The notes under the pieces: model-generated
The model's database searches: none
Told to the model about the DNA's origin: nothing
What the model saw: the letters and a program-made list of their open reading frames with translations, nothing else
Source: a virus
Taxonomy: Duplodnaviria > Caudoviricetes
Length of the DNA stretch: 64,000 nucleotides
Strand: one strand, 5' to 3'
IMG/VR virus record: IMGVR_UViG_3300013121_000046
Position numbers and translations under genes: made by a program
In this document: positions 1 through 64,000 of the stretch, piece by piece
Layout of the letters: each line of letters starts with the position of its first letter
Numbering within the stretch: the stretch's first letter is position 1

Positions 1-741
1 GTCAAAATCTACCTTAGCCGGAACCCTCTGGGTCTTCACAGCCATAAGAATTGTCTGACTACGCAGAGCCTCTCGCATTCTACCTTTGAGCACACGTAAT
101 TTTTCTAACCGATTTCTACTGACTTTAATCCTATCCCCCAATTCCTGGAGGGTCTTTAACCTCTCAGACAGACTGCCAGAAAAAGTCTGAAGAGCAGATA
201 ACCTAACTGTCACTGAATCCAGTTGTTCATTCAATACCCTTAACTCAACTTTTCTATCTCGCAAATCTTTCTGGCCTACTTTGACTGCGAGGGACACTTT
301 CTGAGAAGCCTGTGTCGCAGCCAATAGCTCAGCCGTTACCGCAGGTGAATCCTCACCAAGAATGAACAAAGAGTCATGCTGCCTAGCAACTTGAGGATAG
401 TACTTTTTACCTCCTACCGACAAACTTTGAATTCCCAAGGACTCAACTTCCCTTGGGATGGTCCTACCAATTTTTTCTATAGTTTTCCCATCCACATCAT
501 ACTGCACCCCAGCCGAAGTTCTAGCCCACCGTACCTGTTTTCCCGGAACGGATAGAACAACGTCAGCAAAAGACTCCCCCTTTTTAATACAGGAACTGCC
601 CCCGGAATTTAATAGTGCAGATCGAATAGCTCTGAGAATTGCAGACTTACCTCGATTACTCTCCCCTGTAATCGCTGTGAATCCAGAAATATCTAATTCT
701 GCGGATTCAATAGCCTGGTAATTTCTAATCTTAACTTTCAC
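1..741 (-). CDS. SbcC/Rad50 (gp46-like) SMC-type ATPase, N-terminal part; runs off the window edge
   Basis: Not in the ORF track because there is no stop inside the window. Manual translation from GTG at 741 gives MKVKIRNYQAIESAELDISGFTAITGESNRGKSAILRAI, the typical Rad50/SbcC N-terminus with Walker A GxSNxGKS. Confidence 0.85.
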   Translation of the reverse strand, partial: MKVKIRNYQAIESAELDISGFTAITGESNRGKSAILRAIRSALLNSGGSSCIKKGESFADVVLSVPGKQVRWARTSAGVQYDVDGKTIEKIGRTIPREVESLGIQSLSVGGKKYYPQVARQHDSLFILGEDSPAVTAELLAATQASQKVSLAVKVGQKDLRDRKVELRVLNEQLDSVTVRLSALQTFSGSLSERLKTLQELGDRIKVSRNRLEKLRVLKGRMREALRSQTILMAVKTQRVPAKVDFD

Positions 742-994
742 TGGAAAGCTTCTCCGTAAATATACAACCTGCTTTTTTCATTGCAGTGTAAACCGAAAGA
801 GCTACCGAAGTTCTATGTAACTCAACCTGCGTAACTATTCCTGACCATTCATCCTGTGATACTGGGGGTAAACCACAAGAGGCTAATACTCGATCTATTA
901 CCCTCTTCGCCTCATCTCGATCCCCCGGGGTTTTAGCCACTACACCGTAGTGTAGAAGAATAATCTCTCTTCTTGTCAAGCTATTGAGAGTCAT
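731..994 (-). CDS. hypothetical protein
   Basis: ORF track 731..1060; the ATG at 994 overlapping the upstream stop is the more likely start. No recognisable motif. Confidence 0.55.
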   Translation of the reverse strand: MTLNSLTRREIILLHYGVVAKTPGDRDEAKRVIDRVLASCGLPPVSQDEWSGIVTQVELHRTSVALSVYTAMKKAGCIFTEKLSSES

Positions 995-1868
995 GTCCGG
1001 ATTTTTCTTCTTTCGGAACACTAGAAACAAAGAAGGTCTTTTTTCTACCCCCTTCACCATAGATGGTTATCGGTCGATGCTTAGAGTCTGGGGCCTCATA
1101 CTTTTGTTGCTTAACTGGACGAAGATCCTCAAAAGACCTAACATCCAACTTTGTTTGATGTTCAGCATAGACAGTATCATCCCCAACATGTTTACCCTGA
1201 AAGTAAGTTTTCTGCCAGGATTGCTGTGCCGCCTCACTACCTGGAATAGTCAAATCCGAATTGAACTTATCCCGAGACTTACTCCATGTCTTGTACTGCT
1301 TTGCTAAAACTGGATCGTCCTCCACCAACCTTAGTTCCGGTTTTAGAGATTCTGATAGACCTCGGGTCATCGGCACAATAACACACATAGGCTCCCCTGC
1401 CTCGAATATCACCTCTCCTGGTCGAGTGAACTTCCAGTTCATAGTAAAAGAACTGGAAGCCCAGTCTGTTTCCACAACCCCTTCTAAGGCAGCTATACCA
1501 TCCTTTGGAGAATTAGCCGGCCCCTTAACCCAAAGATTTACATTTTTGGGGGTCCGAAAAACATAACCAATGGAAAAGGTCAATACACCCCCACCGAAAT
1601 GCGAAGTAGGTAGCTGAGATGCCTTATCCCAAAACCGTATCTTGATAGCCCCCTTATCCATCTTACCATTCCAATGGGCGGTGAAACTAGCCGGATTTAG
1701 TATCTCCCACCCTTCGAGGTTTGCTATATTCAACGGCAAACACCGATAGGGAACCCTCTCGTGAAATGCTTCCATCCAATATCGAGAAAGTTGGGCTGGA
1801 CGAACCACCGGTGGTTCAGAGATCACCGCATAGGCAAATATTTTTTGCTCTCCGGAGGCATCAGACAT
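981..1868 (-). CDS. DUF6065 family protein
   Basis: Motifs WMEAFHERVPYRCLPLNIANLEGWEIL, SHFGGGVLTF, GPANSPKDGIAALEGVVETDW, FTMNWKFTRPG and WQKTYFQG match my recollection of DUF6065. Confidence 0.8.
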   Translation of the reverse strand: MSDASGEQKIFAYAVISEPPVVRPAQLSRYWMEAFHERVPYRCLPLNIANLEGWEILNPASFTAHWNGKMDKGAIKIRFWDKASQLPTSHFGGGVLTFSIGYVFRTPKNVNLWVKGPANSPKDGIAALEGVVETDWASSSFTMNWKFTRPGEVIFEAGEPMCVIVPMTRGLSESLKPELRLVEDDPVLAKQYKTWSKSRDKFNSDLTIPGSEAAQQSWQKTYFQGKHVGDDTVYAEHQTKLDVRSFEDLRPVKQQKYEAPDSKHRPITIYGEGGRKKTFFVSSVPKEEKSGHDSQ

Positions 1869-3336
1869 TGAGTAGTTCCTTACTGGGGGCTTCTTCCTTA
1901 GACTTACTGACTTCCTCAGACTCCAATTTCTCCAATCGCTTAATCAATCTAGTTACCTCATCCACCAAGTACTTTTTATCCGCAACACTAACCCTTAATT
2001 CAAACTTCTCCAATTCTCTGACCCGATAGGTATCCTCTTCCCCATCGAAGGTGTACCCAGTGCCGGACTCTTCCTCGATCAAACCCAGAAGTAAACCCTG
2101 CTCATAGATCGAACTAGCCTGGCTCAACTGCGCCAAAGTTAGTCCCTTACCCAGCTTAAGCTCGAACTTTGTATCATTACTCATCATCCCAGTATCTATA
2201 TCCAGAGTAACCACATTTAGCTGCTCCTTACCGATGGCTTCCGCCGAATCCCATTGTAGTACCTTCTTAAGGTACTCCTGGGCCTCTCGATCATCTCTCA
2301 AAGCGTCAATAAATTTCTTCTCCCCCTGAGATTTAAGCACCCGATGAGGCATTTCTATCGAGTAGTAACCACCTCTTGCAGACTTCTGGATAAGAAACTT
2401 GCCCCCACCCAGGTCTTTAATTAGGGCTAACTCTACCAAAGTTCTCAGGGAATCAATCCCTCGACCAAACTCAATGTAGAACAGCGCACTACGATAGGGC
2501 TCAGCACATTTGTTTTTCCAGGTTATAGCTCGTACCACACTAGCAAAAGGCCGAGACTCAATTTCCCCAGACATGGGGTTGGCAACCTCAGCAGCTAAGA
2601 CTTTCTTTACCGCTAAACGAATTCGTAAAGAGCAATAGAAGGGTAGTGCTCTACCGCCAGGAGTAACATCCTTATCAGATCCGGGCAGGCCTGGGATTCC
2701 CTTATTATGATCGAACTTATTCATCGAGATATAGGCTCGAAGCTGATTCAAAAGTAAGAAAGTGGTATTATGATCTGCCGCATACTTCGACCACCGAGGC
2801 AACAGATCAGCAATTCCCCGAGCCTGTAGTCCTGGTTGTGGACTTGAATCTTCATCTCGTGACTCAAAGGCCTTCATCGGAGTCATGGCTGGAACAGAAT
2901 CTACCACAATAATAGCCGGGCAAAGTTTCTTAGCGAACATCTCCCGAACAACTTCGTCTCCCTGACCAATAGTATCCGGCCTAAAGACTAAAAAACGATT
3001 TTCAACTACGTACTTAGCCAACTGAAGAGTCTCTAAGTACTCTTTTGTGATGGTTCTCTCATAATCCAAAATGACACAGAGAGAATCTGGGTTACGAGAT
3101 AGCTCCTTTTCGCACAACTGTAAAGCAACGGTCGTCTTTCCAGACGACTCATGCCCCGACAACTCCACAATCCGACCCCTAGGTATCCCCCCAACCCCGG
3201 TTATATAATCTAAGGGGGGACAATCCGTGGAAATCACCTCAACTTTTGTCGAGTTGATATCATGGAATATCTTCTGCTTGCCATAGAAGGAAATAAAGCT
3301 ATCCAAGGCATTTCTATCAATCATTATTTTCCCCAA
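1861..3336 (-). CDS. recA: RecA/UvsX-like recombinase with ~120 aa C-terminal extension
   Basis: GGIPRGRIVELSGHESSGKTT (Walker A), IIVVDSVPAM (Walker B), PGLQAR, LNQLR, TPGGRALPFYCSLRI, KNK. Confidence 0.92.
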   Translation of the reverse strand: MGKIMIDRNALDSFISFYGKQKIFHDINSTKVEVISTDCPPLDYITGVGGIPRGRIVELSGHESSGKTTVALQLCEKELSRNPDSLCVILDYERTITKEYLETLQLAKYVVENRFLVFRPDTIGQGDEVVREMFAKKLCPAIIVVDSVPAMTPMKAFESRDEDSSPQPGLQARGIADLLPRWSKYAADHNTTFLLLNQLRAYISMNKFDHNKGIPGLPGSDKDVTPGGRALPFYCSLRIRLAVKKVLAAEVANPMSGEIESRPFASVVRAITWKNKCAEPYRSALFYIEFGRGIDSLRTLVELALIKDLGGGKFLIQKSARGGYYSIEMPHRVLKSQGEKKFIDALRDDREAQEYLKKVLQWDSAEAIGKEQLNVVTLDIDTGMMSNDTKFELKLGKGLTLAQLSQASSIYEQGLLLGLIEEESGTGYTFDGEEDTYRVRELEKFELRVSVADKKYLVDEVTRLIKRLEKLESEEVSKSKEEAPSKELLNV

Positions 3337-4696
3337 GAATCGGCGTGACTAGTCCATTAAGAATAAAAGTTTCCCCCACTAGCCCAGACAAGACGGCATT
3401 GGGGGTACTATTTTTCTTTTTCTCTGTACCAATAACTCGATCAGTACTCACCCCTGGAACACCCATATGATACAGAGTTTCCCAAGCTGCAATTGCATTC
3501 TTTGTTTTAGCCCAAGGTCGGATTTGTGCTGCCGCAGCACTTAAGTTCTCTGGAGAAATGTCCTCAGAATCAAAATCAACTCGGATTCCCAAAGACACTA
3601 GTAAATCTCTACCCTCTCGTAAGGGATTTACTAGTGTGGGGTGTGTAGGAAGTTCTTCCTTAACTGACCTTCCCCCCCAAAAGGGTGGGAGTTTAATACT
3701 TGAAAAGAATATCTTTAGCAGACTCTGATAATCTGCTTGCGACCTTAGGAAGAGTTTCCATCGAGGTTCCCCGAAAGTATTCAGGGTCGCATATCGACCC
3801 CACCGAACTCCAAAGTTCGCACAAACCAATTGGACCGTCTCACTAACTTCACTATTTTCCAGTTCCAACTCAAAATCCCTAACCGTCCATTGACCATTGG
3901 CAAGCACTAATCCGGTAATCCAAGCTTTCTGAATTTCTTCTGTAGCCTCTCGAATGTACCGAGGAATTTTGTGGTTAGCCTCATGTACCAAAAACCTCAT
4001 TTCAGAACGAATAACAGCTAGACCAGTGAACTTCATGTAGGCAGAGTTTGCAGCAAAAATAGATTGCTTTGTGGCGTCCAAAGCCCATTGGCGGACTCGG
4101 TTTCTCTGGATCGCGCTACTCGTAGGAAGGACGAGCTTATCACCCCGCAATTCAGCCCCCACCAGAGCCCCGTAGAGGCTAGCCTCAGCCTCCGACACCT
4201 CGTCCCCCTCACCAAAGCACCGATGCCCCGCCTTGACTACCACGATCATACCAGGGCGTAGGCTCTGGGCCTGGCACCAAGATCCATGCCCGGTCTTATT
4301 AAGGGTGAGTATCCGACTATCCGGAGTGGCCAAAATATTATGCCCACACTCCGTTCGCACCTGAGTCAGAAAACTATCGTTATAATGCAAACCTAAAGCC
4401 AGGGTCCGGGAATCCATACTCTGAATTGGTATTGCTGTAGGTCGCTTATCCGCAGTCAAAAATCGACCCAATTGGCCCTTAAGAATTTCTCCTTCAGAAT
4501 TTCTAACCCAATAGGCCTCTGAAACTAGGTCTGACAATTTCAGTATTCCCCGATCAGGTGAAAACACATAGCTATCCAAGCTAAAGCCGGCTATTTTGAG
4601 TGTCGGACCCACCTGGACTCCCTTCCAAACTATGGGTGAAGGAAACTGATTACCACTCTGAAGCACGCTTAGGCTTCGGACAAACTTTTTTACCAT
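3317..4696 (-). CDS. stand-alone degenerate intein-like protein (Hint + LAGLIDADG-like domains, splicing residues lost)
   Basis: Block A-like GFSLDSYVFSPDRGILKLSDL; block B-like VRTECGHNILATPDSRIL, then WCQAQSLRPGMIV; LAGLIDADG-like LYGALVGAE and KIPRYIREATEEIQKAWITGLVLANG; block F/G-like DRVIGTE...ETFILNGLVTP. Confidence 0.75.
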   Translation of the reverse strand: MVKKFVRSLSVLQSGNQFPSPIVWKGVQVGPTLKIAGFSLDSYVFSPDRGILKLSDLVSEAYWVRNSEGEILKGQLGRFLTADKRPTAIPIQSMDSRTLALGLHYNDSFLTQVRTECGHNILATPDSRILTLNKTGHGSWCQAQSLRPGMIVVVKAGHRCFGEGDEVSEAEASLYGALVGAELRGDKLVLPTSSAIQRNRVRQWALDATKQSIFAANSAYMKFTGLAVIRSEMRFLVHEANHKIPRYIREATEEIQKAWITGLVLANGQWTVRDFELELENSEVSETVQLVCANFGVRWGRYATLNTFGEPRWKLFLRSQADYQSLLKIFFSSIKLPPFWGGRSVKEELPTHPTLVNPLREGRDLLVSLGIRVDFDSEDISPENLSAAAAQIRPWAKTKNAIAAWETLYHMGVPGVSTDRVIGTEKKKNSTPNAVLSGLVGETFILNGLVTPILGENND

Positions 4697-4928
4697 TGGA
4701 GTCTACTCGATGCTGCTTCACCGGGAAACCACAAGTAGTGCAAACGTCTAAGGTTTCCTCGGAACTTGCCTTAACCGGCTCTATTACTTTCTTACGAAGC
4801 ATTGTTCTGGACCCAGGAACCGGACATATTTTTCTACCTCGTACTGATTTATGAAGCTTTCCGGGAAACCCACAGGACATACAGATATGCTGGTCAGCTT
4901 CATTCCCTGGGGCTGGTTTAGGAGGCAT
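4650..4928 (-). CDS. small protein with two CxxCGFPxKxH-x6/7-K-x-CP zinc-finger repeats
   Basis: CMSCGFPGKLHKSVRGRKICP and CTTCGFPVKQHRVDSNGKKVCP. Confidence 0.65.
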   Translation of the reverse strand: MPPKPAPGNEADQHICMSCGFPGKLHKSVRGRKICPVPGSRTMLRKKVIEPVKASSEETLDVCTTCGFPVKQHRVDSNGKKVCPKPKRASEW

Positions 4929-5142
4929 TGAAATTCCTATCTTGCCACGATTTCCAAGCCAAGGAGGCTCGAATTATTAGGTAGCACGACAAAGGGATTA
5001 ACCCCCAAAGATTATTCTGGTAGGCCATCTGCAAATAAAAAATTTGGCCTAAAACACAAACCAACCAGCCGGAAGCTTTGTGCCTAGCTGTTAACTCCAT
5101 TGAAAGGACTGTGCAAATAGCTGCTAACCAACTTATTAACAT
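4918..5142 (-). CDS. short PnuC-like (nicotinamide riboside transporter half-unit) membrane protein
   Basis: Three TM helices, with SWLAAICTVLSMELTARHKASGWLV and a terminal AWKSW pattern typical of phage PnuC-like proteins. Confidence 0.6.
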   Translation of the reverse strand: MLISWLAAICTVLSMELTARHKASGWLVCVLGQIFYLQMAYQNNLWGLIPLSCYLIIRASLAWKSWQDRNFNAS

Positions 5143-5143
5143 C

Positions 5144-5431
5144 CTAAAAATTCCGAGCTATAAATCTACGCAATAAACGAGGATGCCTAACATTAGTTGA
5201 CTCATCTAAAATGATTGCTGTGAGTAGCTTACGGTAGTCAGGCCCCAATTTTTTCTTGACATAGATAAAAAACTTTTTACGGAGTTTAGGGTTCTCACTC
5301 ATCTCAGAGAGGAAGGGTCCCACGAAAGTATCCAAAAATTCCTCGGGAGGATCCTTAAATATCTCGGGGTCTAAACCAAAGAGGGAGGCTAAAGGGGGAT
5401 TCATTAGAAATTTTCTAGAGAAAAGCTTCAA
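5144..5431 (-). CDS. hypothetical protein
   Basis: 95 aa ORF that tiles with its neighbours. Confidence 0.5.
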   Translation of the reverse strand: MKLFSRKFLMNPPLASLFGLDPEIFKDPPEEFLDTFVGPFLSEMSENPKLRKKFFIYVKKKLGPDYRKLLTAIILDESTNVRHPRLLRRFIARNF

Positions 5432-5819
5432 ACTGGCCCAAATTTTGAACTATCACAGGTAATCCTTCCCACGAACCACTTCCTACTAAGTCTCGAAAAA
5501 TAACTGCCGCTTTACCCCGAGGGGTTCTCCTTAGATATACTACCAGAACTAATAGCTTTCTACCACTTACTTGACAGAAATTTACCCCTAAGTTGTAGAA
5601 CCAACCATACGGAGCGAGTATCCCCAATAATCGAGAGATGCTCTCAGCATCTTTCTTGGAAACACAGGGAACAGTTTTTTTTGACACAGGATCAAACCCA
5701 GGGGTTACTGCAATAGATGTAGAACCCAATCTACTGCCTCTCGGAGAACTGAAGTTTGAAACCAAGCTATTTCTCCAAGGATTTCTTGATCGTAGGGATT
5801 TCCTCCTAACTCTCTGCAC
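5415..5819 (-). CDS. hypothetical protein (true start probably downstream of 5819)
   Basis: ORF fills the gap between neighbours; its 5' part overlaps the NDT gene. Confidence 0.4.
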   Translation of the reverse strand: MQRVRRKSLRSRNPWRNSLVSNFSSPRGSRLGSTSIAVTPGFDPVSKKTVPCVSKKDAESISRLLGILAPYGWFYNLGVNFCQVSGRKLLVLVVYLRRTPRGKAAVIFRDLVGSGSWEGLPVIVQNLGQFEAFL

Positions 5820-6121
5820 ACCACTATAGGTTTTCCTAAAGACTTAGCTAAAGAAATCTCTAATACGGTCCAGAGATCAATCTTTTTAGCCCCCAACAAA
5901 TTAACAAGAAAGGCATCACATTTAGATATTTGCCATTGAGATACTCGGAGAAGACTACCGATTAAGGGGGAAGACCCCTCCTCATCCTCAACTTTTCCAT
6001 AGGGCGAGACACAATTAAAATACTCTGGAACTAAACTTTCGACTTCTTCCTTCCAACCAGTAAGACCTGAGGGGTCTTTTATGTTTAATCCAGCTAGGTA
6101 AACAGTATATCCATGAGACAT
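5705..6121 (-). CDS. nucleoside 2-deoxyribosyltransferase family protein
   Basis: TVYLAG, ISKCDAFLVNL, TVLEISLAKSLGKPIVV; the catalytic Glu is retained. Confidence 0.8.
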   Translation of the reverse strand: MSHGYTVYLAGLNIKDPSGLTGWKEEVESLVPEYFNCVSPYGKVEDEEGSSPLIGSLLRVSQWQISKCDAFLVNLLGAKKIDLWTVLEISLAKSLGKPIVVCRELGGNPYDQEILGEIAWFQTSVLREAVDWVLHLLQ

Positions 6122-6498
6122 AACACTAACTACCCTTTCTCAAGATAACTAAAATATTAGGTTAAGCCAAGGGTCATTGCAGGATTATGCTTAGACACTA
6201 ATCCTCTGAGGTAGGCCAGGTCTCAGAGGAGATAAAATACATATATATGTTTGTGTTCTTCTTTTTTTCTGGAATTGATTGTTGAGGTTTTGGATAGGGT
6301 TGAGGTGGTGAGTGTTATAGCTACTAGGGTAAGCAAAGGCTGTCCAGCCACGGTGGACTTCAGAATCCTTAATTTCTAGGTTACTCTGGAATAAAGATTC
6401 TGAAGGCTCTATAGGGTTTTTTTGCCTCCTGTCTGTGAGGCGGTTCTTTGGTCGATTGTCGAGTCGTTCTCCCGCTCGCCTAAAACGAAGTCAGAAAG

Positions 6499-7038
6499 TT
6501 AAGCTTTTTCTGAGAGTCTTAGGTATTCAGCGATTAGTAAGGCGTCGGCTATCCCTTTCTGCTTGGCTTGAGCGAAGTTTGACCATGTGACTGATGGAAA
6601 TCGGTTAAGAGCAACTCTTAAGCTCTCCTCCTTACCCAGGCCGGTTCCGGCTAGGAATTTTTTTTGCCAAGCTTGAGGTGTAACTTCTTGAAAAGGTATG
6701 TCGCAGCAGATCAGACCCATTTTTAATGCGACATAATTTCCCCCAAAGTTGAACATAGCAGTTACACCCTGCTTAGGCATGGCGTGAACTTTTTCAACAC
6801 AGGCTCGAACTCTGTATCTTACTCGAAGTTCCCTTAGGGAGTCTCTTATCGCCAGTAAGTCCAGGGTACTTTTGTCTGACTTATTAGTTCGGATTTGTAG
6901 CGTTGGCATAGGAAGTACAAAAATGGCTGTACCCGCTCTATCCACCCCGGCTAGGGCACCACTTAGACCCGGGTCTAACCCCAAGTAAAGTTCCGAGGAG
7001 GGACTCTCGGGTAGAACCTCTGCTTGACCGGAAGTCAT
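6499..7038 (-). CDS. ruvC: RuvC-like Holliday junction resolvase
   Basis: YLGLDPGLSGALA, CVEKVHAMPKQGVTAMFNFG, VTPQAWQK, ADALLIAEY. Confidence 0.88.
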   Translation of the reverse strand: MTSGQAEVLPESPSSELYLGLDPGLSGALAGVDRAGTAIFVLPMPTLQIRTNKSDKSTLDLLAIRDSLRELRVRYRVRACVEKVHAMPKQGVTAMFNFGGNYVALKMGLICCDIPFQEVTPQAWQKKFLAGTGLGKEESLRVALNRFPSVTWSNFAQAKQKGIADALLIAEYLRLSEKA

Positions 7039-7040
7039 TT

Positions 7041-7304
7041 TTATCCCTCAAGATTTCTTTCTTTTGTCTGATCCTTAACTCCCACCTTGTCTCGATCCGC
7101 AGCTAGTTTTATGGCTTGTGTAAAACACGCCCCAAACCAACCTATAGAGCCTATCAGCATAGCTAGCAGTACTATTACGGCCATACCCTTATCTAACTCA
7201 TTCTCAAAATCCCTTTGGAGAATGATGAGTATTCCACTACTCAGGATACCGCAAATACTTAAACTTAAGATAGTCCCAGATACTAACAATTTGAATTGAT
7301 TCAT
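7041..7304 (-). CDS. two-TM membrane protein
   Basis: Two hydrophobic helices and a charged C-terminal tail. Confidence 0.55.
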   Translation of the reverse strand: MNQFKLLVSGTILSLSICGILSSGILIILQRDFENELDKGMAVIVLLAMLIGSIGWFGACFTQAIKLAADRDKVGVKDQTKERNLEG

Positions 7305-7448
7305 CTGATTAGTCCTATCCTTTTCCTTTAAGGAAATTTATGAAGCAGGTTTGCTGTGTTTTGCCAGAATTTTTTGAGCTAATGACAAACTGTAGCCGGT
7401 TCTGCTTGCAAAATTTTGACTGGAAAATAAACAATATTTGGGTTGTCA

Positions 7449-7553
7449 TCACTGGTCGGCTCTTGGGTATTTGTTTTGGTAATAAGGATCATATTTGGCA
7501 AAATATACTATGATTAATATACCTAACAACAACCCCAATATTACGTCTAACAT
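7449..7553 (-). CDS. small single-TM peptide (34 aa)
   Basis: Below the ORF-track cut-off. MLDVILGLLLGILIIVYFAKYDPYYQNKYPRADQ, with an AAGGAG RBS and a TGG-TATACT -10 element just upstream. Confidence 0.5.
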   Translation of the reverse strand: MLDVILGLLLGILIIVYFAKYDPYYQNKYPRADQ

Positions 7554-7727
7554 AGTGTCTCCTTATGTAGTATACCACTATATGTTGTGGTTTTACCTAT
7601 TTTAACATCACATGATGGGTTTGAGCGGTATTATGGTATACTCCTTAGTAGTAAAACTTTATTAACCTCCTATACATCTGAAAATCTTCATAATTGGGAA
7701 AATGGCCAAAAAACGTCAAATGTAATT

Positions 7728-7773
7728 AAAAAAATAAGAAGTAGCCTCGGTGAACCAAGACTACTTCTTATTT
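7728..7773 (-). terminator. rho-independent terminator downstream of the SSB gene
   Basis: Minus strand AAATAAGAAGTAGTCTTGG-ttca-CCGAGGCTACTTCTTATTTTTTT. Confidence 0.75.
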
Positions 7774-7792
7774 ATTACTCACTTTGATCCCA

Positions 7793-8623
7793 CTAGATAT
7801 TCAGTAAGGAACCATAGTCTTCCTCTGAACGACCTGGAGGGGTGCCTTGCCCAAATAAGGTGGCAATTTCTGGTACAGAGTAATCCTTCTGGGCCAACCC
7901 ACGATAGATTTTCGCAAAAAGAGGTAAACCCTCACGAATAATCCTCCGCTGAACCTCCAAACCCCGAGATCTCCATAGACATTTGGGGGTATTGGAAACC
8001 TTCAGCCTTTCCATCTTACCAGAGGGTTCCATCCCCACGATATAGTCACTGAAAATAGGGGGGTACTGACTGTGTGATTCTTTGAAGGCCCTCATCTTAG
8101 CCTCTGTCAAATTCCAAATTTGAAGAGAGTAGTTGAAATCCAGCTTCCCATCCGCAGTCACCTCAGGATTTGCCCTAGCTACCGGGTCCCCGTTTACATC
8201 CGTTTGATAGACAATGGCAATCAGACCGTATGCCATTGCTTTCTCTTTCGACGAACGTTCGCAGCAACAAGCGCCCTCTGTCGCCTTGCAGAAGAACGGC
8301 CCAGAGTCATGCCAATGGATGTAGGCGGCCTCTACCTTGGAGTAAAGGTACCCCTCTTCACCCTTATCGTTCGTCCACTTCTGTGTAGAGGGGGCTTCTC
8401 TCTCCAAGCCCTTTTGGATCAACTCGTGCATTCGCTTCCGTTGGGCAGCCTCTGCGGCAACCTTAGGGTCCTTCTTAGCCAATTCCTCCATTTCAGGGGA
8501 AACAGTCAAATCTGCTAAGCTAATGAAGCCTGGCAGAATAGATATCCGATTCTTAACATTCAGGGCCGGCTTAAACCAACCCGAACCACCACTACCAACT
8601 GTCGGATCATCAAGAATATACAT
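7793..8623 (-). CDS. probable phage single-stranded DNA-binding protein (gp32-like)
   Basis: WFKP..RISILP N-terminus, His/Cys cluster (HWH..FC..CCC), aromatic-rich core, acidic C-tail SEEDYGSLLNI; located among recombination genes. Confidence 0.55.
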   Translation of the reverse strand: MYILDDPTVGSGGSGWFKPALNVKNRISILPGFISLADLTVSPEMEELAKKDPKVAAEAAQRKRMHELIQKGLEREAPSTQKWTNDKGEEGYLYSKVEAAYIHWHDSGPFFCKATEGACCCERSSKEKAMAYGLIAIVYQTDVNGDPVARANPEVTADGKLDFNYSLQIWNLTEAKMRAFKESHSQYPPIFSDYIVGMEPSGKMERLKVSNTPKCLWRSRGLEVQRRIIREGLPLFAKIYRGLAQKDYSVPEIATLFGQGTPPGRSEEDYGSLLNI

Positions 8624-8772
8624 AACTTACTCCCAAAAAGGTATTAGACCCTCATTTTTAGTCGGAGACTGAATCTAATTAGATTCTTTGTCTTTGACCC
8701 ACATCTGATGCCAAGGGCAAACATCAAAAGTGTACTGAGTCTCAACCTATTAAGTTGAGTTATCTGTTATAG

Positions 8773-9417
8773 CTATTCCCGAAAGTTTCCAGTGTCTAAC
8801 GCACTAAAAACGGCTGGGGAAATATCTTCAGAAGAGTGGGTGGGCTTCTTCTTAGGGGGTCTACCTGGGCCTCGACTAAGACCTAGGGCCTTAAGCTCTA
8901 ATCCAATAGCAGCATTCTGAAGCCGTATGGCTGAATCTTTCTTACCCAAAGTTTCAATTTTTGTTTGAATAGCCTTATCTAAAAGACTAAGCTCTACTAA
9001 CTCATTCTCAGTCTTCAACATTCTTTGTTCAAATGTATCCTGAGCCTGCTCTAACTCAGCAACGGTCTTACCCTCATTACTTGCTATATTCTGTGTTAAG
9101 TAAGTATTGGCTTGAAGTTCTGCCTTTGCCCATAATAATCTTTGGGTCAACCCTACACGATCCGCTGTAGGCATATTAACAGCGAAGTGACGTACTGCCT
9201 CTTCCCACATAGTTTTCAACTGAATCTTCAATACTTTTCTGGCGGCTAACTCCTTTTTAACTTCTACATTAAGGCTATTGCAACTTTCTAAGGATGCCTG
9301 AACCTGAGCTATTTTTTCACAGATATAAGTAGCAGACTGTGTTCGAGGATCTGAGTGAAGGGGCACATCAACAGAGGTTAAAGCTTGGTATATCTCAGCA
9401 ACTCGTTCTGGTGTCAT
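8773..9417 (-). CDS. coiled-coil protein with C-terminal AT-hook (possibly UvsY-like)
   Basis: Long heptad helices; RGPGRPPKKK AT-hook; adjacent to the SSB gene. Confidence 0.45.
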   Translation of the reverse strand: MTPERVAEIYQALTSVDVPLHSDPRTQSATYICEKIAQVQASLESCNSLNVEVKKELAARKVLKIQLKTMWEEAVRHFAVNMPTADRVGLTQRLLWAKAELQANTYLTQNIASNEGKTVAELEQAQDTFEQRMLKTENELVELSLLDKAIQTKIETLGKKDSAIRLQNAAIGLELKALGLSRGPGRPPKKKPTHSSEDISPAVFSALDTGNFRE

Positions 9418-9727
9418 CTTGGGACTCCAAAGGCTTGCGGGTCAGACTGGAGATAATTACATCATACTCGACGATGGCTAATTTCTCCCGATCCGGTGGG
9501 GCAATCCCCCTGGCAGCTAAATCTGCCATTAATAGCTGTTGCAAATTCTTACGGACTTTGACCGCAACAAGCTTAGCCTCTTCCGGTGACCAAACTTCGC
9601 CCTGATTACTCGGGACAACAGTCATGCTGACCTTAGACCCGGAAGATTCCCCTGAGATATCTTGAGATCGCCAACCCTTATATTCAGCAGATACCTCAAT
9701 TTGTTGTACTGAAAAACCATTTGTCAT
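9395..9727 (-). CDS. hypothetical protein
   Basis: 110 aa ORF coupled to its neighbours by overlaps. Confidence 0.55.
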   Translation of the reverse strand: MTNGFSVQQIEVSAEYKGWRSQDISGESSGSKVSMTVVPSNQGEVWSPEEAKLVAVKVRKNLQQLLMADLAARGIAPPDREKLAIVEYDVIISSLTRKPLESQDDTRTSC

Positions 9728-10143
9728 CCTGTGAAATCCCCAGATAACAGTCTTTCCTTTAACTCCGCATCTATGATTCTACAGACCACATCCCGCTCTC
9801 GAATTAAATAAATCTTACCAAGATCGTCCCCAATATCCCGTAACCCCAACTCCCGATAAAATTCACTAGTCAACTCTAGCCCAGCAGCGCCAGAGAATAG
9901 CACAATATCTCCCGGAATTACATCCATCTTCTTCTGTGACCCATCATCAAAGTACCGCCCTTCTCCTACCGCCAAAACGTATCCTTTGGTAACCAACTTC
10001 GCTCTCTTTTCATCCGAGGCTAAAATAATTCCTCCAGCAGTCTTACGAGTTTCGATATGCCGAATCAATAAAGAGTCATCACAGCACTTAAGTTTTCCGG
10101 AGAAAACGCTGATTTCCTCAAGGTAGCCATCTTTCTTAGCCAT
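9724..10143 (-). CDS. groES: co-chaperonin GroES
   Basis: KTAGGIILAS mobile loop, GYVLAVGEGR, DVIPGDIVLF, LIRERDVVC. Confidence 0.9.
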   Translation of the reverse strand: MAKKDGYLEEISVFSGKLKCCDDSLLIRHIETRKTAGGIILASDEKRAKLVTKGYVLAVGEGRYFDDGSQKKMDVIPGDIVLFSGAAGLELTSEFYRELGLRDIGDDLGKIYLIRERDVVCRIIDAELKERLLSGDFTG

Positions 10144-10160
10144 CAGATTGTCCTTGGTTT

Positions 10161-10580
10161 CTACGGTTCAGGTATTAACTGAAGTTTGTCTTTAGGTATA
10201 AAACCCATCAAGAATCTTGGGGGTGTTCCATTATACTGAGCATCGGGAATCAAGACGGGAACTTCGTCCTCGCTTTGAGGTAATGCCCGATACAAATTTT
10301 GACCTATGGTGAATACATGTCCAGAAGAAAACTTCTTTGGGGTACAACCAACCATAATCTCAACATCTTCAAGTAGAGTCACCCTACTCTGATAGCAAAA
10401 CAGTTCCCCTCGACTCTCTTGTCTGGTAACTATAGCTACCGAGTATAAAGTGCGACACAGTGGACAGCGAAAAGAGTTCCCAGAAATACTTACCGAAGAC
10501 TGCTGTCCACAACAAGAAAAAGTAATCGTCCCCTCTACATTTGGGGGTATTACAGTGGTAGAATTAGGATCTTTTGGCAC
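10161..10580 (-). CDS. zinc-ribbon protein
   Basis: FSCCGQ...FRCPLCRTLY. Confidence 0.55.
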   Translation of the reverse strand: MPKDPNSTTVIPPNVEGTITFSCCGQQSSVSISGNSFRCPLCRTLYSVAIVTRQESRGELFCYQSRVTLLEDVEIMVGCTPKKFSSGHVFTIGQNLYRALPQSEDEVPVLIPDAQYNGTPPRFLMGFIPKDKLQLIPEP

Positions 10581-11061
10581 GAGATTTTGTTGCCTTTGAA
10601 GATTTCACAGTTGAAGTCTTCTTTGCTTTTACCTTAGAGGCCGACTTAGTTTCCCTTGTAGTCTTAGTTACTTTTTTCGTGACCTTCTTGTCCTTAGCCT
10701 TCTCTGAAAACTTTCGCAAATTATCCTCAATAACTTTCTGCTCCTCTCTAAGAGCCAGCATTCCACTCAACACACCCTCTACTCGACCTAAGGAGATGAG
10801 GCTCTTGTGAAAAACCTCCATTGTTTGTTGAGTACAATTCGCTGTCCAATCCTTACCGGCCTCAACAACCCTGGATCTTAGCATTATATACAAAGGGATA
10901 ATGTATTGAAGAATCTCAGGGGAATTCTCTATGTCCTTCTGGGTCTCTGCAATTAAATCTGAGATATCATCTGTCACACGTTTCTTGTATACGGCTTCCG
11001 CCGCATTGAAAAATTGAGTCATCGAAGGGTAAACAAGTAACAACTTTTCAGACATTACCAA
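10564..11061 (-). CDS. hypothetical protein with Lys-rich (histone H1-like) C-terminal tail
   Basis: Tail KAKDKKVTKKVTKTTRETKSASKVKAKKTSTVKSSKATKSRAKRS. Confidence 0.55.
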   Translation of the reverse strand: MVMSEKLLLVYPSMTQFFNAAEAVYKKRVTDDISDLIAETQKDIENSPEILQYIIPLYIMLRSRVVEAGKDWTANCTQQTMEVFHKSLISLGRVEGVLSGMLALREEQKVIEDNLRKFSEKAKDKKVTKKVTKTTRETKSASKVKAKKTSTVKSSKATKSRAKRS

Positions 11062-11833
11062 ATTCCTTTTGTACTACCGTGTCTCCCCAGAATTTACCAC
11101 CTGTGACAGTCAATCTTATCGAGGAATCTCCCGCAACCAATAACTCCTCCCGAAGCACCTGAAACAACTCATCTGTAGTGTCGGAAACTTGAAGCAGCAC
11201 TCCCCGAGGCAATACGGCAAGGATTCTTCCCCGTAAACGCTTAAAATTTTCTGAGTGCCACAAGTTCAAAATTCCGGAGTAACAAACTCCGCCAATATCC
11301 TTGGAAGGTTGCGGGAGTATCTCTACAATACCAAGGTGGGAAGAAATTCCGGAGAATATTTTCCCACCCTCAAATCCCAAGAATTCACACATCAGGATAT
11401 TTTGATCGGGAATTCGGATCAGAGGCCAAAGATGCGATTTCCAGAAAAAAACAGCACTAGCCGGACATTCTCCGAGGGAATCTAAGGAGCGAATAACTGC
11501 CCTAACCTCCCGTAGCTGTATGGTTAGATTTCGCAGAGACCAAAGCTCAGCCATAGCTGAGGAGGCTACATTCGGTAACTGCTCAGGTAGCACCAGCCTC
11601 CCTGAGACCGTTCTAGGGAGTATAACCCCAGCCTCTTGCGTCAGTTTCTCCCAACTCTCGATACTCAGGGGATTTAGATATCGACCCTGACTCTGAGCCA
11701 ATCGGCTACTTCCCTCAGCAAGGTTCTTGGCTAATTTAGTATCTAGCTGAGCCCCAAAATGCAAAGAACACCTCAATTTTTGACGATTGAGGTGTTCCAG
11801 AATGTGCCGAATTTGACCCAGTACTGAGGTCAA
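11048..11833 (-). CDS. degenerate, catalytically inactive family A DNA polymerase-like protein (thumb + palm remnants)
   Basis: IRHILEHLNRQKLRCS..RLAQSQGRYLNPLSIESWEKLTQEAGVILPRTVSG..AMAELWSLRNL parallels the PolA thumb. RGRILAVLPRGVLLQV..IRLTVTGGKFWGD parallels LLQVHDELVFEV..VPLKVDVGIGxNWGE. Likely TTG start at 11833 (ORF track extends to 11911). Confidence 0.5.
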   Translation of the reverse strand: MTSVLGQIRHILEHLNRQKLRCSLHFGAQLDTKLAKNLAEGSSRLAQSQGRYLNPLSIESWEKLTQEAGVILPRTVSGRLVLPEQLPNVASSAMAELWSLRNLTIQLREVRAVIRSLDSLGECPASAVFFWKSHLWPLIRIPDQNILMCEFLGFEGGKIFSGISSHLGIVEILPQPSKDIGGVCYSGILNLWHSENFKRLRGRILAVLPRGVLLQVSDTTDELFQVLREELLVAGDSSIRLTVTGGKFWGDTVVQKEFGNV

Positions 11834-12447
11834 TACCTCTTCAGAGTCACGGTCTGATTGAAGCCCATCTCGGTCAGCGACAGGGCCGCTTCGGGATTTT
11901 TCCAAACCCATTTAGCGAGATCCTTCTTCGCCGTAATACTCCGAGTGTAGGAGAAAATCTCCTGAAATCGCTCTTGACCCAATGCGGTGGCTAACTCGGC
12001 CACCAGCTTCAAAAGGGCTGTCTCATCTTCCAACAGAGGGGGCTTAACCGTGAGAGAGGAAACCTCACAAAAAAATTCTGAATACGCTTCCTCACCCACC
12101 GCCTCAACCAAGGCTTCCCTCTGATTCTCCCCCATTACGGGGTACCGAGCCTGAAACTGAACCTGAGCCTTTTCCCCATTTGGGGTTAGCAGGTCTACGG
12201 TTCGACAATACTCCTCTTGCTTATCCCGAAATACTTCTGCGAGCATCTTCACCGGCGGCTTGGTTTTCTCACAAGCAGTATTAGCAGTCTTCAGCTTTTT
12301 ATCCGCTGCCAAAAATTGATTCACAACCGCTAACTGCTTGTCGGACAAATCAGAAACTACCAGGGTCTCAGAGACTTCCTTTTCTACTGCGGCATCCTCT
12401 TTTACAGAGTTGAGCAACTTCGCAGCTTTTGCAAGAGAGACCGCCAT
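11830..12447 (-). CDS. hypothetical protein with internal duplication (weakly Gam-like)
   Basis: Strong RBS and its own promoter-like region; repeats EALVEAVGEEAYSEFFCEVSSLTVK / AELATALGQERFQEIFSYTRSITAK. Confidence 0.6.
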   Translation of the reverse strand: MAVSLAKAAKLLNSVKEDAAVEKEVSETLVVSDLSDKQLAVVNQFLAADKKLKTANTACEKTKPPVKMLAEVFRDKQEEYCRTVDLLTPNGEKAQVQFQARYPVMGENQREALVEAVGEEAYSEFFCEVSSLTVKPPLLEDETALLKLVAELATALGQERFQEIFSYTRSITAKKDLAKWVWKNPEAALSLTEMGFNQTVTLKRY

Positions 12448-12696
12448 GATATCTTCCCTCCTATCCTGTTGGAGAATTTTTCTGCTAGGTTAATATACCC
12501 CAAAAATGTTTCTTCTGGTACCCCCTACCTAAAATTTTCTCTAGTTTTGGGTTGAATGACTAGATTCATCCCCCCCACTACTTGGGGGTGGATATATTGG
12601 ATGGATAGCTGCGTCGTTGTCTCGCAGCCGGAGCAAAAAATCAAAAAGCATCCTACCCATTTCCACATATCAAATCCTTTTTCGAGTCAAAGCTTC

Positions 12697-12915
12697 CTAT
12701 CTAAAACCAACTGACTCCAAATACTTCTTAGCCTGAATACAGGCGCTAGTTCTACTCTGTTCCGGTGCTTCCAATAGTACCTTCTCACCACACATAGGAC
12801 AGTATGCAACGACCTCTGAAACCATCGGTGCTGATTCTTCGAGTTGTCCTCCATGACAACTTGGGCAAGAAAAGATGTACACCTGTTTGACTTGAACTAA
12901 TCGCCCAGCGACCAT
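12697..12915 (-). CDS. zinc-ribbon protein
   Basis: FSCPSCHG...YCPMCGE; GGAG RBS. Confidence 0.6.
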   Translation of the reverse strand: MVAGRLVQVKQVYIFSCPSCHGGQLEESAPMVSEVVAYCPMCGEKVLLEAPEQSRTSACIQAKKYLESVGFR

Positions 12916-13005
12916 AAAAATCTCCCATTAGACAGAGGACCTTGGGATCATTCGCCCCCAATCTACCAGAGCCATCTACTACGAAGAGCCGAAATTTTGA
13001 ACTCT

Positions 13006-14151
13006 TTAACAGCAATAGTAGAGCTTACTCTCTGCCCTAGTTACAGCAGTATACCGCCACCTAATGGGATCCCAGGAATTTCTCTTTCTACCTAATTCGT
13101 CAAAAACTAATACAGACTTGAATGAATCTGCTTGCGCCTTATGACAGGTTATTGCATAACCATAATCGCATTGAACCATCTCTTTTCCAACTTCATCCAA
13201 AGTCTTGGGGCTATTGAATTGCGCCTTCCAAAGGGGCAAATCACCAACTGCTACACCTAACTCATCCACAGCCTTAATTACCACAACTTCGTCATTCTCA
13301 AAAATTTTATCCTCGACAAACAATATCTGCCCATTATAAACCTGATAAGTAGAGTTATTTCTCAAGCAAACCAAACGTTCCCCAATGGAGACGGAGCCAC
13401 TGAATCCTTTTGCCTTTCGTATTTCGTAATTGAACCTCTGCCTCGTTGTATTATAGGCACAAATAATCTGGTCTACCTCTAAAGCTATTGATCGAATTCC
13501 ACCAGAATATGGCAGAACCTTACTTGCCTCCAGTATCTTAATGTCTTGGGCTTTTCGCCATCGGTCTGGCTTAAACAAACCCCACCGAATTTCACAGGAG
13601 AGTTTTATGATCTCAGAGTCTTTTGCCTGACGAAAAATGGTCTCTAAGCGAAAGTCCGGATTTTCCATTAAGGAAACATGTTCACCGATAGGCTGAAGCT
13701 GTCCATGATCCCCTACATACAGTACGGGCCGATTGAAGGAAATTAAATCCTGATAATTCCTGCGGGAAATCATAGAGGCTTCGTCAACAATTATTCTTAC
13801 ATCCTCAGGAAGGTACGGAACCTTCACAAACACTGGTTCCCTTAACCGCTTAGTTTCCTCAGCATCTAAGTAATAAATTAGTTGATGGACTGTACTGGCC
13901 CGAAAGACACCTTTTCTTTTAAGCACTGACACAGCTTTCCCTGTATAGGCAATAACCCGAACATCCCCTTCTATTTTTTTAAGCAAAGCCTTAATTACAT
14001 GTGTCTTTCCGGTACCTGCATAACCCCCCAAAACAAACTGACTGTATTCATTTTGTTTAGTCCTATCAAACCAATCCATTATCTCTGTCTGTGCGGCCAT
14101 TTGAGCCTCAGACAATTCAATCTGTTCCGTTGGCCGAGACACCTCTTCCAT
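13006..14151 (-). CDS. Dda/RecD-like SF1B DNA helicase
   Basis: GYAGTGKT, IIVDEASMI, VGDHGQLQPI, IFRQAKDS, YGYAITCHKAQ, YTAVTRA. Confidence 0.92.
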   Translation of the reverse strand: MEEVSRPTEQIELSEAQMAAQTEIMDWFDRTKQNEYSQFVLGGYAGTGKTHVIKALLKKIEGDVRVIAYTGKAVSVLKRKGVFRASTVHQLIYYLDAEETKRLREPVFVKVPYLPEDVRIIVDEASMISRRNYQDLISFNRPVLYVGDHGQLQPIGEHVSLMENPDFRLETIFRQAKDSEIIKLSCEIRWGLFKPDRWRKAQDIKILEASKVLPYSGGIRSIALEVDQIICAYNTTRQRFNYEIRKAKGFSGSVSIGERLVCLRNNSTYQVYNGQILFVEDKIFENDEVVVIKAVDELGVAVGDLPLWKAQFNSPKTLDEVGKEMVQCDYGYAITCHKAQADSFKSVLVFDELGRKRNSWDPIRWRYTAVTRAESKLYYCC

Positions 14152-14164
14152 CCTATCCCCCTAT

Positions 14165-14200
14165 AAAAAAACCTCGGAGAGACTGGAATCCCCCCGAGGT
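14165..14200 (-). terminator. rho-independent terminator
   Basis: Minus strand ACCTCGGGGGGA-ttccag-TCTCTCCGAGGT followed by a T-tract. Confidence 0.7.
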
Positions 14201-14221
14201 CCTGTGGTTGAGTAAACTCAA

Positions 14222-14656
14222 CTATGGCGAAGTTTCACTCACGACTCGAATACCCAATTCCCCCGGATTCGGAGGGGGGATAGTGTCAGTCAGCACGCCG
14301 GAAAGTACCGAAGGAATTTTTGAACGATTCCCAGCGTCGTCGATGTAGACAAATGATAACTGGTACTTGGCTCCCTGCGGACCAGTTAAACCAGTTACCT
14401 CAGTCTGCTCGGGCGTAGTGGGGAATATCTGCTCTTCTCCAGTACCGATTTTAACCCTAAGTTCACCCCCAACAATATCCGATCCCGGAGCCCTAGGCAC
14501 ACTCACTTCAAAACCAAGTTGATCCATGTTTTCTCCCTTGACGGTTAAAGAAATACTAGTAGGGTTAGGCGTTCGGTAGGAGAACAACTTCTTTATTAGT
14601 CGTTCCAAATGATCCAATCTACTTCCTAGAGGGGGTGAGATATCTTTTTTAGGCAT
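14222..14656 (-). CDS. FN3/Ig-like beta-sandwich protein
   Basis: VTGLTGPQGAKYQLSFVYIDDAGNRS..DTIPPPNPG is an FN3-like C-terminus. Two in-frame starts have RBSs (14656 and 14527). Confidence 0.55.
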   Translation of the reverse strand: MPKKDISPPLGSRLDHLERLIKKLFSYRTPNPTSISLTVKGENMDQLGFEVSVPRAPGSDIVGGELRVKIGTGEEQIFPTTPEQTEVTGLTGPQGAKYQLSFVYIDDAGNRSKIPSVLSGVLTDTIPPPNPGELGIRVVSETSP

Positions 14657-14718
14657 CTCAATCCTCCCAAGGCGGTAGGTTGGTAAATTTTTCCACCCTA
14701 CTATTATACTGGATAGAT

Positions 14719-15999
14719 TCAGACCGCCACAGGAAAATACTTTCCGTATTTCAACTGCACCAAGATTTTAGCCAAAACAGCCTTAGTGCCCTTAGCGCAC
14801 CCTCCCAGACTCAGCACGGCATTCTGCAATTCTTGCTTGCTAGCCTTTACCAACTGATCTTCCAAATCCTCAGGAGACTCCAAAATGGCTACCCTCTTCA
14901 GCAGGGTGGACTTGACCCCTCGGTATTCCCGATGCTGAGAAACCTTACCATAGAGCAGAAAAACATCCCCAATCTTTTTGTTCTCGGGGATATCATAGGA
15001 AGAGAAGACATTCCCTTCAGGGGATTCAAAAAGGTAGATACACCCGAACGTTGTACCAAGGATCTTTTTCAGCGTGACTTGATTCAGAAGATTTTCCCCA
15101 AGGGTCCCCTGCCACTCACTCACAGAAACTACCGCAGCTTCCTGCTCAAAATTGTAAGCGACCGGGATTGATACCGCCAGACCCATCTGCCGACAAGGTA
15201 CCACTCCATTTTGTACCACCGTAGAGATATTGTGCTGATACTCATTTAGGGTCATCCGACTCTTCAACTCCATCGCCCAAGCTAGGATTTTTTCAGCCTG
15301 AGCATACTCAGTTGGATGAGTCTCACGAGTTATCGACTGACCTGTATAGCGATCCCCCGAAGCAATACAGCATCGAACATCGCTCACCGTGGAATTTTCT
15401 TGGGTACTTTTCCGAAAACCATACCGAGAAATACTCAGCACAGCAACGGCCAAGACCTGCAAAATATCCCACCCAAGGTACTCTTGATTCCGGGACAACC
15501 CAGCAGGCTTCTGATTAAAGGTCTCCAAATCGTCGAGGAGGTCAAAAACTGAGAGGACTTTCTCAGGATCTGTGCCAGGAAGAAAATCCTTCACACATCC
15601 TGCCCCAATCTGCCGGTAACCTTCCTCGGGATTAAACACGATGTAGGAACTTTTCCGCCTACGGAGTGTATGGCAATGGTCACAGTTGTCCCCGGAACAG
15701 TGCCGGAACTTGGAAGGCAACTCCGCTATTCCGGGAGCCTTCCGTATGATATTACCCTCTGGGGTATGGTCAACCTTTGCCTCAAAGGTCCAATTCTCTA
15801 ACTTCAAGGGCTCAAATTCCACATCGAAGGGGGTCACTTCCACATACTCTGCTCCGGAACCGCTCTTAACCCAGCCCTTGGGCCCTTCCTTGACCGAGAA
15901 CCGCAGGTCTAGCTTTTCGGCCTTTCGAGTCAAAGTAGCTACCAAACGGCGAAAAGCCAACAAATTCCCAGAGTAGATTTGGTAGGTGACCGTATTCAT
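14719..15999 (-). CDS. phage hypothetical protein with Cys cluster and C-terminal OB-like domain
   Basis: NCDHCHTLRRRK..QIGAGCVKDF; C-terminal LYGKVSQHREYRGVKSTLLKR. GGAG RBS before the ATG at 15999. Confidence 0.65.
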   Translation of the reverse strand: MNTVTYQIYSGNLLAFRRLVATLTRKAEKLDLRFSVKEGPKGWVKSGSGAEYVEVTPFDVEFEPLKLENWTFEAKVDHTPEGNIIRKAPGIAELPSKFRHCSGDNCDHCHTLRRRKSSYIVFNPEEGYRQIGAGCVKDFLPGTDPEKVLSVFDLLDDLETFNQKPAGLSRNQEYLGWDILQVLAVAVLSISRYGFRKSTQENSTVSDVRCCIASGDRYTGQSITRETHPTEYAQAEKILAWAMELKSRMTLNEYQHNISTVVQNGVVPCRQMGLAVSIPVAYNFEQEAAVVSVSEWQGTLGENLLNQVTLKKILGTTFGCIYLFESPEGNVFSSYDIPENKKIGDVFLLYGKVSQHREYRGVKSTLLKRVAILESPEDLEDQLVKASKQELQNAVLSLGGCAKGTKAVLAKILVQLKYGKYFPVAV

Positions 16000-16140
16000 T
16001 TTTCGCTCCAAAAAGAAAAATCGCCCTAACCCTGGAGTCACTAATCGCAGTTAGGCTGGACTTTTACCCTCAAAAGTTTGAGCAAGTACCTGATTATAGA
16101 TTATATACCTCAAAAGTTGGAAGAAACACAAAAATAATAA

Positions 16141-16183
16141 AAAAACCCACCATACCCAGCTAAAGAGTGGGTATGGTGGGTTT
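16141..16183 (-). terminator. 16-bp inverted-repeat terminator
   Basis: AAACCCACCATACCCA ... TGGGTATGGTGGGTTT, with a T-tract on the minus strand. Confidence 0.75.
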
Positions 16184-16199
16184 AGCTGTTAGAGATAAA

Positions 16200-16243
16200 G
16201 TTGACTATTCCGCCAAAACTGGTTGACTATTCCGCCAAAACTG
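16200..16243. repeat. perfect 22-bp tandem duplication spanning the stop codon of the adjacent gene
   Basis: GTTGACTATTCCGCCAAAACTG twice (16200-16221 and 16222-16243). Confidence 0.9.
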
Positions 16244-16703
16244 TTTGTGAGACTCCGGTGGCCTGGGGGGCCATTACGGTCACTGGGGGGGTGCTTGAAA
16301 CCGGTACCGGCTCAGCGACAGCATCCGTAGCCACAGAGTCTGTAGGAGCCGGAGTATCCATCAGCAACCGTACATCTTTCGGGTGGGCTCGGTATTCAGA
16401 GCCGTCCGCCCGAGTCGCCAACACCCAATAATTACCACCGCGAGCCCGCTTCGCCCGGGAAATGGTATACTCGTGTCTTCGACAAGTGAAGGTTTGGCCA
16501 ATCTCGAACCCGTCTCTCTTCAGCCACTCATCCACCAGACCCTGACGCACTGCCCGCACTGAAAATCGCACACCATCCTCACCACGAGACCCGGTAATAC
16601 TACCGTCCAAAGTCAAACCAAACTCCGCCAACACCGGCCCAATTTGAGCCGCAATTTTCTGCGACAACTCCACCGCTTGCTGCAACGAGAGCATAGCTTC
16701 CAT
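16227..16703 (-). CDS. hypothetical (probably early) protein
   Basis: GGAG RBS before the ATG at 16703; GGTATAAT -10 element upstream (~16770). Confidence 0.6.
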   Translation of the reverse strand: MEAMLSLQQAVELSQKIAAQIGPVLAEFGLTLDGSITGSRGEDGVRFSVRAVRQGLVDEWLKRDGFEIGQTFTCRRHEYTISRAKRARGGNYWVLATRADGSEYRAHPKDVRLLMDTPAPTDSVATDAVAEPVPVSSTPPVTVMAPQATGVSQTVLAE

Positions 16704-16833
16704 CGGATTCTCCACACCAAAAAATAAGTTAAAAACCTCGGATTGTCCTCCAACCGAGATACACCCTATTATACCGTATTTTCGGTAGACCCAACTGGGA
16801 ATTTTCCAAAAATTATCTTTTATCACCCCCCCA

Positions 16834-19515
16834 CTATGGGTTAGGTATTACCCCCCGATAATGGATTCGCCGAAATAGGTCAAAGAAATCCAGGCTTCGA
16901 GCCCGCCAATCCCAGGATTGTATTCTCTTCTGCATGTTGGAGGTGAGTCTATCAAAGTCCTCAATTGATGCCTGAATCGCAGAAAAGAAGGCCTCAACTG
17001 TTCGATCCACCAAATACCCATTTTCCCCTGGAACAATAAGTTCTGGCATATTACCCACTGGAGTAGAGATAACCACACAACCGCAAGCAGCAGACTCTAA
17101 AGCGGGGTTGGGAGTACCTTCTGATTCAGAAGCGCAAACATATATCGTCCCAGAATTGTACCACTCTCGCATTTGAGCGGAAGTCAAAATATGTGGGGAG
17201 TGCGAGTCTACAAGCTTCAAATCAGTTTCTACCCCAATTTCCTTTAATCTCTCTGCCAAAGGCTTCAAAATTGATTTATATCCTTTCAACTCAGCATGGT
17301 AGATTGAACCGGTCCAAAGAACCTTGTGCTTTCTTCCTTGGGGTGGCCTAGTGCAATAAAATGTTGAAAGGTCTACACCATTTGCTAGGGGGACTGTGTT
17401 GTTAAGCTTTCCTGACCGCTCCCAACAGTCGAGATTGTTTATTACCACCAAATCAGAAGAGTGAATACTTTGTTTAAGATACTCCATCCTTCTGCCATAA
17501 CCTACATTATAGGAGGTAATAAGCTTTGCTTCTGGGTTTTTAGCCCTAATCGCGTCTCTTGCTCCAGGAGAATTGCCGTAAGGTAGGAGAAATACAACAT
17601 CACTCGGGTAATTACCTACATCAGACCCAATGGTAACAAAAAAATCCTCGGGAGCGTACTTTTGCAGAGCCAAAGCTCGTTTATGGTAAGCCCACCCAGG
17701 TACATCATACACTATATGGAGTCTGATCTTATCCGAAGTCTTGAGGGGAGAACCCCCTAAACTTTCTACGTATCGGTTTGGATTTCCATAAGTCTTGCGA
17801 CTCAAATCTGCCAATTTACTAAGTTCAGAGTTAGACAATCTCATATACTTAGTAAGCAGATTATAATTCATCTTCACCGCCCAATCTTCTTCTGGATTAC
17901 CTCGTGGGTGCCAAAGATGGTACAGCCCAGGATCTATACCCTTAAAGCTTGCCACTTTCCCAAGTCGAGTGATTTTCCAAAAGAAAGCATCATCCTCAGC
18001 CCCCCAGCCCTCAAATCGCTCATCAAAACCACCAACATGGTCAAAAAAGTCTCGTCGTATTAACAAGGAACCTCCATGCACATTCAAACTGGTATAGACC
18101 AAGGTGCAATTATATTTATCAGAGGGCCATTCTGTAGAAGTCTCTTCGTCTAAATAGTGGATTTTGCTCCAAGGTTTAACTGCATCAAAACCATTTATTC
18201 TTCGGAGACCCCAGGTTAAGTACTGAGAAGGGACACAAATATCATTGTCATGCAGTAAAAGATACTCTGTCTTCGCCCTACGAGAACCTACATTAAATGC
18301 CCAACCCCGATTGTAGGGTCTATTCGAGTGACAAAATACGTAATCATCTACTTGATCCGCTATATCTGCAACTTTCGGCGTCTCGTCCTGCTCAACCAGG
18401 ACAACATAAACATCTTCTGTCTGGGACCATATATGTCTTAACACCTTCTCTAAGTTTCTTCTCCGAGGGCCCTCTCCCCGATGCCCAATAATAACCGTGA
18501 CCTTAGCTTCTGTTGTTCTCTCCTTAGGGACTACTGCGGACATAAAAGTAAATTCCTGGTCCGGGAACAGACTGTGTTGATTACGAAATCTTCTATATGA
18601 AGATTTCCCATGCGCTGGAATCCTTGAGCAACTTACATCACATTCTATTAGACCCGATTGCCAGTTTGTTTGATCTTTTTTTTCTGCGTAGCTTTTTCTT
18701 ATGCTACGTTCTACCGGAGTTTCTTGCAACCTATCTAAGGAGACTATCTCACCAATAGTGGAAGCATCTAAAAAAAAGTACTCTTTACCCCACTTAAAAT
18801 GCCTATATGCTCGCTGAATAAAAAGAGGTATGGCCTTATCTAACTCTATCTTTGGATCAAAGTATCCCACCTGTGAAAAAACTTCCCGGGTACCCCATAA
18901 ACATGGGAGGGAGGCCACTTCGGTGCTCGTTGAATAGCTACCCCCACTTACTACTTTCTCTGACCCTAAAGCAGTTCCAAAAAGACCTATCCCAGTCTCT
19001 CGATAACTTTCCCGAATACTCCTTCGCCACCCAGGATTCAAAAAAACTGATCCTGAAGATATGAATAGTATCTCAGATAGTGCAGTCTCACCTAAAAAAT
19101 ACTTTACACCCCGGTTCCAATTTATGCTCCCCCCTTGACTTGGGCCACTTATGCAAGTTACAGCTAGAGCTTGATTCTTTACTAAAGATTTCTGAATGTC
19201 AGAAATCTTAGAGACTTCTGTGGGATTGCTCTGATCTAAAACTAAAGTCAGAGCTAGTTTACTCAGATCCACATCTGCTAAACAGTCAAGAAGGGTATCC
19301 ACCGTCCCCCTAATATTTACAAGCTCTCGACCACAAATGACTACCAGTAGCTTGGGGAACTCCTGGATAGGGCTGATTGCCGGAGCCGTTGGAACACTGA
19401 CAAAAGTTGGTTTGACCGGAGTAAAAATTTCCGGTGGGATTCTTCGGGCCTCAATGGGGAGTTTTGTCTGCGGGATGCGAGATCGAGACTTAGGATATTC
19501 ACTAGGTTTCCTCAT
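16834..19515 (-). CDS. multidomain glycosyltransferase (degenerate GT-A, GT2/GT7C-type GT-A, GT4-like GT-B)
   Basis: YNRGWAFNVG, LLLHDND (DxD), GGFDERFEGWGAEDD, YHLWH (GT7C); IYVCASESEGTPNPALESAACGCVVISTPVG (GT4); N-terminal WNRGVK..VGYFDPK remnant. Confidence 0.88.
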   Translation of the reverse strand: MRKPSEYPKSRSRIPQTKLPIEARRIPPEIFTPVKPTFVSVPTAPAISPIQEFPKLLVVICGRELVNIRGTVDTLLDCLADVDLSKLALTLVLDQSNPTEVSKISDIQKSLVKNQALAVTCISGPSQGGSINWNRGVKYFLGETALSEILFISSGSVFLNPGWRRSIRESYRETGIGLFGTALGSEKVVSGGSYSTSTEVASLPCLWGTREVFSQVGYFDPKIELDKAIPLFIQRAYRHFKWGKEYFFLDASTIGEIVSLDRLQETPVERSIRKSYAEKKDQTNWQSGLIECDVSCSRIPAHGKSSYRRFRNQHSLFPDQEFTFMSAVVPKERTTEAKVTVIIGHRGEGPRRRNLEKVLRHIWSQTEDVYVVLVEQDETPKVADIADQVDDYVFCHSNRPYNRGWAFNVGSRRAKTEYLLLHDNDICVPSQYLTWGLRRINGFDAVKPWSKIHYLDEETSTEWPSDKYNCTLVYTSLNVHGGSLLIRRDFFDHVGGFDERFEGWGAEDDAFFWKITRLGKVASFKGIDPGLYHLWHPRGNPEEDWAVKMNYNLLTKYMRLSNSELSKLADLSRKTYGNPNRYVESLGGSPLKTSDKIRLHIVYDVPGWAYHKRALALQKYAPEDFFVTIGSDVGNYPSDVVFLLPYGNSPGARDAIRAKNPEAKLITSYNVGYGRRMEYLKQSIHSSDLVVINNLDCWERSGKLNNTVPLANGVDLSTFYCTRPPQGRKHKVLWTGSIYHAELKGYKSILKPLAERLKEIGVETDLKLVDSHSPHILTSAQMREWYNSGTIYVCASESEGTPNPALESAACGCVVISTPVGNMPELIVPGENGYLVDRTVEAFFSAIQASIEDFDRLTSNMQKRIQSWDWRARSLDFFDLFRRIHYRGVIPNP

Positions 19516-19796
19516 GTCTGACTCAAAACTAAAACCTGACCTTGAGGTTTTTCTCCCACTCGTAGTGCCACACGAATCAGCTTTGCCAACACTCTAAAAT
19601 TTTCTTTACTTTCCATATCCAAAACAATGTCTCCAGGTCTCGCGAAACGACAAACTAAGTCACTGCACAGAAGCGTCACCACCCCCGGAAATAGAGCATC
19701 AACAGCATAACCAGACCAGGTTCTTCCTGAGGATAAGTACTGAATAGTCATTCCCCGCACTTCAGTAGTAGTAATTACCCAGCCAGGTGTACCCAT
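19512..19796 (-). CDS. hypothetical protein
   Basis: 94 aa ORF with coupled overlaps. Confidence 0.5.
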   Translation of the reverse strand: MGTPGWVITTTEVRGMTIQYLSSGRTWSGYAVDALFPGVVTLLCSDLVCRFARPGDIVLDMESKENFRVLAKLIRVALRVGEKPQGQVLVLSQT

Positions 19797-19797
19797 C

Positions 19798-20346
19798 TTA
19801 AAAGGTCTTTCTAAGATGGAATCTTAAGCTAGCCAATCTGTAATCCCTTGGCTTAGCCTCATCACGGATTATACGTTGTATTAAATCACCTACAAAGTCC
19901 GGACCAAATTTCTGACTAGCATGAATCCAAATTCGAGCCGCTGCCGGTCGAAAGTGCTCCACTTTCTGCTCATCAGTTAATCCCTGTCTGTGGGAGAGCA
20001 ACCAATAGTATAGAGACAGTAAAGTCTTCTCTAACACTCCCCAGAATAGGTCCCCATGCTGCAACAAATTTTTTTCTAATCTGAAAATATCCCCGGACAC
20101 AAAGTACTGTAGGACTTCCAACTCCGTAGGTAAAATTGCTCGATCAATTGCTTTTGTATCTACAAGATCGGCTCTATACTCAAGCAAATCTCCTCTAGCT
20201 ATCCCCAATAATTCCACAGCCGGAGCTAGCTCTTCACGCTTCTGCAATTGACTGACTGCCTCTGCGGAGGCTACAACCCCCCGAGCATCTAAAGCCTTGG
20301 TGACTGTACTCTCCTGGTGTCTGGCTATTGACATAGGAGCCTGCAC
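19798..20346 (-). CDS. hypothetical helical protein (weak resemblance to clamp-loader delta lid/collar)
   Basis: KALDARGVVASAEAVSQL..LVDTKAIDRAI..YFVSGDIFRLEKNL. Confidence 0.45.
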   Translation of the reverse strand: MQAPMSIARHQESTVTKALDARGVVASAEAVSQLQKREELAPAVELLGIARGDLLEYRADLVDTKAIDRAILPTELEVLQYFVSGDIFRLEKNLLQHGDLFWGVLEKTLLSLYYWLLSHRQGLTDEQKVEHFRPAAARIWIHASQKFGPDFVGDLIQRIIRDEAKPRDYRLASLRFHLRKTF

Positions 20347-20573
20347 ACATGGTAAAAATCTCTTTGGATAGCCAAATCCGAGGAAGTACTAGTCAAACCT
20401 CGAAGTGCTAAAAGTACATTCTCGGAACCAGGCACTTTCGCTAGAGCGGTTATAAGTGCATTTCGGTCCTCCGAGGCAGTAAAAATGTTTTGCGCTTGTG
20501 GGATTAAAAATGTATACCCTGAAAGTATACGTTCCCACAAAGATATCCAAGTAGAAACAGTATCTGCGACCAT
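20325..20573 (-). CDS. hypothetical protein
   Basis: 82 aa ORF with a GGAG RBS. Confidence 0.5.
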   Translation of the reverse strand: MVADTVSTWISLWERILSGYTFLIPQAQNIFTASEDRNALITALAKVPGSENVLLALRGLTSTSSDLAIQRDFYHVCRLLCQ

Positions 20574-20576
20574 GTG

Positions 20577-21236
20577 TTACTCCAAAATTCCTGTGTATCG
20601 AGACTGTCCTTCCGGAATAATAGGTTCCGGTATATATCTTCTCGGACATGCTTTCCAAAAGCATGTCGGGCAATGCATATGGTTTACTGGAAATTGCTCA
20701 TTTTCCCGTTCTTGGTCTATACGTTTAACCCAAGCACGAGCAGCGTATAAATCTCGTTGACTGTAGTCCTCTAATCTCAACCATTCAGAACCATCCTCTG
20801 GTTGAACTACAACTTTAGTCCTATCCTCTGCTCCGCCTACGGTTATAAGTTTACGAAACTCGCATAGAAAGATAGCCAGGTATCTCTCATAGTTTCTTCG
20901 GGTCTCATCATACAATCTTCTGGGGTTTCTATATATAGTCCATATTCCAGTACTGTCAGTACAGATTTTTGTTACTGGCAAAGAGAAGATAATCTCAATC
21001 CCAGAGACTTCAACTGGAAGCCAAAAAGCAGTTCCTGAGTAAGGCAAAGCCGTTAGAATTTCTTCCGAGGTATCTAAATAAACCTTCTCAGAAGATCTCC
21101 TCCGATGAAATACCCCAGTAATATCTTCCCAAATAGTTGTTCCCCAATCGGGGATTATTCGTTTATCTTTACCTTGGGGTTCCAATACAGAATATGGACA
21201 CCAAGCATAGTCATTCACAAACTTTTCGGTAAGCAT
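20577..21236 (-). CDS. Cas4/AddB-like PD-(D/E)XK-fold protein with 4-Cys cluster; catalytic motif not evident
   Basis: N-terminal YAWCPY and C-terminal FPVNHMHCPTCFWKACP give the 1+3 Cys arrangement. Confidence 0.5.
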   Translation of the reverse strand: MLTEKFVNDYAWCPYSVLEPQGKDKRIIPDWGTTIWEDITGVFHRRRSSEKVYLDTSEEILTALPYSGTAFWLPVEVSGIEIIFSLPVTKICTDSTGIWTIYRNPRRLYDETRRNYERYLAIFLCEFRKLITVGGAEDRTKVVVQPEDGSEWLRLEDYSQRDLYAARAWVKRIDQERENEQFPVNHMHCPTCFWKACPRRYIPEPIIPEGQSRYTGILE

Positions 21237-21840
21237 CTTGACTTCCTGTTAGACTAACCTTGTCTCTATCCAATTTATCCCTGTACCATTGTACTGGATC
21301 ATGCCCGGTCCTTTCCCCTAAAATTTGAATAATGTCTTCTTCCGAATAAGGTATAGGCTCACCATATCGAAGGATGGCTGTATCAACCCCCACATCCATA
21401 GACCTTCTCTCCGGAAAAATGGTGGACATGGTTTCCTCTCTTTGACCATGTAGGTGCCCATACAGATGATAGGACCCATAATGAGAGGCAGGCCAAAAGA
21501 AGTGCGGATAATGAGAGAGAAAACACTTCTCACCTCGAACTTTTACTTCCTTAGTATCCACTACCTGAGAAAATACCCCTGGAACCATCCAGTTCTTCAC
21601 AATATCGTGATTTCCTCGAATTAATACCACCTCGCTACAGATAATCCGCTTCCTATGCGCCTCAATATCCCCAAAACTAAAGTCTCCCAGGATGTACAGC
21701 CTGTCTCTGTATTTAACCCGACTGTTAATCCCAGCCAGAACTGCGGTATCATGATCTTCTATGGAATCATACGGTCTTTGAGTTATCGCTAAAATCTTCT
21801 TATGACTTAGATGAGTATCGGCAATAAACCACTTTCTCAT
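21211..21840 (-). CDS. calcineurin-like metallophosphoesterase
   Basis: ADTHLSH, LYILGDFS, IRGNHD, LSHYP, LYGHLH, MDVGVD; AAGGAG RBS before the ATG at 21840. Confidence 0.92.
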   Translation of the reverse strand: MRKWFIADTHLSHKKILAITQRPYDSIEDHDTAVLAGINSRVKYRDRLYILGDFSFGDIEAHRKRIICSEVVLIRGNHDIVKNWMVPGVFSQVVDTKEVKVRGEKCFLSHYPHFFWPASHYGSYHLYGHLHGQREETMSTIFPERRSMDVGVDTAILRYGEPIPYSEEDIIQILGERTGHDPVQWYRDKLDRDKVSLTGSQDAYRKVCE

Positions 21841-21857
21841 ACACTCGATACTCCTTT

Positions 21858-22517
21858 TTATGGACCAACCACAATTAGCATATCTGGGACATTTACCTGA
21901 ACACTCTGGACTCTTGGGTGGGTCCTTAACCAATCTAAGTACTGTTGATCCTTTAGAATGCTAACCCCCAATACCGGGTGATTAAAGTTGTGAGAGAAGA
22001 ATATTCTTCCCCCAGTTTTTGATATCCGATTTATTAAATCCTGAGTAAAAAACTCCCACTCAGGAAATCCCCAGGACACTAACTCTTCGCCCACTCGATC
22101 CTTATCAAAACCAGTCCCCATTATGGTAATTAAGTCAAACTCAGCTATCTCTGAGGGTAACGGCTGTCTAGCCAGTATCTTGAAATCTATTGCCGGTAAA
22201 CCCACACCTCTCAAAACATCCATACAAATTGGGTGGTTATCTAGGCATAGTACTTCGTGACCTAAGGTTCGGAGTAGGAAAGAAAATATCCCAAAACCCG
22301 CGCCAATGTCAAAGGCTCGAAGCCTAGGCACCTCGGTTATACCTAAACGATAAGCATACTCAGACACTCTAGGGAACTGATAGTCAAAATCAAAGAATTT
22401 AGTAAAGCCATTAGGATCAAACCCATATTTTTCTCGCAGTTGATCTGATATCTTATTGGGCCAAGCTGCTCTTAACCGATTAGCTAATTCAGTGACCTGA
22501 GCTTCCTTTGAAGGCAT
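21858..22517 (-). CDS. class I SAM-dependent methyltransferase
   Basis: RAFDIGAGFGIFS (motif I), VLCLD, EFDLIT, GGRIFF. Confidence 0.8.
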   Translation of the reverse strand: MPSKEAQVTELANRLRAAWPNKISDQLREKYGFDPNGFTKFFDFDYQFPRVSEYAYRLGITEVPRLRAFDIGAGFGIFSFLLRTLGHEVLCLDNHPICMDVLRGVGLPAIDFKILARQPLPSEIAEFDLITIMGTGFDKDRVGEELVSWGFPEWEFFTQDLINRISKTGGRIFFSHNFNHPVLGVSILKDQQYLDWLRTHPRVQSVQVNVPDMLIVVGP

Positions 22518-23506
22518 CGAGAAAATATCTCCGAAAGTTTTTGGCAGATTACAACCGGTCTCCTTGCTTCTCGGACTTTCTCCGAATTACGCAAACGAAA
22601 CTCGCTTAAACTTTCCCAATGATTTAACACATTCTGTATTACAGAGGATAAATCTCGCCAATCCGGGGAGCAGGAGATAAGTGATCCGTCCCTAAAAATG
22701 TCCGGATCACTCTTCACATACTCATTGCTGGGCTTAATGACAATACAGCCGGTGGCTAATGCCTCATAATCCCGGTAACAAGCTTCGCCGTAACCCCAAG
22801 GGGAAACACAAATTTTTGACTTAACCAGTAGATTAGCGTACTCAGTATTATGGACAAACCGCTGTCCCTCACAAATACCTGGCCAATCTGTAAAAGTGCT
22901 CAGTTTCGTCAACAAGCTTCTTCTGTGTGAAGTTACAGACTCTTCCCCATAGTTCACAGTCCCCATGAAACAATACACGTTAGGGCGTGTATCCTCGACC
23001 TTCCAAGGAACGTCAAAACAAGCTCCTAGTCGCTCATAAGCACAATAACTATATCCAAGTTCTATTTTAGCTAGGTCTTTCTCCGTTAGCTGTGGGTTAG
23101 GAATTCTATTCTCTAGTTTCGGAAGTCCCATAGTGTCTCTGTATATGTCTACGTGGTGTCTACCTCCCCATTGATTATGTTTTTGGGGGTCAACAAAAGT
23201 GGTATTCTTTATCACACCTAACACTTTAGGGTGAGATAAAAATCTACGCGAAGTCCCTAACTGTGCCCCATCTATTCGCTCAAGAATAATCACTGGGGCT
23301 TGTGTAGATTCAAGCATCCCGACAGATACTAACTCTTGGTGTACCAAAACAAAATCTACCCCAACCCCTAAAGGCTGAGGTAGATTTTCAGGGTTTTGAT
23401 ACTGTTCGTAACCGACTAACTCATAATCAAAATCAGCCAGCCTATCCTTATTACTCCAAATAGGCTGAGGCTGATTCGGATCCTTATAATACAATTTGAA
23501 CTTCAT
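22484..23506 (-). CDS. glycosyltransferase (GT-B, Glyco_trans_1_2-like)
   Basis: YANLLVKSKICVSPWGYGEACYRDYEALATGCIVIKP. Confidence 0.82.
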   Translation of the reverse strand: MKFKLYYKDPNQPQPIWSNKDRLADFDYELVGYEQYQNPENLPQPLGVGVDFVLVHQELVSVGMLESTQAPVIILERIDGAQLGTSRRFLSHPKVLGVIKNTTFVDPQKHNQWGGRHHVDIYRDTMGLPKLENRIPNPQLTEKDLAKIELGYSYCAYERLGACFDVPWKVEDTRPNVYCFMGTVNYGEESVTSHRRSLLTKLSTFTDWPGICEGQRFVHNTEYANLLVKSKICVSPWGYGEACYRDYEALATGCIVIKPSNEYVKSDPDIFRDGSLISCSPDWRDLSSVIQNVLNHWESLSEFRLRNSEKVREARRPVVICQKLSEIFSRCLQRKLRSLN

Positions 23507-23540
23507 ATTGCTGTCTATCTTTAAGAAAAATCAAGTAGAA

Positions 23541-26402
23541 CTATGCCCCTTGGGCATCTAAGGCTTCCCGAAATTCCTTAGAGAGTTTTCCTTCAGGAAT
23601 TCCCAAGGTTTTTATTAGCTTAAGGAATTCAGGATTAGAAACCGCTTGCTGTATGGCTTTCTGCTGCCTCTTATCAACTATTTTTTTAATCTCAGTTGGA
23701 GAAAGGTTAGGATTTTCCTTACGAAGTCTCTCCGGAAGCTTAAAGTTAAAGTATATGGCCTTAAGATGAGTCAAGGCCGCTATAATATATTCATATTGGG
23801 GCAGTGATTCTGGGGTAACTGAAATAAGATATCTACCCATTGTTTCTGGGCTTGTCTTAGCTAAAAGGGGCTCAACCTTAGGCCAGCGGGACCCCGAAGC
23901 GCCCTCCAAATCTACAGTGTTTTTATCTACCAATGAACTTAGATACCCAGGGATGATTCGAGAAAATTTATCCTTAGTGGTGACCGAGAGTCTGGGATTA
24001 GACAGAGTTGCTAGTATTGTTTTCTCCAGAGGTTCCCAATGACTCCCCTGTAGCCCTGAGTCTCGATAGTACTGGTCAATCAATTCAGGATTACGATTGG
24101 CCAAAATAGCAGCCTCAGCTTCTGGCCAAGCTACATTAAAGGTAGATACATATCGTAGAATATCCGGAAGTACTTTTTTAGCCTCCCTACTCTTTAGGAC
24201 CGAGTTAATCATAGATAGCAGAGGGCTATTTTTCGAGAAGGGTACCCTCGCTACCGTAATAGCATAATTTATGGCCTCGGAGGTATTCTTCTTCGTAACT
24301 AGAACTTTTTCCAATTCAGGCCACTCTGGTAACTTCAATATTTGTACGTACTTATACGCTGAAGAATAATTACCGGAGCTAGCCTGTCCCAACAAAATTT
24401 TCTCTAACTCAGGCCAGCGAGCCTTTCTTACCTCGGTTAAATACTTGAGAGGGAAGGTCAAGTCTCCACTAGCTGCTTGTTGTAACACCCCTCGCTCAAG
24501 CGCAGGATACGGTTTGCCACCCAAAAACATTACCGCGTATGTATAAGCCTCTTCCGGACTTTCCGTCGCTAAAGCGACTAACTCCCGATCATCCAGTAGA
24601 CCCTGTTTTGCAATTTCCCTACAATATTTAGCATATAGTTTAACACTTTTTTCCTTAATGACCGCAATGCACTTCTCCTGCTCCTCCTCTGAAATTTGCT
24701 TAGATAGCAGCATGGCATAAGCTATCCCAGGATCATCTGCATAATTCTTAAACAAAATACTAGCAGAGGCCTTATCAGTTTTTAGTACATGCTGAATTAG
24801 ATTTTTGACATTATCGCCCAAAGCATAGTCACGAATCAAACCCCCAGCAACTAGAGCCTCCCAAACAGGATGGTCAGCCGGAATCATTTGCACTTGATTC
24901 CGAAGATTGTGCATCTGTCCACCAATAACGTATGGACCCATTAGAATCATAGGTACATTATTTCGATACAGTAGATATAAAGGTCTCTTAGGCCCAACAG
25001 CATAACCAGAAGAATCTCGATAAGTCTTGTGCTTCATACATACAGTAGAACCAATACCAGATAACAATCCCGGCTCCTGCCCCTCTTCACCACAAACATC
25101 ACCATCCTTAATTTTTACCAGCATATAAACCACGGGTTTAGCTGGGCCTTTTACCCAATTCTCTAGCTTTGAACTTAAGGCCCCACTGACCCAAGTATAT
25201 GGATCAGAAAGAGTATCCTTAAAGGTAATCTCTATTGCATCCTGTAAATTAAGTTTTCGTTCATTAGTCTCTGGATCTATCTTATAGAATTTATCCGAGA
25301 AAGATAGTTCAGTAATGTCCTTATCTGAAAGAGATTCCTTCTTCTTACTTAGTAATTTCTTTACTTGGTTTGCATATGGTCCAAGGAGTTCTTCACCTCT
25401 TTCTTTTACGTACTCTCTAAGTTCCCCTCTAGCTTTTTCGGAGCTTCTGAGAACAGAATCCGCATCCATCCCAGGGTATCTCTGGGACATAAACTCATTC
25501 TTAGCCACCTGAAATAAAGTTGAAGCCTTATCAGCTAACCCCCAAAGCATGGTCGTATATTTTGACATTACCCCTAAGAAATCCTGATAGGTGGTAATAC
25601 TGTTAGGTTGGGGATTAATATTTAACTCAAGAGGTTGTCCCTGGGCATCTCTAAAGAAAGGTAAACTCCGAAGGCGATCAAATCTCTCCAAATCCTTCCT
25701 AACTTCTTCTTCATCTGTGTGTAAGTCTAGATCCACCCCACCAATCGAAGAAGGTAATAGAGAAGTCTGAAAAACCCAGTCAATGTGTCCTGGAGAGACT
25801 CGATCACTAACAGTAATCCGTTGAATCACTGGAGGCATAAGTTCAGATGCCACTTCCAACACCATCTTAGCCAGTTCCGGTCCTGTTGCTTTAGAGACTC
25901 CTTCCGCAGCTATATGTACCTTTCGGGTATAGAAATTGACCTTAATACTAGAAACTCGGAAAGGATTCTCCGGAGATTCCGGTAAGAAAGTTTCCCCTTT
26001 GGGGTCGCTAAAATCTTCTGATGCTTCGGGAACATCCTTGTTAACTTCTTCCTCAAGTGGGCTCAAATCCTGAGGCTGCTGTTTACGACTGGATTGTAAT
26101 CTCTTAACAAAAGCCTCGGTACTAATGGGGGGAGAACCTCCCTTAACCCAGACTAAATTTTGAACATAGGTACCACTTCCCGCGTCCTTAGTAGGTTGAA
26201 TAGTTATGCTGTACCCGGTTGCAAGTTGAATTTCCGACAATAAACCCTTTAAGGCTCTCGCATTGTTACCGTCTCGGTGTCTGGAGGCATTTTCCAGATA
26301 CCAATCTATCAATTGGAGTATCTTGGTGGTAGTCAAGGCGGCAACTCTTGTACGAGCTTGGGGTATAAAAAACTTTACCCCAAAATTAGTCCTCTGAACC
26401 AT
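23541..26402 (-). CDS. large phage protein with C-terminal W-P-x-x-E helical repeats (probable virion protein)
   Basis: Repeats YPALERGVL, RWPELEKILL, EWPELEKVLV, AWPEAEAAIL, HWEPLEKTIL, RWPKVEPLL. Confidence 0.65.
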   Translation of the reverse strand: MVQRTNFGVKFFIPQARTRVAALTTTKILQLIDWYLENASRHRDGNNARALKGLLSEIQLATGYSITIQPTKDAGSGTYVQNLVWVKGGSPPISTEAFVKRLQSSRKQQPQDLSPLEEEVNKDVPEASEDFSDPKGETFLPESPENPFRVSSIKVNFYTRKVHIAAEGVSKATGPELAKMVLEVASELMPPVIQRITVSDRVSPGHIDWVFQTSLLPSSIGGVDLDLHTDEEEVRKDLERFDRLRSLPFFRDAQGQPLELNINPQPNSITTYQDFLGVMSKYTTMLWGLADKASTLFQVAKNEFMSQRYPGMDADSVLRSSEKARGELREYVKERGEELLGPYANQVKKLLSKKKESLSDKDITELSFSDKFYKIDPETNERKLNLQDAIEITFKDTLSDPYTWVSGALSSKLENWVKGPAKPVVYMLVKIKDGDVCGEEGQEPGLLSGIGSTVCMKHKTYRDSSGYAVGPKRPLYLLYRNNVPMILMGPYVIGGQMHNLRNQVQMIPADHPVWEALVAGGLIRDYALGDNVKNLIQHVLKTDKASASILFKNYADDPGIAYAMLLSKQISEEEQEKCIAVIKEKSVKLYAKYCREIAKQGLLDDRELVALATESPEEAYTYAVMFLGGKPYPALERGVLQQAASGDLTFPLKYLTEVRKARWPELEKILLGQASSGNYSSAYKYVQILKLPEWPELEKVLVTKKNTSEAINYAITVARVPFSKNSPLLSMINSVLKSREAKKVLPDILRYVSTFNVAWPEAEAAILANRNPELIDQYYRDSGLQGSHWEPLEKTILATLSNPRLSVTTKDKFSRIIPGYLSSLVDKNTVDLEGASGSRWPKVEPLLAKTSPETMGRYLISVTPESLPQYEYIIAALTHLKAIYFNFKLPERLRKENPNLSPTEIKKIVDKRQQKAIQQAVSNPEFLKLIKTLGIPEGKLSKEFREALDAQGA

Positions 26403-26405
26403 AGT

Positions 26406-26753
26406 CTAGCTCCAAAATATCTGATCTTTAGCCTTGAGGGGAATACCCGTAAATCTTTCGTAAATTCTTTTCCATTTAGGGTACAAGTCTCGCTTTTCCA
26501 TACCACCGTATTTTTCCTGCACAGCTAGTAAAGCATCCAACCAAGACTCTTGGGGAGTCAGTTTTTCCTCCGTAAGCCCACGCCCTACACTGTCGAGCAG
26601 TAAAGACTCTATCTCCAGAGCCTCCTGCTTATACCTGGTATCAATTTCCTCCGGAGTATACTCCGATCTAGGAGCAGCCTCCAGCAAGGCTGTAGCTAGT
26701 CTCCAACGTCGGGTTGCGTCCATACTAGTAACTTGTCTTAGTATACCCACCAC
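26406..26753 (-). CDS. hypothetical protein
   Basis: ORF fills the gap; likely start MDATRR (~26723). Confidence 0.55.
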   Translation of the reverse strand: MVGILRQVTSMDATRRWRLATALLEAAPRSEYTPEEIDTRYKQEALEIESLLLDSVGRGLTEEKLTPQESWLDALLAVQEKYGGMEKRDLYPKWKRIYERFTGIPLKAKDQIFWS

Positions 26754-28407
26754 TAGAAGAACTTCCAGAAGGGGTTGTGAGTTTGGCTACATCATTCGGA
26801 TTCTGTGTTGTAATGTCTACAGTCCCACCAGGACCAGGGGAAACCTTAGCTCCTGGTCCCATTTCCTGTCTAATCTTTTGCGCCGACGGCGGAGTGACTG
26901 TAACATTAAGCTCAGGGGCAGTAGGATTAGTCTGCCCTGAAACACTGGCCAGAAGATTATACCTGTCAATGAATTTAGTGTTGAAACCATACTTACATAA
27001 TCGTCTGCCCAATTTACCCAGAAGCTTCGTGTCCAGAGAACAAATCCTCGAAGCCCTTCTGGATTGAATAGACACCTCTACCGAATCCGTAATACCCAAA
27101 GAAGAAACGATCTCTCTAACCGTACGATGGACCGTATTTTTCTCGCCACTAGGCAAATCTGGCTCATCTTTTCCCAAGGGTCCCAGGTAATCTTTTTCTG
27201 TGTCCACAGGTTGATTCAGTGCAAAATTTGCATAATCAGGACTTTTCTGTAGGGCTAAATGCCAAACTGCTTCCCAAGCTGGGGTAGAATCTTTATATAT
27301 GCCGGTCTCTTCGGCTATATCCTCCGGATTCTGTTCCTCCGCCTCCTCTTGCTCTCGGTAACTTCCTTTCTCCCCAGCTTGAAGTTTTTTAGAGGCTTGT
27401 CTTGGTGGTTGTAACCAAGCTTGTACGTTAGCCTGAAGTTGCTGTGGGTTTATTTCAACACCGAAAACTCCAGCAGCTACCAAGGCCTTAAATTCAACGT
27501 TACTTAGCCTGAAGGCTATCGCTAGTTTATTTGGTGACCAACCCGACCGAGTTTTAAGTAAGGTCGGAGAAGACGTTAATTTAATCAGACCTGAGATCAG
27601 CGGGGGTCTTTCATTAGCTACAGCCTTCCTTACTTCTACCTTTTTCAGCTTTTTATAGTATCGAGGATCTTCCGTAAGATGATCTCGCACAATATCCTCA
27701 GCAATTGCGAGATCATCTGTATGCTCCGTCTCTACAGATAAACCTTCCGCTACCTCCTCAGGATCAAAATCCCCCAAAGAAGTATCATCGCCTTTTCCTC
27801 CCGGAAGATCATCATACCAGGGAGTCTTGGTTTCACTCATAGCTTTCACCAAAGCCTTGGGTTTAGAATTAGCTTGACTCTTCCCTAAGTACCTTACACT
27901 GTCTTCCCTAAATAGATTTGCGGTAATTATCCTAAGCTCTCTTACAAAATCTTCTGGGGTTGGATATCGTTTCAGTATCTTAAGCTTACTTCGATCCAAC
28001 CAGACTGCTAAGTCATGCTCCTTTTCCTCAAGTCGAAACCTACCTCCAGTAATTACCCCCCGAAGCATGACACCATACTTACCATCCGGAGTCTTAAAAA
28101 AGACTCTTCTTCCCTGAATAATCTTAACCTCATAACCTGTTTCTTCCTGAACCTCCCTAATCCCGGCCTGTTCTAATGTTTCTCCGGGCTCCCTATGCCC
28201 CCCAGGAGTTTCCCACTGCCCAGTCTTATCATCAGCTTCTGATCTTCGGACAACTAGGATTCTCCCAGAAGAATCTTGTATGACTACTACAACAATCTGT
28301 ATGTCTTTATCCTTAAGTGGACGTACTACTTTTTTACCCTTTTCCCTTACCTCTACTCGATTCGGGTTTTTTATATGCTTTGCTAGGATTGTAGCTAGTC
28401 TAAACAT
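26725..28407 (-). CDS. Nudix hydrolase fused to DUF5661-like and further domains
   Basis: Intact Nudix box GGHREPGETLEQAGIREVQEETG; LPGGKGD..EGLSVETEHTDD..IVRDHLTEDPRYYKKL (DUF5661-like). Confidence 0.8.
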   Translation of the reverse strand: MFRLATILAKHIKNPNRVEVREKGKKVVRPLKDKDIQIVVVVIQDSSGRILVVRRSEADDKTGQWETPGGHREPGETLEQAGIREVQEETGYEVKIIQGRRVFFKTPDGKYGVMLRGVITGGRFRLEEKEHDLAVWLDRSKLKILKRYPTPEDFVRELRIITANLFREDSVRYLGKSQANSKPKALVKAMSETKTPWYDDLPGGKGDDTSLGDFDPEEVAEGLSVETEHTDDLAIAEDIVRDHLTEDPRYYKKLKKVEVRKAVANERPPLISGLIKLTSSPTLLKTRSGWSPNKLAIAFRLSNVEFKALVAAGVFGVEINPQQLQANVQAWLQPPRQASKKLQAGEKGSYREQEEAEEQNPEDIAEETGIYKDSTPAWEAVWHLALQKSPDYANFALNQPVDTEKDYLGPLGKDEPDLPSGEKNTVHRTVREIVSSLGITDSVEVSIQSRRASRICSLDTKLLGKLGRRLCKYGFNTKFIDRYNLLASVSGQTNPTAPELNVTVTPPSAQKIRQEMGPGAKVSPGPGGTVDITTQNPNDVAKLTTPSGSSSSGGYTKTSY

Positions 28408-28413
28408 TTTTAA

Positions 28414-31056
28414 TTATTTCCACCAATCCTGATCCTCATCGGACTCCTCATTCTGCTCGTAATCAAGTAAATCATCATTTTCTGGCGTCTCTTCTGCTAA
28501 GGGGGCCAGCAATCGAGACAACTCCCGCTGAGCTTCCGGAGACCTACTGGCTACCAGGGAGAATATTCTCTGAACCGTCCCAGGGGAAGCCTGTGTTAAG
28601 GCATAATATAGTTTAGTATAATCTACTCCCTCGGGAGCCAATCGCAATAACCTCCGCCAAAATTCAGGACCAACTTGGATATCTGGAATTTCTTGCTCAG
28701 CGGCGTCCGCCCAGAACATTACCTTCTGAGCCTGGTCCTTTGGGAGAGAACCAACATGGTGCATCGAGATGAGTTGAGTCACCCCCTTAGATAACTCCTG
28801 TACCAATACCGGGAAAGTCATAGCTTTGGCCACAACTTTCATTACTGGAGAATCTGAGTCTACAGTTTCTTGTTCCGTATCATAGTCAGTAGCATCTTCT
28901 GCCTCATCATCCTCCCACCACTCCTCCATATTACGTTCTTTTTTACTTTCAGGATATTCCATCTCCAATTTAACACTACCAGATTGACCCAAACCCCCAA
29001 CAGCTTCCGATCCTAACATCCAGTAGTAAGAATGTGCTACACTTGATAATTTTTGATAAAGAGCTACTAACTCTGGGTTCACAGTCTTAAGGGCATCCTG
29101 GGCCATATGACCAATATGAAGCATCTCATGGACGCCCGCTCCTTGAGATAGTTGATTCAGGTTTATCCGCTTAAATACCTCATCTTTCATATCTTTGGGC
29201 AATTGATTAAAGTTAGCTTCTCCCTGAGGTGCTAACCGTGTCACCGTATCGTTTGGATCTATTCGGTTCATCTGGTCGAAAGAAACAATCAATTCTCCCG
29301 ACAGGAGTGAGGGAGATATTCCCCAGGCTTCCGAAACTATACTTACTGCTAACTGTTCTAACTGTCTCTTGTGCTGAGCTTCAATTTGTAGTATTTTATG
29401 CACCAAAGTTTGCGGCAAAAGCGAACTGGCACCTCTCTGTTGATTTAATCTTTGCGTATACTCCCAAGATGCTCTTGAAAGCTGATCGCCATACTCCCGC
29501 ATTCCAGGATGCTGGCCATACACAGGATGCTGGCCATTATACCAATTGGCTGTATCGGGATGGACCTCATCATCATAGGCAGCTAGTCTCTTACCCCGTT
29601 TAGCCTGTCTGAAATAGCTAAACTTAGGGGGCCTATCCCCGTAAACATCATGTACAGTAAGTCGCTCCTCATTCAGTAGGGGAGTAACGGTTGCCCGAGG
29701 AGCCGGTTGGGGATGTTCCTTAGGGAACCTAGGCCGGAAAGGATCAGTTTTTGGTGGTGTCTGTGGTTTAGGTGGGGACTTTACCGGGGTCGGCTTTTCC
29801 CCTTCCGCCCGAGGAGCCGGTTGAGGATGTTCCTTAGGGAATCTAGGCCGGAAAGGATCAGTTTTTGGCGGCGTCTGGGGCTTAGGGGGAGCCTTTACTG
29901 GAACAGGTTTCTCAGCCCGGACCTTTCTTCTGGCTGTGATTCTCTGTACCATTTTATGGATAAGTTCAGCATCATCTGAAGACTTACCCAAAGTCTTCAG
30001 ATATTTCAACACATCATGCTTAGTTATTTTTTTAGGATGCTTGTCGGCGGCATACTCCTCAATACAACCCTCGACTAAATCCAAAATGGGCCCCTGCTCA
30101 GAATTTTCATCCGTCTTACTAGCCTTTTTACTTACCGAATCTTCGCCAGAAAAAATATCCTCAGCCCAGGACATATCCTCACTAGACTCTGGCACAGAAA
30201 AATCCGGAGTTTCATCTAAGTCTGGCCTTGATAGACCAAACCACTCCTCTCTAAGTTCCTGTATAGCTTGCTTCCAGGCTTGGACCGATTCGACATACTC
30301 TTGATCCGGTGTGTACCACCCATCAAAAACTGAGTTTAACTTGTTCTCCCACTGACTCAAGTCCGCATCAGTAAGCTCTGGATGGTCAACTCGATAATCC
30401 TCTAAGTATTCCTTAGCCGATATAGTCAAATGCTGCGGGGCCTTCATCGACTGTTGAGTATCCTCTTTAAGCTCATCTATTTTTTTCTTAGCCACTGGCA
30501 ATCGACTGAGAGTTGGCTTATTCAAAGGAATCTTATCCCCAGCCAACCGGGCTAAAAGTTTCCTTGCAGCTATCTGATCGCCACTTCTAGCCGTTTTTTC
30601 TAAGGCTTGAGCCAAGACCTGAAGGGTTACAGATGAACTCTGTTTGGCTAATTTCTTAGTTGTTTTAGCCAACGATGCAGTGGCTTGAATCGGGGTGTGC
30701 GTTTTCAGCAATTGATCTACCCGAGCCCGTAACCCTTTTGAAGCTTTCCTATAGCCGTAATCCGTTGATCCTTCCAGCATAGCTTGCCATTTCTTAACCA
30801 TCTTCCTAGCAACCACAAGCGCCTCCGCCTCAGAAGCTATAACATCCCCCGAACCAGCCTCAAAAACCTCGACCATCGCCGCTCCAATGGGTCGAGTAGC
30901 GAGTTTAGCGACTCGCAAAGTTTTATTGATTCGAGGCAGTACTTCCGGATTCAACGGGGTGATTATCGTTGAAAACTTCCCACCCTTCGAGATAAGTACC
31001 GAATTAAGAAGGCCCGAGGAAGCCAAAATTTCTGAGAGTTTTTTATCGAAACTCAT
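28414..31056 (-). CDS. large probable internal virion protein with Pro/Lys-rich duplicated linker
   Basis: 880 aa; basic/Ala-rich N-terminus; duplicated linker; C-terminal domain KRINLNQLSQGAG..YYW..AMTFPVLVQELSKG of a type I recall from large phages. Confidence 0.6.
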   Translation of the reverse strand: MSFDKKLSEILASSGLLNSVLISKGGKFSTIITPLNPEVLPRINKTLRVAKLATRPIGAAMVEVFEAGSGDVIASEAEALVVARKMVKKWQAMLEGSTDYGYRKASKGLRARVDQLLKTHTPIQATASLAKTTKKLAKQSSSVTLQVLAQALEKTARSGDQIAARKLLARLAGDKIPLNKPTLSRLPVAKKKIDELKEDTQQSMKAPQHLTISAKEYLEDYRVDHPELTDADLSQWENKLNSVFDGWYTPDQEYVESVQAWKQAIQELREEWFGLSRPDLDETPDFSVPESSEDMSWAEDIFSGEDSVSKKASKTDENSEQGPILDLVEGCIEEYAADKHPKKITKHDVLKYLKTLGKSSDDAELIHKMVQRITARRKVRAEKPVPVKAPPKPQTPPKTDPFRPRFPKEHPQPAPRAEGEKPTPVKSPPKPQTPPKTDPFRPRFPKEHPQPAPRATVTPLLNEERLTVHDVYGDRPPKFSYFRQAKRGKRLAAYDDEVHPDTANWYNGQHPVYGQHPGMREYGDQLSRASWEYTQRLNQQRGASSLLPQTLVHKILQIEAQHKRQLEQLAVSIVSEAWGISPSLLSGELIVSFDQMNRIDPNDTVTRLAPQGEANFNQLPKDMKDEVFKRINLNQLSQGAGVHEMLHIGHMAQDALKTVNPELVALYQKLSSVAHSYYWMLGSEAVGGLGQSGSVKLEMEYPESKKERNMEEWWEDDEAEDATDYDTEQETVDSDSPVMKVVAKAMTFPVLVQELSKGVTQLISMHHVGSLPKDQAQKVMFWADAAEQEIPDIQVGPEFWRRLLRLAPEGVDYTKLYYALTQASPGTVQRIFSLVASRSPEAQRELSRLLAPLAEETPENDDLLDYEQNEESDEDQDWWK
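29693..29920. repeat. 114-bp (38 aa) tandem duplication inside the CDS
   Basis: EKPxPVKxPPKPQTPPKTDPFRPRFPKEHPQPAPRA twice; on the + strand the copies begin at 29693 and 29807. Confidence 0.9.
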
Positions 31057-31124
31057 TAGCTAATCCTCGCTATAGAATTTAATCCCTACCCATTTCCACG
31101 GAGTAGCGATTAAAAAATGATAAT

Positions 31125-31163
31125 AAAAAAACCCAGGGAATGCGGTTAACTCCCCGGGTTTTT
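31125..31163 (-). terminator. rho-independent terminator after the adhesin gene
   Basis: Minus strand AAAAACCCGGGGA-gttaaccgcat-TCCCTGGGTTTTTTT. Confidence 0.65.
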
Positions 31164-31250
31164 ACTCAACCCCCCAGTTATAATTTATTTGGGTACTCTA
31201 CGAGCAGATCGAATGAATCCTAATAAAAACAAAGCTGAACGGTGACGGAC

Positions 31251-33848
31251 TTAAGCTTCTTCGGTTGGGCAGCTTAGGCGTCCCACTAGGGACTTCGCTA
31301 GGAATCGCTCGCAGGGTGGGACGTGAGTCGTTACTCGTCCGATTACCGGACGTGCTGGGGGTGGTGAAGGAGGCGGTGAAGGAGGCGGTGAAGGAGGTGG
31401 AGATGGAGGTGGAGATGGAGGCGGTGAAGGAGGTGGTGGCGGTGAAGGGGCTTCTTCTCCGGTTCCCTGAATCGTAAAATCGTATGGGTTTTCGTCCGAA
31501 TCGTCATTCTCTATAGATATCGTCGCTGATCGAAGGCCCGCTGCACTAGGGGTGAACGTGATCGTGAAATCAGAGGTATTTCCGGCTGATATGGTCCCTG
31601 AGGGGGCCACTGCTAACGTAAAATCTGCGGCATGGGCTCCTCCTATTGCTACTTTTGGAGTCCCCGACAGAGTTAGAATTTGGTTCCCCGTGTTGGCCAC
31701 GGTGAAAATCTGGTTCGACGGAACCCCTACCGTGACGGACCCGAAATCGGTCCCGTCTGTCACGGTAGGGGTTGTATCTCCATCAGAAATTGGGTTCCCG
31801 TCTCCCGACACTGAAATTTCCGGGGCGAGTAGGAGATAAGCTAATGCTCCGATAGTCCCTGCGTCGTGGGCTGCCCCGTCTAGTAGGACGTTTGTCGGTC
31901 TCCATCCTTCTCGGACCCAAGCATGGACGGCCTTAGTATAAGAGGCTGAGGATAAACTCAAGTCAGAATCAGTGATCGTCAACCCGTTGATGGCGGCTTG
32001 CCTGATCCTGAAGTAGGATGCTAGCTCCCAGTTTGTGCGAAAACTGCTGGCCACCCCGGGCTTGCCATTGGTCGCATGGCCTGAAACGCTCGTGTGAGCG
32101 GTCACACAACGGTAGTTGACCGACTGTCCTCCGTAAAAACCCGAGTCACTGGCCGAGACCATATCCCCCACTGCGTAGACCGTCGCGTCAGCCCAGGCGG
32201 AGGGGGAGTTTCCAAGGTATGCAGAGTCAAACGTCGCAAAGCAACGCGCCGGGTCATAGAACATCGGTCCTTCGGTCTGTTCATTTGACCCATCTGCGAG
32301 CGTCACGTCGTTTGCGGCGATTGCCTGGTTCGAGAGCCTGAAGCCCTGATAACCTCTCTTAGTCTGACCACCTGCCCCACTGCTGTTGTAGACCGTACCA
32401 TCGTTCAAGTTGTAGTTGGCGTTGTAATTTAGTCCGGACGGGGTTGCCACGTCCGTCACGGTCCCGGTTGCATCGTAGATCGTCCACCCGTCTTGACTGG
32501 GCCTAGATTTTGCCCAGACCAGGTTGGACCTACAATAGGAGATCATGTTCGCATGGCCGGCATACCCTGATCCGCTGTAAAATGCGGCATCGCCAGTCCC
32601 ACCGCCTGGCTGGCGACTGACCATAGTGTTGTGTTCGTACTCTAAGGTGACATTGGCGTTGCCGTGAGCGGTGTGATTACCGGTCATGTAGCCGGCAGAA
32701 TTCGGTAGGGCCAAACCCCTGATGTGCCGGATCGTTATTGCTACCGATGGTAGCAGGGCTTGAGAGAGGTCACTGTCAATGTTGTTCCCGGTGTTCTCGT
32801 ACACGAACCCGTCGTAGATAACACGGCCGCCTGAACCTGTTGTGTAACCAAAAACCCCCAGATAACCGGATTCTCCCCCGGTATCATTCACCAGGTAGTT
32901 GTCCAGGACGGTGCCGGTCGGCTCTCCTATATGTCCCGTCTGTAAAACCCTCTGTAGCCAGAGATTGTTCTGGCACGAGGTCATCACGTCGTTGCTCGTG
33001 ACCGTACTGTATAATGTGGCCCCGAAGACGTTGTTCTCACAGACAAAATTCTTCACTGTCGTCGCGAAGATGCACAGTCGTGTTTGTGAGGGGTGATAGA
33101 AAACGTTCCTCGTCAGGACTCGCTGACCGGTCGTCGCTGAAGCTGTCGTCAGCCACAGGTCATATTTGCTTGAATTAATCCCCGAGTCAAACAGACAGTT
33201 CGTGATCGAGAGGTTGTTCCCCGCGAGACAGTTCATACATTCGACCAGTCCACAACGGGTAAACGTGCAGTGGTCGAAGATACATTCAGTTGTCGCCCCG
33301 TTGGCGTTGATCTCTATAGCTTGGTTATCATAGTTAATAGTGGTTTTCCCTAGGTCGGAGAAGTCTGTGTATGCAGCGTTGATGTTACACCAAGCGGTGA
33401 CACCGTTGGCGTACCGACCGATCAGACCGTTTTGAGACCCTACAGCCTTCCGGAATGTCACACGAGACACGCCCGTGCCGTTGCAGATGATCTTCGATCC
33501 GGCTTGGCTGCTTCCGGAACTGAACCTAATTTTGTAGTAAGGTGTTCCAGCCGCCAGGGAAGAGTCGAACTCATAGGTGGAGCCGGCAGCCATTGTCAAA
33601 GTGCCGTTCTCCAGTCGAGTATCCCCCCGAACAGTGAGTACGACCCCCGAACTCACTGTCAGGTTTTTAGCACTTGCGATCTGAATCACGAGCGTGCCGG
33701 CAGCACCTGACGTTCCCACCGTGGTATTAGTATCCACGACAACGTTGTGATTGATCGTGACAGTATCACCGTTGCCTGGTACGACCCCACCGGTCCATGT
33801 ACTGGTACTCGACCAGTTGCCTGCTTGCGCTGTGGTGATCGCCGCCAT
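31251..33848 (-). CDS. tail-fibre/adhesin-like protein: beta-helix region, CBM5/12-like module, choice-of-anchor D (ASH/HYDIN-like Ig) domain, extensin-like SPPP tail
   Basis: N-terminal [26 protein letters not shown]; [23 protein letters not shown]; [40 protein letters not shown]; (SPPP)n. Confidence 0.75.
31357..31450. repeat. coding repeat for extensin-like (SPPP)n
   Basis: [31 protein letters not shown], with 12-bp period GAAGGAGGCGGT-like units. Confidence 0.9.
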
Positions 33849-33874
33849 CTCGCCCTGCTCTCGCTGGGATGAGT

Positions 33875-34354
33875 TTAGATTATCTTGACCTGAAGAGTCG
33901 TCGTCGCAGTGTCCTCACCCGCAGCGGGCTGAGTCACTACTGCTACCACATATCGGTGACCTTTGAGGTCCACTTCTTTCCAGGACGAGAATTGCCACCC
34001 GTTCCAAATCAGGTCTGCCTCAGCATCTCTAGTCAGGGATAAATCTGTTACGCCCTCTGGGTCTGGTAGTTTCGCCCCGTTCCCCTCTGTCTGACCCGGA
34101 GTCGGAGGTACATCGGTTCCTAAGAAGTAAAAACCCGGTTCCGTGTCAAAGGTGGCTTCCGGATCATATTTCAACCGAAACATTAGAGTCGTGCCCTGTC
34201 CCGCCGTGTCTAGGTAATTCGACCCCTCCCGATCCGGTGGGATCACTTCGTCCTCCTCTTCCACGGTCGCTAGGTCTTGCCAAGAGCTAAGGATCGAGAC
34301 CGGGACTGTTAGCCGGCTTTTGCTGTCACCCGACCTGTTCGTGATCTTGACCAT
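33875..34354 (-). CDS. hypothetical acidic beta-rich protein in the GC-rich cassette
   Basis: 159 aa with RBS; composition matches the adjacent adhesin gene. Confidence 0.6.
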
Positions 34355-34471
34355 TTTTCACCCCTGGTCCTGTTGATGTTTAATGATTCGGAAGGGCCGG
34401 GTTTCCCCGGTGGGTTGGAATCCCCCACCTTCCGCTCTTTTCTTTTTTCCTAATGTTTCCGCCATGACAAA

Positions 34472-34505
34472 CTGGCCCCTGCACACACTACTGGGCAGGG
34501 GCCAG
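34472..34505 (-). terminator. GC-rich hairpin, probable terminator
   Basis: CTGGCCCCTGC...GCAGGGGCCAG 11-bp inverted repeat just downstream of the 34528..34905 CDS. Confidence 0.55.
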
Positions 34506-34527
34506 AGGGACACTAACAAACCTTTAC

Positions 34528-34905
34528 CTACCCATTCGGTAAACTACCACCCATGAGAGCCATAAAGTCAGAAGCAGATAACACTGTTGGTAATCTACCC
34601 ATTTTTTTAGTCAACTTTCTCCCAGAATACCGCTTAGCGAATCTAACCCCAGCAGATTCCCCGGATGAAGTTGGCCAATTCTCCCAAGACCTATTATTCA
34701 TTGGGTAAATTAGTGGCCCAGGCTCAGAAGTCTTGGGACTACTCTCCCCAATATCCGCCACAATCTCCTGCATCTGAGACATGGTTGATATCGTTCGACT
34801 ATACAAATCCCCATCCTGTGGTACATCCGCAATAACTAAAGCGTCTAGAAGGGCCTCCTGCACCCTGAATAACGCTTGCTCAGCCCTTTCAATAGGACTA
34901 CGCAT
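34528..34905 (-). CDS. hypothetical protein
   Basis: 125 aa ORF. Confidence 0.55.
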   Translation of the reverse strand: MRSPIERAEQALFRVQEALLDALVIADVPQDGDLYSRTISTMSQMQEIVADIGESSPKTSEPGPLIYPMNNRSWENWPTSSGESAGVRFAKRYSGRKLTKKMGRLPTVLSASDFMALMGGSLPNG

Positions 34906-34922
34906 GGAAGTATCTCTCTTTG

Positions 34923-35939
34923 TTAGTAAGCATAAACATACGTACTGCCAATCCGGGTCAATCTGCCCGACCGCAATTCCTCCGTGTTCACAACATGACT
35001 CAGCCCCGACTCTTGCCGCTGTTTGGGGGTCATTCCTTGATATGCTGGAAGGTTCTCGCTGAACACAATCCGAGTATTGTATCGCCCCTGATGCACCACT
35101 ACTACTTCTCGGCTATCCGTATCCCCCTCCTGAAACTCTTTAGGGACCTGAACAAAAAAAGTCCGCTGCTGTTTTTTCACGGGCTTAACCCGAGCCGGCC
35201 GCTTAAACTGGTCAGTCAAGCCTCGATAGATATCCTGGAGGCCCGGGTTTGCAGCCATAAACCGGGTAAAGGAAATTTTCAAGTGATTCAGCAAAACTCG
35301 GACTGAACCCCTCTCCCAGGGGACTCGACTCATCGGAGGGACTTCAGCAGCAACCAATTCTTCCGCCAACTCAGCTACCGAAACCCCAGAGAGCAAAAGG
35401 TCAAGGGCACTAGCCATAGCCCGGCCGTGAGCCTGAGACAGGAGGTATCGACGAAATTTTGGGGTAAAATCGGTATCAAACAACTTTTCGGATAGCGAAA
35501 CATCCGGTACATCCAAAGTATTGCTTTTTGCATACGACTCTGCCCCAGAACCATCCCCTGCATCCTGCTGTTGCAGCAGATACAGTTTCCGATCCTTCTT
35601 CGCCTGCATAGCTCGCAGACTTATCGCTCGCTGAATTACCCGATGGAAGAAGAACAGATCGAACGGTACCCCCCTCTGGGGGTCATACTGATCGAAAATG
35701 GACGTTTCGCCCAGAAACAAACGGACACACAAATCCTGAAGCAAATCTCCGGGAGGCAATGTAGTCTTCGAGCTTTTCAAATGATACCTGAGCCCCTTCC
35801 CCCAGTCAATATCCGGAGAAGAACAGAACGATAACAGGGACCTACCCCCCAAATAGGGCCGAGGCGCTTTCACCTGTGCAGATATCCACTCCCCAATGTC
35901 CTGAAATTGTTTTGCATCAATGGGCTGAAACTGCAACAT
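34923..35939 (-). CDS. sigma70-like factor (region 2) with atypical C-terminal HTH
   Basis: DLLQDLCVRLF..FDQYDPQRGVPFDLFFFHRVIQRAISL (region 2); GVSVAELAEEL..PWERGSVRVLL HTH. Confidence 0.6.
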   Translation of the reverse strand: MLQFQPIDAKQFQDIGEWISAQVKAPRPYLGGRSLLSFCSSPDIDWGKGLRYHLKSSKTTLPPGDLLQDLCVRLFLGETSIFDQYDPQRGVPFDLFFFHRVIQRAISLRAMQAKKDRKLYLLQQQDAGDGSGAESYAKSNTLDVPDVSLSEKLFDTDFTPKFRRYLLSQAHGRAMASALDLLLSGVSVAELAEELVAAEVPPMSRVPWERGSVRVLLNHLKISFTRFMAANPGLQDIYRGLTDQFKRPARVKPVKKQQRTFFVQVPKEFQEGDTDSREVVVVHQGRYNTRIVFSENLPAYQGMTPKQRQESGLSHVVNTEELRSGRLTRIGSTYVYAY

Positions 35940-35991
35940 CCGAATCTCCCTTACTCAGAACTAGCACTGTCCTATATGTGCCGCCCTAATA

Positions 35992-36020
35992 ATAATACCA
36001 TAATCGGTTTTTGCTGTCAA
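35992..36020 (-). promoter_or_regulatory. near-consensus sigma70 promoter upstream of the sigma-like gene
   Basis: Minus strand TTGACA-N17-TATTAT, with an extended -10 TG. Confidence 0.75.
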
Positions 36021-36088
36021 TATCCTTTTCTAAAACTATTCCGAAACCAAAAAACTCCAATAGCCTTCTGTATACCCTAAAAAACGCA

Positions 36089-36709
36089 TCATTCGGACAG
36101 AATTCCAGATATCAGGCACAATTGGGACCAATTTTCATAGCTTTCAATATCCCCCATATGGGTGGATATTGACGCAAATTCCGGCTCACACATCTCTACC
36201 TCCAAAGGGCAGACTTCGGGAGAATCCAATTCCACCAAATGCACAATTCCCAGATGTACCTTTCCAACCAGGGTCGAATCTTCATTGACCAGACCGACCA
36301 CCTTTACTCGATAGGGGACTTGAATTGACACTTCCTCGAATAGTTCTCTCTGTAGCCCGGCATAATAACTGGCTGCGGATGGGATTTCGCCATCCTTTCT
36401 TGATACGTGCCCTCCTATACCAAGACTTCTCTTGAAGTGCAAACGGGATTCTTGTCCCGCTACCCCCCTTCGATACCGGAATACAGTTGAATTTCCTGCG
36501 GTGTCTCGGGAAAACAAAATCAAATATGGTATGAGTTGTTTGAAATTGGGGTCTTGTTCTACCAATTCTCGACGCAAATAGGTTAACTCGGAGGTCTCCA
36601 GTAGAGCCGGAAAATATTTATCTACTTCAGAAGTGAACCCTTGAAAACTGCCCAGGGCAGTAAAAACCGAACTTGGGACAACTAAAACTTCCTCACTTAG
36701 ATCACCCAT
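36089..36709 (-). CDS. COG4112/YmaB-like Nudix-family phosphoesterase
   Basis: EQDPNFKQLIPY, ESRLHFKRSLGIGGHV, GLQRELFEEV, VGKVHLGIVH, YENWSQL. Confidence 0.85.
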   Translation of the reverse strand: MGDLSEEVLVVPSSVFTALGSFQGFTSEVDKYFPALLETSELTYLRRELVEQDPNFKQLIPYLILFSRDTAGNSTVFRYRRGVAGQESRLHFKRSLGIGGHVSRKDGEIPSAASYYAGLQRELFEEVSIQVPYRVKVVGLVNEDSTLVGKVHLGIVHLVELDSPEVCPLEVEMCEPEFASISTHMGDIESYENWSQLCLISGILSE

Positions 36710-36719
36710 GATTAACTCA

Positions 36720-37892
36720 CTATAAAGTTATGGTACACTGTGGGATTCGCCAGTTTGGCTCTCGCTTAGAGGACACGCATTTCCACGGAGGGGGTGGAAC
36801 AACTTCTTCTGGAAAGGTGGTCTGATACCAAGTATTCCAAGTCTTGGTAAGGAACGTAATCTGCTCACTCACTACCCAAGTTGGGAGACCCAACTCCGCA
36901 GAAATTTCAAATACTTTTTGAGGACATTCCATTAAATAATAGTACAAATCTAACAAAGACTTGTATGAAGATTTACATTTAGTCACCCGATTTGGGCCAA
37001 GGTTCTTTGTCAGAGTGCTTGGCCACAATACTCGGTGATCCTGAAGATAGATTGAGTACTGCAAAAAACTTTCACCTGTCGTTCTTGCATTTTCTATCTT
37101 ACCATTCCGCACAAATCTAACCATATCTGAGGATACCCACTCAACTGAATTATTCAACACCAAAGTTTCTGTTCCATCCAATAATTGAATCGGCAACCAG
37201 TACTTCTTAGGTAGTGTTTTTAGCGGAACAATTTTTTCCTCCGTTAGAGAATATCTAGAGATTCCGGGGGGTAAAAGGGTAATTTGATAGGGCGGAATAG
37301 AGAATTTTTTACCTGCTCCCTTAGCTAGTATCTGCCTAAGATGCTCCGGAAATCGCTGAAGAATCTCATCTAGTTGTTGTAAAACCCAAGGTGGCACTTG
37401 TCCCGAATCTACCAAGTGTCTCTGTATCCCTCTAGAATTATGGAGAGAAACCATATCCGCCGAGTATCGGGAAGTTCCGGATCTATGACTAGTTAGCCAT
37501 CGCCAAGTAGCAGTGTAGACATAGGTATTCCATCCAGCCTTAAGGGGATTAAACTTATCCATACACCGGGACTTAAGCCACTTTAGTAACAATGTCTGTA
37601 CATAATCTTCAATATCTTGCGGTGAGCACCCCATCTTAGTTAGAAGAGCCGATACATACTTACGAGTATTTTCCTCTGCCCAAATGGCATCTCCCTTTGT
37701 ATACTGCTCCCAATTTATATCTACTCTATGTAAACAAGCCCGGATCGCTGAATCTGACGAAATATCATCTATACCAAACTTCTTTACCACAGTAAAGAAT
37801 CTTTCGGATGTTTGTTCATACGTATCCGGGAAAGCCTGTTTCGCTATAGTTTTAACTCTAGAAATAAACTCTAAATCCATGTCATCCTCCAT
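36720..37892 (-). CDS. sigma70/ECF-like factor with a large insertion between regions 2 and 4
   Basis: QDIEDYVQTLLLKWL..DKFNPLKAGWNTYVYTATWRWL (region 2); YYYLMECPQKVFEISAELGLPTWVVSEQI (region 4 HTH). Confidence 0.65.
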   Translation of the reverse strand: MEDDMDLEFISRVKTIAKQAFPDTYEQTSERFFTVVKKFGIDDISSDSAIRACLHRVDINWEQYTKGDAIWAEENTRKYVSALLTKMGCSPQDIEDYVQTLLLKWLKSRCMDKFNPLKAGWNTYVYTATWRWLTSHRSGTSRYSADMVSLHNSRGIQRHLVDSGQVPPWVLQQLDEILQRFPEHLRQILAKGAGKKFSIPPYQITLLPPGISRYSLTEEKIVPLKTLPKKYWLPIQLLDGTETLVLNNSVEWVSSDMVRFVRNGKIENARTTGESFLQYSIYLQDHRVLWPSTLTKNLGPNRVTKCKSSYKSLLDLYYYLMECPQKVFEISAELGLPTWVVSEQITFLTKTWNTWYQTTFPEEVVPPPPWKCVSSKREPNWRIPQCTITL

Positions 37893-37906
37893 GCAATAGA
37901 ATGAAA

Positions 37907-39163
37907 CTATCCAATTGCTACTCCGGGGATATCGAGAAGCTTAACCTGTTTTCTCAATCTCCCCGGTGAAACTTTTCGAGGCAACCTTTCCCTTTGTGGT
38001 TGATTCAGATACTCCAGGTAGAGGGGGATATTCAGTTGACCTGGAACTTCTGAGGATATGAGTACCGCTTTTTGCAACTTACCCCATTGTTCAGCAGTAA
38101 GTGGAGACCGAACAATCAAAAGAATTTCAGATACATCACTAGGTTGTTTCACAACCTTAATTTTGTCCTCCGAAGTCACTGGTTCCGAACATACATCCGG
38201 AAAATATTCTTTTTTGAAGTCTTCTAGGCTAACTAACTCACCCCAGTTATCTCCAACTTCTATATCTGTCTCTATCGGTACATCCCAGTTTTTTTGGTTG
38301 TTGGGAAAGGTCATTAACTCAGAAAGCTTCTGACAATTATCTACGAACTTATCATCCAAGTGAATCTCAAAAACCAATTCATCATGGACATTCAACAAAA
38401 GCTTAACTTGTACGTCGGGATTAGTTAAGAGCCATTCTTGTATCCGACACATCGCAATTTTTAGGATATCAGCGCTGGTCCCCTGGATAGGAGAGTTGCT
38501 GGCTGAATTAGATAGATAACTCTCCCAACGATTCCGTTCTTTTTGTGTTTGTGCCTTCTGTATCTCTCGTATAATATGTCCGACATTCCGTACCCGACCA
38601 TAGAAAGTTGTAACTCGGCCCTCGTTTTTAGCTCGCATGGTTTGAAGATCAAACCATCTGCGATAGGCCGGGAGATTTTCCCACCAGGTAGAATGGAGAG
38701 CGACTGCTTCTGGTAAAGTTAGGTCGCTTTGTCGGTATAGGGTACGAGCGGTACCCCCGTAAAGATTGCCGAAATTGGCTGCTTTGGCCGCATCTCGTTG
38801 TTCTTTGGTGGGCTTATCTGTCTTGTAGGCCACCTTTGCCATTTCGGAATGTAGGTCTCGCCCTTCTCTAAAAGCTGCTATCCAAACTTGTTCCTGTGAT
38901 AACTGGGCGGCTACTCGAAGCTCGATGGCCTTATAGTCAATCGAAACTATCTTCCAGCCAGGTCGAGACCGAAAGGCTCGTCGAATATTAGTTCCAGGAC
39001 CAATTTTTAGACTTGCTTCTTCCCAAGAACAAGCCTTTACCCACTTACATTTTTCACAGGAACTTCTAAAACAGTATGTAATGCCACCCTCTCGCCAAAA
39101 TTGCCCTAATTCCATTACGGCCGGGACATAGCCGGGGGTACCTATTGGTGGTAATTCAGGCAC
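37907..39163 (-). CDS. polA: family A DNA polymerase, C-terminal half (palm/fingers)
   Basis: NIRRAF..IVSIDYKAIELRVAA (motif A), RDAAKAANFGNLYG (motif B), NSPIQGTSADILK, LNVHDELVFE (motif C), GDNWGE; GTG start with GGAG RBS. Confidence 0.93.
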   Translation of the reverse strand: MPELPPIGTPGYVPAVMELGQFWREGGITYCFRSSCEKCKWVKACSWEEASLKIGPGTNIRRAFRSRPGWKIVSIDYKAIELRVAAQLSQEQVWIAAFREGRDLHSEMAKVAYKTDKPTKEQRDAAKAANFGNLYGGTARTLYRQSDLTLPEAVALHSTWWENLPAYRRWFDLQTMRAKNEGRVTTFYGRVRNVGHIIREIQKAQTQKERNRWESYLSNSASNSPIQGTSADILKIAMCRIQEWLLTNPDVQVKLLLNVHDELVFEIHLDDKFVDNCQKLSELMTFPNNQKNWDVPIETDIEVGDNWGELVSLEDFKKEYFPDVCSEPVTSEDKIKVVKQPSDVSEILLIVRSPLTAEQWGKLQKAVLISSEVPGQLNIPLYLEYLNQPQRERLPRKVSPGRLRKQVKLLDIPGVAIG

Positions 39164-39731
39164 GACGATAACTTCTCCAAATCTCTAAATCCATTTCTGC
39201 GGGAGATAAGTTACTGTTAGCGATATGGGATAAAAAAACACGCTCCAATTCTAGGTATCGTTTCCCCGTCGGGGTGTTCTTCGGAGCAGATATGCCCAGA
39301 CTATTGATATACTTCAAAATGTGCGTATCCAACACCGCGAAATGCTGATTTTTTCTTGAGTGCAAAATAAATGCCCGAGAAGTCTTTGGCCCTATACCAT
39401 AAATTGCCTCTAACTCAACAACTGAACAAGTCTGTAAGTCAATTCCTGAGTTAGATATATCTAAAAAGGTTTTTGCCTTTGCCCGAGAGCAACCCATACC
39501 TGCCCACTTTAATCGAACAGCAATCTCTTCATGAGAGAAGTCTTTTATCTGTAAAAAAGGGCTGTCCGCCTTAGGCAGATGCTCTAAAAATTCCTCCACT
39601 ACTCTGGCGGCTAATTTTGCTGTTTTTCCAGCGGCACAAATCCAAAACAGTATCGTCTTCTCTAATTCTGGAACACTTTGATTAAACTGAGTAATATTAT
39701 CCGGATCAATCCTAGGCATACTTAACCTCAT
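39156..39731 (-). CDS. HhH DNA glycosylase/AP lyase (OGG2-like 8-oxoguanine glycosylase family)
   Basis: LEAIYGIGPKTSRAFI (HhH with catalytic Lys), AVLDTHILKY (catalytic Asp), RYLELE..SPAEMDLEIW. Confidence 0.8.
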   Translation of the reverse strand: MRLSMPRIDPDNITQFNQSVPELEKTILFWICAAGKTAKLAARVVEEFLEHLPKADSPFLQIKDFSHEEIAVRLKWAGMGCSRAKAKTFLDISNSGIDLQTCSVVELEAIYGIGPKTSRAFILHSRKNQHFAVLDTHILKYINSLGISAPKNTPTGKRYLELERVFLSHIANSNLSPAEMDLEIWRSYRRA

Positions 39732-40975
39732 TCGTGATTCAATTCTGCTGGGGGTACCTTAATCTTTCTGCACTTTGCTAAACGGTATTTAGAGGCCGAT
39801 GGAATAGATTGAACGTTCATCGCGGTATAGAATTCTCCTTTAGAACCACCACCGGAGGAGAGTCGGCCTGTCGGGGCTCCCACAGAGGAGAACTTAAAGT
39901 GAGCATATGGATCGTCATCTGTAGTAGACTCTAATAATCTTCCGACGTAGGTAGATCTCTCTTTACACAGTTTTCTATATAACACAATCTTAGCCGCTAT
40001 CGGACTAACCTCTGCCAATATCTCTAACTCAGCCTCACCTAAGTTAGGATTACCTTTTTCTGTTTTAGAGAAGGCTATACCATTTTCAGTAAAATACTTA
40101 GCCAATTGCTTACTACTCAGCAAATTGAAAGGTCCCCCGGCTGCCTCATACACTTCCTTCTCCACCTGACAGATCAGACGCTCTAAGGTCTTATCCGCCT
40201 CACGAAGAATAGTCCTGTCCATCAATACACCAGATTCCTCCATGCTCAAAAGACTCTCGATAAGATTGTGCTCTACCTGACAAATCAAAGCCTGTTCTGC
40301 CTCAACTTTTTCTTCCGTAGCTCGATATACCTTGATAGTCATCACTGGGTCAGCCGCCGCATACAAAGTAGCCTGTTCAGGATCTGTATAAGAAAAGTCT
40401 ATCTCACCCCGCATCTTTTTATCTCTAGCTGCTCCAGGTACCTCTCGAATATCCAACATCTGTAACTCTGGATGAAACCACTGAATTGCTGATTTCAGGC
40501 CCACCTTTTCTACCTTCTCGTTGCTATTCCATAACCAAGCATAGACTAAAGCATCCCTCAGTATTGAGTATGAAGCCCGTCTATTCACTCCACACTGCCT
40601 TAAAAACCTACCCTCAAACTTATAGTTATACACCAACAAAATTCTAGGCGGAGCTATCACCTCCTGTATGATTTTCCAAACAATATCTGGATCAAGATTC
40701 TGCTCTGGCTTGACTTTGTGTCTTACTGGACAATAGACCCCTTCATCCGAAGAAAAAGCCAAGCAGTGCCCTACAACATCTTGCTCTTTTGGATCTAGAT
40801 TTGTAGTCTCAATGTCCCATGAGACCAGATTTTGAGTTCTATTAGCCTCAACATAGTCTCGTAACTCTTGTATGGAGCCTATCTGTCGAAGTCGAATTTG
40901 ACTCATCCAAGGCTTCCAAAGAGGGCTATCCTGATATGCTATTCGAGTTTCCAAGGAGGCTGTATCTGTGGGCAT
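39728..40975 (-). CDS. polA: family A DNA polymerase, N-terminal half (3'-5' exonuclease + thumb)
   Basis: VSWDIETT (ExoI), YNYKFE (ExoII), LYAAADP (ExoIII), MEESGVLMD, FNLLSSKQL, YRKLCKERSTY, TGRLSS..NVQSIP, then stop. Confidence 0.92.
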   Translation of the reverse strand: MPTDTASLETRIAYQDSPLWKPWMSQIRLRQIGSIQELRDYVEANRTQNLVSWDIETTNLDPKEQDVVGHCLAFSSDEGVYCPVRHKVKPEQNLDPDIVWKIIQEVIAPPRILLVYNYKFEGRFLRQCGVNRRASYSILRDALVYAWLWNSNEKVEKVGLKSAIQWFHPELQMLDIREVPGAARDKKMRGEIDFSYTDPEQATLYAAADPVMTIKVYRATEEKVEAEQALICQVEHNLIESLLSMEESGVLMDRTILREADKTLERLICQVEKEVYEAAGGPFNLLSSKQLAKYFTENGIAFSKTEKGNPNLGEAELEILAEVSPIAAKIVLYRKLCKERSTYVGRLLESTTDDDPYAHFKFSSVGAPTGRLSSGGGSKGEFYTAMNVQSIPSASKYRLAKCRKIKVPPAELNHE

Positions 40976-40985
40976 AGCAGACTAC

Positions 40986-41426
40986 TTAATTGAAAGAGAA
41001 GGGCATGTATATACGATTATAGTTCAAATTACCCCGAGAGAAATCCATAATAATACCCATAATCTCCTTAGGAGTTGAACCCTGGAATAATTCCGGGTTC
41101 GCAACACTTGGGAGAAGACACCCCAGACTGAACCGATAAATGTCCAGTACCGATTCTAGGGTGACCCGAGTACACAAAACAGAACGAATATTCTGGGTGC
41201 CTAAAGAAACCCAGATTTTATGTCTCTCGTTGATATCCTGTTCCCAGGAACGCTTAAGGGAATCATAAACCCCCCCATCAACTACCCCATGAGGTTTACA
41301 GTGTGCCCAGCAACCCCACCAATGTATACTAGCAGTTGACTGTAATCTATGTCCAGCTTTTTCGTATTTAAGATACTGGAAAAGCCACGACACTACCATC
41401 TTTTTTACTTCGTAAGTAGCGGACAT
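40986..41426 (-). CDS. hypothetical protein
   Basis: 146 aa ORF within the replication operon. Confidence 0.5.
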   Translation of the reverse strand: MSATYEVKKMVVSWLFQYLKYEKAGHRLQSTASIHWWGCWAHCKPHGVVDGGVYDSLKRSWEQDINERHKIWVSLGTQNIRSVLCTRVTLESVLDIYRFSLGCLLPSVANPELFQGSTPKEIMGIIMDFSRGNLNYNRIYMPFSFN

Positions 41427-41976
41427 TCTGTAAGTCCCTTTTCAAAGCATCCACAAAAGCTGTGTAACCTCTTTTCTGATCCTCCTTAGGGATTGAAAGC
41501 AATAGCTCCAAAAGGCCATCTACTTTTTTAGCCCAACTGGAATAGGTATCCAATGAGACTTTTCCGCGAAACTCTTTTAGTTCTTTTTCTGCCATAAGAA
41601 AAAAAGTATGGCTTATCGTAGCTATTTCAGGAACAGTTGCTCCAGAAATAGCTAGTTGAACTGCTTCTGCTGATGGTGGCCATCTCTGAAGAAGTCTTGC
41701 AGCCACCTCTCCCGCAGAACCACCCCAATGCGCCTCAGCAATTTCTACTGGACGATACTGTTTTCCGCAGAAAAAACAAAAGACAAAATTGTCTGCATAC
41801 ACTCTAGCAGAAGGGTGTGACTCTGTTCCAGGACCACGATCTCCGTGTACCGGGCATTTAATTTGACAAGGGAATCTTCCCTGATGGAATATGCCCAGAA
41901 GGGAAAGAAGTTCTAGAATAGGTACAGTAGCATTGGCGACTACTACGTCCTGCCATTCCCGTTTTGATTGTAGCAT
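41368..41976 (-). CDS. DnaG-type CHC2 zinc-finger protein without TOPRIM domain
   Basis: IKCPVHG..ESHPSARVY..VFCFFCGK, followed only by helical sequence. Confidence 0.75.
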   Translation of the reverse strand: MLQSKREWQDVVVANATVPILELLSLLGIFHQGRFPCQIKCPVHGDRGPGTESHPSARVYADNFVFCFFCGKQYRPVEIAEAHWGGSAGEVAARLLQRWPPSAEAVQLAISGATVPEIATISHTFFLMAEKELKEFRGKVSLDTYSSWAKKVDGLLELLLSIPKEDQKRGYTAFVDALKRDLQNVRYLRSKKDGSVVAFPVS

Positions 41977-42182
41977 GTCTTATTTCTACTCTCAATGGGG
42001 TCTTCCGGGTGAATCTTTCTATAAACTTCCCCACGATGAATATCAATATCTCTGCGTGCAGCAAAACCCAACTTAACTCCATCCTGATCGTACCCTAGGA
42101 TTTTCATTACCACCTTATCTGGACCAGACCCAATAACCACAGTATCAGTGGCTTCCCTCGCATCTCTGTGTAAGATCAACAC
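41943..42182 (-). CDS. csrA: carbon storage regulator CsrA/RsmA family RNA-binding protein
   Basis: MLILHR..VVIG..VKLGFAARRDIDIHRGEVYRKI. Confidence 0.8.
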   Translation of the reverse strand: MLILHRDAREATDTVVIGSGPDKVVMKILGYDQDGVKLGFAARRDIDIHRGEVYRKIHPEDPIESRNKTCYNQNGNGRT

Positions 42183-42196
42183 GGTATTTTCCCATA

Positions 42197-43636
42197 CTAG
42201 ATAGACAGAAGATTAGACAACTCATCACTATCAATTCCCCGTAGCTCATTAATTAGGCGATGCTCTTTTGAGTAGAAAACTTTGAAAGGCAAAATAAGCT
42301 TAGAATCACGCGACTTAATGTGGGTAATCAAAGATTCTCTCTGCTGCTCCATCGCAGAATCCTGGTACATAGCGAAAATTACATCGCTAGACCTTTCTGC
42401 TTCATTAGCGTCTGCCAAAGCCAAGGCCGTGTACACTCCCCCCGTTTCCTGAGCTTCTTTGTGACCTTGGCGATTAATCTGATGTGGGCTAACCACTAAA
42501 ACCCCAGAACCTCTATCAAAATCCGTTGCCATTACCTTCGCAGCAACGATATTTCTGTTTATTGCTTCATTGCGACTGGCGTGTTTCTGGCCTGGATCAG
42601 GAGCTACTAACCCCAAGTAATCAATCAAAACCATGTCTAGAGGGAACTGTTGGTTAATAGCCTCCGCCTTTGCTCGAATATGGGCCATCGTAGTCCCATT
42701 TTCTGAGGGTGTTTCTAGATGAATATGCCCATGATCGCCACTTCTGAGATCCTCCAAGACCTCCTGTAAAAACTGATCCTCATCTTCTGGAGAAGCAATC
42801 GCACCAGACTTAATCTCATCATATTTAATGGGAACAGTCCGACCGAATTTTGGGTGTGCTGAGTGGATACAGGCTAACATTCTCCAAACTGCATCCTCTT
42901 TCATCTCGAAAGTGTAGATAAAAATATTAAATTTACCGTCAACTGCGGCATTCTTAGCCCAATTTAGGCACCAGGTAGACTTTCCTACTGAGGTAAAGCC
43001 GGCCACCAACCATAGTTCTTTAGCCTGCCCCCCTCTGGTGGTTTCATCAATGGGCCCAATCCCAGTTGTTACTCCATAAGACAAATGTGGATTGCTTTTC
43101 TTTAATAAATAATCCTCATAGAGAGCTTGCATACCCTCCTGCATTGAGGACAGTCGTTTGTTTGGGCTCTTTCGTTCTTGAATTCGATTACAGCCAGAAA
43201 GCAGATGCCCAATTGCGTCTCCTAACCCACGGCTAACCTTCCCCTTCTCAGTACGGCCCTCTGTAAGTACCTGGTGTGCTTCTGTCAGCAGGGTCCGTAG
43301 CTCTTCTCCACCAGCCCGCTCTCGCCACTGATCTACCAAGGCGGTAAAGTTGGGTCCCCAAAGGGGTATAACATTTTTCAATCCCTCCAAAAAAACCAGC
43401 AACTCTACCTGCGATTCCGGTATCCCTAAAACTAACGAAGCTATAGTTGGAGCCCCACCTTGATTCAAATAAAAATCTGATACCACTTTAACTGCTAGCC
43501 CGGAAATGCCCCCGAATCTGAGAGAGTTTAATTGAACCTTACCAAAATTATCTAAAGCGGTACTGCTTTCGTTAGCAGATTCGGCACAAAAGGACCGCAG
43601 AATCTGCATTTCCATCTCTGCTAAAGTCACCGACAC
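42197..43636 (-). CDS. dnaB: DnaB-like replicative helicase
   Basis: GVTTGIGPIDETTRG, AGFTSVGKS, FTFEM-like YTFEM, VLIDYLGLV, HQINR, ERSSDVI, KSRD. Confidence 0.9.
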   Translation of the reverse strand: MSVTLAEMEMQILRSFCAESANESSTALDNFGKVQLNSLRFGGISGLAVKVVSDFYLNQGGAPTIASLVLGIPESQVELLVFLEGLKNVIPLWGPNFTALVDQWRERAGGEELRTLLTEAHQVLTEGRTEKGKVSRGLGDAIGHLLSGCNRIQERKSPNKRLSSMQEGMQALYEDYLLKKSNPHLSYGVTTGIGPIDETTRGGQAKELWLVAGFTSVGKSTWCLNWAKNAAVDGKFNIFIYTFEMKEDAVWRMLACIHSAHPKFGRTVPIKYDEIKSGAIASPEDEDQFLQEVLEDLRSGDHGHIHLETPSENGTTMAHIRAKAEAINQQFPLDMVLIDYLGLVAPDPGQKHASRNEAINRNIVAAKVMATDFDRGSGVLVVSPHQINRQGHKEAQETGGVYTALALADANEAERSSDVIFAMYQDSAMEQQRESLITHIKSRDSKLILPFKVFYSKEHRLINELRGIDSDELSNLLSI

Positions 43637-43646
43637 ACCTCCCTGT

Positions 43647-44294
43647 TCAAGATTTCCGAGATGAAAAACCTAGTCTAGTTACAGGACCTGTCTGTCCCGG
43701 TGTTTCTGGAAGAGTGACCACAGGAATGTAATCCAGATTTCTAAGAGCATCCCCTCCAGGGAATGTCGATACATATTGAGCCAAAGTCTGGGGAGCAAAT
43801 ACCCAACAATGAAGATCCCTAGTATGTCGCCTATTTACAACCTCCGCTAGTAGGGCTGGAGAAAAACTAGAGGGACTCTCAGAGAATCCGAAGCAAAGAA
43901 ATAATAATGGGTACTCACTATAGACTTGCTCTTTCTTTTGTATACGATCATCCACCAACTCTGAAGCAGAATCTATAAGCTTATATCTCTGTGTATCCTC
44001 TCGAAGCTTTGCAGAAATGATACTCTTAGCCATCGGTAAGCTTCCAATGAGTATCAACTGTTTAGCTTTCTGCTTAAACACTAACTCTCTAACGGGAGCA
44101 TTGGCCCGGGGTACGTCATAAAATAGTCCCAGTCGTTGCTTTTTCACTAGTTCATTAGCACAGACGCACCTTTCCCATATCTTTCTAGTCACCTTTACCG
44201 GTTGATGCTTTCGATCAAAAATATCACACTCCACTAGCCTACAAACGTGACCTAATCCTTGACAGACCTCACAAATATTCTCACTAGTACCCAT
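43647..44294 (-). CDS. DnaC/IstB-like helicase loader with N-terminal Zn finger and degenerate Walker motifs
   Basis: CEVCQGLG..RCVC; LILIGSLPMAKS (eroded Walker A); PLLFLCFG (eroded Walker B); LLAEVVNRR; directly upstream of dnaB. Confidence 0.6.
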   Translation of the reverse strand: MGTSENICEVCQGLGHVCRLVECDIFDRKHQPVKVTRKIWERCVCANELVKKQRLGLFYDVPRANAPVRELVFKQKAKQLILIGSLPMAKSIISAKLREDTQRYKLIDSASELVDDRIQKKEQVYSEYPLLFLCFGFSESPSSFSPALLAEVVNRRHTRDLHCWVFAPQTLAQYVSTFPGGDALRNLDYIPVVTLPETPGQTGPVTRLGFSSRKS

Positions 44295-44295
44295 T

Positions 44296-45900
44296 TCAAA
44301 ATTCCTGTATCTGCTTCAGCCGAGTAGCCTTTACACGAGTCTTAAACAGTTCCCGAGCAATATCTATCGGGGATACCTCAGAATCTGTCAAAGACATTTC
44401 TCCCCGACTAGCTAAGTTAGATAGTGATCCGAACTTAGCTGTAAGTACTGAATCCACATATTCATCTAAAGAGTCTTCACAGCTTAAATGCCAAACGCAA
44501 ATAAATGAGTGGTTCGAGCCAAACCTGCGAGCCCTACCTACCACCTGAGTGTACTGTCCGGGAGACCAAGGCCTGGAAATAAAGATCAAATGCTTGGCAA
44601 CCTGCAAGTTCAACCCCTCTCCACCAGCGTCCGTCAACAAAATGATTTGTCTTTCCCCAGCCAAAAATTGACTTTTTGCTAGTTCTCTGCTCTTTTCTGA
44701 ATCCTTTCCTGTAATACGAGCACATGAGAATTGATCCTTACATAGCTGTTCATAATAGGCATCTATTGTATCAGAATAAGGACAATAACATATCACTTGT
44801 TCATCCACAATATCCTCCCTAAGTACGTCTAATAGAAGATCATACTTAGGATTATTTTCGCTGTATTCTTTCTTAGGAGAATTCAATATCTGCTGTGCCT
44901 GAGATAGGATTGGTGCCACATCCTTTTCTTCCATATCTTTATCTAAGAGACCCGCCTCAACTTTCTGATAGACTTCCCTATGATTCAACCCTATCTCACA
45001 AGTCCTAACCAACAGACTAATTTGAGGACGAGTCTTACCAATTTCCGTATCCATTCTTCCTAAGAATATGGGACTAATTCTTTCTCGATACTCCTCTAAA
45101 TTTTTATACTTCAGAAATTTCTTAACCCAAACACCTTGAGGATGGTAGGTTGTTCTACCATTCCTACCTCGAAGATAGTAGGTTAACTCTTTCCCATATT
45201 CACAGTACAGAGATTCAAATACTTGCAATGAGCATAACTCGGGTACAAAAGCTGAGACAACAGCCTGAGCATTATGGGCTCGATTCTTTGCTAAGGTTGC
45301 CGTTAAGCCGTGTGCCCTATCGGCCAGAGCAATGATCTCCCCCCCAATCTTATGCGTCTTTGTTCCGGGATTACCTAATTTTTGAGCCTCATCAAAAGTC
45401 ACCTGAGTATTACATAACCAATCCACTCCATATCTTTCTTTGAAGACTTCCCAATTGAGTACCATCTGTGCCCAATTACTTATAAGAACACTACCTGGAG
45501 TGTTGACAAATTCTTCAAATATCTGTAGTCTCTGATGTTTGTTCAAGCTGACTTGACTCTTAGATCGTAAAGCAAAAACATTAGCCTTGGGTATAAACCT
45601 AAGTATCTCTTCTTGCCACTGTTTAACTACAGACTTCGGTGTTATCACCCATAGGCTGAGAGGGGGTAACCCTTTGTTTTGCCTATTCTGACTACACAAT
45701 ACCCAAGCAAATAACTCCTGAATGGTTTTTCCAGCCCCAACCGGATCACCTAGAATAAACACTTTCTGAGTAGAAAGATGGGCTACCCCAACTCGTTGGA
45801 ATGGATACAGAACATACTCGGGATTCCAACACTCAGGCACCGGTAAATTTGGCGCATCCCCAGCAGTACGAATCTGACTTAACACTTCCGCTAAGCTCAT
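44296..45900 (-). CDS. SNF2-family helicase
   Basis: LYPFQRVGV, GDPVGAGKT, FDEAQKL, LTAT, AGGEGLNLQ, PWSPGQYTQVVGRARRFG. Confidence 0.9.
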   Translation of the reverse strand: MSLAEVLSQIRTAGDAPNLPVPECWNPEYVLYPFQRVGVAHLSTQKVFILGDPVGAGKTIQELFAWVLCSQNRQNKGLPPLSLWVITPKSVVKQWQEEILRFIPKANVFALRSKSQVSLNKHQRLQIFEEFVNTPGSVLISNWAQMVLNWEVFKERYGVDWLCNTQVTFDEAQKLGNPGTKTHKIGGEIIALADRAHGLTATLAKNRAHNAQAVVSAFVPELCSLQVFESLYCEYGKELTYYLRGRNGRTTYHPQGVWVKKFLKYKNLEEYRERISPIFLGRMDTEIGKTRPQISLLVRTCEIGLNHREVYQKVEAGLLDKDMEEKDVAPILSQAQQILNSPKKEYSENNPKYDLLLDVLREDIVDEQVICYCPYSDTIDAYYEQLCKDQFSCARITGKDSEKSRELAKSQFLAGERQIILLTDAGGEGLNLQVAKHLIFISRPWSPGQYTQVVGRARRFGSNHSFICVWHLSCEDSLDEYVDSVLTAKFGSLSNLASRGEMSLTDSEVSPIDIARELFKTRVKATRLKQIQEF

Positions 45901-47240
45901 GCCTGGTTAGGTCCTAACTCCGCTGAGATTAAGGCCTCTGCTAAACTAACAGGGAATCCCACTGGGAATAGTAAAGTCTGCTGCGGATGATACGGGGGTG
46001 TTTGAGTATAAACAGCATCCGGAAGATTTGCTGCCCGATTCACATCATTAAAAACATGGTGCGGACTGTGTACAGTGAAATCTACCTGAGGATTACCCAC
46101 AGTTAGTGTGGTAGAACAAACTGTGGGATACTCATAACCCAAAGCGGCAGTAATAAAAACATCCCCAGAATCCAGAAAACTAGTTAGTTTAGCCTTACGT
46201 ACTACCGTTTTATTTATACCCCTGGGTAAACCTAAAATAGGGCGGGGCGGCGAGACCACTAAATAGGCACAGGGAGAGATTATAGGTTCTCCATTTTCTC
46301 TTCTGGCCTGTAAAACTCTCAGATCCCCATACGTGTACATCAAAACCCGAGTACACCGGCTCAGTTTTCCAAGCCTCCCCCAAGCCAAATCATAATCTAT
46401 AACCGTAGCTGCCTCAGCCAAACTTAATCCAGTAATATCCCGACCCGTCTCCGGAATAGTGACCGGGACTTTTTGAAAAACTTCTCGTAGATACTCAGCA
46501 AACTCATTCCTAGGAAAGAACCAATCCTCTGGGCCTAACCCAGAACCACTGTCCAAATTATACTGGAACAAGAAGGCATCGGACCAAGGAGCAACCCAAA
46601 ACCTAGTTAAGTCAAAAGGGCCAATTCTCCCAAAGTCACCAGAGTACTCCGGAACATCTCGAACCGTAGTATAAATTTCATTTTCTGGCTGGAGGTCAGA
46701 GTAAGTATCATCTTGTCGATAATCTACGTCTTCATCTGTAGGATCGAATGCTGGTGATACACCAGGGAAAACACTTTCCCCTATCCCTTCCGAGCTATAA
46801 TAGATCGTGGGAGGTGAACCTACGGTAGGGGGTGAACCACCTGAATCTGCCCCTTGGGTAGGGCTCCAAGCATTGACCCAATAGAAAAGCACATATCTGC
46901 CTGAGGTGGGATCAAATAGCAAGGTAGGATCGCTGGCTGACTCAAGATAGCTGGCAGCATGGGGAACCCCACCTTTTTGCCCATGTGTCAAACAAATTAC
47001 CGGAATCTTACTTACCCCAGATTGCCTCTGACAGGTGTTCCACAAAGATAATATTCTGGTACCAGCCCCATAAATAAACGGAGTTGTAGCTTGAGAAACT
47101 CTACAAAAAGGTAAAAGGTTATCCCCGGCCTCATCTACCAAAATATAGGGTTCTGTGGGGGTAGATAGAAAACTAACTCCCACAGAAAAATTCTCTCCGT
47201 TAACTGCTACTGTTGAAGATATTTTTCTAAATGTGGTCAT
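45897..47240 (-). CDS. putative virion structural protein, paralog family member 1
   Basis: Shares the N-terminal PH..FD..(F/Y)W.NAWSP domain with the next two genes. Confidence 0.6.
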   Translation of the reverse strand: MTTFRKISSTVAVNGENFSVGVSFLSTPTEPYILVDEAGDNLLPFCRVSQATTPFIYGAGTRILSLWNTCQRQSGVSKIPVICLTHGQKGGVPHAASYLESASDPTLLFDPTSGRYVLFYWVNAWSPTQGADSGGSPPTVGSPPTIYYSSEGIGESVFPGVSPAFDPTDEDVDYRQDDTYSDLQPENEIYTTVRDVPEYSGDFGRIGPFDLTRFWVAPWSDAFLFQYNLDSGSGLGPEDWFFPRNEFAEYLREVFQKVPVTIPETGRDITGLSLAEAATVIDYDLAWGRLGKLSRCTRVLMYTYGDLRVLQARRENGEPIISPCAYLVVSPPRPILGLPRGINKTVVRKAKLTSFLDSGDVFITAALGYEYPTVCSTTLTVGNPQVDFTVHSPHHVFNDVNRAANLPDAVYTQTPPYHPQQTLLFPVGFPVSLAEALISAELGPNQA

Positions 47241-48697
47241 ATCGAAGTCCTATCGCATTTCGCGGCTAAGACTTCAGAAAGAAAACAATCTACTGGATCC
47301 CCTAAGACAAAATCTGTGTGAGGACTGAACTGTCGGTATCCCGTAGAACCTATACCTGAATATTCCAAGACACCCATCTGAAAAGAGGTTTCCGAGTAGT
47401 CCTGAGCCGGATACAGGACTCGATCCGGACTGGTCATAAACCTATAATTGGTACTTAGTTTATTCCAAAATATGGGTTTAGGATGCTCCAAGACTAAAAC
47501 CTCTCTTACAGCACCAGTTAAAGGTAGTGCAGGCCAAGGGGGCCTGTCTGTAGTATCCCCAGGTATACTTAACTTTTTAGGCTCTATCTGAAAGCTTCCG
47601 GACTCTAATTTACCCCGGGCGTGCATCAAAACCGGAGTAGCCATAACCAAAGATCTATGGTCAACATGAGCCCTAAGGGCCTTTATACACACAGCAAAAT
47701 CCTGAATCGTAGCCGTTTCAGGCAGGGTTTCTAGCTCACCAGGAAGTGAAAAAATCCCACCCCTAATTGGGGCAGTAGAATTCTCCTCCCCAGGTGCAGC
47801 AGGAGTGAACTCAGGAAAATCTTTAGCCGAAGCTAGCCTAAGATACTCCCCCGCTGCGACAATTCCGCCACGATAAACCCAGTTACTAGGATTCCCTTGA
47901 CCGAACCCTAAAAAATCCCCACTAGTTAACTCCGGTTCTTCCGCTAAATTATTAGGGTTTGGATAATCCAAGATACCTCTTCTTACCATATCCCGTAAAA
48001 GTCTACCTCCAGGAGAATCAGGAATTCTCTGTGGGCCATCCAACAGACTCTCCCCCCTAGTTAAACAATGGGGCCAACCAGGTAGAGCATCAAATAAATA
48101 GCCCTCAGAAAGTGGTGCAATCCAAAAGGGCCTACGTGGATCAAACTCTCCGGGTAACACATTGGGTGCTAAACTCTTAAAATACGGCATATTCCTTGGG
48201 TGCGGTACCCCATGTTCCATGTATTTATTTAATGGGGGTGCCGGGAGGGATACAGTCTGTAACTCCGGGGGGATAACATTCACTGAACCTGGCGGACTAG
48301 GAGTCTGTGATATCTCGACATAAGGAATCAACCAATCTGGACTCCAAGCGTTCCACCACCAATAGCAATGCACTGTCTCTGTGGCTCGATCAAAAGCAGC
48401 CGACACCTGCACGGCGTTGTGTAGCGGGTATACAAAGTGAGGAGCCGAGCCTAAGTCCCTACCCTTTACTAGAACCGGAACTATGTCTCGCCTACTCTGC
48501 TGCTCGGGAAAGGAAACACTAAATACCACTCTAGTCCCTAAGGGGACTACTTCTGTAATCCGATATTCCGGGAGTGACCCGTTCTCAGGAATAAAAACCG
48601 AAGGGGGGATTGAGTATGGTGCAGCTTCAGATAGCAGCACCACCGGGTCTCCACCCAGTCTACCTATTGCAGTAACGTTTTTTCCTACAACAGCCAT
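47237..48697 (-). CDS. putative virion structural protein, paralog family member 2
   Basis: SAPHFVYPL..AFDRATETVHCYWWWNAWSP; FWIAPLSEGYLFD parallels FWVAPWSDAFLFQ in member 1. Confidence 0.6.
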   Translation of the reverse strand: MAVVGKNVTAIGRLGGDPVVLLSEAAPYSIPPSVFIPENGSLPEYRITEVVPLGTRVVFSVSFPEQQSRRDIVPVLVKGRDLGSAPHFVYPLHNAVQVSAAFDRATETVHCYWWWNAWSPDWLIPYVEISQTPSPPGSVNVIPPELQTVSLPAPPLNKYMEHGVPHPRNMPYFKSLAPNVLPGEFDPRRPFWIAPLSEGYLFDALPGWPHCLTRGESLLDGPQRIPDSPGGRLLRDMVRRGILDYPNPNNLAEEPELTSGDFLGFGQGNPSNWVYRGGIVAAGEYLRLASAKDFPEFTPAAPGEENSTAPIRGGIFSLPGELETLPETATIQDFAVCIKALRAHVDHRSLVMATPVLMHARGKLESGSFQIEPKKLSIPGDTTDRPPWPALPLTGAVREVLVLEHPKPIFWNKLSTNYRFMTSPDRVLYPAQDYSETSFQMGVLEYSGIGSTGYRQFSPHTDFVLGDPVDCFLSEVLAAKCDRTSI

Positions 48698-48700
48698 AAA

Positions 48701-51700
48701 TCACACAGGCCATAGGGGACGAATTCTTTTACCAACGGGGGTCATGGCATCAATGTTGGCATAATTTTCAGCTACATCAACATAACCTAGGCCCTTTGTA
48801 CTCTCCACCACAGACACTGTTGCATTAAGATCCTCTCCGGGCACTATTTCCAATGTGTCCACATCAGTATTAGCAAGGTCACCTATAAAATTAACCGCAA
48901 CTGAACTATTCGAGATTCCAGTTACCGTAGAATTTCCAACCCCTAAAATTGTGTCCAAGGCTGTCTGTAAAACAGTTACAGAGGCATTGACTTCAGTCTC
49001 ATCGTATAGTAGGGGACCCGCCACCATATCTTGATACCTAACGTGATAACTCCCATACACGGAAGATCCCAGAAACTGAAGTTGCTGAAGGTTTCCAGTG
49101 ATTCGTCGGATAGATACCTTTCCAGGAATAGCCGCCGCTGCTAACACTGAAAGATCCGGGCTACTCTCCAAAGTCGTCAGTAAATAGGACCCATCAGTCG
49201 ATGGGTTGACTACTACGGCCCTAAATTGTGCTGCATAAGTCGAACTTAGATTCATCGCGATAGGAGTACTGGCTGCTTGACGAATAGCCAACTGAATTTG
49301 TTCTGCAAAATAAATAGGATCAATCCCCTCCGCATAGGATATGGGTTCAGTCTTTACATCAATCAAAGGTCCTCCGGAGATAGCTCCGGTAAAGAGCTTT
49401 ATTTTGAAAGTACCACTTCCATTAAGACTAGGAACTACTGTAAAAGTAATCGTCTGAACTTCAGTCTGATTCCTTAAATCCGGTAGTGACGGTTCTGGTT
49501 CCGGAGGCTCACCAGCATAGGGATCCTCTCGGTCGTCCACTAGATCAAAGAAATCACAAGGGTTACTAGTAGTCCAGTCTAAGGCGGGATTCCCTGTGTA
49601 TGTGGCTTGGGGTATAGCCCTTAACAATGAGGCATTGAATTGCATCCCCGGAACTAAACTCGTAATCGGAGAGGGGTCCAACACTGCACTGTTAAATCCC
49701 GCCAGGGAGTATGGTGCTGAGCCTCCCAATACAGTATTTTCCCCCGAGTTTTCAGAACTTACCGGGGTAGGATAATCAAGAACTAAGTATGTTGCTGAGT
49801 GCTGAGTTGATTCGGCCTCTGGTATGGGTATACCACTAGTGTCAGTTTGAACAGAACCACAAGTAATTGCGGGGACACCTAAAACTAACGTTAGCACTTT
49901 CCTAGTACAAAGACCCGTGGAAGTGTCTGTGACTTGAATCTGAAAAGCCCAGACTCCTGGAGAATTGGATACAGTTTCCGACTCTAATCCTATTCGTCCA
50001 GTGGTCGTATCCAGAGTTAGGCCTGAAGGTGGTATACCTTCTCCCTCGATACTCCACACATAGGGCCCAGTACCATTTACAACTTCTGGGTGTAGCACAA
50101 AGATTGCTTCTTCACCCGAATCCACGACAAACTCTGAATCTAATTCTATGCGAAGAGGGGAGTCTACCGTATCTGGTATCTCACAAGGTAATTGTGTTGT
50201 CGGCTCCTCACTACCATAAATTCCCCCCAAAATTTCTATGTGTAAGGTCTTTTCGATTCCCACCCCCTGCGCATCTGTGATCTGTACCCGAAATAGAAAA
50301 GACCCAGATACATCGGGCCTACCATAGAAGAAACCAGAAGAATGCAAAAATAACCCCGCAGGTACACCACCACCCTGTAAAACTTGATTTGCGTTCGGTA
50401 GTAAATCACCCGTAACAGGATCACTGTAATCAGACGCATCTCTAACTATATCTGTTCCACCCAACTGCCTTAAACCGAAAGAGAATGGAGGTGTACCTCC
50501 CAAGGGTAAGAGCACCTGTCCGATCTCACCTTGAGTCAAAAGAAAGTATCCGGGTAAACCTAAACCTGGGACAGCAACTATCTCAGAATCAATTGCCTCT
50601 AGACGATTATCACCAGCGTACACTACCCACTGTATTCCGGGTCTTAGGTCCTCTAAACTTAGCCGCAACTGACCGAAGAAAGCCTCCCCTCTCGCAGAAG
50701 AAAATTCCTCAGTAACAGTCAGTAGTTCAATCTTCCCAGTCGCGAGCATTAAGGTCCTAGTGCTGACTCCGAGCGCCTGTACCTCTCTTTGCATATACAG
50801 ATGGTTTGTGTGGGATTGCTGATCGGATTCTGCTAGATTTCTAAAACTTACCAGATTTCCCCGATCTTGGATTGTCTCCATTGAGACATAGCCTGGTATC
50901 GGGGGGAGAGACAGATGGTGACCTTCCTCTTGGAGAGGGTCCCGTAATTTACCTTCCGCTGTACCCCCAGCATTCAACGTCTTATCTAAGGAGAAGCGGT
51001 TAAACACTCCTGCGGGAGTGTGGGTGGGCGGATCACCTACTTCATGCCGAGCCGCCCCATACTGTGTTACTGCTGAGGAGTGTGGTTCAGAGGGGGGAAC
51101 TGTCAAGCCAGCCCCCGTTGGTGTATCCCTATCGGGCTCTAATTGAAAAGGATTCTCTAACCTCTTAAACACAATTAAAAGCTTACCACTTCCTTCCCAG
51201 CTAAGTATTATCTCCCCATAAAAAGTACTCCCTACCGAAATTTCTAGAGACTGTGGCTCTAAGACAGTATTTACTACATAGGAAAAGGCCGTTACGGTCT
51301 GTACTTCCACGGCAAATTCTAAACCATACAGAAATGTTAGAACGTCTGATATAGTATCTTGTATATGATCGCTATCCTCGGTGGATAGAAATACCTTACG
51401 GCTAATACTATTCAAAGTAAAAGTTACATCCCCACTTAAGGGATCCAAAAGACTTGGAATAGGCGTAAACCTATTTTCCCACCACCAAACCAGTACCTCT
51501 TGTGTAACATTATTATATGTGACGTGCGGATCAATTACATTTCTTAAGTAATGCACAATATGAGGAGAAGCCCCTGAAACTGTGTCCCGATCTCTAACTA
51601 TTACTGGAGTAAAACTCTCATGGACACCAGAAATACTTTCAGAAAACCAAAGGAGTCTCTCCTGAGCCCAAGGAGTTTCTGGACACAGGAAAGCCGCTGG

Positions 51701-51844
51701 ACCCAGGCCACTATCCGGGTCTACGAATCTATAGAATCGGCAAATGCCACGATTCCTTTGGGCGTGTTCCGAAAGTAACACGCCAACTTCGCCTGTATCC
51801 AGTACAAAGATAGCTGGATACCTCCCGATAATGGGCATGAGCAC
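48701..51844 (-). CDS. large virion protein with putative Ig (He_PIG-like) domains, paralog family member 3
   Basis: ASPHIVHYL..WWWENRFTP; GGTPPFSF..VPAGLFL..YGRPDVSGSFLFRVQITD; GTGPYVWSI..PPSGLTLDTTTGRI; EVQTITF repeat type. Confidence 0.7.
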   Translation of the reverse strand: MLMPIIGRYPAIFVLDTGEVGVLLSEHAQRNRGICRFYRFVDPDSGLGPAAFLCPETPWAQERLLWFSESISGVHESFTPVIVRDRDTVSGASPHIVHYLRNVIDPHVTYNNVTQEVLVWWWENRFTPIPSLLDPLSGDVTFTLNSISRKVFLSTEDSDHIQDTISDVLTFLYGLEFAVEVQTVTAFSYVVNTVLEPQSLEISVGSTFYGEIILSWEGSGKLLIVFKRLENPFQLEPDRDTPTGAGLTVPPSEPHSSAVTQYGAARHEVGDPPTHTPAGVFNRFSLDKTLNAGGTAEGKLRDPLQEEGHHLSLPPIPGYVSMETIQDRGNLVSFRNLAESDQQSHTNHLYMQREVQALGVSTRTLMLATGKIELLTVTEEFSSARGEAFFGQLRLSLEDLRPGIQWVVYAGDNRLEAIDSEIVAVPGLGLPGYFLLTQGEIGQVLLPLGGTPPFSFGLRQLGGTDIVRDASDYSDPVTGDLLPNANQVLQGGGVPAGLFLHSSGFFYGRPDVSGSFLFRVQITDAQGVGIEKTLHIEILGGIYGSEEPTTQLPCEIPDTVDSPLRIELDSEFVVDSGEEAIFVLHPEVVNGTGPYVWSIEGEGIPPSGLTLDTTTGRIGLESETVSNSPGVWAFQIQVTDTSTGLCTRKVLTLVLGVPAITCGSVQTDTSGIPIPEAESTQHSATYLVLDYPTPVSSENSGENTVLGGSAPYSLAGFNSAVLDPSPITSLVPGMQFNASLLRAIPQATYTGNPALDWTTSNPCDFFDLVDDREDPYAGEPPEPEPSLPDLRNQTEVQTITFTVVPSLNGSGTFKIKLFTGAISGGPLIDVKTEPISYAEGIDPIYFAEQIQLAIRQAASTPIAMNLSSTYAAQFRAVVVNPSTDGSYLLTTLESSPDLSVLAAAAIPGKVSIRRITGNLQQLQFLGSSVYGSYHVRYQDMVAGPLLYDETEVNASVTVLQTALDTILGVGNSTVTGISNSSVAVNFIGDLANTDVDTLEIVPGEDLNATVSVVESTKGLGYVDVAENYANIDAMTPVGKRIRPLWPV

Positions 51845-51859
51845 ACTCCTACAAAATCC

Positions 51860-52411
51860 TTAGCCTCGAAATTTCCCTGCGTTATTTCTCCACAAGTATG
51901 CCCAACGTTCCCCGGGAGTCTCTTTTCCTCCGTGCCTATAGAAATTGAATTGCTGAGCGTAGGGTTCAGCTATCATCTCGATATACAAAGACTCAATTGT
52001 TACTACAACCCCAGTTTGAATTTCAACTAAGTTGATAATCACTTCCGCCGGAGAAACATCCTTGTTCAAAATCGGACCATCTACTGTAAAAGAATACCAG
52101 GCTGACTCTTCCGTTAATTCAACATCCTCCGGGCCGTACACTTTTGAAAGTACCAATTCCAAAGTTAGAATGGCAATCCCACTGGCTTTCGCTCTTAGAT
52201 AAACTGTAACAGAATCTACCGTATTCGTTTCAGGGACTGGCCCACAACCCCAAATTTGACCCAAATCCAAATCATCTTCGGAGACTAGAACAGAGTCAGT
52301 CGCTACTGTATCTATATCAGGATAGACGATTTGTGTGAGAGTGGGGCTATAATTTTCCCAGACTTGATTTACAGCCGAACTTGGAAACATTCTATTAGTT
52401 TGCAGCGTCAT
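51860..52411 (-). CDS. single beta-sandwich (jelly-roll-like) domain protein
   Basis: Same architecture as the repeats in the giant neighbour (SVTVYLRAK..ELTEESAWYSF..VTIESLYIEM). Confidence 0.6.
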   Translation of the reverse strand: MTLQTNRMFPSSAVNQVWENYSPTLTQIVYPDIDTVATDSVLVSEDDLDLGQIWGCGPVPETNTVDSVTVYLRAKASGIAILTLELVLSKVYGPEDVELTEESAWYSFTVDGPILNKDVSPAEVIINLVEIQTGVVVTIESLYIEMIAEPYAQQFNFYRHGGKETPGERWAYLWRNNAGKFRG

Positions 52412-55400
52412 TATTGTGAATTCCTAAATGTTGGTGGATCAGGCTGTCTGGCTTGCTTCACATACAAAACTCTCTTATTAGGTACCTGCTTTGTATCATC
52501 TCCCGAGGGACCAAAGAAAGCATTTGGCCCATAGGAAGTAAATGTATCCGGGCGGGAAGAGATATCCATATTTGTCTCAGTCGTCAACCCAAATATGTCA
52601 ACGACCCGTAATCGAAGCAACCAGCGTATTGGGTGTTCTCCCGATATCGCTCGCAAATCCAAAGGTCCGTTTTGCAGTAATTCCCCGGGTGTTCCGTTAT
52701 CGGTCTCAGGCGCGGTATTCCAACCTACAGCACCTTCTTGTACTCCTAGAGGAGTAAATCCTTGGGAATTAACATCGTATTCAGGATTAGTTAAATCAGC
52801 ATCCCCCGAAATATCTTCACCGCCACCAATCTGAACCGAGTAAACTTTTTCCCAAAAGGGAACTACAAATATCGGAGTTCCAGCTAAATGCACGGCTGGT
52901 TGTGTCTCATTTGCTCCCCGTACGATCTTTGTTTCCTCGATTGGAGCCCCGCCCTCATCCAATGGAGAATAGACTCTTTGCCCCGGATAATCCATGTTAA
53001 CCGTTGAGTCAATTTGAATTAATTCATTGTCAATGAGTAGACCGATCTTCGGCTTACTCTTATCATCCTGAAGAGCGTAGATATTTCTAACTAAGAATTC
53101 GGTATCCAAGGCTCCAATTGATGACGCCAAGTAGGCAACATTAACTGTTTGATAGTCCCGATCATCCGCCTGCTCATCCCCATTCCGATCTAACCAACCG
53201 TATATTTCATACCGATCCAAGACTGAATTGGCTGCCTGCTGATTCACACCACCCTTATGGGCTGTCCCAGCAATGCTCTCGATTTTGCCTAGAGTTTCAC
53301 CCTCAGTACCGTACAACAAGGTGTCACCATCCTGCCAACAACCATAATTATATGTACCATAGTTTACGGCATCATCCGGGATAGAAAGGTCAGAACCAAG
53401 GGTCCGTTCAGATAACCACTTAATCCGACCCTCAGGTTTTGTACTAGCAGGCCAAACTGAAATAACAGACTTCAAAGCCCGAGACACAATCACATCCATA
53501 GCAGCGATAAACAGCGTATTTGATGAATCAACGCCTATTGGCTCTCTTAAGTATGCTTCCACTGCTACTTGAGCCGAACGAATCTGAGCATCTGACCAAG
53601 TACCAAACCAGGATAATTCGTAGATATCAAAGCTTAATTCATCCCCTTCCTTCCTAGGAATAGTGAATCCCTCAATGGTTTTGGCACCCAAACCAAACAT
53701 TTGCCCAGAGCCATCTTGATTCTCCGCTATCAAGGGCTGAATACGCACACTTATTTCCGGACTGGGCTGAGAATACTCAGGACTTGGTGGAGGGCTAGGA
53801 GAGGGTGGTGGAGGAGGACTTGGCGGGGGTGGTGAGGGGGGCGAAGGTGGTGGAGAGGGCGGTGATGGACTGGGGGGCGGAGGGGACACTACCGAGGAGA
53901 TGGCAATAGTAAAGGTTTTAGACGAAACAGTTCCCCTAGAATCCACCACGCCCACTTGAAAATTATATAATCCAGCGGAAACTGGCGTACCGCTTAACAC
54001 TCCAGTTGAACTGAAAGATGTTCCAGGGGGGATCGTCCCGCTTAAAATTCCCCATGAATATGGGGGCTGACCATTGATTGCTTGGAATTGTAGGGAGACC
54101 GCCACCCCAACTGGTGCCGTTGGTAGTGGATCTTCTGTAATAATCTGAATTCCGGTCAAAACTGACCAATAGACCGGTTCGGAATCTGAGGCCTCAGAAG
54201 GAAGAAGCGAACCAACCAAGGCTGTAATTGTGCCACTATCCGGGGTCTCTGCTCCTAAATAAGTGATTTTCATCACCAAACTGATATTCTCATTCGCTCC
54301 AATATCAGTTGGCGGTGGATCCTCCTCCGAATTAGCGTAGAAAGCGACCTCAAATGGGTCTAAGCCACTGTCCGATACCTGGACAGAATCCCATTGAAGG
54401 TCGGTCCTACTGACCCCGGCTTGCTCATATAAAGTAACAGAGAGGTACTGACTCTGCCCGGTGGTACTAAAGGTATAGGGTTCTCTTGGGTCCTGTCCTG
54501 GGCACACCCACTGTGGGGGAACCAACTCCGAATTATACTCAAGACCCCCAAAACATAACACTAAGGATTGAGGGGACCCCGGTGGAGAGGGCGGAGGGCT
54601 TGGTGGAGGGGGGGGACTAGGCGGAGGGGGCGGTGAAGGACTAGGCGGAGGGGACGGAGGTGAAGGGGTTGGTTCCGCCTGAATCCTATGAAATACCGTG
54701 AAAGTCAAACCTGTATAGGCTGAATCCTGAACACTTAACCCGAACTGGAATAAGCCCACTGCGGTCGGTATGTCATACTCGTTATAATTTTCATCTGACA
54801 GATCGGTCTCTAGGGGAGAATACAGGAACCTACTAGAATCTTCCGGATCAACCTTAACTGTAATCCCTGGAGGTAATCCCCCTAAAGCCTCCCCCTGTGT
54901 TTCTACTAAGAAAGTATTCCAAGTGTAGGGTGGCACACCACCTTCTACCTGGAAGACAAAACCCGCCGCAGTATCCCGGTCATCAACACTAACTCCATGT
55001 TGGCCTGTAACAGCATCATATTCAGTGTCAACTGTTCCATTGGGCAAAACACTGTCAACGAAATCTGGTATTTCCAGGGGGAGTGTTATCGGAGACACTG
55101 TGACGGGAGATTCTGGGATTGCCGCATCTTGACCCAAAGCAATCCTAATTCTGATCCCGGTGTAATAATCCAAGGCTGTGAGCAAGTATGCCTCAGGGCT
55201 CGGGGGAGCCCCTGGAGGACCTGGCGGGGGAGATAGAAAGGGTGCCGTTACGGCCCCTTCGGGTACATCACTTAACCCGAAGGTAACGAGAGTAGTCTGT
55301 TCCTCATCTGTTAACGGAATATACATGTAGTCTGTATAGTCCGGGGGGTTGAAGTCCGCCCCTGGGGGGAGTAGGACTACATCTGGTAGTGGGTCTGGAT

Positions 55401-58400
55401 AGGTTATCGTAGAACTACCCGGGATAGCCACCCCGTCTGAATCCTCCTCCGGCCAAGGTAGGCCCTCATCAATATTTGCCACATCCCCGGCAATCTCACC
55501 CCACACCCCATCAACACTAGTGGGGATGAGCTTAGCGTCTTCCAAGAATAGGGGGACACCTTGGCATAATAAATCCACTGCTGACATTTTTACTGTCGCA
55601 GTAGTGCCACCATAGTTGGTAAAGATAACCTTTACCGTCATTGCATCTAAATTCTGATCCGTCCAAGGTACAGTCTCAGATAGCCAAACCACTTTAGTCA
55701 GAGTGTAGTCTTCCACTGACAAGTACTGACTTCCTGTGTCCTCTAGTGTGTTATTAGGATATTCCAGAGTTGTTCTAACCGCCACCGATGTACCAGCACT
55801 AGCATAGGCTCTTACTCTAGAAGTTATGTACTTCCATTGGGCACTAATCGGAACATTAGAAAGATCATATACAACTTCCCGACTTTCCCCAGCGGGGATA
55901 GTTATGGTGGCAAAGGTCGTATCATCTTCATCATCTGGATCAGTGTCTACATCTAGATATCCGTAAGCTGCGGGAGAATCTGAATACACAAAACCAGAAT
56001 CTGTTGACTCAATGCCCACAGGAAAAAGCCTGAAAGGGGAAACTTCTGGAAGAGGACGAATTAAATTCCCCGCCACCAAAGCATCCACCTCAAAAATCTC
56101 TACAGCATTCAATTCACTCTGACCTCCAGAAGTGAATGCGGAAACCTGAATTACCAAAGACCGAAGCTGCCCCAGAGTCCAACTACCCTCCCAAGAGTAA
56201 GCAAAATTATTTGTGAGAGTTGAGAGGCCATTCTCGGTAGAAACTAACCAAGGATCCCCAATTGCCTCCCCTTCCACATAAGGTTGGAAGCTAACAGTTG
56301 GGTCTTGAACATCCCTAGTTAAAGCCATCCTAATACGGATAGTGATGGCCGTAAATAAAGCAGTAGCTATTGGATCAGTCATACTGAACTCAATAGCACC
56401 CAGCGCAGTCAAAGGGGCAGGCCCAAAGGTGATCGACATGCTAGTCGAATCGTCCGGACTTGAGACCTCAGAGTTTACATCACTCCAAGTACCTGAAACT
56501 GTTCCTGAAGATCTTAAGATGGCATCTGGAACCAAAGTTTCAACAATGGTCGAGACTTGAGGCTCCGTAACCGGTGGGGAGGGTGGAGAGTAGGCTGGAG
56601 GAGACTCCGGAGGGCCTTGAACTAAGAGTGTTGCCCGAACTCGATCTAAAAATCCATCATACCCTAGACCAGACACATCAATAGCATAGGTTCCTTCTTC
56701 TACCTCTTGGGTAGTCACCTGCAAGGTAGTGGTTTTCTCCAACCCTCCCGGAGTTATTTGATAAGAAGGAGTCAAGACGGTGGTAATATCTGCTTCTGGA
56801 GATACTTCCGCAGAATAAGCTACCGTAGTTGTGCCTAAAGGAGCTAAAGTCTTGATGATAAAAGTAGTAGTCCCTGACGTTGGGACAGTCTGTACATCTG
56901 GGACGGCATTCAAAAAGAATTCAGTTGAGCCCAAGGGTGACGGTGGCAAAGGTGGCAAAAGGGGCGGAGGAGCATTATTCACATAGAAATTAAGTATGCC
57001 TGAAGCTCCCGATCCAGAGCTATTTGAGGCATTTATAACCACCACAAATCGGGCTACCGAGCCAAAAGGAGCCTCCGGGGTGGCGGTGACTGTGAGAGTT
57101 AGGGCTACAGACTGTTCAGGGGTAATCTCAAAGCTACTTATATCAAAAGTAGCTACCACTCCCGGATGCGTACCCACGAAATTAACTTGCGGAATGGCTA
57201 TTCCCTCATAGCCATTCGAGGTAACTGTAATAGCGTATTCGGCCGAAGAAGGATCCACTACATCGGTTGGTTCAACTTCTACATCAAACAGGCCAACAAT
57301 CGGTGGGGTTGTACTTCCGGGTGGGCTGCCTGGAATAGGCGGTTGCTCCATAGCCAACAGTTCAACCGCATCAATAATGACCCAAGGTGTCGCCGAATTT
57401 CTATTTTGCTTGCCAACTACTTTAGCCTCAAGAACCGAAGTAACTTCTTCCAGTTGTTCTTTCTCGAAAGTACCGGTCCAAAGTAAATCGTAATCTTCGT
57501 AGTCCGTACCCAGAGTCGGTGTAGTTTGTGAGGACCCTAGTGGGGTACCATTTACTAACAGTCGAGCATCCAAACGAACATCTGGAAGTGGTACAGATGT
57601 TAATTGCGCCTGCACATCCCCCAACGTGACCGTAGTGTTTTCCGCATCCTCATCACTAGTAGAGGTTTCAAACTTGGGGGTAATTTTTATAGCTAAGTCC
57701 GCCAACTCCTCATAAAACCATAAACCTCTCCAAACTAGTTCATATTTAACCAAAGTATCAGTTAATGGTAAAACTGATTTATCTACCGTACCCGTTAACG
57801 GGGAGAAACCAGAGGTTGGTCGGCAAACCAGGACGACCTTAGGATCATCCTCTGAACTTTTCTTCGCAGTAAGCTTTATCCGAACTTCCGTCCAAGGTCC
57901 GGGCCCATCCGGTTCGGGAAAACCTAAAACCAGGGTGCTCGAATTTCCGGAATACTTTCCCGGAGAGGTGATTACTGTAGCATCAGATAACGATAAAGAA
58001 CCGGTTAGCTTACTGAACAGTGGGGGAGAACCCCAATAGGCTCGAAGTTTATCCTCATCAGGAAGCAGGGTCTGAGTCGTAACATCTTCTAAAGGTTCTG
58101 TCAGAGGTTCTGGTAGATCCGTAACTTCTACCACCCCACCGGTATCTTCCAACCTAAAAATATCCGTATCAACTCTAACCGGAACGGCAAAAACAACCAG
58201 TGGCACCTTACCTGAAGTTCGCTGTCCCAAACCATCCGTGAAATGAATCTGTAATAGATACTCACCGGCTGAGGTGGGAGTACCAGACAAGATACCCGTG
58301 AGTACATCGAAACTCAGCCCAGCCGGTATTCCTGAGTCCCCCGATATAGCCCCAGTAATCTGCCATCTTGAGGGCGTACTAGAAACAGTTACTCCCGAAG

Positions 58401-60066
58401 ATTCCAAGGCTAGTGTCGCTGAATACTCTACACCAACAAAAGCCGAGGCTAAGGGTTCCTCCGAAATCTTAGGATATTGAAGAGCCTCCCCGACATAAGC
58501 CGGTTTGACATTCAAAATCAGAGATTCCAAACAGGTTGAGTAATCACATCGACGAGCTAGATAGTCAACAGTATAAGTTCCCTCTGGGACATTATAACAA
58601 TTCAGAGTCGAAGATGTTGTTTTAGGGTATCCGCCTGCTTGTACCGGAATAGATTCCCGGTCAATCGTAACTACGATCTTAGGCGTATCATCTGTAGGAC
58701 AGGGCGGGGAAGTGGCTTCCACTAAGGCAACTAATTGACCTGAATCTCCGATACTAGCTTGCGGGTTCTGATAGTAGGTGATAGTAAAGGTAGCTTCCTC
58801 GGAACCTCCGGGATAGGTTAACCTTACCCGGAAGTAATCAGAATCTACCGTACCAGCCCAGAAGGGATCGAAGTCCGTTAATTCATATGAGAAATGTCCG
58901 CCCTCAGCTATTTCACTAACCAAGCTCCCGTAGTATGGCCCCTCTAGAACTTCCCAAGTCTGCGGAGTAAGTAAGAAACCGTTTATCGGTATATCAAAAG
59001 CGGAAACAGAATACCCCTGAAACGGCAACTCTCTATAAAATGTTGTGTCCGATATAAAGTTTCTAGATCCCCCAGTACCACACTCTGCCGGTATAGGCAA
59101 CAGAGTGATAGGGGGAGAAACTGGAGGTGGGGGTGGAGGACTTGGTGGCGGTGGCGAGAATGGGGGTGGAGGTGGGGGTGAGACTGGCGGTGGGGACGGT
59201 GACGGTGGTGGGCTTGGTACCACTGATGACTTGTAAAGTGTAGCATTCAGGTCATTCAGACTGGTCGCAACAGCCAAAGTATCATAAGAACCGTTAACAC
59301 TCGTAGGATCCAAAACCGCTCGGATGGTTACTTGTAGGTTATCTATCTGGGTGTCTGTCCAAAGTTGTCCCGAAGGAGCAAAAAAGGAAACTACCGTCGA
59401 AGCGTTAGTAATGAATTGACCCGAAGTTTGATTAGTCCATACAGTCCCTAAAGTCTGCCCAAAATACCCAAACCTCATAGTAGGGGTATTGATTAGGTTT
59501 AAGTCTACGCCCTTATAACCAACTAGAGAACCGAGGCCAGAGGGTGCCGGATTCCAGATAATCGTTCCTGGAATATTAATTGAGATATCAATGTACGCTG
59601 CGGTAATACATCTCGGTGGTGAGGGACTTGAGGGTGATCCCCAAACTGCCAGTATATAGTAAAGGGCAGACAAATTTATATCTAATTGGTCGTATAAAGC
59701 AGCCCCACCAATACTTTGAAGAGTGTGATTACTGTCCGAAAGACTACTAGATGCTGCATCAGATCTAAGTCTAAAACTTAAGCTAGTTTCATAGTGTGCT
59801 GTAGGTGCTGGATAAGGAAAATGTCTGTAATTATTTGCAGAATTTGCCGGCCATGTGCCTATAGCAAATTGAAGGGGGAAGTTCTGAGTAAATGTCCTAT
59901 TTGATCCACCCCGTAAAGCATGACAAATCTGTGATGGATACTGAGTGCCAGACCCTATAACAACCCACGCATAATCTCCGGCTGGCTGAACACCAGCGGC
60001 TGGAATGGGGGTAGATGTAGGAGTCCCTATATCTACAAAAGGATAAAGAATTTCTGTGGTAGGCAT
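52411..60066 (-). CDS. giant (2551 aa) acidic virion surface/fibre protein with putative Ig domains, beta-sandwich repeats and extensin-like SPPPP linkers
   Basis: IPAGLSFDVLTGILSGTPTSAGEY and GQPPYSWGILSGTIPPGTSFSSTGVLSGTP (He_PIG-like); repeated W(T/S)xxQ(I/L)xxLxV modules; three long SP3-5 tracts. Confidence 0.8.
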   Translation of the reverse strand: MPTTEILYPFVDIGTPTSTPIPAAGVQPAGDYAWVVIGSGTQYPSQICHALRGGSNRTFTQNFPLQFAIGTWPANSANNYRHFPYPAPTAHYETSLSFRLRSDAASSSLSDSNHTLQSIGGAALYDQLDINLSALYYILAVWGSPSSPSPPRCITAAYIDISINIPGTIIWNPAPSGLGSLVGYKGVDLNLINTPTMRFGYFGQTLGTVWTNQTSGQFITNASTVVSFFAPSGQLWTDTQIDNLQVTIRAVLDPTSVNGSYDTLAVATSLNDLNATLYKSSVVPSPPPSPSPPPVSPPPPPPFSPPPPSPPPPPPVSPPITLLPIPAECGTGGSRNFISDTTFYRELPFQGYSVSAFDIPINGFLLTPQTWEVLEGPYYGSLVSEIAEGGHFSYELTDFDPFWAGTVDSDYFRVRLTYPGGSEEATFTITYYQNPQASIGDSGQLVALVEATSPPCPTDDTPKIVVTIDRESIPVQAGGYPKTTSSTLNCYNVPEGTYTVDYLARRCDYSTCLESLILNVKPAYVGEALQYPKISEEPLASAFVGVEYSATLALESSGVTVSSTPSRWQITGAISGDSGIPAGLSFDVLTGILSGTPTSAGEYLLQIHFTDGLGQRTSGKVPLVVFAVPVRVDTDIFRLEDTGGVVEVTDLPEPLTEPLEDVTTQTLLPDEDKLRAYWGSPPLFSKLTGSLSLSDATVITSPGKYSGNSSTLVLGFPEPDGPGPWTEVRIKLTAKKSSEDDPKVVLVCRPTSGFSPLTGTVDKSVLPLTDTLVKYELVWRGLWFYEELADLAIKITPKFETSTSDEDAENTTVTLGDVQAQLTSVPLPDVRLDARLLVNGTPLGSSQTTPTLGTDYEDYDLLWTGTFEKEQLEEVTSVLEAKVVGKQNRNSATPWVIIDAVELLAMEQPPIPGSPPGSTTPPIVGLFDVEVEPTDVVDPSSAEYAITVTSNGYEGIAIPQVNFVGTHPGVVATFDISSFEITPEQSVALTLTVTATPEAPFGSVARFVVVINASNSSGSGASGILNFYVNNAPPPLLPPLPPSPLGSTEFFLNAVPDVQTVPTSGTTTFIIKTLAPLGTTTVAYSAEVSPEADITTVLTPSYQITPGGLEKTTTLQVTTQEVEEGTYAIDVSGLGYDGFLDRVRATLLVQGPPESPPAYSPPSPPVTEPQVSTIVETLVPDAILRSSGTVSGTWSDVNSEVSSPDDSTSMSITFGPAPLTALGAIEFSMTDPIATALFTAITIRIRMALTRDVQDPTVSFQPYVEGEAIGDPWLVSTENGLSTLTNNFAYSWEGSWTLGQLRSLVIQVSAFTSGGQSELNAVEIFEVDALVAGNLIRPLPEVSPFRLFPVGIESTDSGFVYSDSPAAYGYLDVDTDPDDEDDTTFATITIPAGESREVVYDLSNVPISAQWKYITSRVRAYASAGTSVAVRTTLEYPNNTLEDTGSQYLSVEDYTLTKVVWLSETVPWTDQNLDAMTVKVIFTNYGGTTATVKMSAVDLLCQGVPLFLEDAKLIPTSVDGVWGEIAGDVANIDEGLPWPEEDSDGVAIPGSSTITYPDPLPDVVLLPPGADFNPPDYTDYMYIPLTDEEQTTLVTFGLSDVPEGAVTAPFLSPPPGPPGAPPSPEAYLLTALDYYTGIRIRIALGQDAAIPESPVTVSPITLPLEIPDFVDSVLPNGTVDTEYDAVTGQHGVSVDDRDTAAGFVFQVEGGVPPYTWNTFLVETQGEALGGLPPGITVKVDPEDSSRFLYSPLETDLSDENYNEYDIPTAVGLFQFGLSVQDSAYTGLTFTVFHRIQAEPTPSPPSPPPSPSPPPPPSPPPPPSPPPSPPGSPQSLVLCFGGLEYNSELVPPQWVCPGQDPREPYTFSTTGQSQYLSVTLYEQAGVSRTDLQWDSVQVSDSGLDPFEVAFYANSEEDPPPTDIGANENISLVMKITYLGAETPDSGTITALVGSLLPSEASDSEPVYWSVLTGIQIITEDPLPTAPVGVAVSLQFQAINGQPPYSWGILSGTIPPGTSFSSTGVLSGTPVSAGLYNFQVGVVDSRGTVSSKTFTIAISSVVSPPPPSPSPPSPPPSPPSPPPPSPPPPPSPSPPPSPEYSQPSPEISVRIQPLIAENQDGSGQMFGLGAKTIEGFTIPRKEGDELSFDIYELSWFGTWSDAQIRSAQVAVEAYLREPIGVDSSNTLFIAAMDVIVSRALKSVISVWPASTKPEGRIKWLSERTLGSDLSIPDDAVNYGTYNYGCWQDGDTLLYGTEGETLGKIESIAGTAHKGGVNQQAANSVLDRYEIYGWLDRNGDEQADDRDYQTVNVAYLASSIGALDTEFLVRNIYALQDDKSKPKIGLLIDNELIQIDSTVNMDYPGQRVYSPLDEGGAPIEETKIVRGANETQPAVHLAGTPIFVVPFWEKVYSVQIGGGEDISGDADLTNPEYDVNSQGFTPLGVQEGAVGWNTAPETDNGTPGELLQNGPLDLRAISGEHPIRWLLRLRVVDIFGLTTETNMDISSRPDTFTSYGPNAFFGPSGDDTKQVPNKRVLYVKQARQPDPPTFRNSQ
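53780..53887. repeat. extensin-like Ser-Pro tract (coding)
   Basis: [36 protein letters not shown]. Confidence 0.85.
54580..54670. repeat. extensin-like Ser-Pro tract (coding)
   Basis: [34 protein letters not shown]. Confidence 0.85.
59110..59220. repeat. extensin-like Ser-Pro tract (coding)
   Basis: [36 protein letters not shown]. Confidence 0.85.
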
Positions 60067-60067
60067 A

Positions 60068-61609
60068 TTACACGACGTTAAAGGTAAAAAGCTTAGCTGC
60101 GTAAGTACCAGTCTCTGACCGAACCCAAATCAATGCCTGGCTAGATGTTACTGGACCTGTAATACCGCCAGTAACCGGATGAATTATTCCTGAAGAAAGA
60201 AACTGCAAGTTGTGCGAATGCAGAAATAGTGCCCCATTCGTAAACCATTGAAGACTCCCTGAGGGAGCGTTATCCGTACTCAAAGTAATGTTTGAGGTAC
60301 TGCCCCGAGTGAGGGTGATAGTCTCCGAAGTTGAGATTATAAAATCATCCACAGAACCTACACCAGAAGTCAAATTCAAGGTGATGGGACTTACACCTAA
60401 AGCCTGCCCTGATGTAGATGTTACCGCAATATTATATGATTCCACCATAGCTTCGGCTGGTTCAGTAACTTTTAGAGCAACAGCAATCTCCTTAGACTCC
60501 TTACCAGATAAGGTAAAACTGGGATAACTAAAACTTAGTTCCGTTGTAGAAGTATTACCAGAAGAAATCACAAAGCCCTGCTGAGTGTGTGAATTATTTG
60601 TTACCGTTATCTTCGAGGTTAGGTCGTAGGAACCTATATCACGGATAAACGTATTTGGTGAGGCCGTAATTGTTATCAGAGACTCGGAAGCTACCGCCCC
60701 CTTTGGCTCAAACACAATTGGGACACTTCCCGAACGACCCTCGGCTCGAAGTCGAATCACCTCCACAACATCCTGGGTGGGAAATAGGGATGGGCCGGGG
60801 GTTACCTTTAACCCTGTAACTACTTCTCCAGTGTAGGTCCCAGTCTCTGCATCGGCAAAAACATTGATGGTATCTGGAACCACACTAAGACCAAACGTTG
60901 TCCCCCCCGATGTTCGACCCGAAACGGCCTGAATCCGGATTGGGCTAGTAGACGGGCGAGAAGCTTCTATTGCTCTAGGTAAAACTTCTTTAACAGTCGC
61001 GGTCGCAGAAGCTTCAACCGGAACATCAGCTTCCTCCGGAGGAGTCGGAGGAACGAACTTTGAGATACTACTTGTAACAGATACCTTAACATTGTACAAA
61101 CGAAGACTGGCATAGCCCCTAGCTGAAACTGCGTATAGCCTCAAAGCCAGTTTAGAAAAATCCCAATCAGTAGCATCAACCTTGGCTAATTGAAAATCAA
61201 CAGCGACCCCCACTGGTTTTCGTACTGGATACTCAGAGGCCTGTAAAAGTAAATTCTGAGTATGTGCTAAAATTTCCCCTAACCAAGGTTTCTCTCCAGG
61301 TAGATATAATATAGCCTGCACTTGAATGGGCTTCCCTGACCATTCGTAAAGTACCTTTGCGGATAAACTTGCCCTAAGTATCTTAGCCTCATCAGAAAAA
61401 ATTCCTGAGACCGGAGCCAAACCTACCGCAAAATGTCTGGGTCCCCCAAGCTCTTGCGCCTTCCACTGAGTTGAGATACTCTTAGAAAAACTATCCTCCC
61501 TCAGAATGGGAGATATCGGTGTGGGAACCCAAGCGGAAACGAGGGAATCTCCTTGCCGAACCTTACTACAGTAAACATCGGAACTAGGCAAAAACAATAT
61601 TTGAGTCAT
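60068..61609 (-). CDS. virion protein with beta-sandwich and Ig-like domains
   Basis: Likely ATG at 61609 (MTQILFLPSSD) just after the upstream stop; Ser/Thr-rich Ig-like repeats. Confidence 0.65.
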   Translation of the reverse strand: MTQILFLPSSDVYCSKVRQGDSLVSAWVPTPISPILREDSFSKSISTQWKAQELGGPRHFAVGLAPVSGIFSDEAKILRASLSAKVLYEWSGKPIQVQAILYLPGEKPWLGEILAHTQNLLLQASEYPVRKPVGVAVDFQLAKVDATDWDFSKLALRLYAVSARGYASLRLYNVKVSVTSSISKFVPPTPPEEADVPVEASATATVKEVLPRAIEASRPSTSPIRIQAVSGRTSGGTTFGLSVVPDTINVFADAETGTYTGEVVTGLKVTPGPSLFPTQDVVEVIRLRAEGRSGSVPIVFEPKGAVASESLITITASPNTFIRDIGSYDLTSKITVTNNSHTQQGFVISSGNTSTTELSFSYPSFTLSGKESKEIAVALKVTEPAEAMVESYNIAVTSTSGQALGVSPITLNLTSGVGSVDDFIISTSETITLTRGSTSNITLSTDNAPSGSLQWFTNGALFLHSHNLQFLSSGIIHPVTGGITGPVTSSQALIWVRSETGTYAAKLFTFNVV

Positions 61610-61611
61610 AA

Positions 61612-64000
61612 CTAAATACCTGTCCCCTGGTAAGTCCAAGGAATTTCTAATCTTTTACCAGCATCTGAATAATCCAAATAAATGGCATCGAACTCGATGG
61701 ATTCTCCAGATCCAGCCGTTACAGTTAGGGACACTTGAATATCCCCAGTCGAGGTTGGTTTCCAGTATCCGCCCTCTGATTCTACCTGCAACCACTCGCA
61801 ATCGGCTGGATCATCTGGAATGTCACCACCTGAAAAACTTTTTTCACCTATCATGGTACCGAGATATAAAATCTTAGCAGACAGTGTAGGAGAACCAACT
61901 TTTCTACATAAAATATGTAACGTAATACCCCCGATATAGTCAAAACTAGACACCGGGAAGTTAAAGCACTGGATCAACCCAGAGTCACCGTTATCCCCAG
62001 AGGCAGTTACTGTATCTACCGGAGTTACTGACCCTCCAGTATCAGTAATGGCGTCATCTAAATCCGTGTAACTCTTTCCCCCGTTAACAAAATCATCCCA
62101 AACTTCCGTTGGTATCGCTGCGGGTCTCACAATCTCAGTTGAGGGAACATCCTGAACTAATTTAATAGTTAGTAGACCCACTTCCGCCATCGCTGGATAC
62201 GGGTTATCCCCACTGCCCGCCTGGGCATATACAGAAAGAGTTAACGTCTCGGAATCCGCGACTGTTTGTGGGTTACCATCCTCAATAGCAACGGTCGCCT
62301 CTCCTGTAATATAGGCAGATAGGGTAGCATCCCCACCGCTAATATTTGTTGCAGTAACCGTTAGTATCTCCTGAGTGGGTGTCACCCCACAAGTTCCCAA
62401 AGAACCGCAAGAATACAACTCAACCTCAGTTTCTGAAGCCGTTAGATCTAAACCGGAAGAAGTCAAGGCGTCTGGGGGTGTCGGAGAATCTCCACCTGTA
62501 GCCTCAGCGGTACCTATAGCATAAGCCCGAACAGCATCTACCTGAATATAAGTTGTCTCTGATGTAACATGAGTTTCTTCTCCCACCAAAGTTACCCTTA
62601 GATCCTGTACCTGAGCGAGCGTCAGGGGGGGATCATGGGTCCAAATCGCTTGGTACTCCTCGAAATCACTCGTCAGAGGACCTAAAACAGTAACAGCCCC
62701 ATAATTAGTATTAACTGCTAACTGATTAGGCACCAGTGAAGTGCTGACCTTTCGGGCTCTCACCAAAAGACGAATTTCATCGAAGGTATTGGTGACGTTT
62801 ATTAAAGATAAAGGAGACTGGTCAGATCTAATTTCTGACCACATAGCCATGTAGAGAGTTAACTGATTAGCCTCAGAAGGATCAGTCTGTGCCCACAGTC
62901 CATCCGAATTAGTACCATCAGTTGAATCTCCCAACCTAGCATATGCTAATTCCTCAGGAGTCCAACCTGTACTAACATAATCTCCACTAGGGGTTAAAAT
63001 GTCATAGATTTCCGCTATCGAGGCCTCTGAAGATGCTGGTTGTCCCGGGCAATTTGGCAAGACTTGCACCCTAAGGAAATCAATATCTAACTCCGGGGAA
63101 TCCGAATTATACGAGAGAACCTCAGGGATAATATTCACTTCCAACTTAGACATGTCCGAATCTGTCCACCGCCCAGACCAGGTATTTTGGAACAGTGCAT
63201 ACTTGTCAGTCAACAGTTGATGCACTGTGGTCTCTTCCGCAGATTCCCAAGCCGCATTCCCTCTTAAGCGTAATTTTAAGAACATTGATGAGGTTAGTAC
63301 CTCCCGAAGCTGACCCTCCTGTACCTGAAGTTTGATCGGATTATGACCCGTTGCTGGTCCTTTCTCGGAGGGGTTGAAATACCCCGGTGAGGTAAGCTCC
63401 ACAGAGAGCGTGTAGATTCCGGTAGGAGTACTTGAATTCTGATTTAGAGCCACAGAATAGTAAATAGATACTTCTTCACCGTCTAAGATATCTACAGTTA
63501 CAGAATCAGAGTACGTACTGCTATCCAAACTAACTTGAGTCAGTATCGTAGCTTCATCGGCTCTAATAGAGACTGTAACTTCCCCGTTAAGGCCTGTGGA
63601 ACGCAATATTGCTGTACCATAAAAATACTCACAACAATCCACACGACCCGAAAGACTTGAATCCACCTCCAAAGGATCAAATGTTAAAGTGAAAGAGGGT
63701 ACTTGAGCCACATATGTAACATCCACCCCCACCGAGGTTACGTATACCCGAGGAACTGCTAATTCAAGTTCAAACTGCCGACTAAAAACATCAGCAAAGT
63801 TACTCCAAGAGTCTACCACAAGGGTATAGGCCCCTACTCCAGATGTTACATATGCTCCGTAGTAATCCTGTAGAGTATCAGTTACATTCTCCTTAATAAT
63901 CCCATTAACCCCATCCGTAGCCGCATCCGCCGCTTGTCTAGCTGTATATAAAAGACTGTTCTTATCGTACTCAGAACCTCCGGTAGGATAACCTTGTTGA
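61612..64000 (-). CDS. large acidic virion surface protein, C-terminal part; start lies beyond the window
   Basis: The frame stays open from 63999 (QQGYPTGGSEYDKNSLLYTAR...) into the ORF-track protein; carries the same beta-sandwich repeats (RWTDSDMSKLEVNI, PLTLAQVQDLRVTL). Confidence 0.75.
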   Translation of the reverse strand, partial: QQGYPTGGSEYDKNSLLYTARQAADAATDGVNGIIKENVTDTLQDYYGAYVTSGVGAYTLVVDSWSNFADVFSRQFELELAVPRVYVTSVGVDVTYVAQVPSFTLTFDPLEVDSSLSGRVDCCEYFYGTAILRSTGLNGEVTVSIRADEATILTQVSLDSSTYSDSVTVDILDGEEVSIYYSVALNQNSSTPTGIYTLSVELTSPGYFNPSEKGPATGHNPIKLQVQEGQLREVLTSSMFLKLRLRGNAAWESAEETTVHQLLTDKYALFQNTWSGRWTDSDMSKLEVNIIPEVLSYNSDSPELDIDFLRVQVLPNCPGQPASSEASIAEIYDILTPSGDYVSTGWTPEELAYARLGDSTDGTNSDGLWAQTDPSEANQLTLYMAMWSEIRSDQSPLSLINVTNTFDEIRLLVRARKVSTSLVPNQLAVNTNYGAVTVLGPLTSDFEEYQAIWTHDPPLTLAQVQDLRVTLVGEETHVTSETTYIQVDAVRAYAIGTAEATGGDSPTPPDALTSSGLDLTASETEVELYSCGSLGTCGVTPTQEILTVTATNISGGDATLSAYITGEATVAIEDGNPQTVADSETLTLSVYAQAGSGDNPYPAMAEVGLLTIKLVQDVPSTEIVRPAAIPTEVWDDFVNGGKSYTDLDDAITDTGGSVTPVDTVTASGDNGDSGLIQCFNFPVSSFDYIGGITLHILCRKVGSPTLSAKILYLGTMIGEKSFSGGDIPDDPADCEWLQVESEGGYWKPTSTGDIQVSLTVTAGSGESIEFDAIYLDYSDAGKRLEIPWTYQGTGI

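Follow-up and report, generated by a model that had tools for sequence, protein, structure and literature searches.

Here, we identify a short open reading frame in an uncultured 236-kb phage that probably encodes a non-catalytic remnant of a family A DNA polymerase (PolA) of about 260 amino acids. The protein appears to be a counterpart of a family of fingers-less, catalytically dead PolA proteins (hereafter A2) from related phages, and we infer a non-enzymatic accessory role for it; we give this reading as a whole a probability of roughly 0.7. Our analysis covers a 64,000-nucleotide stretch of the phage (the window); the contig carrying the N-terminal half of its PolA measures 236,349 bp.

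An intact gene in a replication and recombination block

Genes in the window form a single long minus-strand run, and the target sits in a tightly packed replication/recombination block. We use P0001 as the label of the target protein in its 287-aa form, and residue numbers below follow that form unless stated otherwise. The features on which the analysis draws are as follows.

11048..11833, minus strand: PolA-like mini-ORF (the target), 261 aa from TTG 11833, the preferred start
11834..11911, minus strand: possible 26-residue N-terminal extension if ATG 11911 is used (287 aa in total)
11830..12447, minus strand: 205-aa gene upstream of the target, function not assigned; its stop overlaps the TTG start
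10564..11055, minus strand: downstream gene; its ATG at 11055 overlaps the target stop (ATGTCTGA)
13006..14151, minus strand: Dda-like SF1 helicase, the conserved positional anchor, with the target 1.1 kb downstream
39728..40975, minus strand: N-half of a split PolA, with the 3'-5' exonuclease and the polymerase-domain start up to the TGRLSS region
37907..39163, minus strand: C-half of the split PolA, with motifs A, B and C and the HDE present

Other neighbors include a UvsX/RecA-like recombinase, a GroES-like protein and several unknowns. The gene directly downstream of the target has a Lys/Ser/Thr-rich, basic C-terminal tail and gave no family match.

Two start codons are available to the target. 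TTG 11833 overlaps the TGA of the upstream gene by 4 nt (TTGA); ATG 11911 has an AAGGA 9 nt upstream and would overlap the same gene by 82 nt. The 26 residues that the ATG would add are low-complexity and have no counterpart in the A2 family. Because starting at the TTG brings the N-terminus of the target level with that of A2 in a MAFFT alignment, and because the protein-language-model recognition score rises from 2136 for the ATG form to 2441 for the TTG form, we favor TTG 11833 as the likely start, the same coordinate as in the original prediction made from the DNA letters.

That prediction had described the ORF as intact, which is borne out: the frame is unbroken over 261-287 codons within a gap-free, overlap-coupled minus-strand gene run, and codon usage places frame 0 at the top of the six frames, at +0.08 per codon, the low end of the range for genes in the window (0.08 to 0.28). 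The ORF itself and every peptide quoted for it were found at their given places, as were the PolA strings with which they had been compared (40217-40252, 40052-40144, 39968-39988, 38363-38404 and 38237-38260). Scanning for promoters and terminators returned signals at chance level only.

Taken alone, the target is an orphan

Direct searches with P0001 identified it as an orphan. There was no Pfam match even at E<=10, and no match in PHROGs, in PDB sequences, in INPHARED (tblastn) or in the 5.8-billion word-indexed search. Pattern scans of IMG/VR and JGI metagenomes were blank, as was the ESM Atlas for both start forms, and an exhaustive search of 1.8 billion representatives recovered just a 114-aa fragment of P0001 itself together with repeat proteins. 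One candidate from a scan of genome contigs, a bacterial periplasmic-binding/TPR-type protein (L033), was discarded: the octamer NLWHSENF is common to both proteins by chance. No single test of P0001 homology is significant at database scale.

Related phages encode a fingers-less, dead PolA

Using a PolA profile of the clade, we found a related IMG/VR contig (G001; 200,689 bp, 91% complete) that shares 28 genes with the window in collinear order, at 42% PolA identity. It encodes a 295-aa protein (ORF L010:15141-16028) that matches Pfam DNA_pol_A at E=1e-5, and this ORF together with 12 metagenome relatives makes up the 13-member A2 alignment (P0044-P0056; 248-295 aa). With the protein of metagenome contig L020 included, the family spans 248-299 aa, compared with 261 aa for the target. 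Two members have a Dda-like helicase mapped nearby; that of G001 is orthologous to the helicase of the window.

91141-92028 in G001: A2 member, on the same strand as the helicase at 93789-95039 and 1.8 kb downstream of it
6874-7773 in L020: A2 member, on the same strand as the helicase at 3801-5051 and 1.8 kb downstream of it

Searched against Taq Pol I, the A2 profile gives E=9e-10 over two collinear stretches. Positions 5-67 of A2 pair with Klentaq 138-200 (chain numbering), where the polymerase domain begins, and positions 144-246 align with Klentaq 305-530, with a gap of ~125 residues exactly at the fingers; the palm segments alignable in this way, Klentaq 305-330 and 455-530, contain motifs A and C. 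At the motif A Asp (Taq D610) the family invariably has Thr (ATY), and PYS or variants of it stand in place of the motif C HDE. Comparison of the G001 and L020 genes gave a dN/dS of 0.20 at a dS of about 1.1, which is near saturation. A2 is a PolA-derived family that lacks the fingers and the catalytic residues and is under purifying selection.

Directly upstream of the A2 member in both G001 and L020 lies a 76-77-aa partner gene, joined to it by a stop/start overlap. Among cultured/INPHARED phages we found no A2 member, and L017, a high-GC relative of the helicase, has no mini-PolA within 5.8 kb downstream.

The target is probably a divergent counterpart of A2

A phmmer search of P0001 against the 613 ORFs of G001 returned the mini-PolA ORF as its top match, although weakly (E=0.38). 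Reciprocally, when the A2 HMM was run on the six-frame ORFs of the window, 134 in all, P0001 came out first (E=0.075) and outranked both halves of the genuine PolA. Profile alignment with hhalign paired P0001 residues 211-273 with A2 223-287 (P=0.004-0.005; 31-32% identity) and, in a second collinear alignment, residues 61-95 with A2 37-71 (P=0.05). When 163 natural proteins were ranked against A2, P0001 came first both by top score (26.9) and by collinear chain score; the runners-up in top score were the real PolA halves of the window (26.4 and 24.9), and the best unrelated protein scored 23.9. Global hhalign gave P0001 a score of 16.8 (15.1-16.8), compared with 2.6±2.1 for shuffles and 14.5 for the best unrelated protein. 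In both modes P0001 leads the unrelated proteins by only a small margin. MAFFT aligned the 261-aa form with A2 end to end with few gaps, setting SSHLGIVEILPQ opposite the long-form SSLFGRTAIVPE, the counterpart of LFGRRRYVP in PolA; pairwise identity between target and family is only about 18-21%.

Position points the same way as these ranks, with the target on the helicase strand at 1.1 kb from the Dda-like helicase and the A2 members at 1.8 kb. Target and family are alike in size, in end-to-end collinearity, in the lack of fingers and the loss of the motif C acids, in lying 1-2 kb downstream of a Dda-like helicase on the same strand, and in the stop/start overlap with the upstream gene.

They also differ. 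The invariant A2 signature NLFEDYR[IL]G, which precedes the motif C hairpin, is mostly lost in P0001 (NLWHSENFKRLRG), where the N, the L and the aromatic residue are kept and EDYR is not. In addition, HMM and hhalign searches gave no counterpart of the 76-aa partner gene in the window, where an unrelated 205-aa gene takes its place and just the 4-nt stop/start overlap is shared with the A2 clade. The 205-aa protein was considered as a relative of the partner for a by-eye likeness of its C-terminus to the middle of the partner, and was rejected when neither HMM nor hhalign gave it a rank. Matches at family-invariant columns after MAFFT --add did not separate P0001 (17/60) from shuffles (15.2±2.9). 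Two PolA-like traits are kept in P0001 and were lost in A2: the thumb-motif spacing from N-x-x-S to the YRxL-like motif, which is 46 residues in P0001, 48-53 in PolA and 34 in A2, and a C-terminal G-x-x-W-G-D/E.

Taking the sequence ranks together with the independent positional evidence, we consider homology between P0001 and A2 quite likely. The target is probably a very divergent positional counterpart of the family, occupying the same slot at a similar size and giving the top A2 match in the window.

Similarity to the phage's own PolA

The original prediction had cast the target as a paralogue of this phage's own PolA, based on short alignments made by eye. BLASTP of P0001 against the two PolA halves aligned short pieces unrelated to these (E=0.6 and 0.019) and did not recover the alignments seen by eye. 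By contrast, hhalign against a profile of 20 PolA N-halves from the clade (A1) paired residues 59-171 with PolA 263-376 over 105 columns (P=0.014-0.02), in the register that had been proposed.

11399..11737, minus strand: equivalent of the PolA polymerase-domain start (residues 59-171; hhalign against A1)

This stretch covers the palm-thumb junction, the F/Y-N-x-x-S-x-x-(Q/W) motif and the YRxL-like LRNL. Its score was reached by 1 of 213 shuffles, and 3 of 163 unrelated proteins from the phage and its relative outscored P0001, which ranks fourth. The A1 score of a proven A2 member is the same as that of P0001 (24.6 vs 24.7). A broad 8-sequence PolA profile recovered only the C-terminal G..WG piece (P=0.35).

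At the level of sequence, then, the algorithms recover the same alignment that was seen by eye, but by itself it does not rise above chance, and the selection of this one ORF from about sixty counts against a similarity found by eye. The similarity exceeds chance only by way of the bridging family from related phages. Descent from the phage's own polymerase did not gain support: A2 scores 41.7 bits against Taq Pol I and only 2.5 and -0.1 bits against the phage's own halves, so that the donor may have been this or another PolA lineage. The likenesses to the split PolA of the phage are the weak collinearity of residues 59-171 with the N-half and the C-terminal G-x-x-W-G-[DE] common to both.

Predicted loss of the fingers and the catalytic residues

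The fingers subdomain of family A polymerases holds the dNTP-binding O-helix, and the His-Asp-Glu of motif C binds metal. Aligning the target to Taq through A2 locates the corresponding region in its C-terminal part, where the A2 segment matched by residues 211-273 aligns with Taq 749-824.

11093..11281, minus strand: C-terminal palm equivalent (residues 211-273), with helix Q, the motif C hairpin, and the last helix and strand
11201..11209, minus strand: P235-R236-G237, at the position of the motif C His-Asp-Glu (PYS in A2), placed through A2 to Taq

In the target, the motif A region is followed by the helix Q equivalent after only ~45 residues, compared with ~140 in Taq, and P0001 contains no string of the motif B O-helix type (R..K...F/Y.G..YG). 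With PRG at the HDE position, no motif B string and this short spacer, the fingers and the O-helix are therefore predicted to be absent, and polymerase activity would, from what is established for family A enzymes, be excluded if the homology holds. Motif A is less clear. MAFFT puts P168 at the motif A Asp (DYSQIELR), with D169 adjacent, and hhalign against A1 puts the same residues on TGRLSS; the central residues, about 100-175, align differently by method (A1 versus A2), and the position of motif A is thus not assignable.

Both hhalign and the route through A2 to Taq recovered the registers originally proposed for motif C, for the F/Y-N-x-x-S motif and for the beginning of the thumb. The earlier proposals of an origin from a PolA domain, of deleted fingers and of PRG in place of HDE gain support at moderate confidence.

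Relative to the Klentaq, Klenow and Bst large fragments (PF00476), the target would have neither the 3'-5' exonuclease domain nor the fingers and O-helix, and it carries PRG for HDE; the polymerase-domain start and the motif A and C palm segments are alignable through A2 only, with no direct Pfam match. A single-sequence AlphaFold2 (AF2) model of the target had a pLDDT of 36, and a model using the A2 family as the alignment had a mean pLDDT of 42. Residues about 180-240 (261-aa form) were the only part of the model to reach pLDDT 60-79, as a helix-hairpin-helix-strand. Foldseek on the alignment-based model, at its mean pLDDT of 42, returned only matches with E of at least 0.1, with adenylyl cyclases, which have a palm-like fold, first.

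Proposed role and alternative explanations

Two parts appear to be kept in the target: the start of the polymerase domain, which comprises the thumb helices and the junction of palm and thumb, and the palm at the C-terminus. A thumb and palm without fingers could grip duplex or primer-template DNA or dock partner proteins, and would not bind dNTPs or synthesize DNA. We infer that the protein may assist the phage replication/recombination machinery without enzymatic activity, by binding DNA or proteins, with the neighboring helicase or the two-piece polymerase as its likeliest partners. An accessory role in DNA metabolism seems the most likely because the linkage to the helicase is conserved within a replication/recombination block, in phages with a split PolA. 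A more specific version, which we regard as speculative and rather unlikely, makes the protein a dedicated non-catalytic replisome subunit throughout the clade, linked to the helicase since before divergence to about 40% PolA identity; it might, for example, tether the two-piece polymerase to the helicase, or keep hold of 3' ends while replication is driven by recombination.

Several other explanations have to be set against a PolA remnant. The target could be an unrelated, fast-evolving orphan whose PolA-like strings and top A2 ranks arose by chance, as would fit the lack of any database-scale match, the non-significant BLASTP against the own PolA, the rank of 4/163 against the profile of the phage's own clade, the uninformative count at invariant columns, the P=0.35 of the broad PolA profile and the absent partner gene. 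Chance would also have to make P0001 and A2 reciprocal best matches, place P0001 first of 163 in two statistics, set a gene of the same length in the same slot by the same helicase on the same strand, and bring the registers from the by-eye reading, hhalign and the Taq route into independent agreement; we judge this unlikely. Hardly credible is a leucine-rich-repeat-like protein of the ribonuclease-inhibitor type, suggested by the best non-self match of the exhaustive search, 18 stretches of a 4261-aa NACHT-LRR protein (E=3e-16), all on residues about 150-227. That E value is inflated, as a 57-residue repeat occurs 18 times in that protein and one weak match (BLASTP 29 bits, pair E=0.001) is counted at every copy. 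Neither an internal repeat nor a Pfam LRR match is seen in P0001, and the remaining matches are to unrelated repeat proteins.

Accepting an origin from PolA, the protein might instead be a decoy or inhibitor of defenses that recognize the phage polymerase fold, such as STAND sensors of the Avs19 type; the original prediction had offered a decoy, besides a partner of the split polymerase halves, as a possible role. For Avs19, recognition of family A polymerases goes through the core polymerase domain and does not depend on the catalytic Asp (PMC13581612), so a target for such a protein exists, and both the retention of fold pieces without catalysis and the very fast divergence (~20% identity where PolA keeps 42%) would suit an arms-race protein. 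A mimic that binds the sensor should, however, activate that sensor instead of blocking it, the conserved place beside the helicase in a replication/recombination block points to DNA metabolism, and dN/dS in the family is 0.2; a decoy is accordingly improbable in our view. The weakest codon-usage signal among its neighbors, the extreme divergence and the lost family signature would each be expected of a decaying, pseudogene-like relic without function, but the target retains 261-287 intact codons in a gap-free, overlap-coupled run, its correct frame scores best, and the related family is under purifying selection, which makes decay very improbable.

Dead polymerases in other families

Polymerase folds retained after the loss of catalysis are known from poxvirus F12, a dead PolB in another role (PMC4304020), from the inactive polymerase module of Pol epsilon (PMC2669801), and from ImuB, a dead PolY (PMC12926913). 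All three resemble the remnant described here in that respect and differ from it in belonging to other polymerase families; a family A remnant without fingers is not among them, and we found no family A case described. In text searches, two broad family A surveys (PMC10201439, PMC12926913) describe split, exonuclease-dead and truncated forms, with no mention of a polymerase-dead, fingers-less remnant.

As a PolA remnant, the target would extend A2 to another lineage that occupies the same genomic slot and has diverged much further, so that fingers-less dead PolA would occur in two deeply diverged giant-phage lineages at the same place by the same helicase. This shared placement beside the helicase suggests a long-kept function and not decay. 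Should P0001 be homologous to A2, it would illustrate drift down to ~20% identity in a remnant that still keeps its size, position and intact frame, and the target would provide a second independent sequence for finding which surfaces matter. Were the replisome-subunit version true, family A would gain its first equivalent of the dead-polymerase subunits known in families B and Y.

In the phage's real polymerase, an Ogg/HhH-GPD-like gene lies between the exonuclease-plus-thumb half and the palm-plus-fingers half. Splitting of PolA is a feature of the clade. One N-half relative (P0008), on a 139,572-bp contig, shows 52% PolA identity.

Split of the DNA polymerase gene

37907–40975 (−): split PolA, broken directly past the TGRLSS/NxQAIP region

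The two PolA halves are separated by a gene (39156–39731) for a 191-aa Ogg/HhH-GPD-like glycosylase. G001, a related phage contig whose coordinates carry the handle L010, has the same PolA split as the window, but there the halves lie just 216 nt apart with no gene between them. N-half-only lengths recur in ~36 database relatives, and the split is therefore a feature of the clade.

Surroundings of the mini-PolA gene

L010:16034–16264 (−) and L020:6644–6877 (+): 76–77-aa partner gene, directly upstream of mini-PolA in G001 and in the metagenome contig L020
10564–11055 (−): gene adjoining mini-PolA downstream, its product bearing a long basic C-terminal tail
11765–11798 (−): hairpin of 13 pairs followed by a T-rich stretch, within the mini-PolA ORF
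12697–12915 (−): 72-aa ORF between the helicase gene and the 205-aa gene

Products of the partner gene have in common the stretch …ILLWQITS.HIR.LTARGVYLA…, and in L020 the gene overlaps mini-PolA by 4 nt; a search for it in the window left it undetectable. The hairpin lies ~35 nt past the TTG start of mini-PolA, and terminator-like sites around this gene are no more frequent than in shuffled sequence.

For the downstream gene product we found no family match. Its long C-terminal tail is basic and rich in Lys, Ser and Thr (…KKVTKKVTKTTRETKSASKVKAKKTSTVKSSKATKSRAKRS), a composition suggestive of histone H1 or a DNA-binding tail. The 72-aa ORF encodes two CxxC pairs (CPSCHGG … CPMCGEK), and from these motifs its product looks like a zinc ribbon.

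An exact octamer, NLWHSENF, is common to mini-PolA and a 647-aa bacterial protein of TPR/periplasmic-binding type (L033:4483–6426 (+), from a Desulfobacteraceae MAG); we rejected this protein as a relative and regard the octamer as a chance match.

Large genes, and additional DNA in G001

52411–60066 (−): very large ORF, 2551 aa, within the window's structural half
L010:11468–13891 (−): gene for an 807-aa protein, G001 ~87.5–89.9 kb, part of the extra DNA

The sole match seen for the 2551-aa product was a 64-residue BLAST alignment with a 996-aa G001 protein. Between anchors common to both genomes, G001 carries ~20 kb that is absent from the window. The 807-aa protein encoded there combines many QxW ricin-type lectin-like repeats with a peptidase-like C-terminal part.

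Follow-up and report, generated by a model that had tools for sequence, protein, structure and literature searches.

A family A DNA polymerase split into two genes in a clade of large uncultured phages, with an Ogg2-type DNA glycosylase as the likely later passenger between them

A family A DNA polymerase (PolA) of a 236-kb uncultured phage is encoded by two separate genes, with the gene for an Ogg2-type DNA glycosylase between them. The explanation that best covers the evidence overall is that the split is ancestral to a clade of phages and that the glycosylase is a later passenger, not the cause of the split; we regard this as likely. The locus lies on the minus strand of a 64,000-nt stretch of this phage (the window), in the order PolA N-half (39728-40975), HhH-GPD glycosylase (39156-39731) and PolA C-half (37907-39163). 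Open reading frames, coordinates and Pfam matches all agree with the initial annotation of this DNA in reading PolA as two genes.

The N-half (415 aa) comprises the 3'-5' exonuclease and the thumb. It matches positions 3-148 of the 381 in the Pfam DNA_pol_A profile, as well as DNA_pol_A_exo1 (32 bits). The exonuclease motifs ExoI (DxE), ExoII and ExoIII (YxxxD) are present, and D54, E56, E121, Y205 and D209 are invariant across 33 N-halves (alignment A2). The protein ends about 25 residues past MNVQSIP, the same end point as in 32 relatives.

The C-half (418 aa) consists of a head with four cysteines (Cys4), the palm and fingers, a linker and an extra C-terminal domain. Positions 138-381 of the DNA_pol_A profile are matched (6e-59, 200 bits), and the family A motifs A (DYxxIELR), B (RxxAKxxNFGxxYG) and C (HDE) are all found; D76, E81, R123, K127, N130, F131, H260, D261 and E262 are invariant among 21 C-halves (A1). 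In Foldseek comparisons, the structure matches Klenow, Bst and KlenTaq (E 1e-20; rmsd 2.3), that is, the palm/fingers fold of Pol I. The C-terminal domain (approximately residues 345-418; 37910-38131) is clade-specific, as judged from the AlphaFold2 (AF2) model and conservation in A1, and is kept throughout the A1 C-halves. It is predicted to fold as beta-alpha-beta-beta-alpha-beta after a disordered linker, and pLDDT ranges from 84 to 93 over the domain but stays under 50 across residues 325-342.

The Cys4 motif, C-x4-C-x2-C-x5-C, is formed by C31, C36, C39 and C45 (39029-39073), approximately 44 residues upstream of the motif A aspartate. In the 21 C-halves, C39 is conserved in at least 90% and the other three cysteines are invariant. 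The same motif occurs in at least nine contiguous PolA representatives. The two motifs flanking the break had been described as lying only about six residues apart in ordinary PolA; this holds for canonical PolA but not for this subfamily, which has the Cys4 insertion even where the gene is contiguous. Some 70 residues beyond the canonical spacing are accounted for by the Cys4 insertion, which contiguous PolAs carry as well, and the break itself falls in the variable linker immediately upstream of it. Pfam searches with the isolated Cys4 head and with the C-terminal domain returned no family even at E <=10.

The middle gene (191 aa as annotated) matches Pfam Ogg-HhH with 33 bits (cut-off 27) and phrog_11575 at 1e-39. 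Its best sequence match in the PDB is the 8-oxoG glycosylase/AP lyase 9o00 (2.7e-8). The AF2 model (pLDDT 95) has MjaOgg (3knt) as top Foldseek match, with a TM score of 0.70, and the HhH-GPD fold is recovered in 3knt, 3n0u and 3fhf at TM 0.68-0.72 with probability 1.0. Across 32 homologues (A3), G112, G114, K116, D135 and H137 are invariant; these include the catalytic lysine in the hairpin (GxGxK, K116) and an aspartate about 20 residues downstream (D135). K116 aligns with the lysine of 9o00, a position occupied by serine in the variant 9o02. Sequence and model together indicate a genuine Ogg2-like enzyme with 8-oxoG as its presumed substrate. Like the characterised Ogg2 proteins (MjaOgg 3fhf/3knt, Tm1821 3n0u and 9o00), it has the GxGxK...D-x-H pair; unlike them, it belongs to a phage-borne subfamily with 19-25% identity to them over the fold alignment and a putative specificity.

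The three genes are tightly packed, as the initial annotation had recognised, with overlapping stop and start codons at both junctions. Upstream (39717-39731), the TGA of the N-half (39730-39728) overlaps an ATG at 39731, giving ATGA; a GAGG (39729-39726) and a second ATG (39719-39717) follow. The true start of the glycosylase is probably this second ATG, which would give 187 aa, because GAGG precedes it and the homologues in A3 align from the second methionine. Downstream (39156-39178), the C-half begins with a GTG (39163-39161) that overlaps the end of the glycosylase gene (stop codon 39158-39156) by 8 nt, with a GGAG (39178-39175) 11 nt upstream. The GTG start is favoured because the conserved residues G8 and P14 precede the next methionine. 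The three genes probably form one transcription unit, and the repair enzyme would therefore be co-produced with the polymerase. Promoter-like and terminator-like sites show no excess over shuffled expectation, and the glycosylase gene has no anomaly in base composition or codon usage.

Two further features had been taken as signs of insertion into a once continuous gene. Both PolA halves are indeed in one frame (40975 and 39163 are each 1 mod 3), but such agreement is at chance level: the halves share a frame in 4/9 relatives and differ in the other five. The glycosylase, which had been called in-frame with them, is not (39731 is 2 mod 3). Likewise, the sequence AATTC on the plus strand (GAATT on the coding strand) does occur at 39741-39745 and 39153-39157, 588 nt apart; a 5-nt repeat near both junctions is nevertheless about what chance would give, the estimated expectation for two 25-nt windows being ~0.4.

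The split recurs throughout the relatives of the window. All 33 N-halves end after MNVQAIPSASxY..NPP (A2), and the C-halves of at least 21 relatives begin at one common point (A1); both halves are conserved as separate, adjacent genes, with 36-52% identity to the window. In an exhaustive phmmer search, the 22 best representative clusters (E <=1e-54) were all C-halves, whose matches begin between their own residues 1 and 37; the first contiguous PolAs ranked at 1e-47. A quick tree sets the split clade apart from contiguous Cys4 PolAs (aLRT 97-99) and places the window among lineages with empty gaps, with many unresolved forks. Among the relatives, the N-half P0242, from a 139.6-kb Logan contig, is nearest (52% identity). 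A contiguous relative lacking the glycosylase had been proposed as a check on the PAEL-PPIG join. Relatives without the glycosylase do exist, but all are split, and the searches found no contiguous close relative that matches the join. Scanning viral contigs with the window's C-half alone gave no matches, and scanning with A1 gave just generic contiguous PolAs (<=35% identity). Clade members were found neither in GTDB species genomes (scan with A2) nor among cultured phage records, where the best match has 27% identity. One relative genome (G001; 200.7 kb, 91% complete) has the split PolA as its sole polymerase match above cut-off, with no PolB, PolIII alpha or glycosylase homologue. A candidate trace of the splitting event, a junction duplication between the N tail (NPPxxEL) and the C head (KPPxLEL), was rejected as unsupported: the pairwise test gave p 0.008 for locus L091, p 0.29 for the window and a non-significant value for L004, and profile-profile comparison of A2 with A1 (hhalign) gave no match (E 0.58).

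What lies between the halves is variable. The 14 gaps surveyed are those of loci with context, and that of the nearest relative is not among them. Nine of these are empty or short (2-215 nt). In one (L092), the occupant is a GIY-YIG/NUMOD3 homing endonuclease (phrog_314, 2e-26), the only such enzyme in this position, and three (L093, L096 and a JGI contig) are occupied by ORFs of no known function. The glycosylase is seen in the window only, in a single assembly. Elsewhere, large phages carry this family in their replication modules, where it adjoins genes for DnaB, PolD/Cdc6, gp32/RecA, Rad52 and ligase; in 24 other contexts examined, it never lies inside a PolA.

This distribution bears directly on the proposal that an intact polA took up the glycosylase gene in one of its loops and was split by it, and that this gene was domesticated, with relatives losing or replacing it later. 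The gene fits the gap almost exactly, with overlaps on both sides, and its adjacency to PolA recurs, since a family member directly follows an intact PolA in Erythrobacter phage vB_EliS-L02. Against this, the same break is found clade-wide with the glycosylase in just one of 14 gaps, most others being empty or short and the remainder carrying unrelated cargo; the window is nested among empty-gap lineages; and the gene is absent from the near-complete relative genome. Many independent clean losses would be required, and we consider this history very unlikely. The glycosylase could also bind the split polymerase, as a partner or as its third subunit, and serve replication-coupled base excision repair, which would be compatible with late insertion. 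The stop/start overlaps with both polymerase genes and the regular presence of the family in replication modules are in keeping with such a role. However, the same polymerase works in relatives without the glycosylase, its homologues stand alone in diverse gene neighbourhoods, and A3 shows no conserved extension specific to the polymerase on the window's copy, so that a partnership appears unlikely. A complex prediction with the N-half, residues 1-325 of the C-half and the glycosylase gave a partner score of 0.00, which speaks neither for nor against binding.

A single polypeptide might still arise if a group I or II intron, a split intein or ribosomal bypass removed the interruption after transcription or translation. 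The common frame of the halves would suit this, as would the frequency of introns in phage PolA genes (cited in PMC10580990). As the initial annotation had correctly noted, however, neither inteins nor group I introns are detectable: cmscan against Rfam gave zero matches in 38800-40100 at E up to 1, the gap is entirely coding, and Pfam found no Hint or intein domains. The N tail of about 25 residues is too short and has no intein block, and the C head is extein-like, aligning with and conserved in contiguous PolAs. Given also the differing frames in relatives, removal of this kind is extremely unlikely. Next to no probability attaches to an assembly chimera or a decaying pseudogene. Although the arrangement with the glycosylase is known from one metagenomic contig only, 13 independent assemblies (ENA, JGI, Logan and IMG/VR) have the split as well, the catalytic residues are all invariant, the gene overlaps at the junctions are precise and composition is uniform.

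In the favoured history of an ancestral split with a later passenger, the replicative family A polymerase would be a two-gene enzyme throughout this clade. One polypeptide would contribute the proofreading exonuclease and thumb, and the other the putative metal-binding Cys4 head, the catalytic palm/fingers and the extra C-terminal domain; the two are expected to assemble non-covalently. The break lies in the variable linker at the N-terminal edge of an insertion also present in single-chain PolAs, and the short intergenic space serves as a cargo slot, mostly empty. The glycosylase would have been recruited secondarily, most likely from the gene pool of phage replication modules, and the overlapping stop and start codons may lead to its co-translation with the polymerase.

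Split phage polymerases with a variable gap occupant are already known, and the present locus adds another form of them. In Aeromonas phages 25 and 44RR, gene 43 is divided into two adjacent genes, 43A and 43B (Petrov et al. 2006, reviewed in PMC2988022). The gap holds a seg homing endonuclease in one phage and only an untranslated spacer in another, so that the endonuclease may have entered a gene that was split beforehand, and the two halves co-purify and polymerise. The likeness lies in a phage replicative polymerase in two adjacent genes with a variable occupant. Gene 43, however, encodes a family B enzyme of T4-like phages, whereas here a repair glycosylase occupies the gap in a family A enzyme that is broken at the thumb/palm boundary beside a Cys4 module. 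PolA is also split around a small ORF in the OM43 phages MEP401 and MEP402 and related MVGs (PMC10580990). As in the window, an ORF for the exonuclease and N-terminal polymerase part is followed by one for the C-terminal part, with the split just before motif A; on re-checking, the Pfam profile stops at ~132 and picks up again at 154. MEP401 and its kin are, however, podophages of the Zobellviridae with 43 kb and no relation to the present phage, and their C part (236 aa) has neither Cys4 head nor C-terminal domain, unlike that of the window; their inserted ORF has 77 aa and a function that is not known, in place of the glycosylase.

Other essential genes are interrupted in comparable ways. 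The Aeh1 genes nrdA-a, mobE and nrdA-b, termed 'genes-in-pieces' (Friedrich et al. 2007, cited in PMC2988022), likewise place an essential enzyme in two parts around a free-standing gene, and the halves reassemble into active enzyme. There, the occupant is an HNH homing endonuclease that made the split; here, it belongs to no known homing nuclease family and the split appears older. 'Fractured genes', which combine split inteins with a free-standing endonuclease (PMC2677866), also divide a conserved replication gene around another gene. Unlike these, the present locus has no intein halves (an IntN, or an IntC ending in HN plus nucleophile); the N tails are 7-40 variable residues long, and contiguous PolAs contain, within their body, sequence homologous to the C head.

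The locus corrects a tempting inference, in which the occupant of a gap is taken as the cause of the split. The space between the gene halves may rather be viewed as a landing pad, used by a homing endonuclease, by orphan ORFs and by a repair enzyme. In an entire clade of large phages that has no cultured member, the sole clear polymerase would be a PolA heterodimer, assembly being presumed, and the thumb/palm break offers a ready natural template for split Pol I enzymes. Were the glycosylase to dock on the polymerase and be made in step with it, oxidised guanines could be excised at the fork, which is quite improbable at present.

EndoIII and MutY contain a [4Fe-4S] cluster loop, with which the Cys4 head may be compared. 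The joint reading, that the head holds such a cluster and that the glycosylase docks as a polymerase partner, draws on cysteine spacing and gene packing and is decidedly doubtful; a cluster in the head would make this the first iron-sulfur family A polymerase. The conserved Cys4 module of this family A subfamily is the most testable new lead.

Three genes in the same orientation fill positions 37907–40975 on the minus strand. The first (N-half; 39728–40975(−), 415 aa) scores against the PolA 3'-5' exonuclease profile and against positions 3–148 of the DNA_pol_A profile; the third (C-half; 37907–39163(−), 418 aa) matches profile positions 138–381 at 6e-59, which bears out the two-gene PolA of the initial annotation. 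Judged by sequence, the halves add up to a single enzyme of Pol I type, with the cut falling after the ...TGRLSS...MNVQSIP segment and before motif A (IDYKAIELR). The gene between them (39156–39731(−), 191 aa) passes the Pfam threshold for Ogg-HhH and has a phrog_11575 match at 1e-39, in keeping with the proposed OGG2-like occupant. The overlaps described between the genes are also present: the stop codon of the N-half and the first ATG of the glycosylase gene overlap as ATGA, and the last 8 nt of that gene overlap the C-half, which starts at a GTG. This GTG start is supported by residues G8 and P14, which are conserved in an alignment of 21 C-halves (A1). A second ATG of the glycosylase gene lies at 39719, with GAGG ahead of it, and in the homologue alignment the homologues begin there.

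The proposal that all three genes share a frame holds for the two halves but not for the glycosylase gene, and since the halves are in-frame in only 4/9 relatives' loci, sharing a frame says nothing about mechanism. The two GAATT copies do lie 588 nt apart, but chance accounts for them. The absence of an intein or group I intron was correctly called: an Rfam search of 38800–40100 (E up to 1) gave no match, and no intein signal is present, the N-half tail extending ~25 residues past the conserved core and the C-half head being homologous to the body of contiguous polymerases. Promoter-like and terminator-like sites did not exceed shuffled expectation.

The split extends well beyond this locus. 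A word-indexed search recovered ~20 relatives of the C-half (407–510 aa, 36–47% identity) and ~31 of the N-half (405–450 aa, 39–52% identity). Every N-half in an alignment of 33 (A2) stops just past MNVQAIPSASxYxxAxxRxVxNPP, with variable, often acidic tails, and all C-halves in A1 have a common start point. Exonuclease residues D54, E56, E121, Y205 and D209 (A2) and polymerase residues D76, R123, K127, N130, F131, H260, D261 and E262 (A1) are invariant. When 1.84 billion representatives were searched exhaustively with phmmer, each of the 22 top-ranked clusters (E at most 1e-54) proved to be a C-half that starts at its own residue 1–37, in a few cases enlarged by inteins; contiguous PolAs enter only at 1e-47. 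No clade members were found among cultured phages or GTDB species genomes. In a quick ML tree the split clade stands apart from contiguous Cys4 PolAs (aLRT 97–99). These comparisons indicate that the split is clade-wide and old.

The ~70 'extra' residues between NVQSIP and NIRRAF do not stem from the glycosylase insertion: contiguous PolAs, among them P0294, P0310, P0324, P0354, P0360 and P0365, have inserted sequence there too. These proteins share with the window (39029–39073(−)) a C-x4-C-x2-C-x3/5-C motif that precedes the motif A Asp by ~44 residues; among split-clade members, three of the cysteines (C31, C36 and C45) never vary and C39 hardly does (A1). This Cys4 motif defines a PolA subfamily with split and single-chain members. 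Its spacing resembles the EndoIII/MutY iron-sulfur loop (C-x6-C-x2-C-x5-C), a likeness in which conservation, not metal, is confirmed; to our knowledge, no metal site has been described at this position in a family A polymerase. The break lies in a poorly conserved linker, N-terminal of the Cys4 module. When the C-half is modelled alone (AF2), its head (residues 1–60) has pLDDT 48–67 and its core above 90; the low head confidence would fit a head that needs metal or a partner subunit to fold.

Gap context was obtained for 13 loci besides the window. The gap is empty or short (2–215 nt) in L004, L005/L006, L091, L094, L095, L097, L192, a JGI 51-kb contig and a Logan 7.7-kb contig. L092 (2762–3956) holds a 57-aa ORF (weak MazE/AbrB-like match), then a 339-aa GIY-YIG/NUMOD3/AP2 homing endonuclease (phrog_314, 2e-26); L093 holds two orphan ORFs (108 and 162 aa), and L096 and a JGI 18-kb contig one each (127 or 117 aa). 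The window alone among the 14 has an Ogg2-type glycosylase. In the tree it is nested among empty-gap lineages, and cargo types are scattered. In G001, the IMG/VR relative behind L192 (200.7 kb, 91% complete), neither a glycosylase homologue nor a family B polymerase nor PolIII alpha was found, and the split PolA is the sole polymerase match above cut-off; the two-gene polymerase therefore works without the glycosylase. With anatomy, conservation and a variable gap demonstrated, the observation of a split polymerase enclosing a glycosylase gene is confirmed, but insertion of that gene as the cause of the split is not supported: the same break occurs clade-wide, other gaps are empty or carry other cargo, and G001 lacks the glycosylase. 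Most simply, the glycosylase is a late occupant of a gap already there. G001 also contains a sub-threshold DNA_pol_A-like stretch (L197; G001:C1:91159–91485, 22 bits, profile positions 260–378); the 295-aa ORF that contains it lies well away from the split PolA.

By analogy with gp43A/43B and split NrdA, the two polypeptides probably associate as an active heterodimer. The nearest parallel is gene 43A/43B of Aeromonas phage 25, for which an active heterodimer has been demonstrated, as has assembly of Aeh1 split NrdA into active enzyme; the 43A/43B gap holds a seg endonuclease in one phage and only spacer in another, and the endonuclease may have invaded a gene already split (PMC2988022). For the original splitting event, a homing endonuclease like that of L092 is the candidate with precedent. 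Within family A, the comparison is with OM43 phages MEP401 and MEP402, in which PolA is interrupted immediately ahead of motif A and a 77-aa ORF separates the two pieces (PMC10580990); our own check confirmed this cut. The novelty lies in the clade, in the Cys4 module found at the break and in the cargo being a repair enzyme. The three genes are probably co-transcribed, with tightly coupled translation, and the oxidised-base glycosylase would therefore be made together with the replicase.

By sequence, the solved structures closest to the glycosylase belong to the Ogg2-type 8-oxoguanine glycosylase/AP lyases (9o00, 2.7e-8; MjaOgg 3fhf and 3knt). Its AF2 model (pLDDT 95) best matches the folds of MjaOgg and Tm1821 (TM ~0.70), and hairpin Lys K116 and Asp D135 are invariant among 32 homologues. 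GC content and codon usage are in line with those of the rest of the window. The family is widespread in large phage-like contigs and occurs in some MAGs. Its genes sit among replication and recombination genes, adjoining DnaB, archaeal PolD small subunit and Cdc6, gp32/RecA, Rad52 or ligase (CcrColossus); in 0/24 other contexts does it lie inside a PolA. PolA–glycosylase adjacency occurs in a cultured phage too: in Erythrobacter phage vB_EliS-L02 (L002:2707–5558) the final base of an intact 'thermostable DNA polymerase I' gene is also the first base of a homologue. Elsewhere in the window (26725–28407(−)), a 560-aa protein combines DUF5661 with a NUDIX domain (1e-18) at its N-terminus; if MutT-like, it would make a phage 'GO system' with the Ogg2-like glycosylase.

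Many N-halves, not the window's, bear long acidic C-terminal tails (...LFEEE, DDDTEE; e.g. L004:5800–5898; A2), which recall the partner-recruiting acidic tails of phage replisomes. The replication module is a hot spot for selfish elements, as seen in P0016 (567 aa), P0278 (833 aa), P0288 (1192 aa), P0291 (1208 aa), P0376 (1582 aa) and the JGI 18-kb contig. Intein-like insertions enlarge several C-halves of the clade; the P0016 insert (~150 aa) has Cys first and HN last, directly ahead of NSPIQG. DnaB of one relative carries an intein with LAGLIDADG. At its C-terminus the C-half has a conserved extra domain of ~75 aa (37910–38131(−)), preceded by a disordered linker and predicted as beta-alpha-beta-beta-alpha-beta (pLDDT 84–93); it matched no Pfam family and could serve to dock the helicase or some other replisome component. 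A gene of 390–580 aa always follows the C-half (36720–37892(−) in the window; syntenic in L004, L005, L091, L092, L093 and L192) and is a conserved partner in the replication module; for the window copy the sole match, a weak one, is to Sigma70_r2 (E 0.004).
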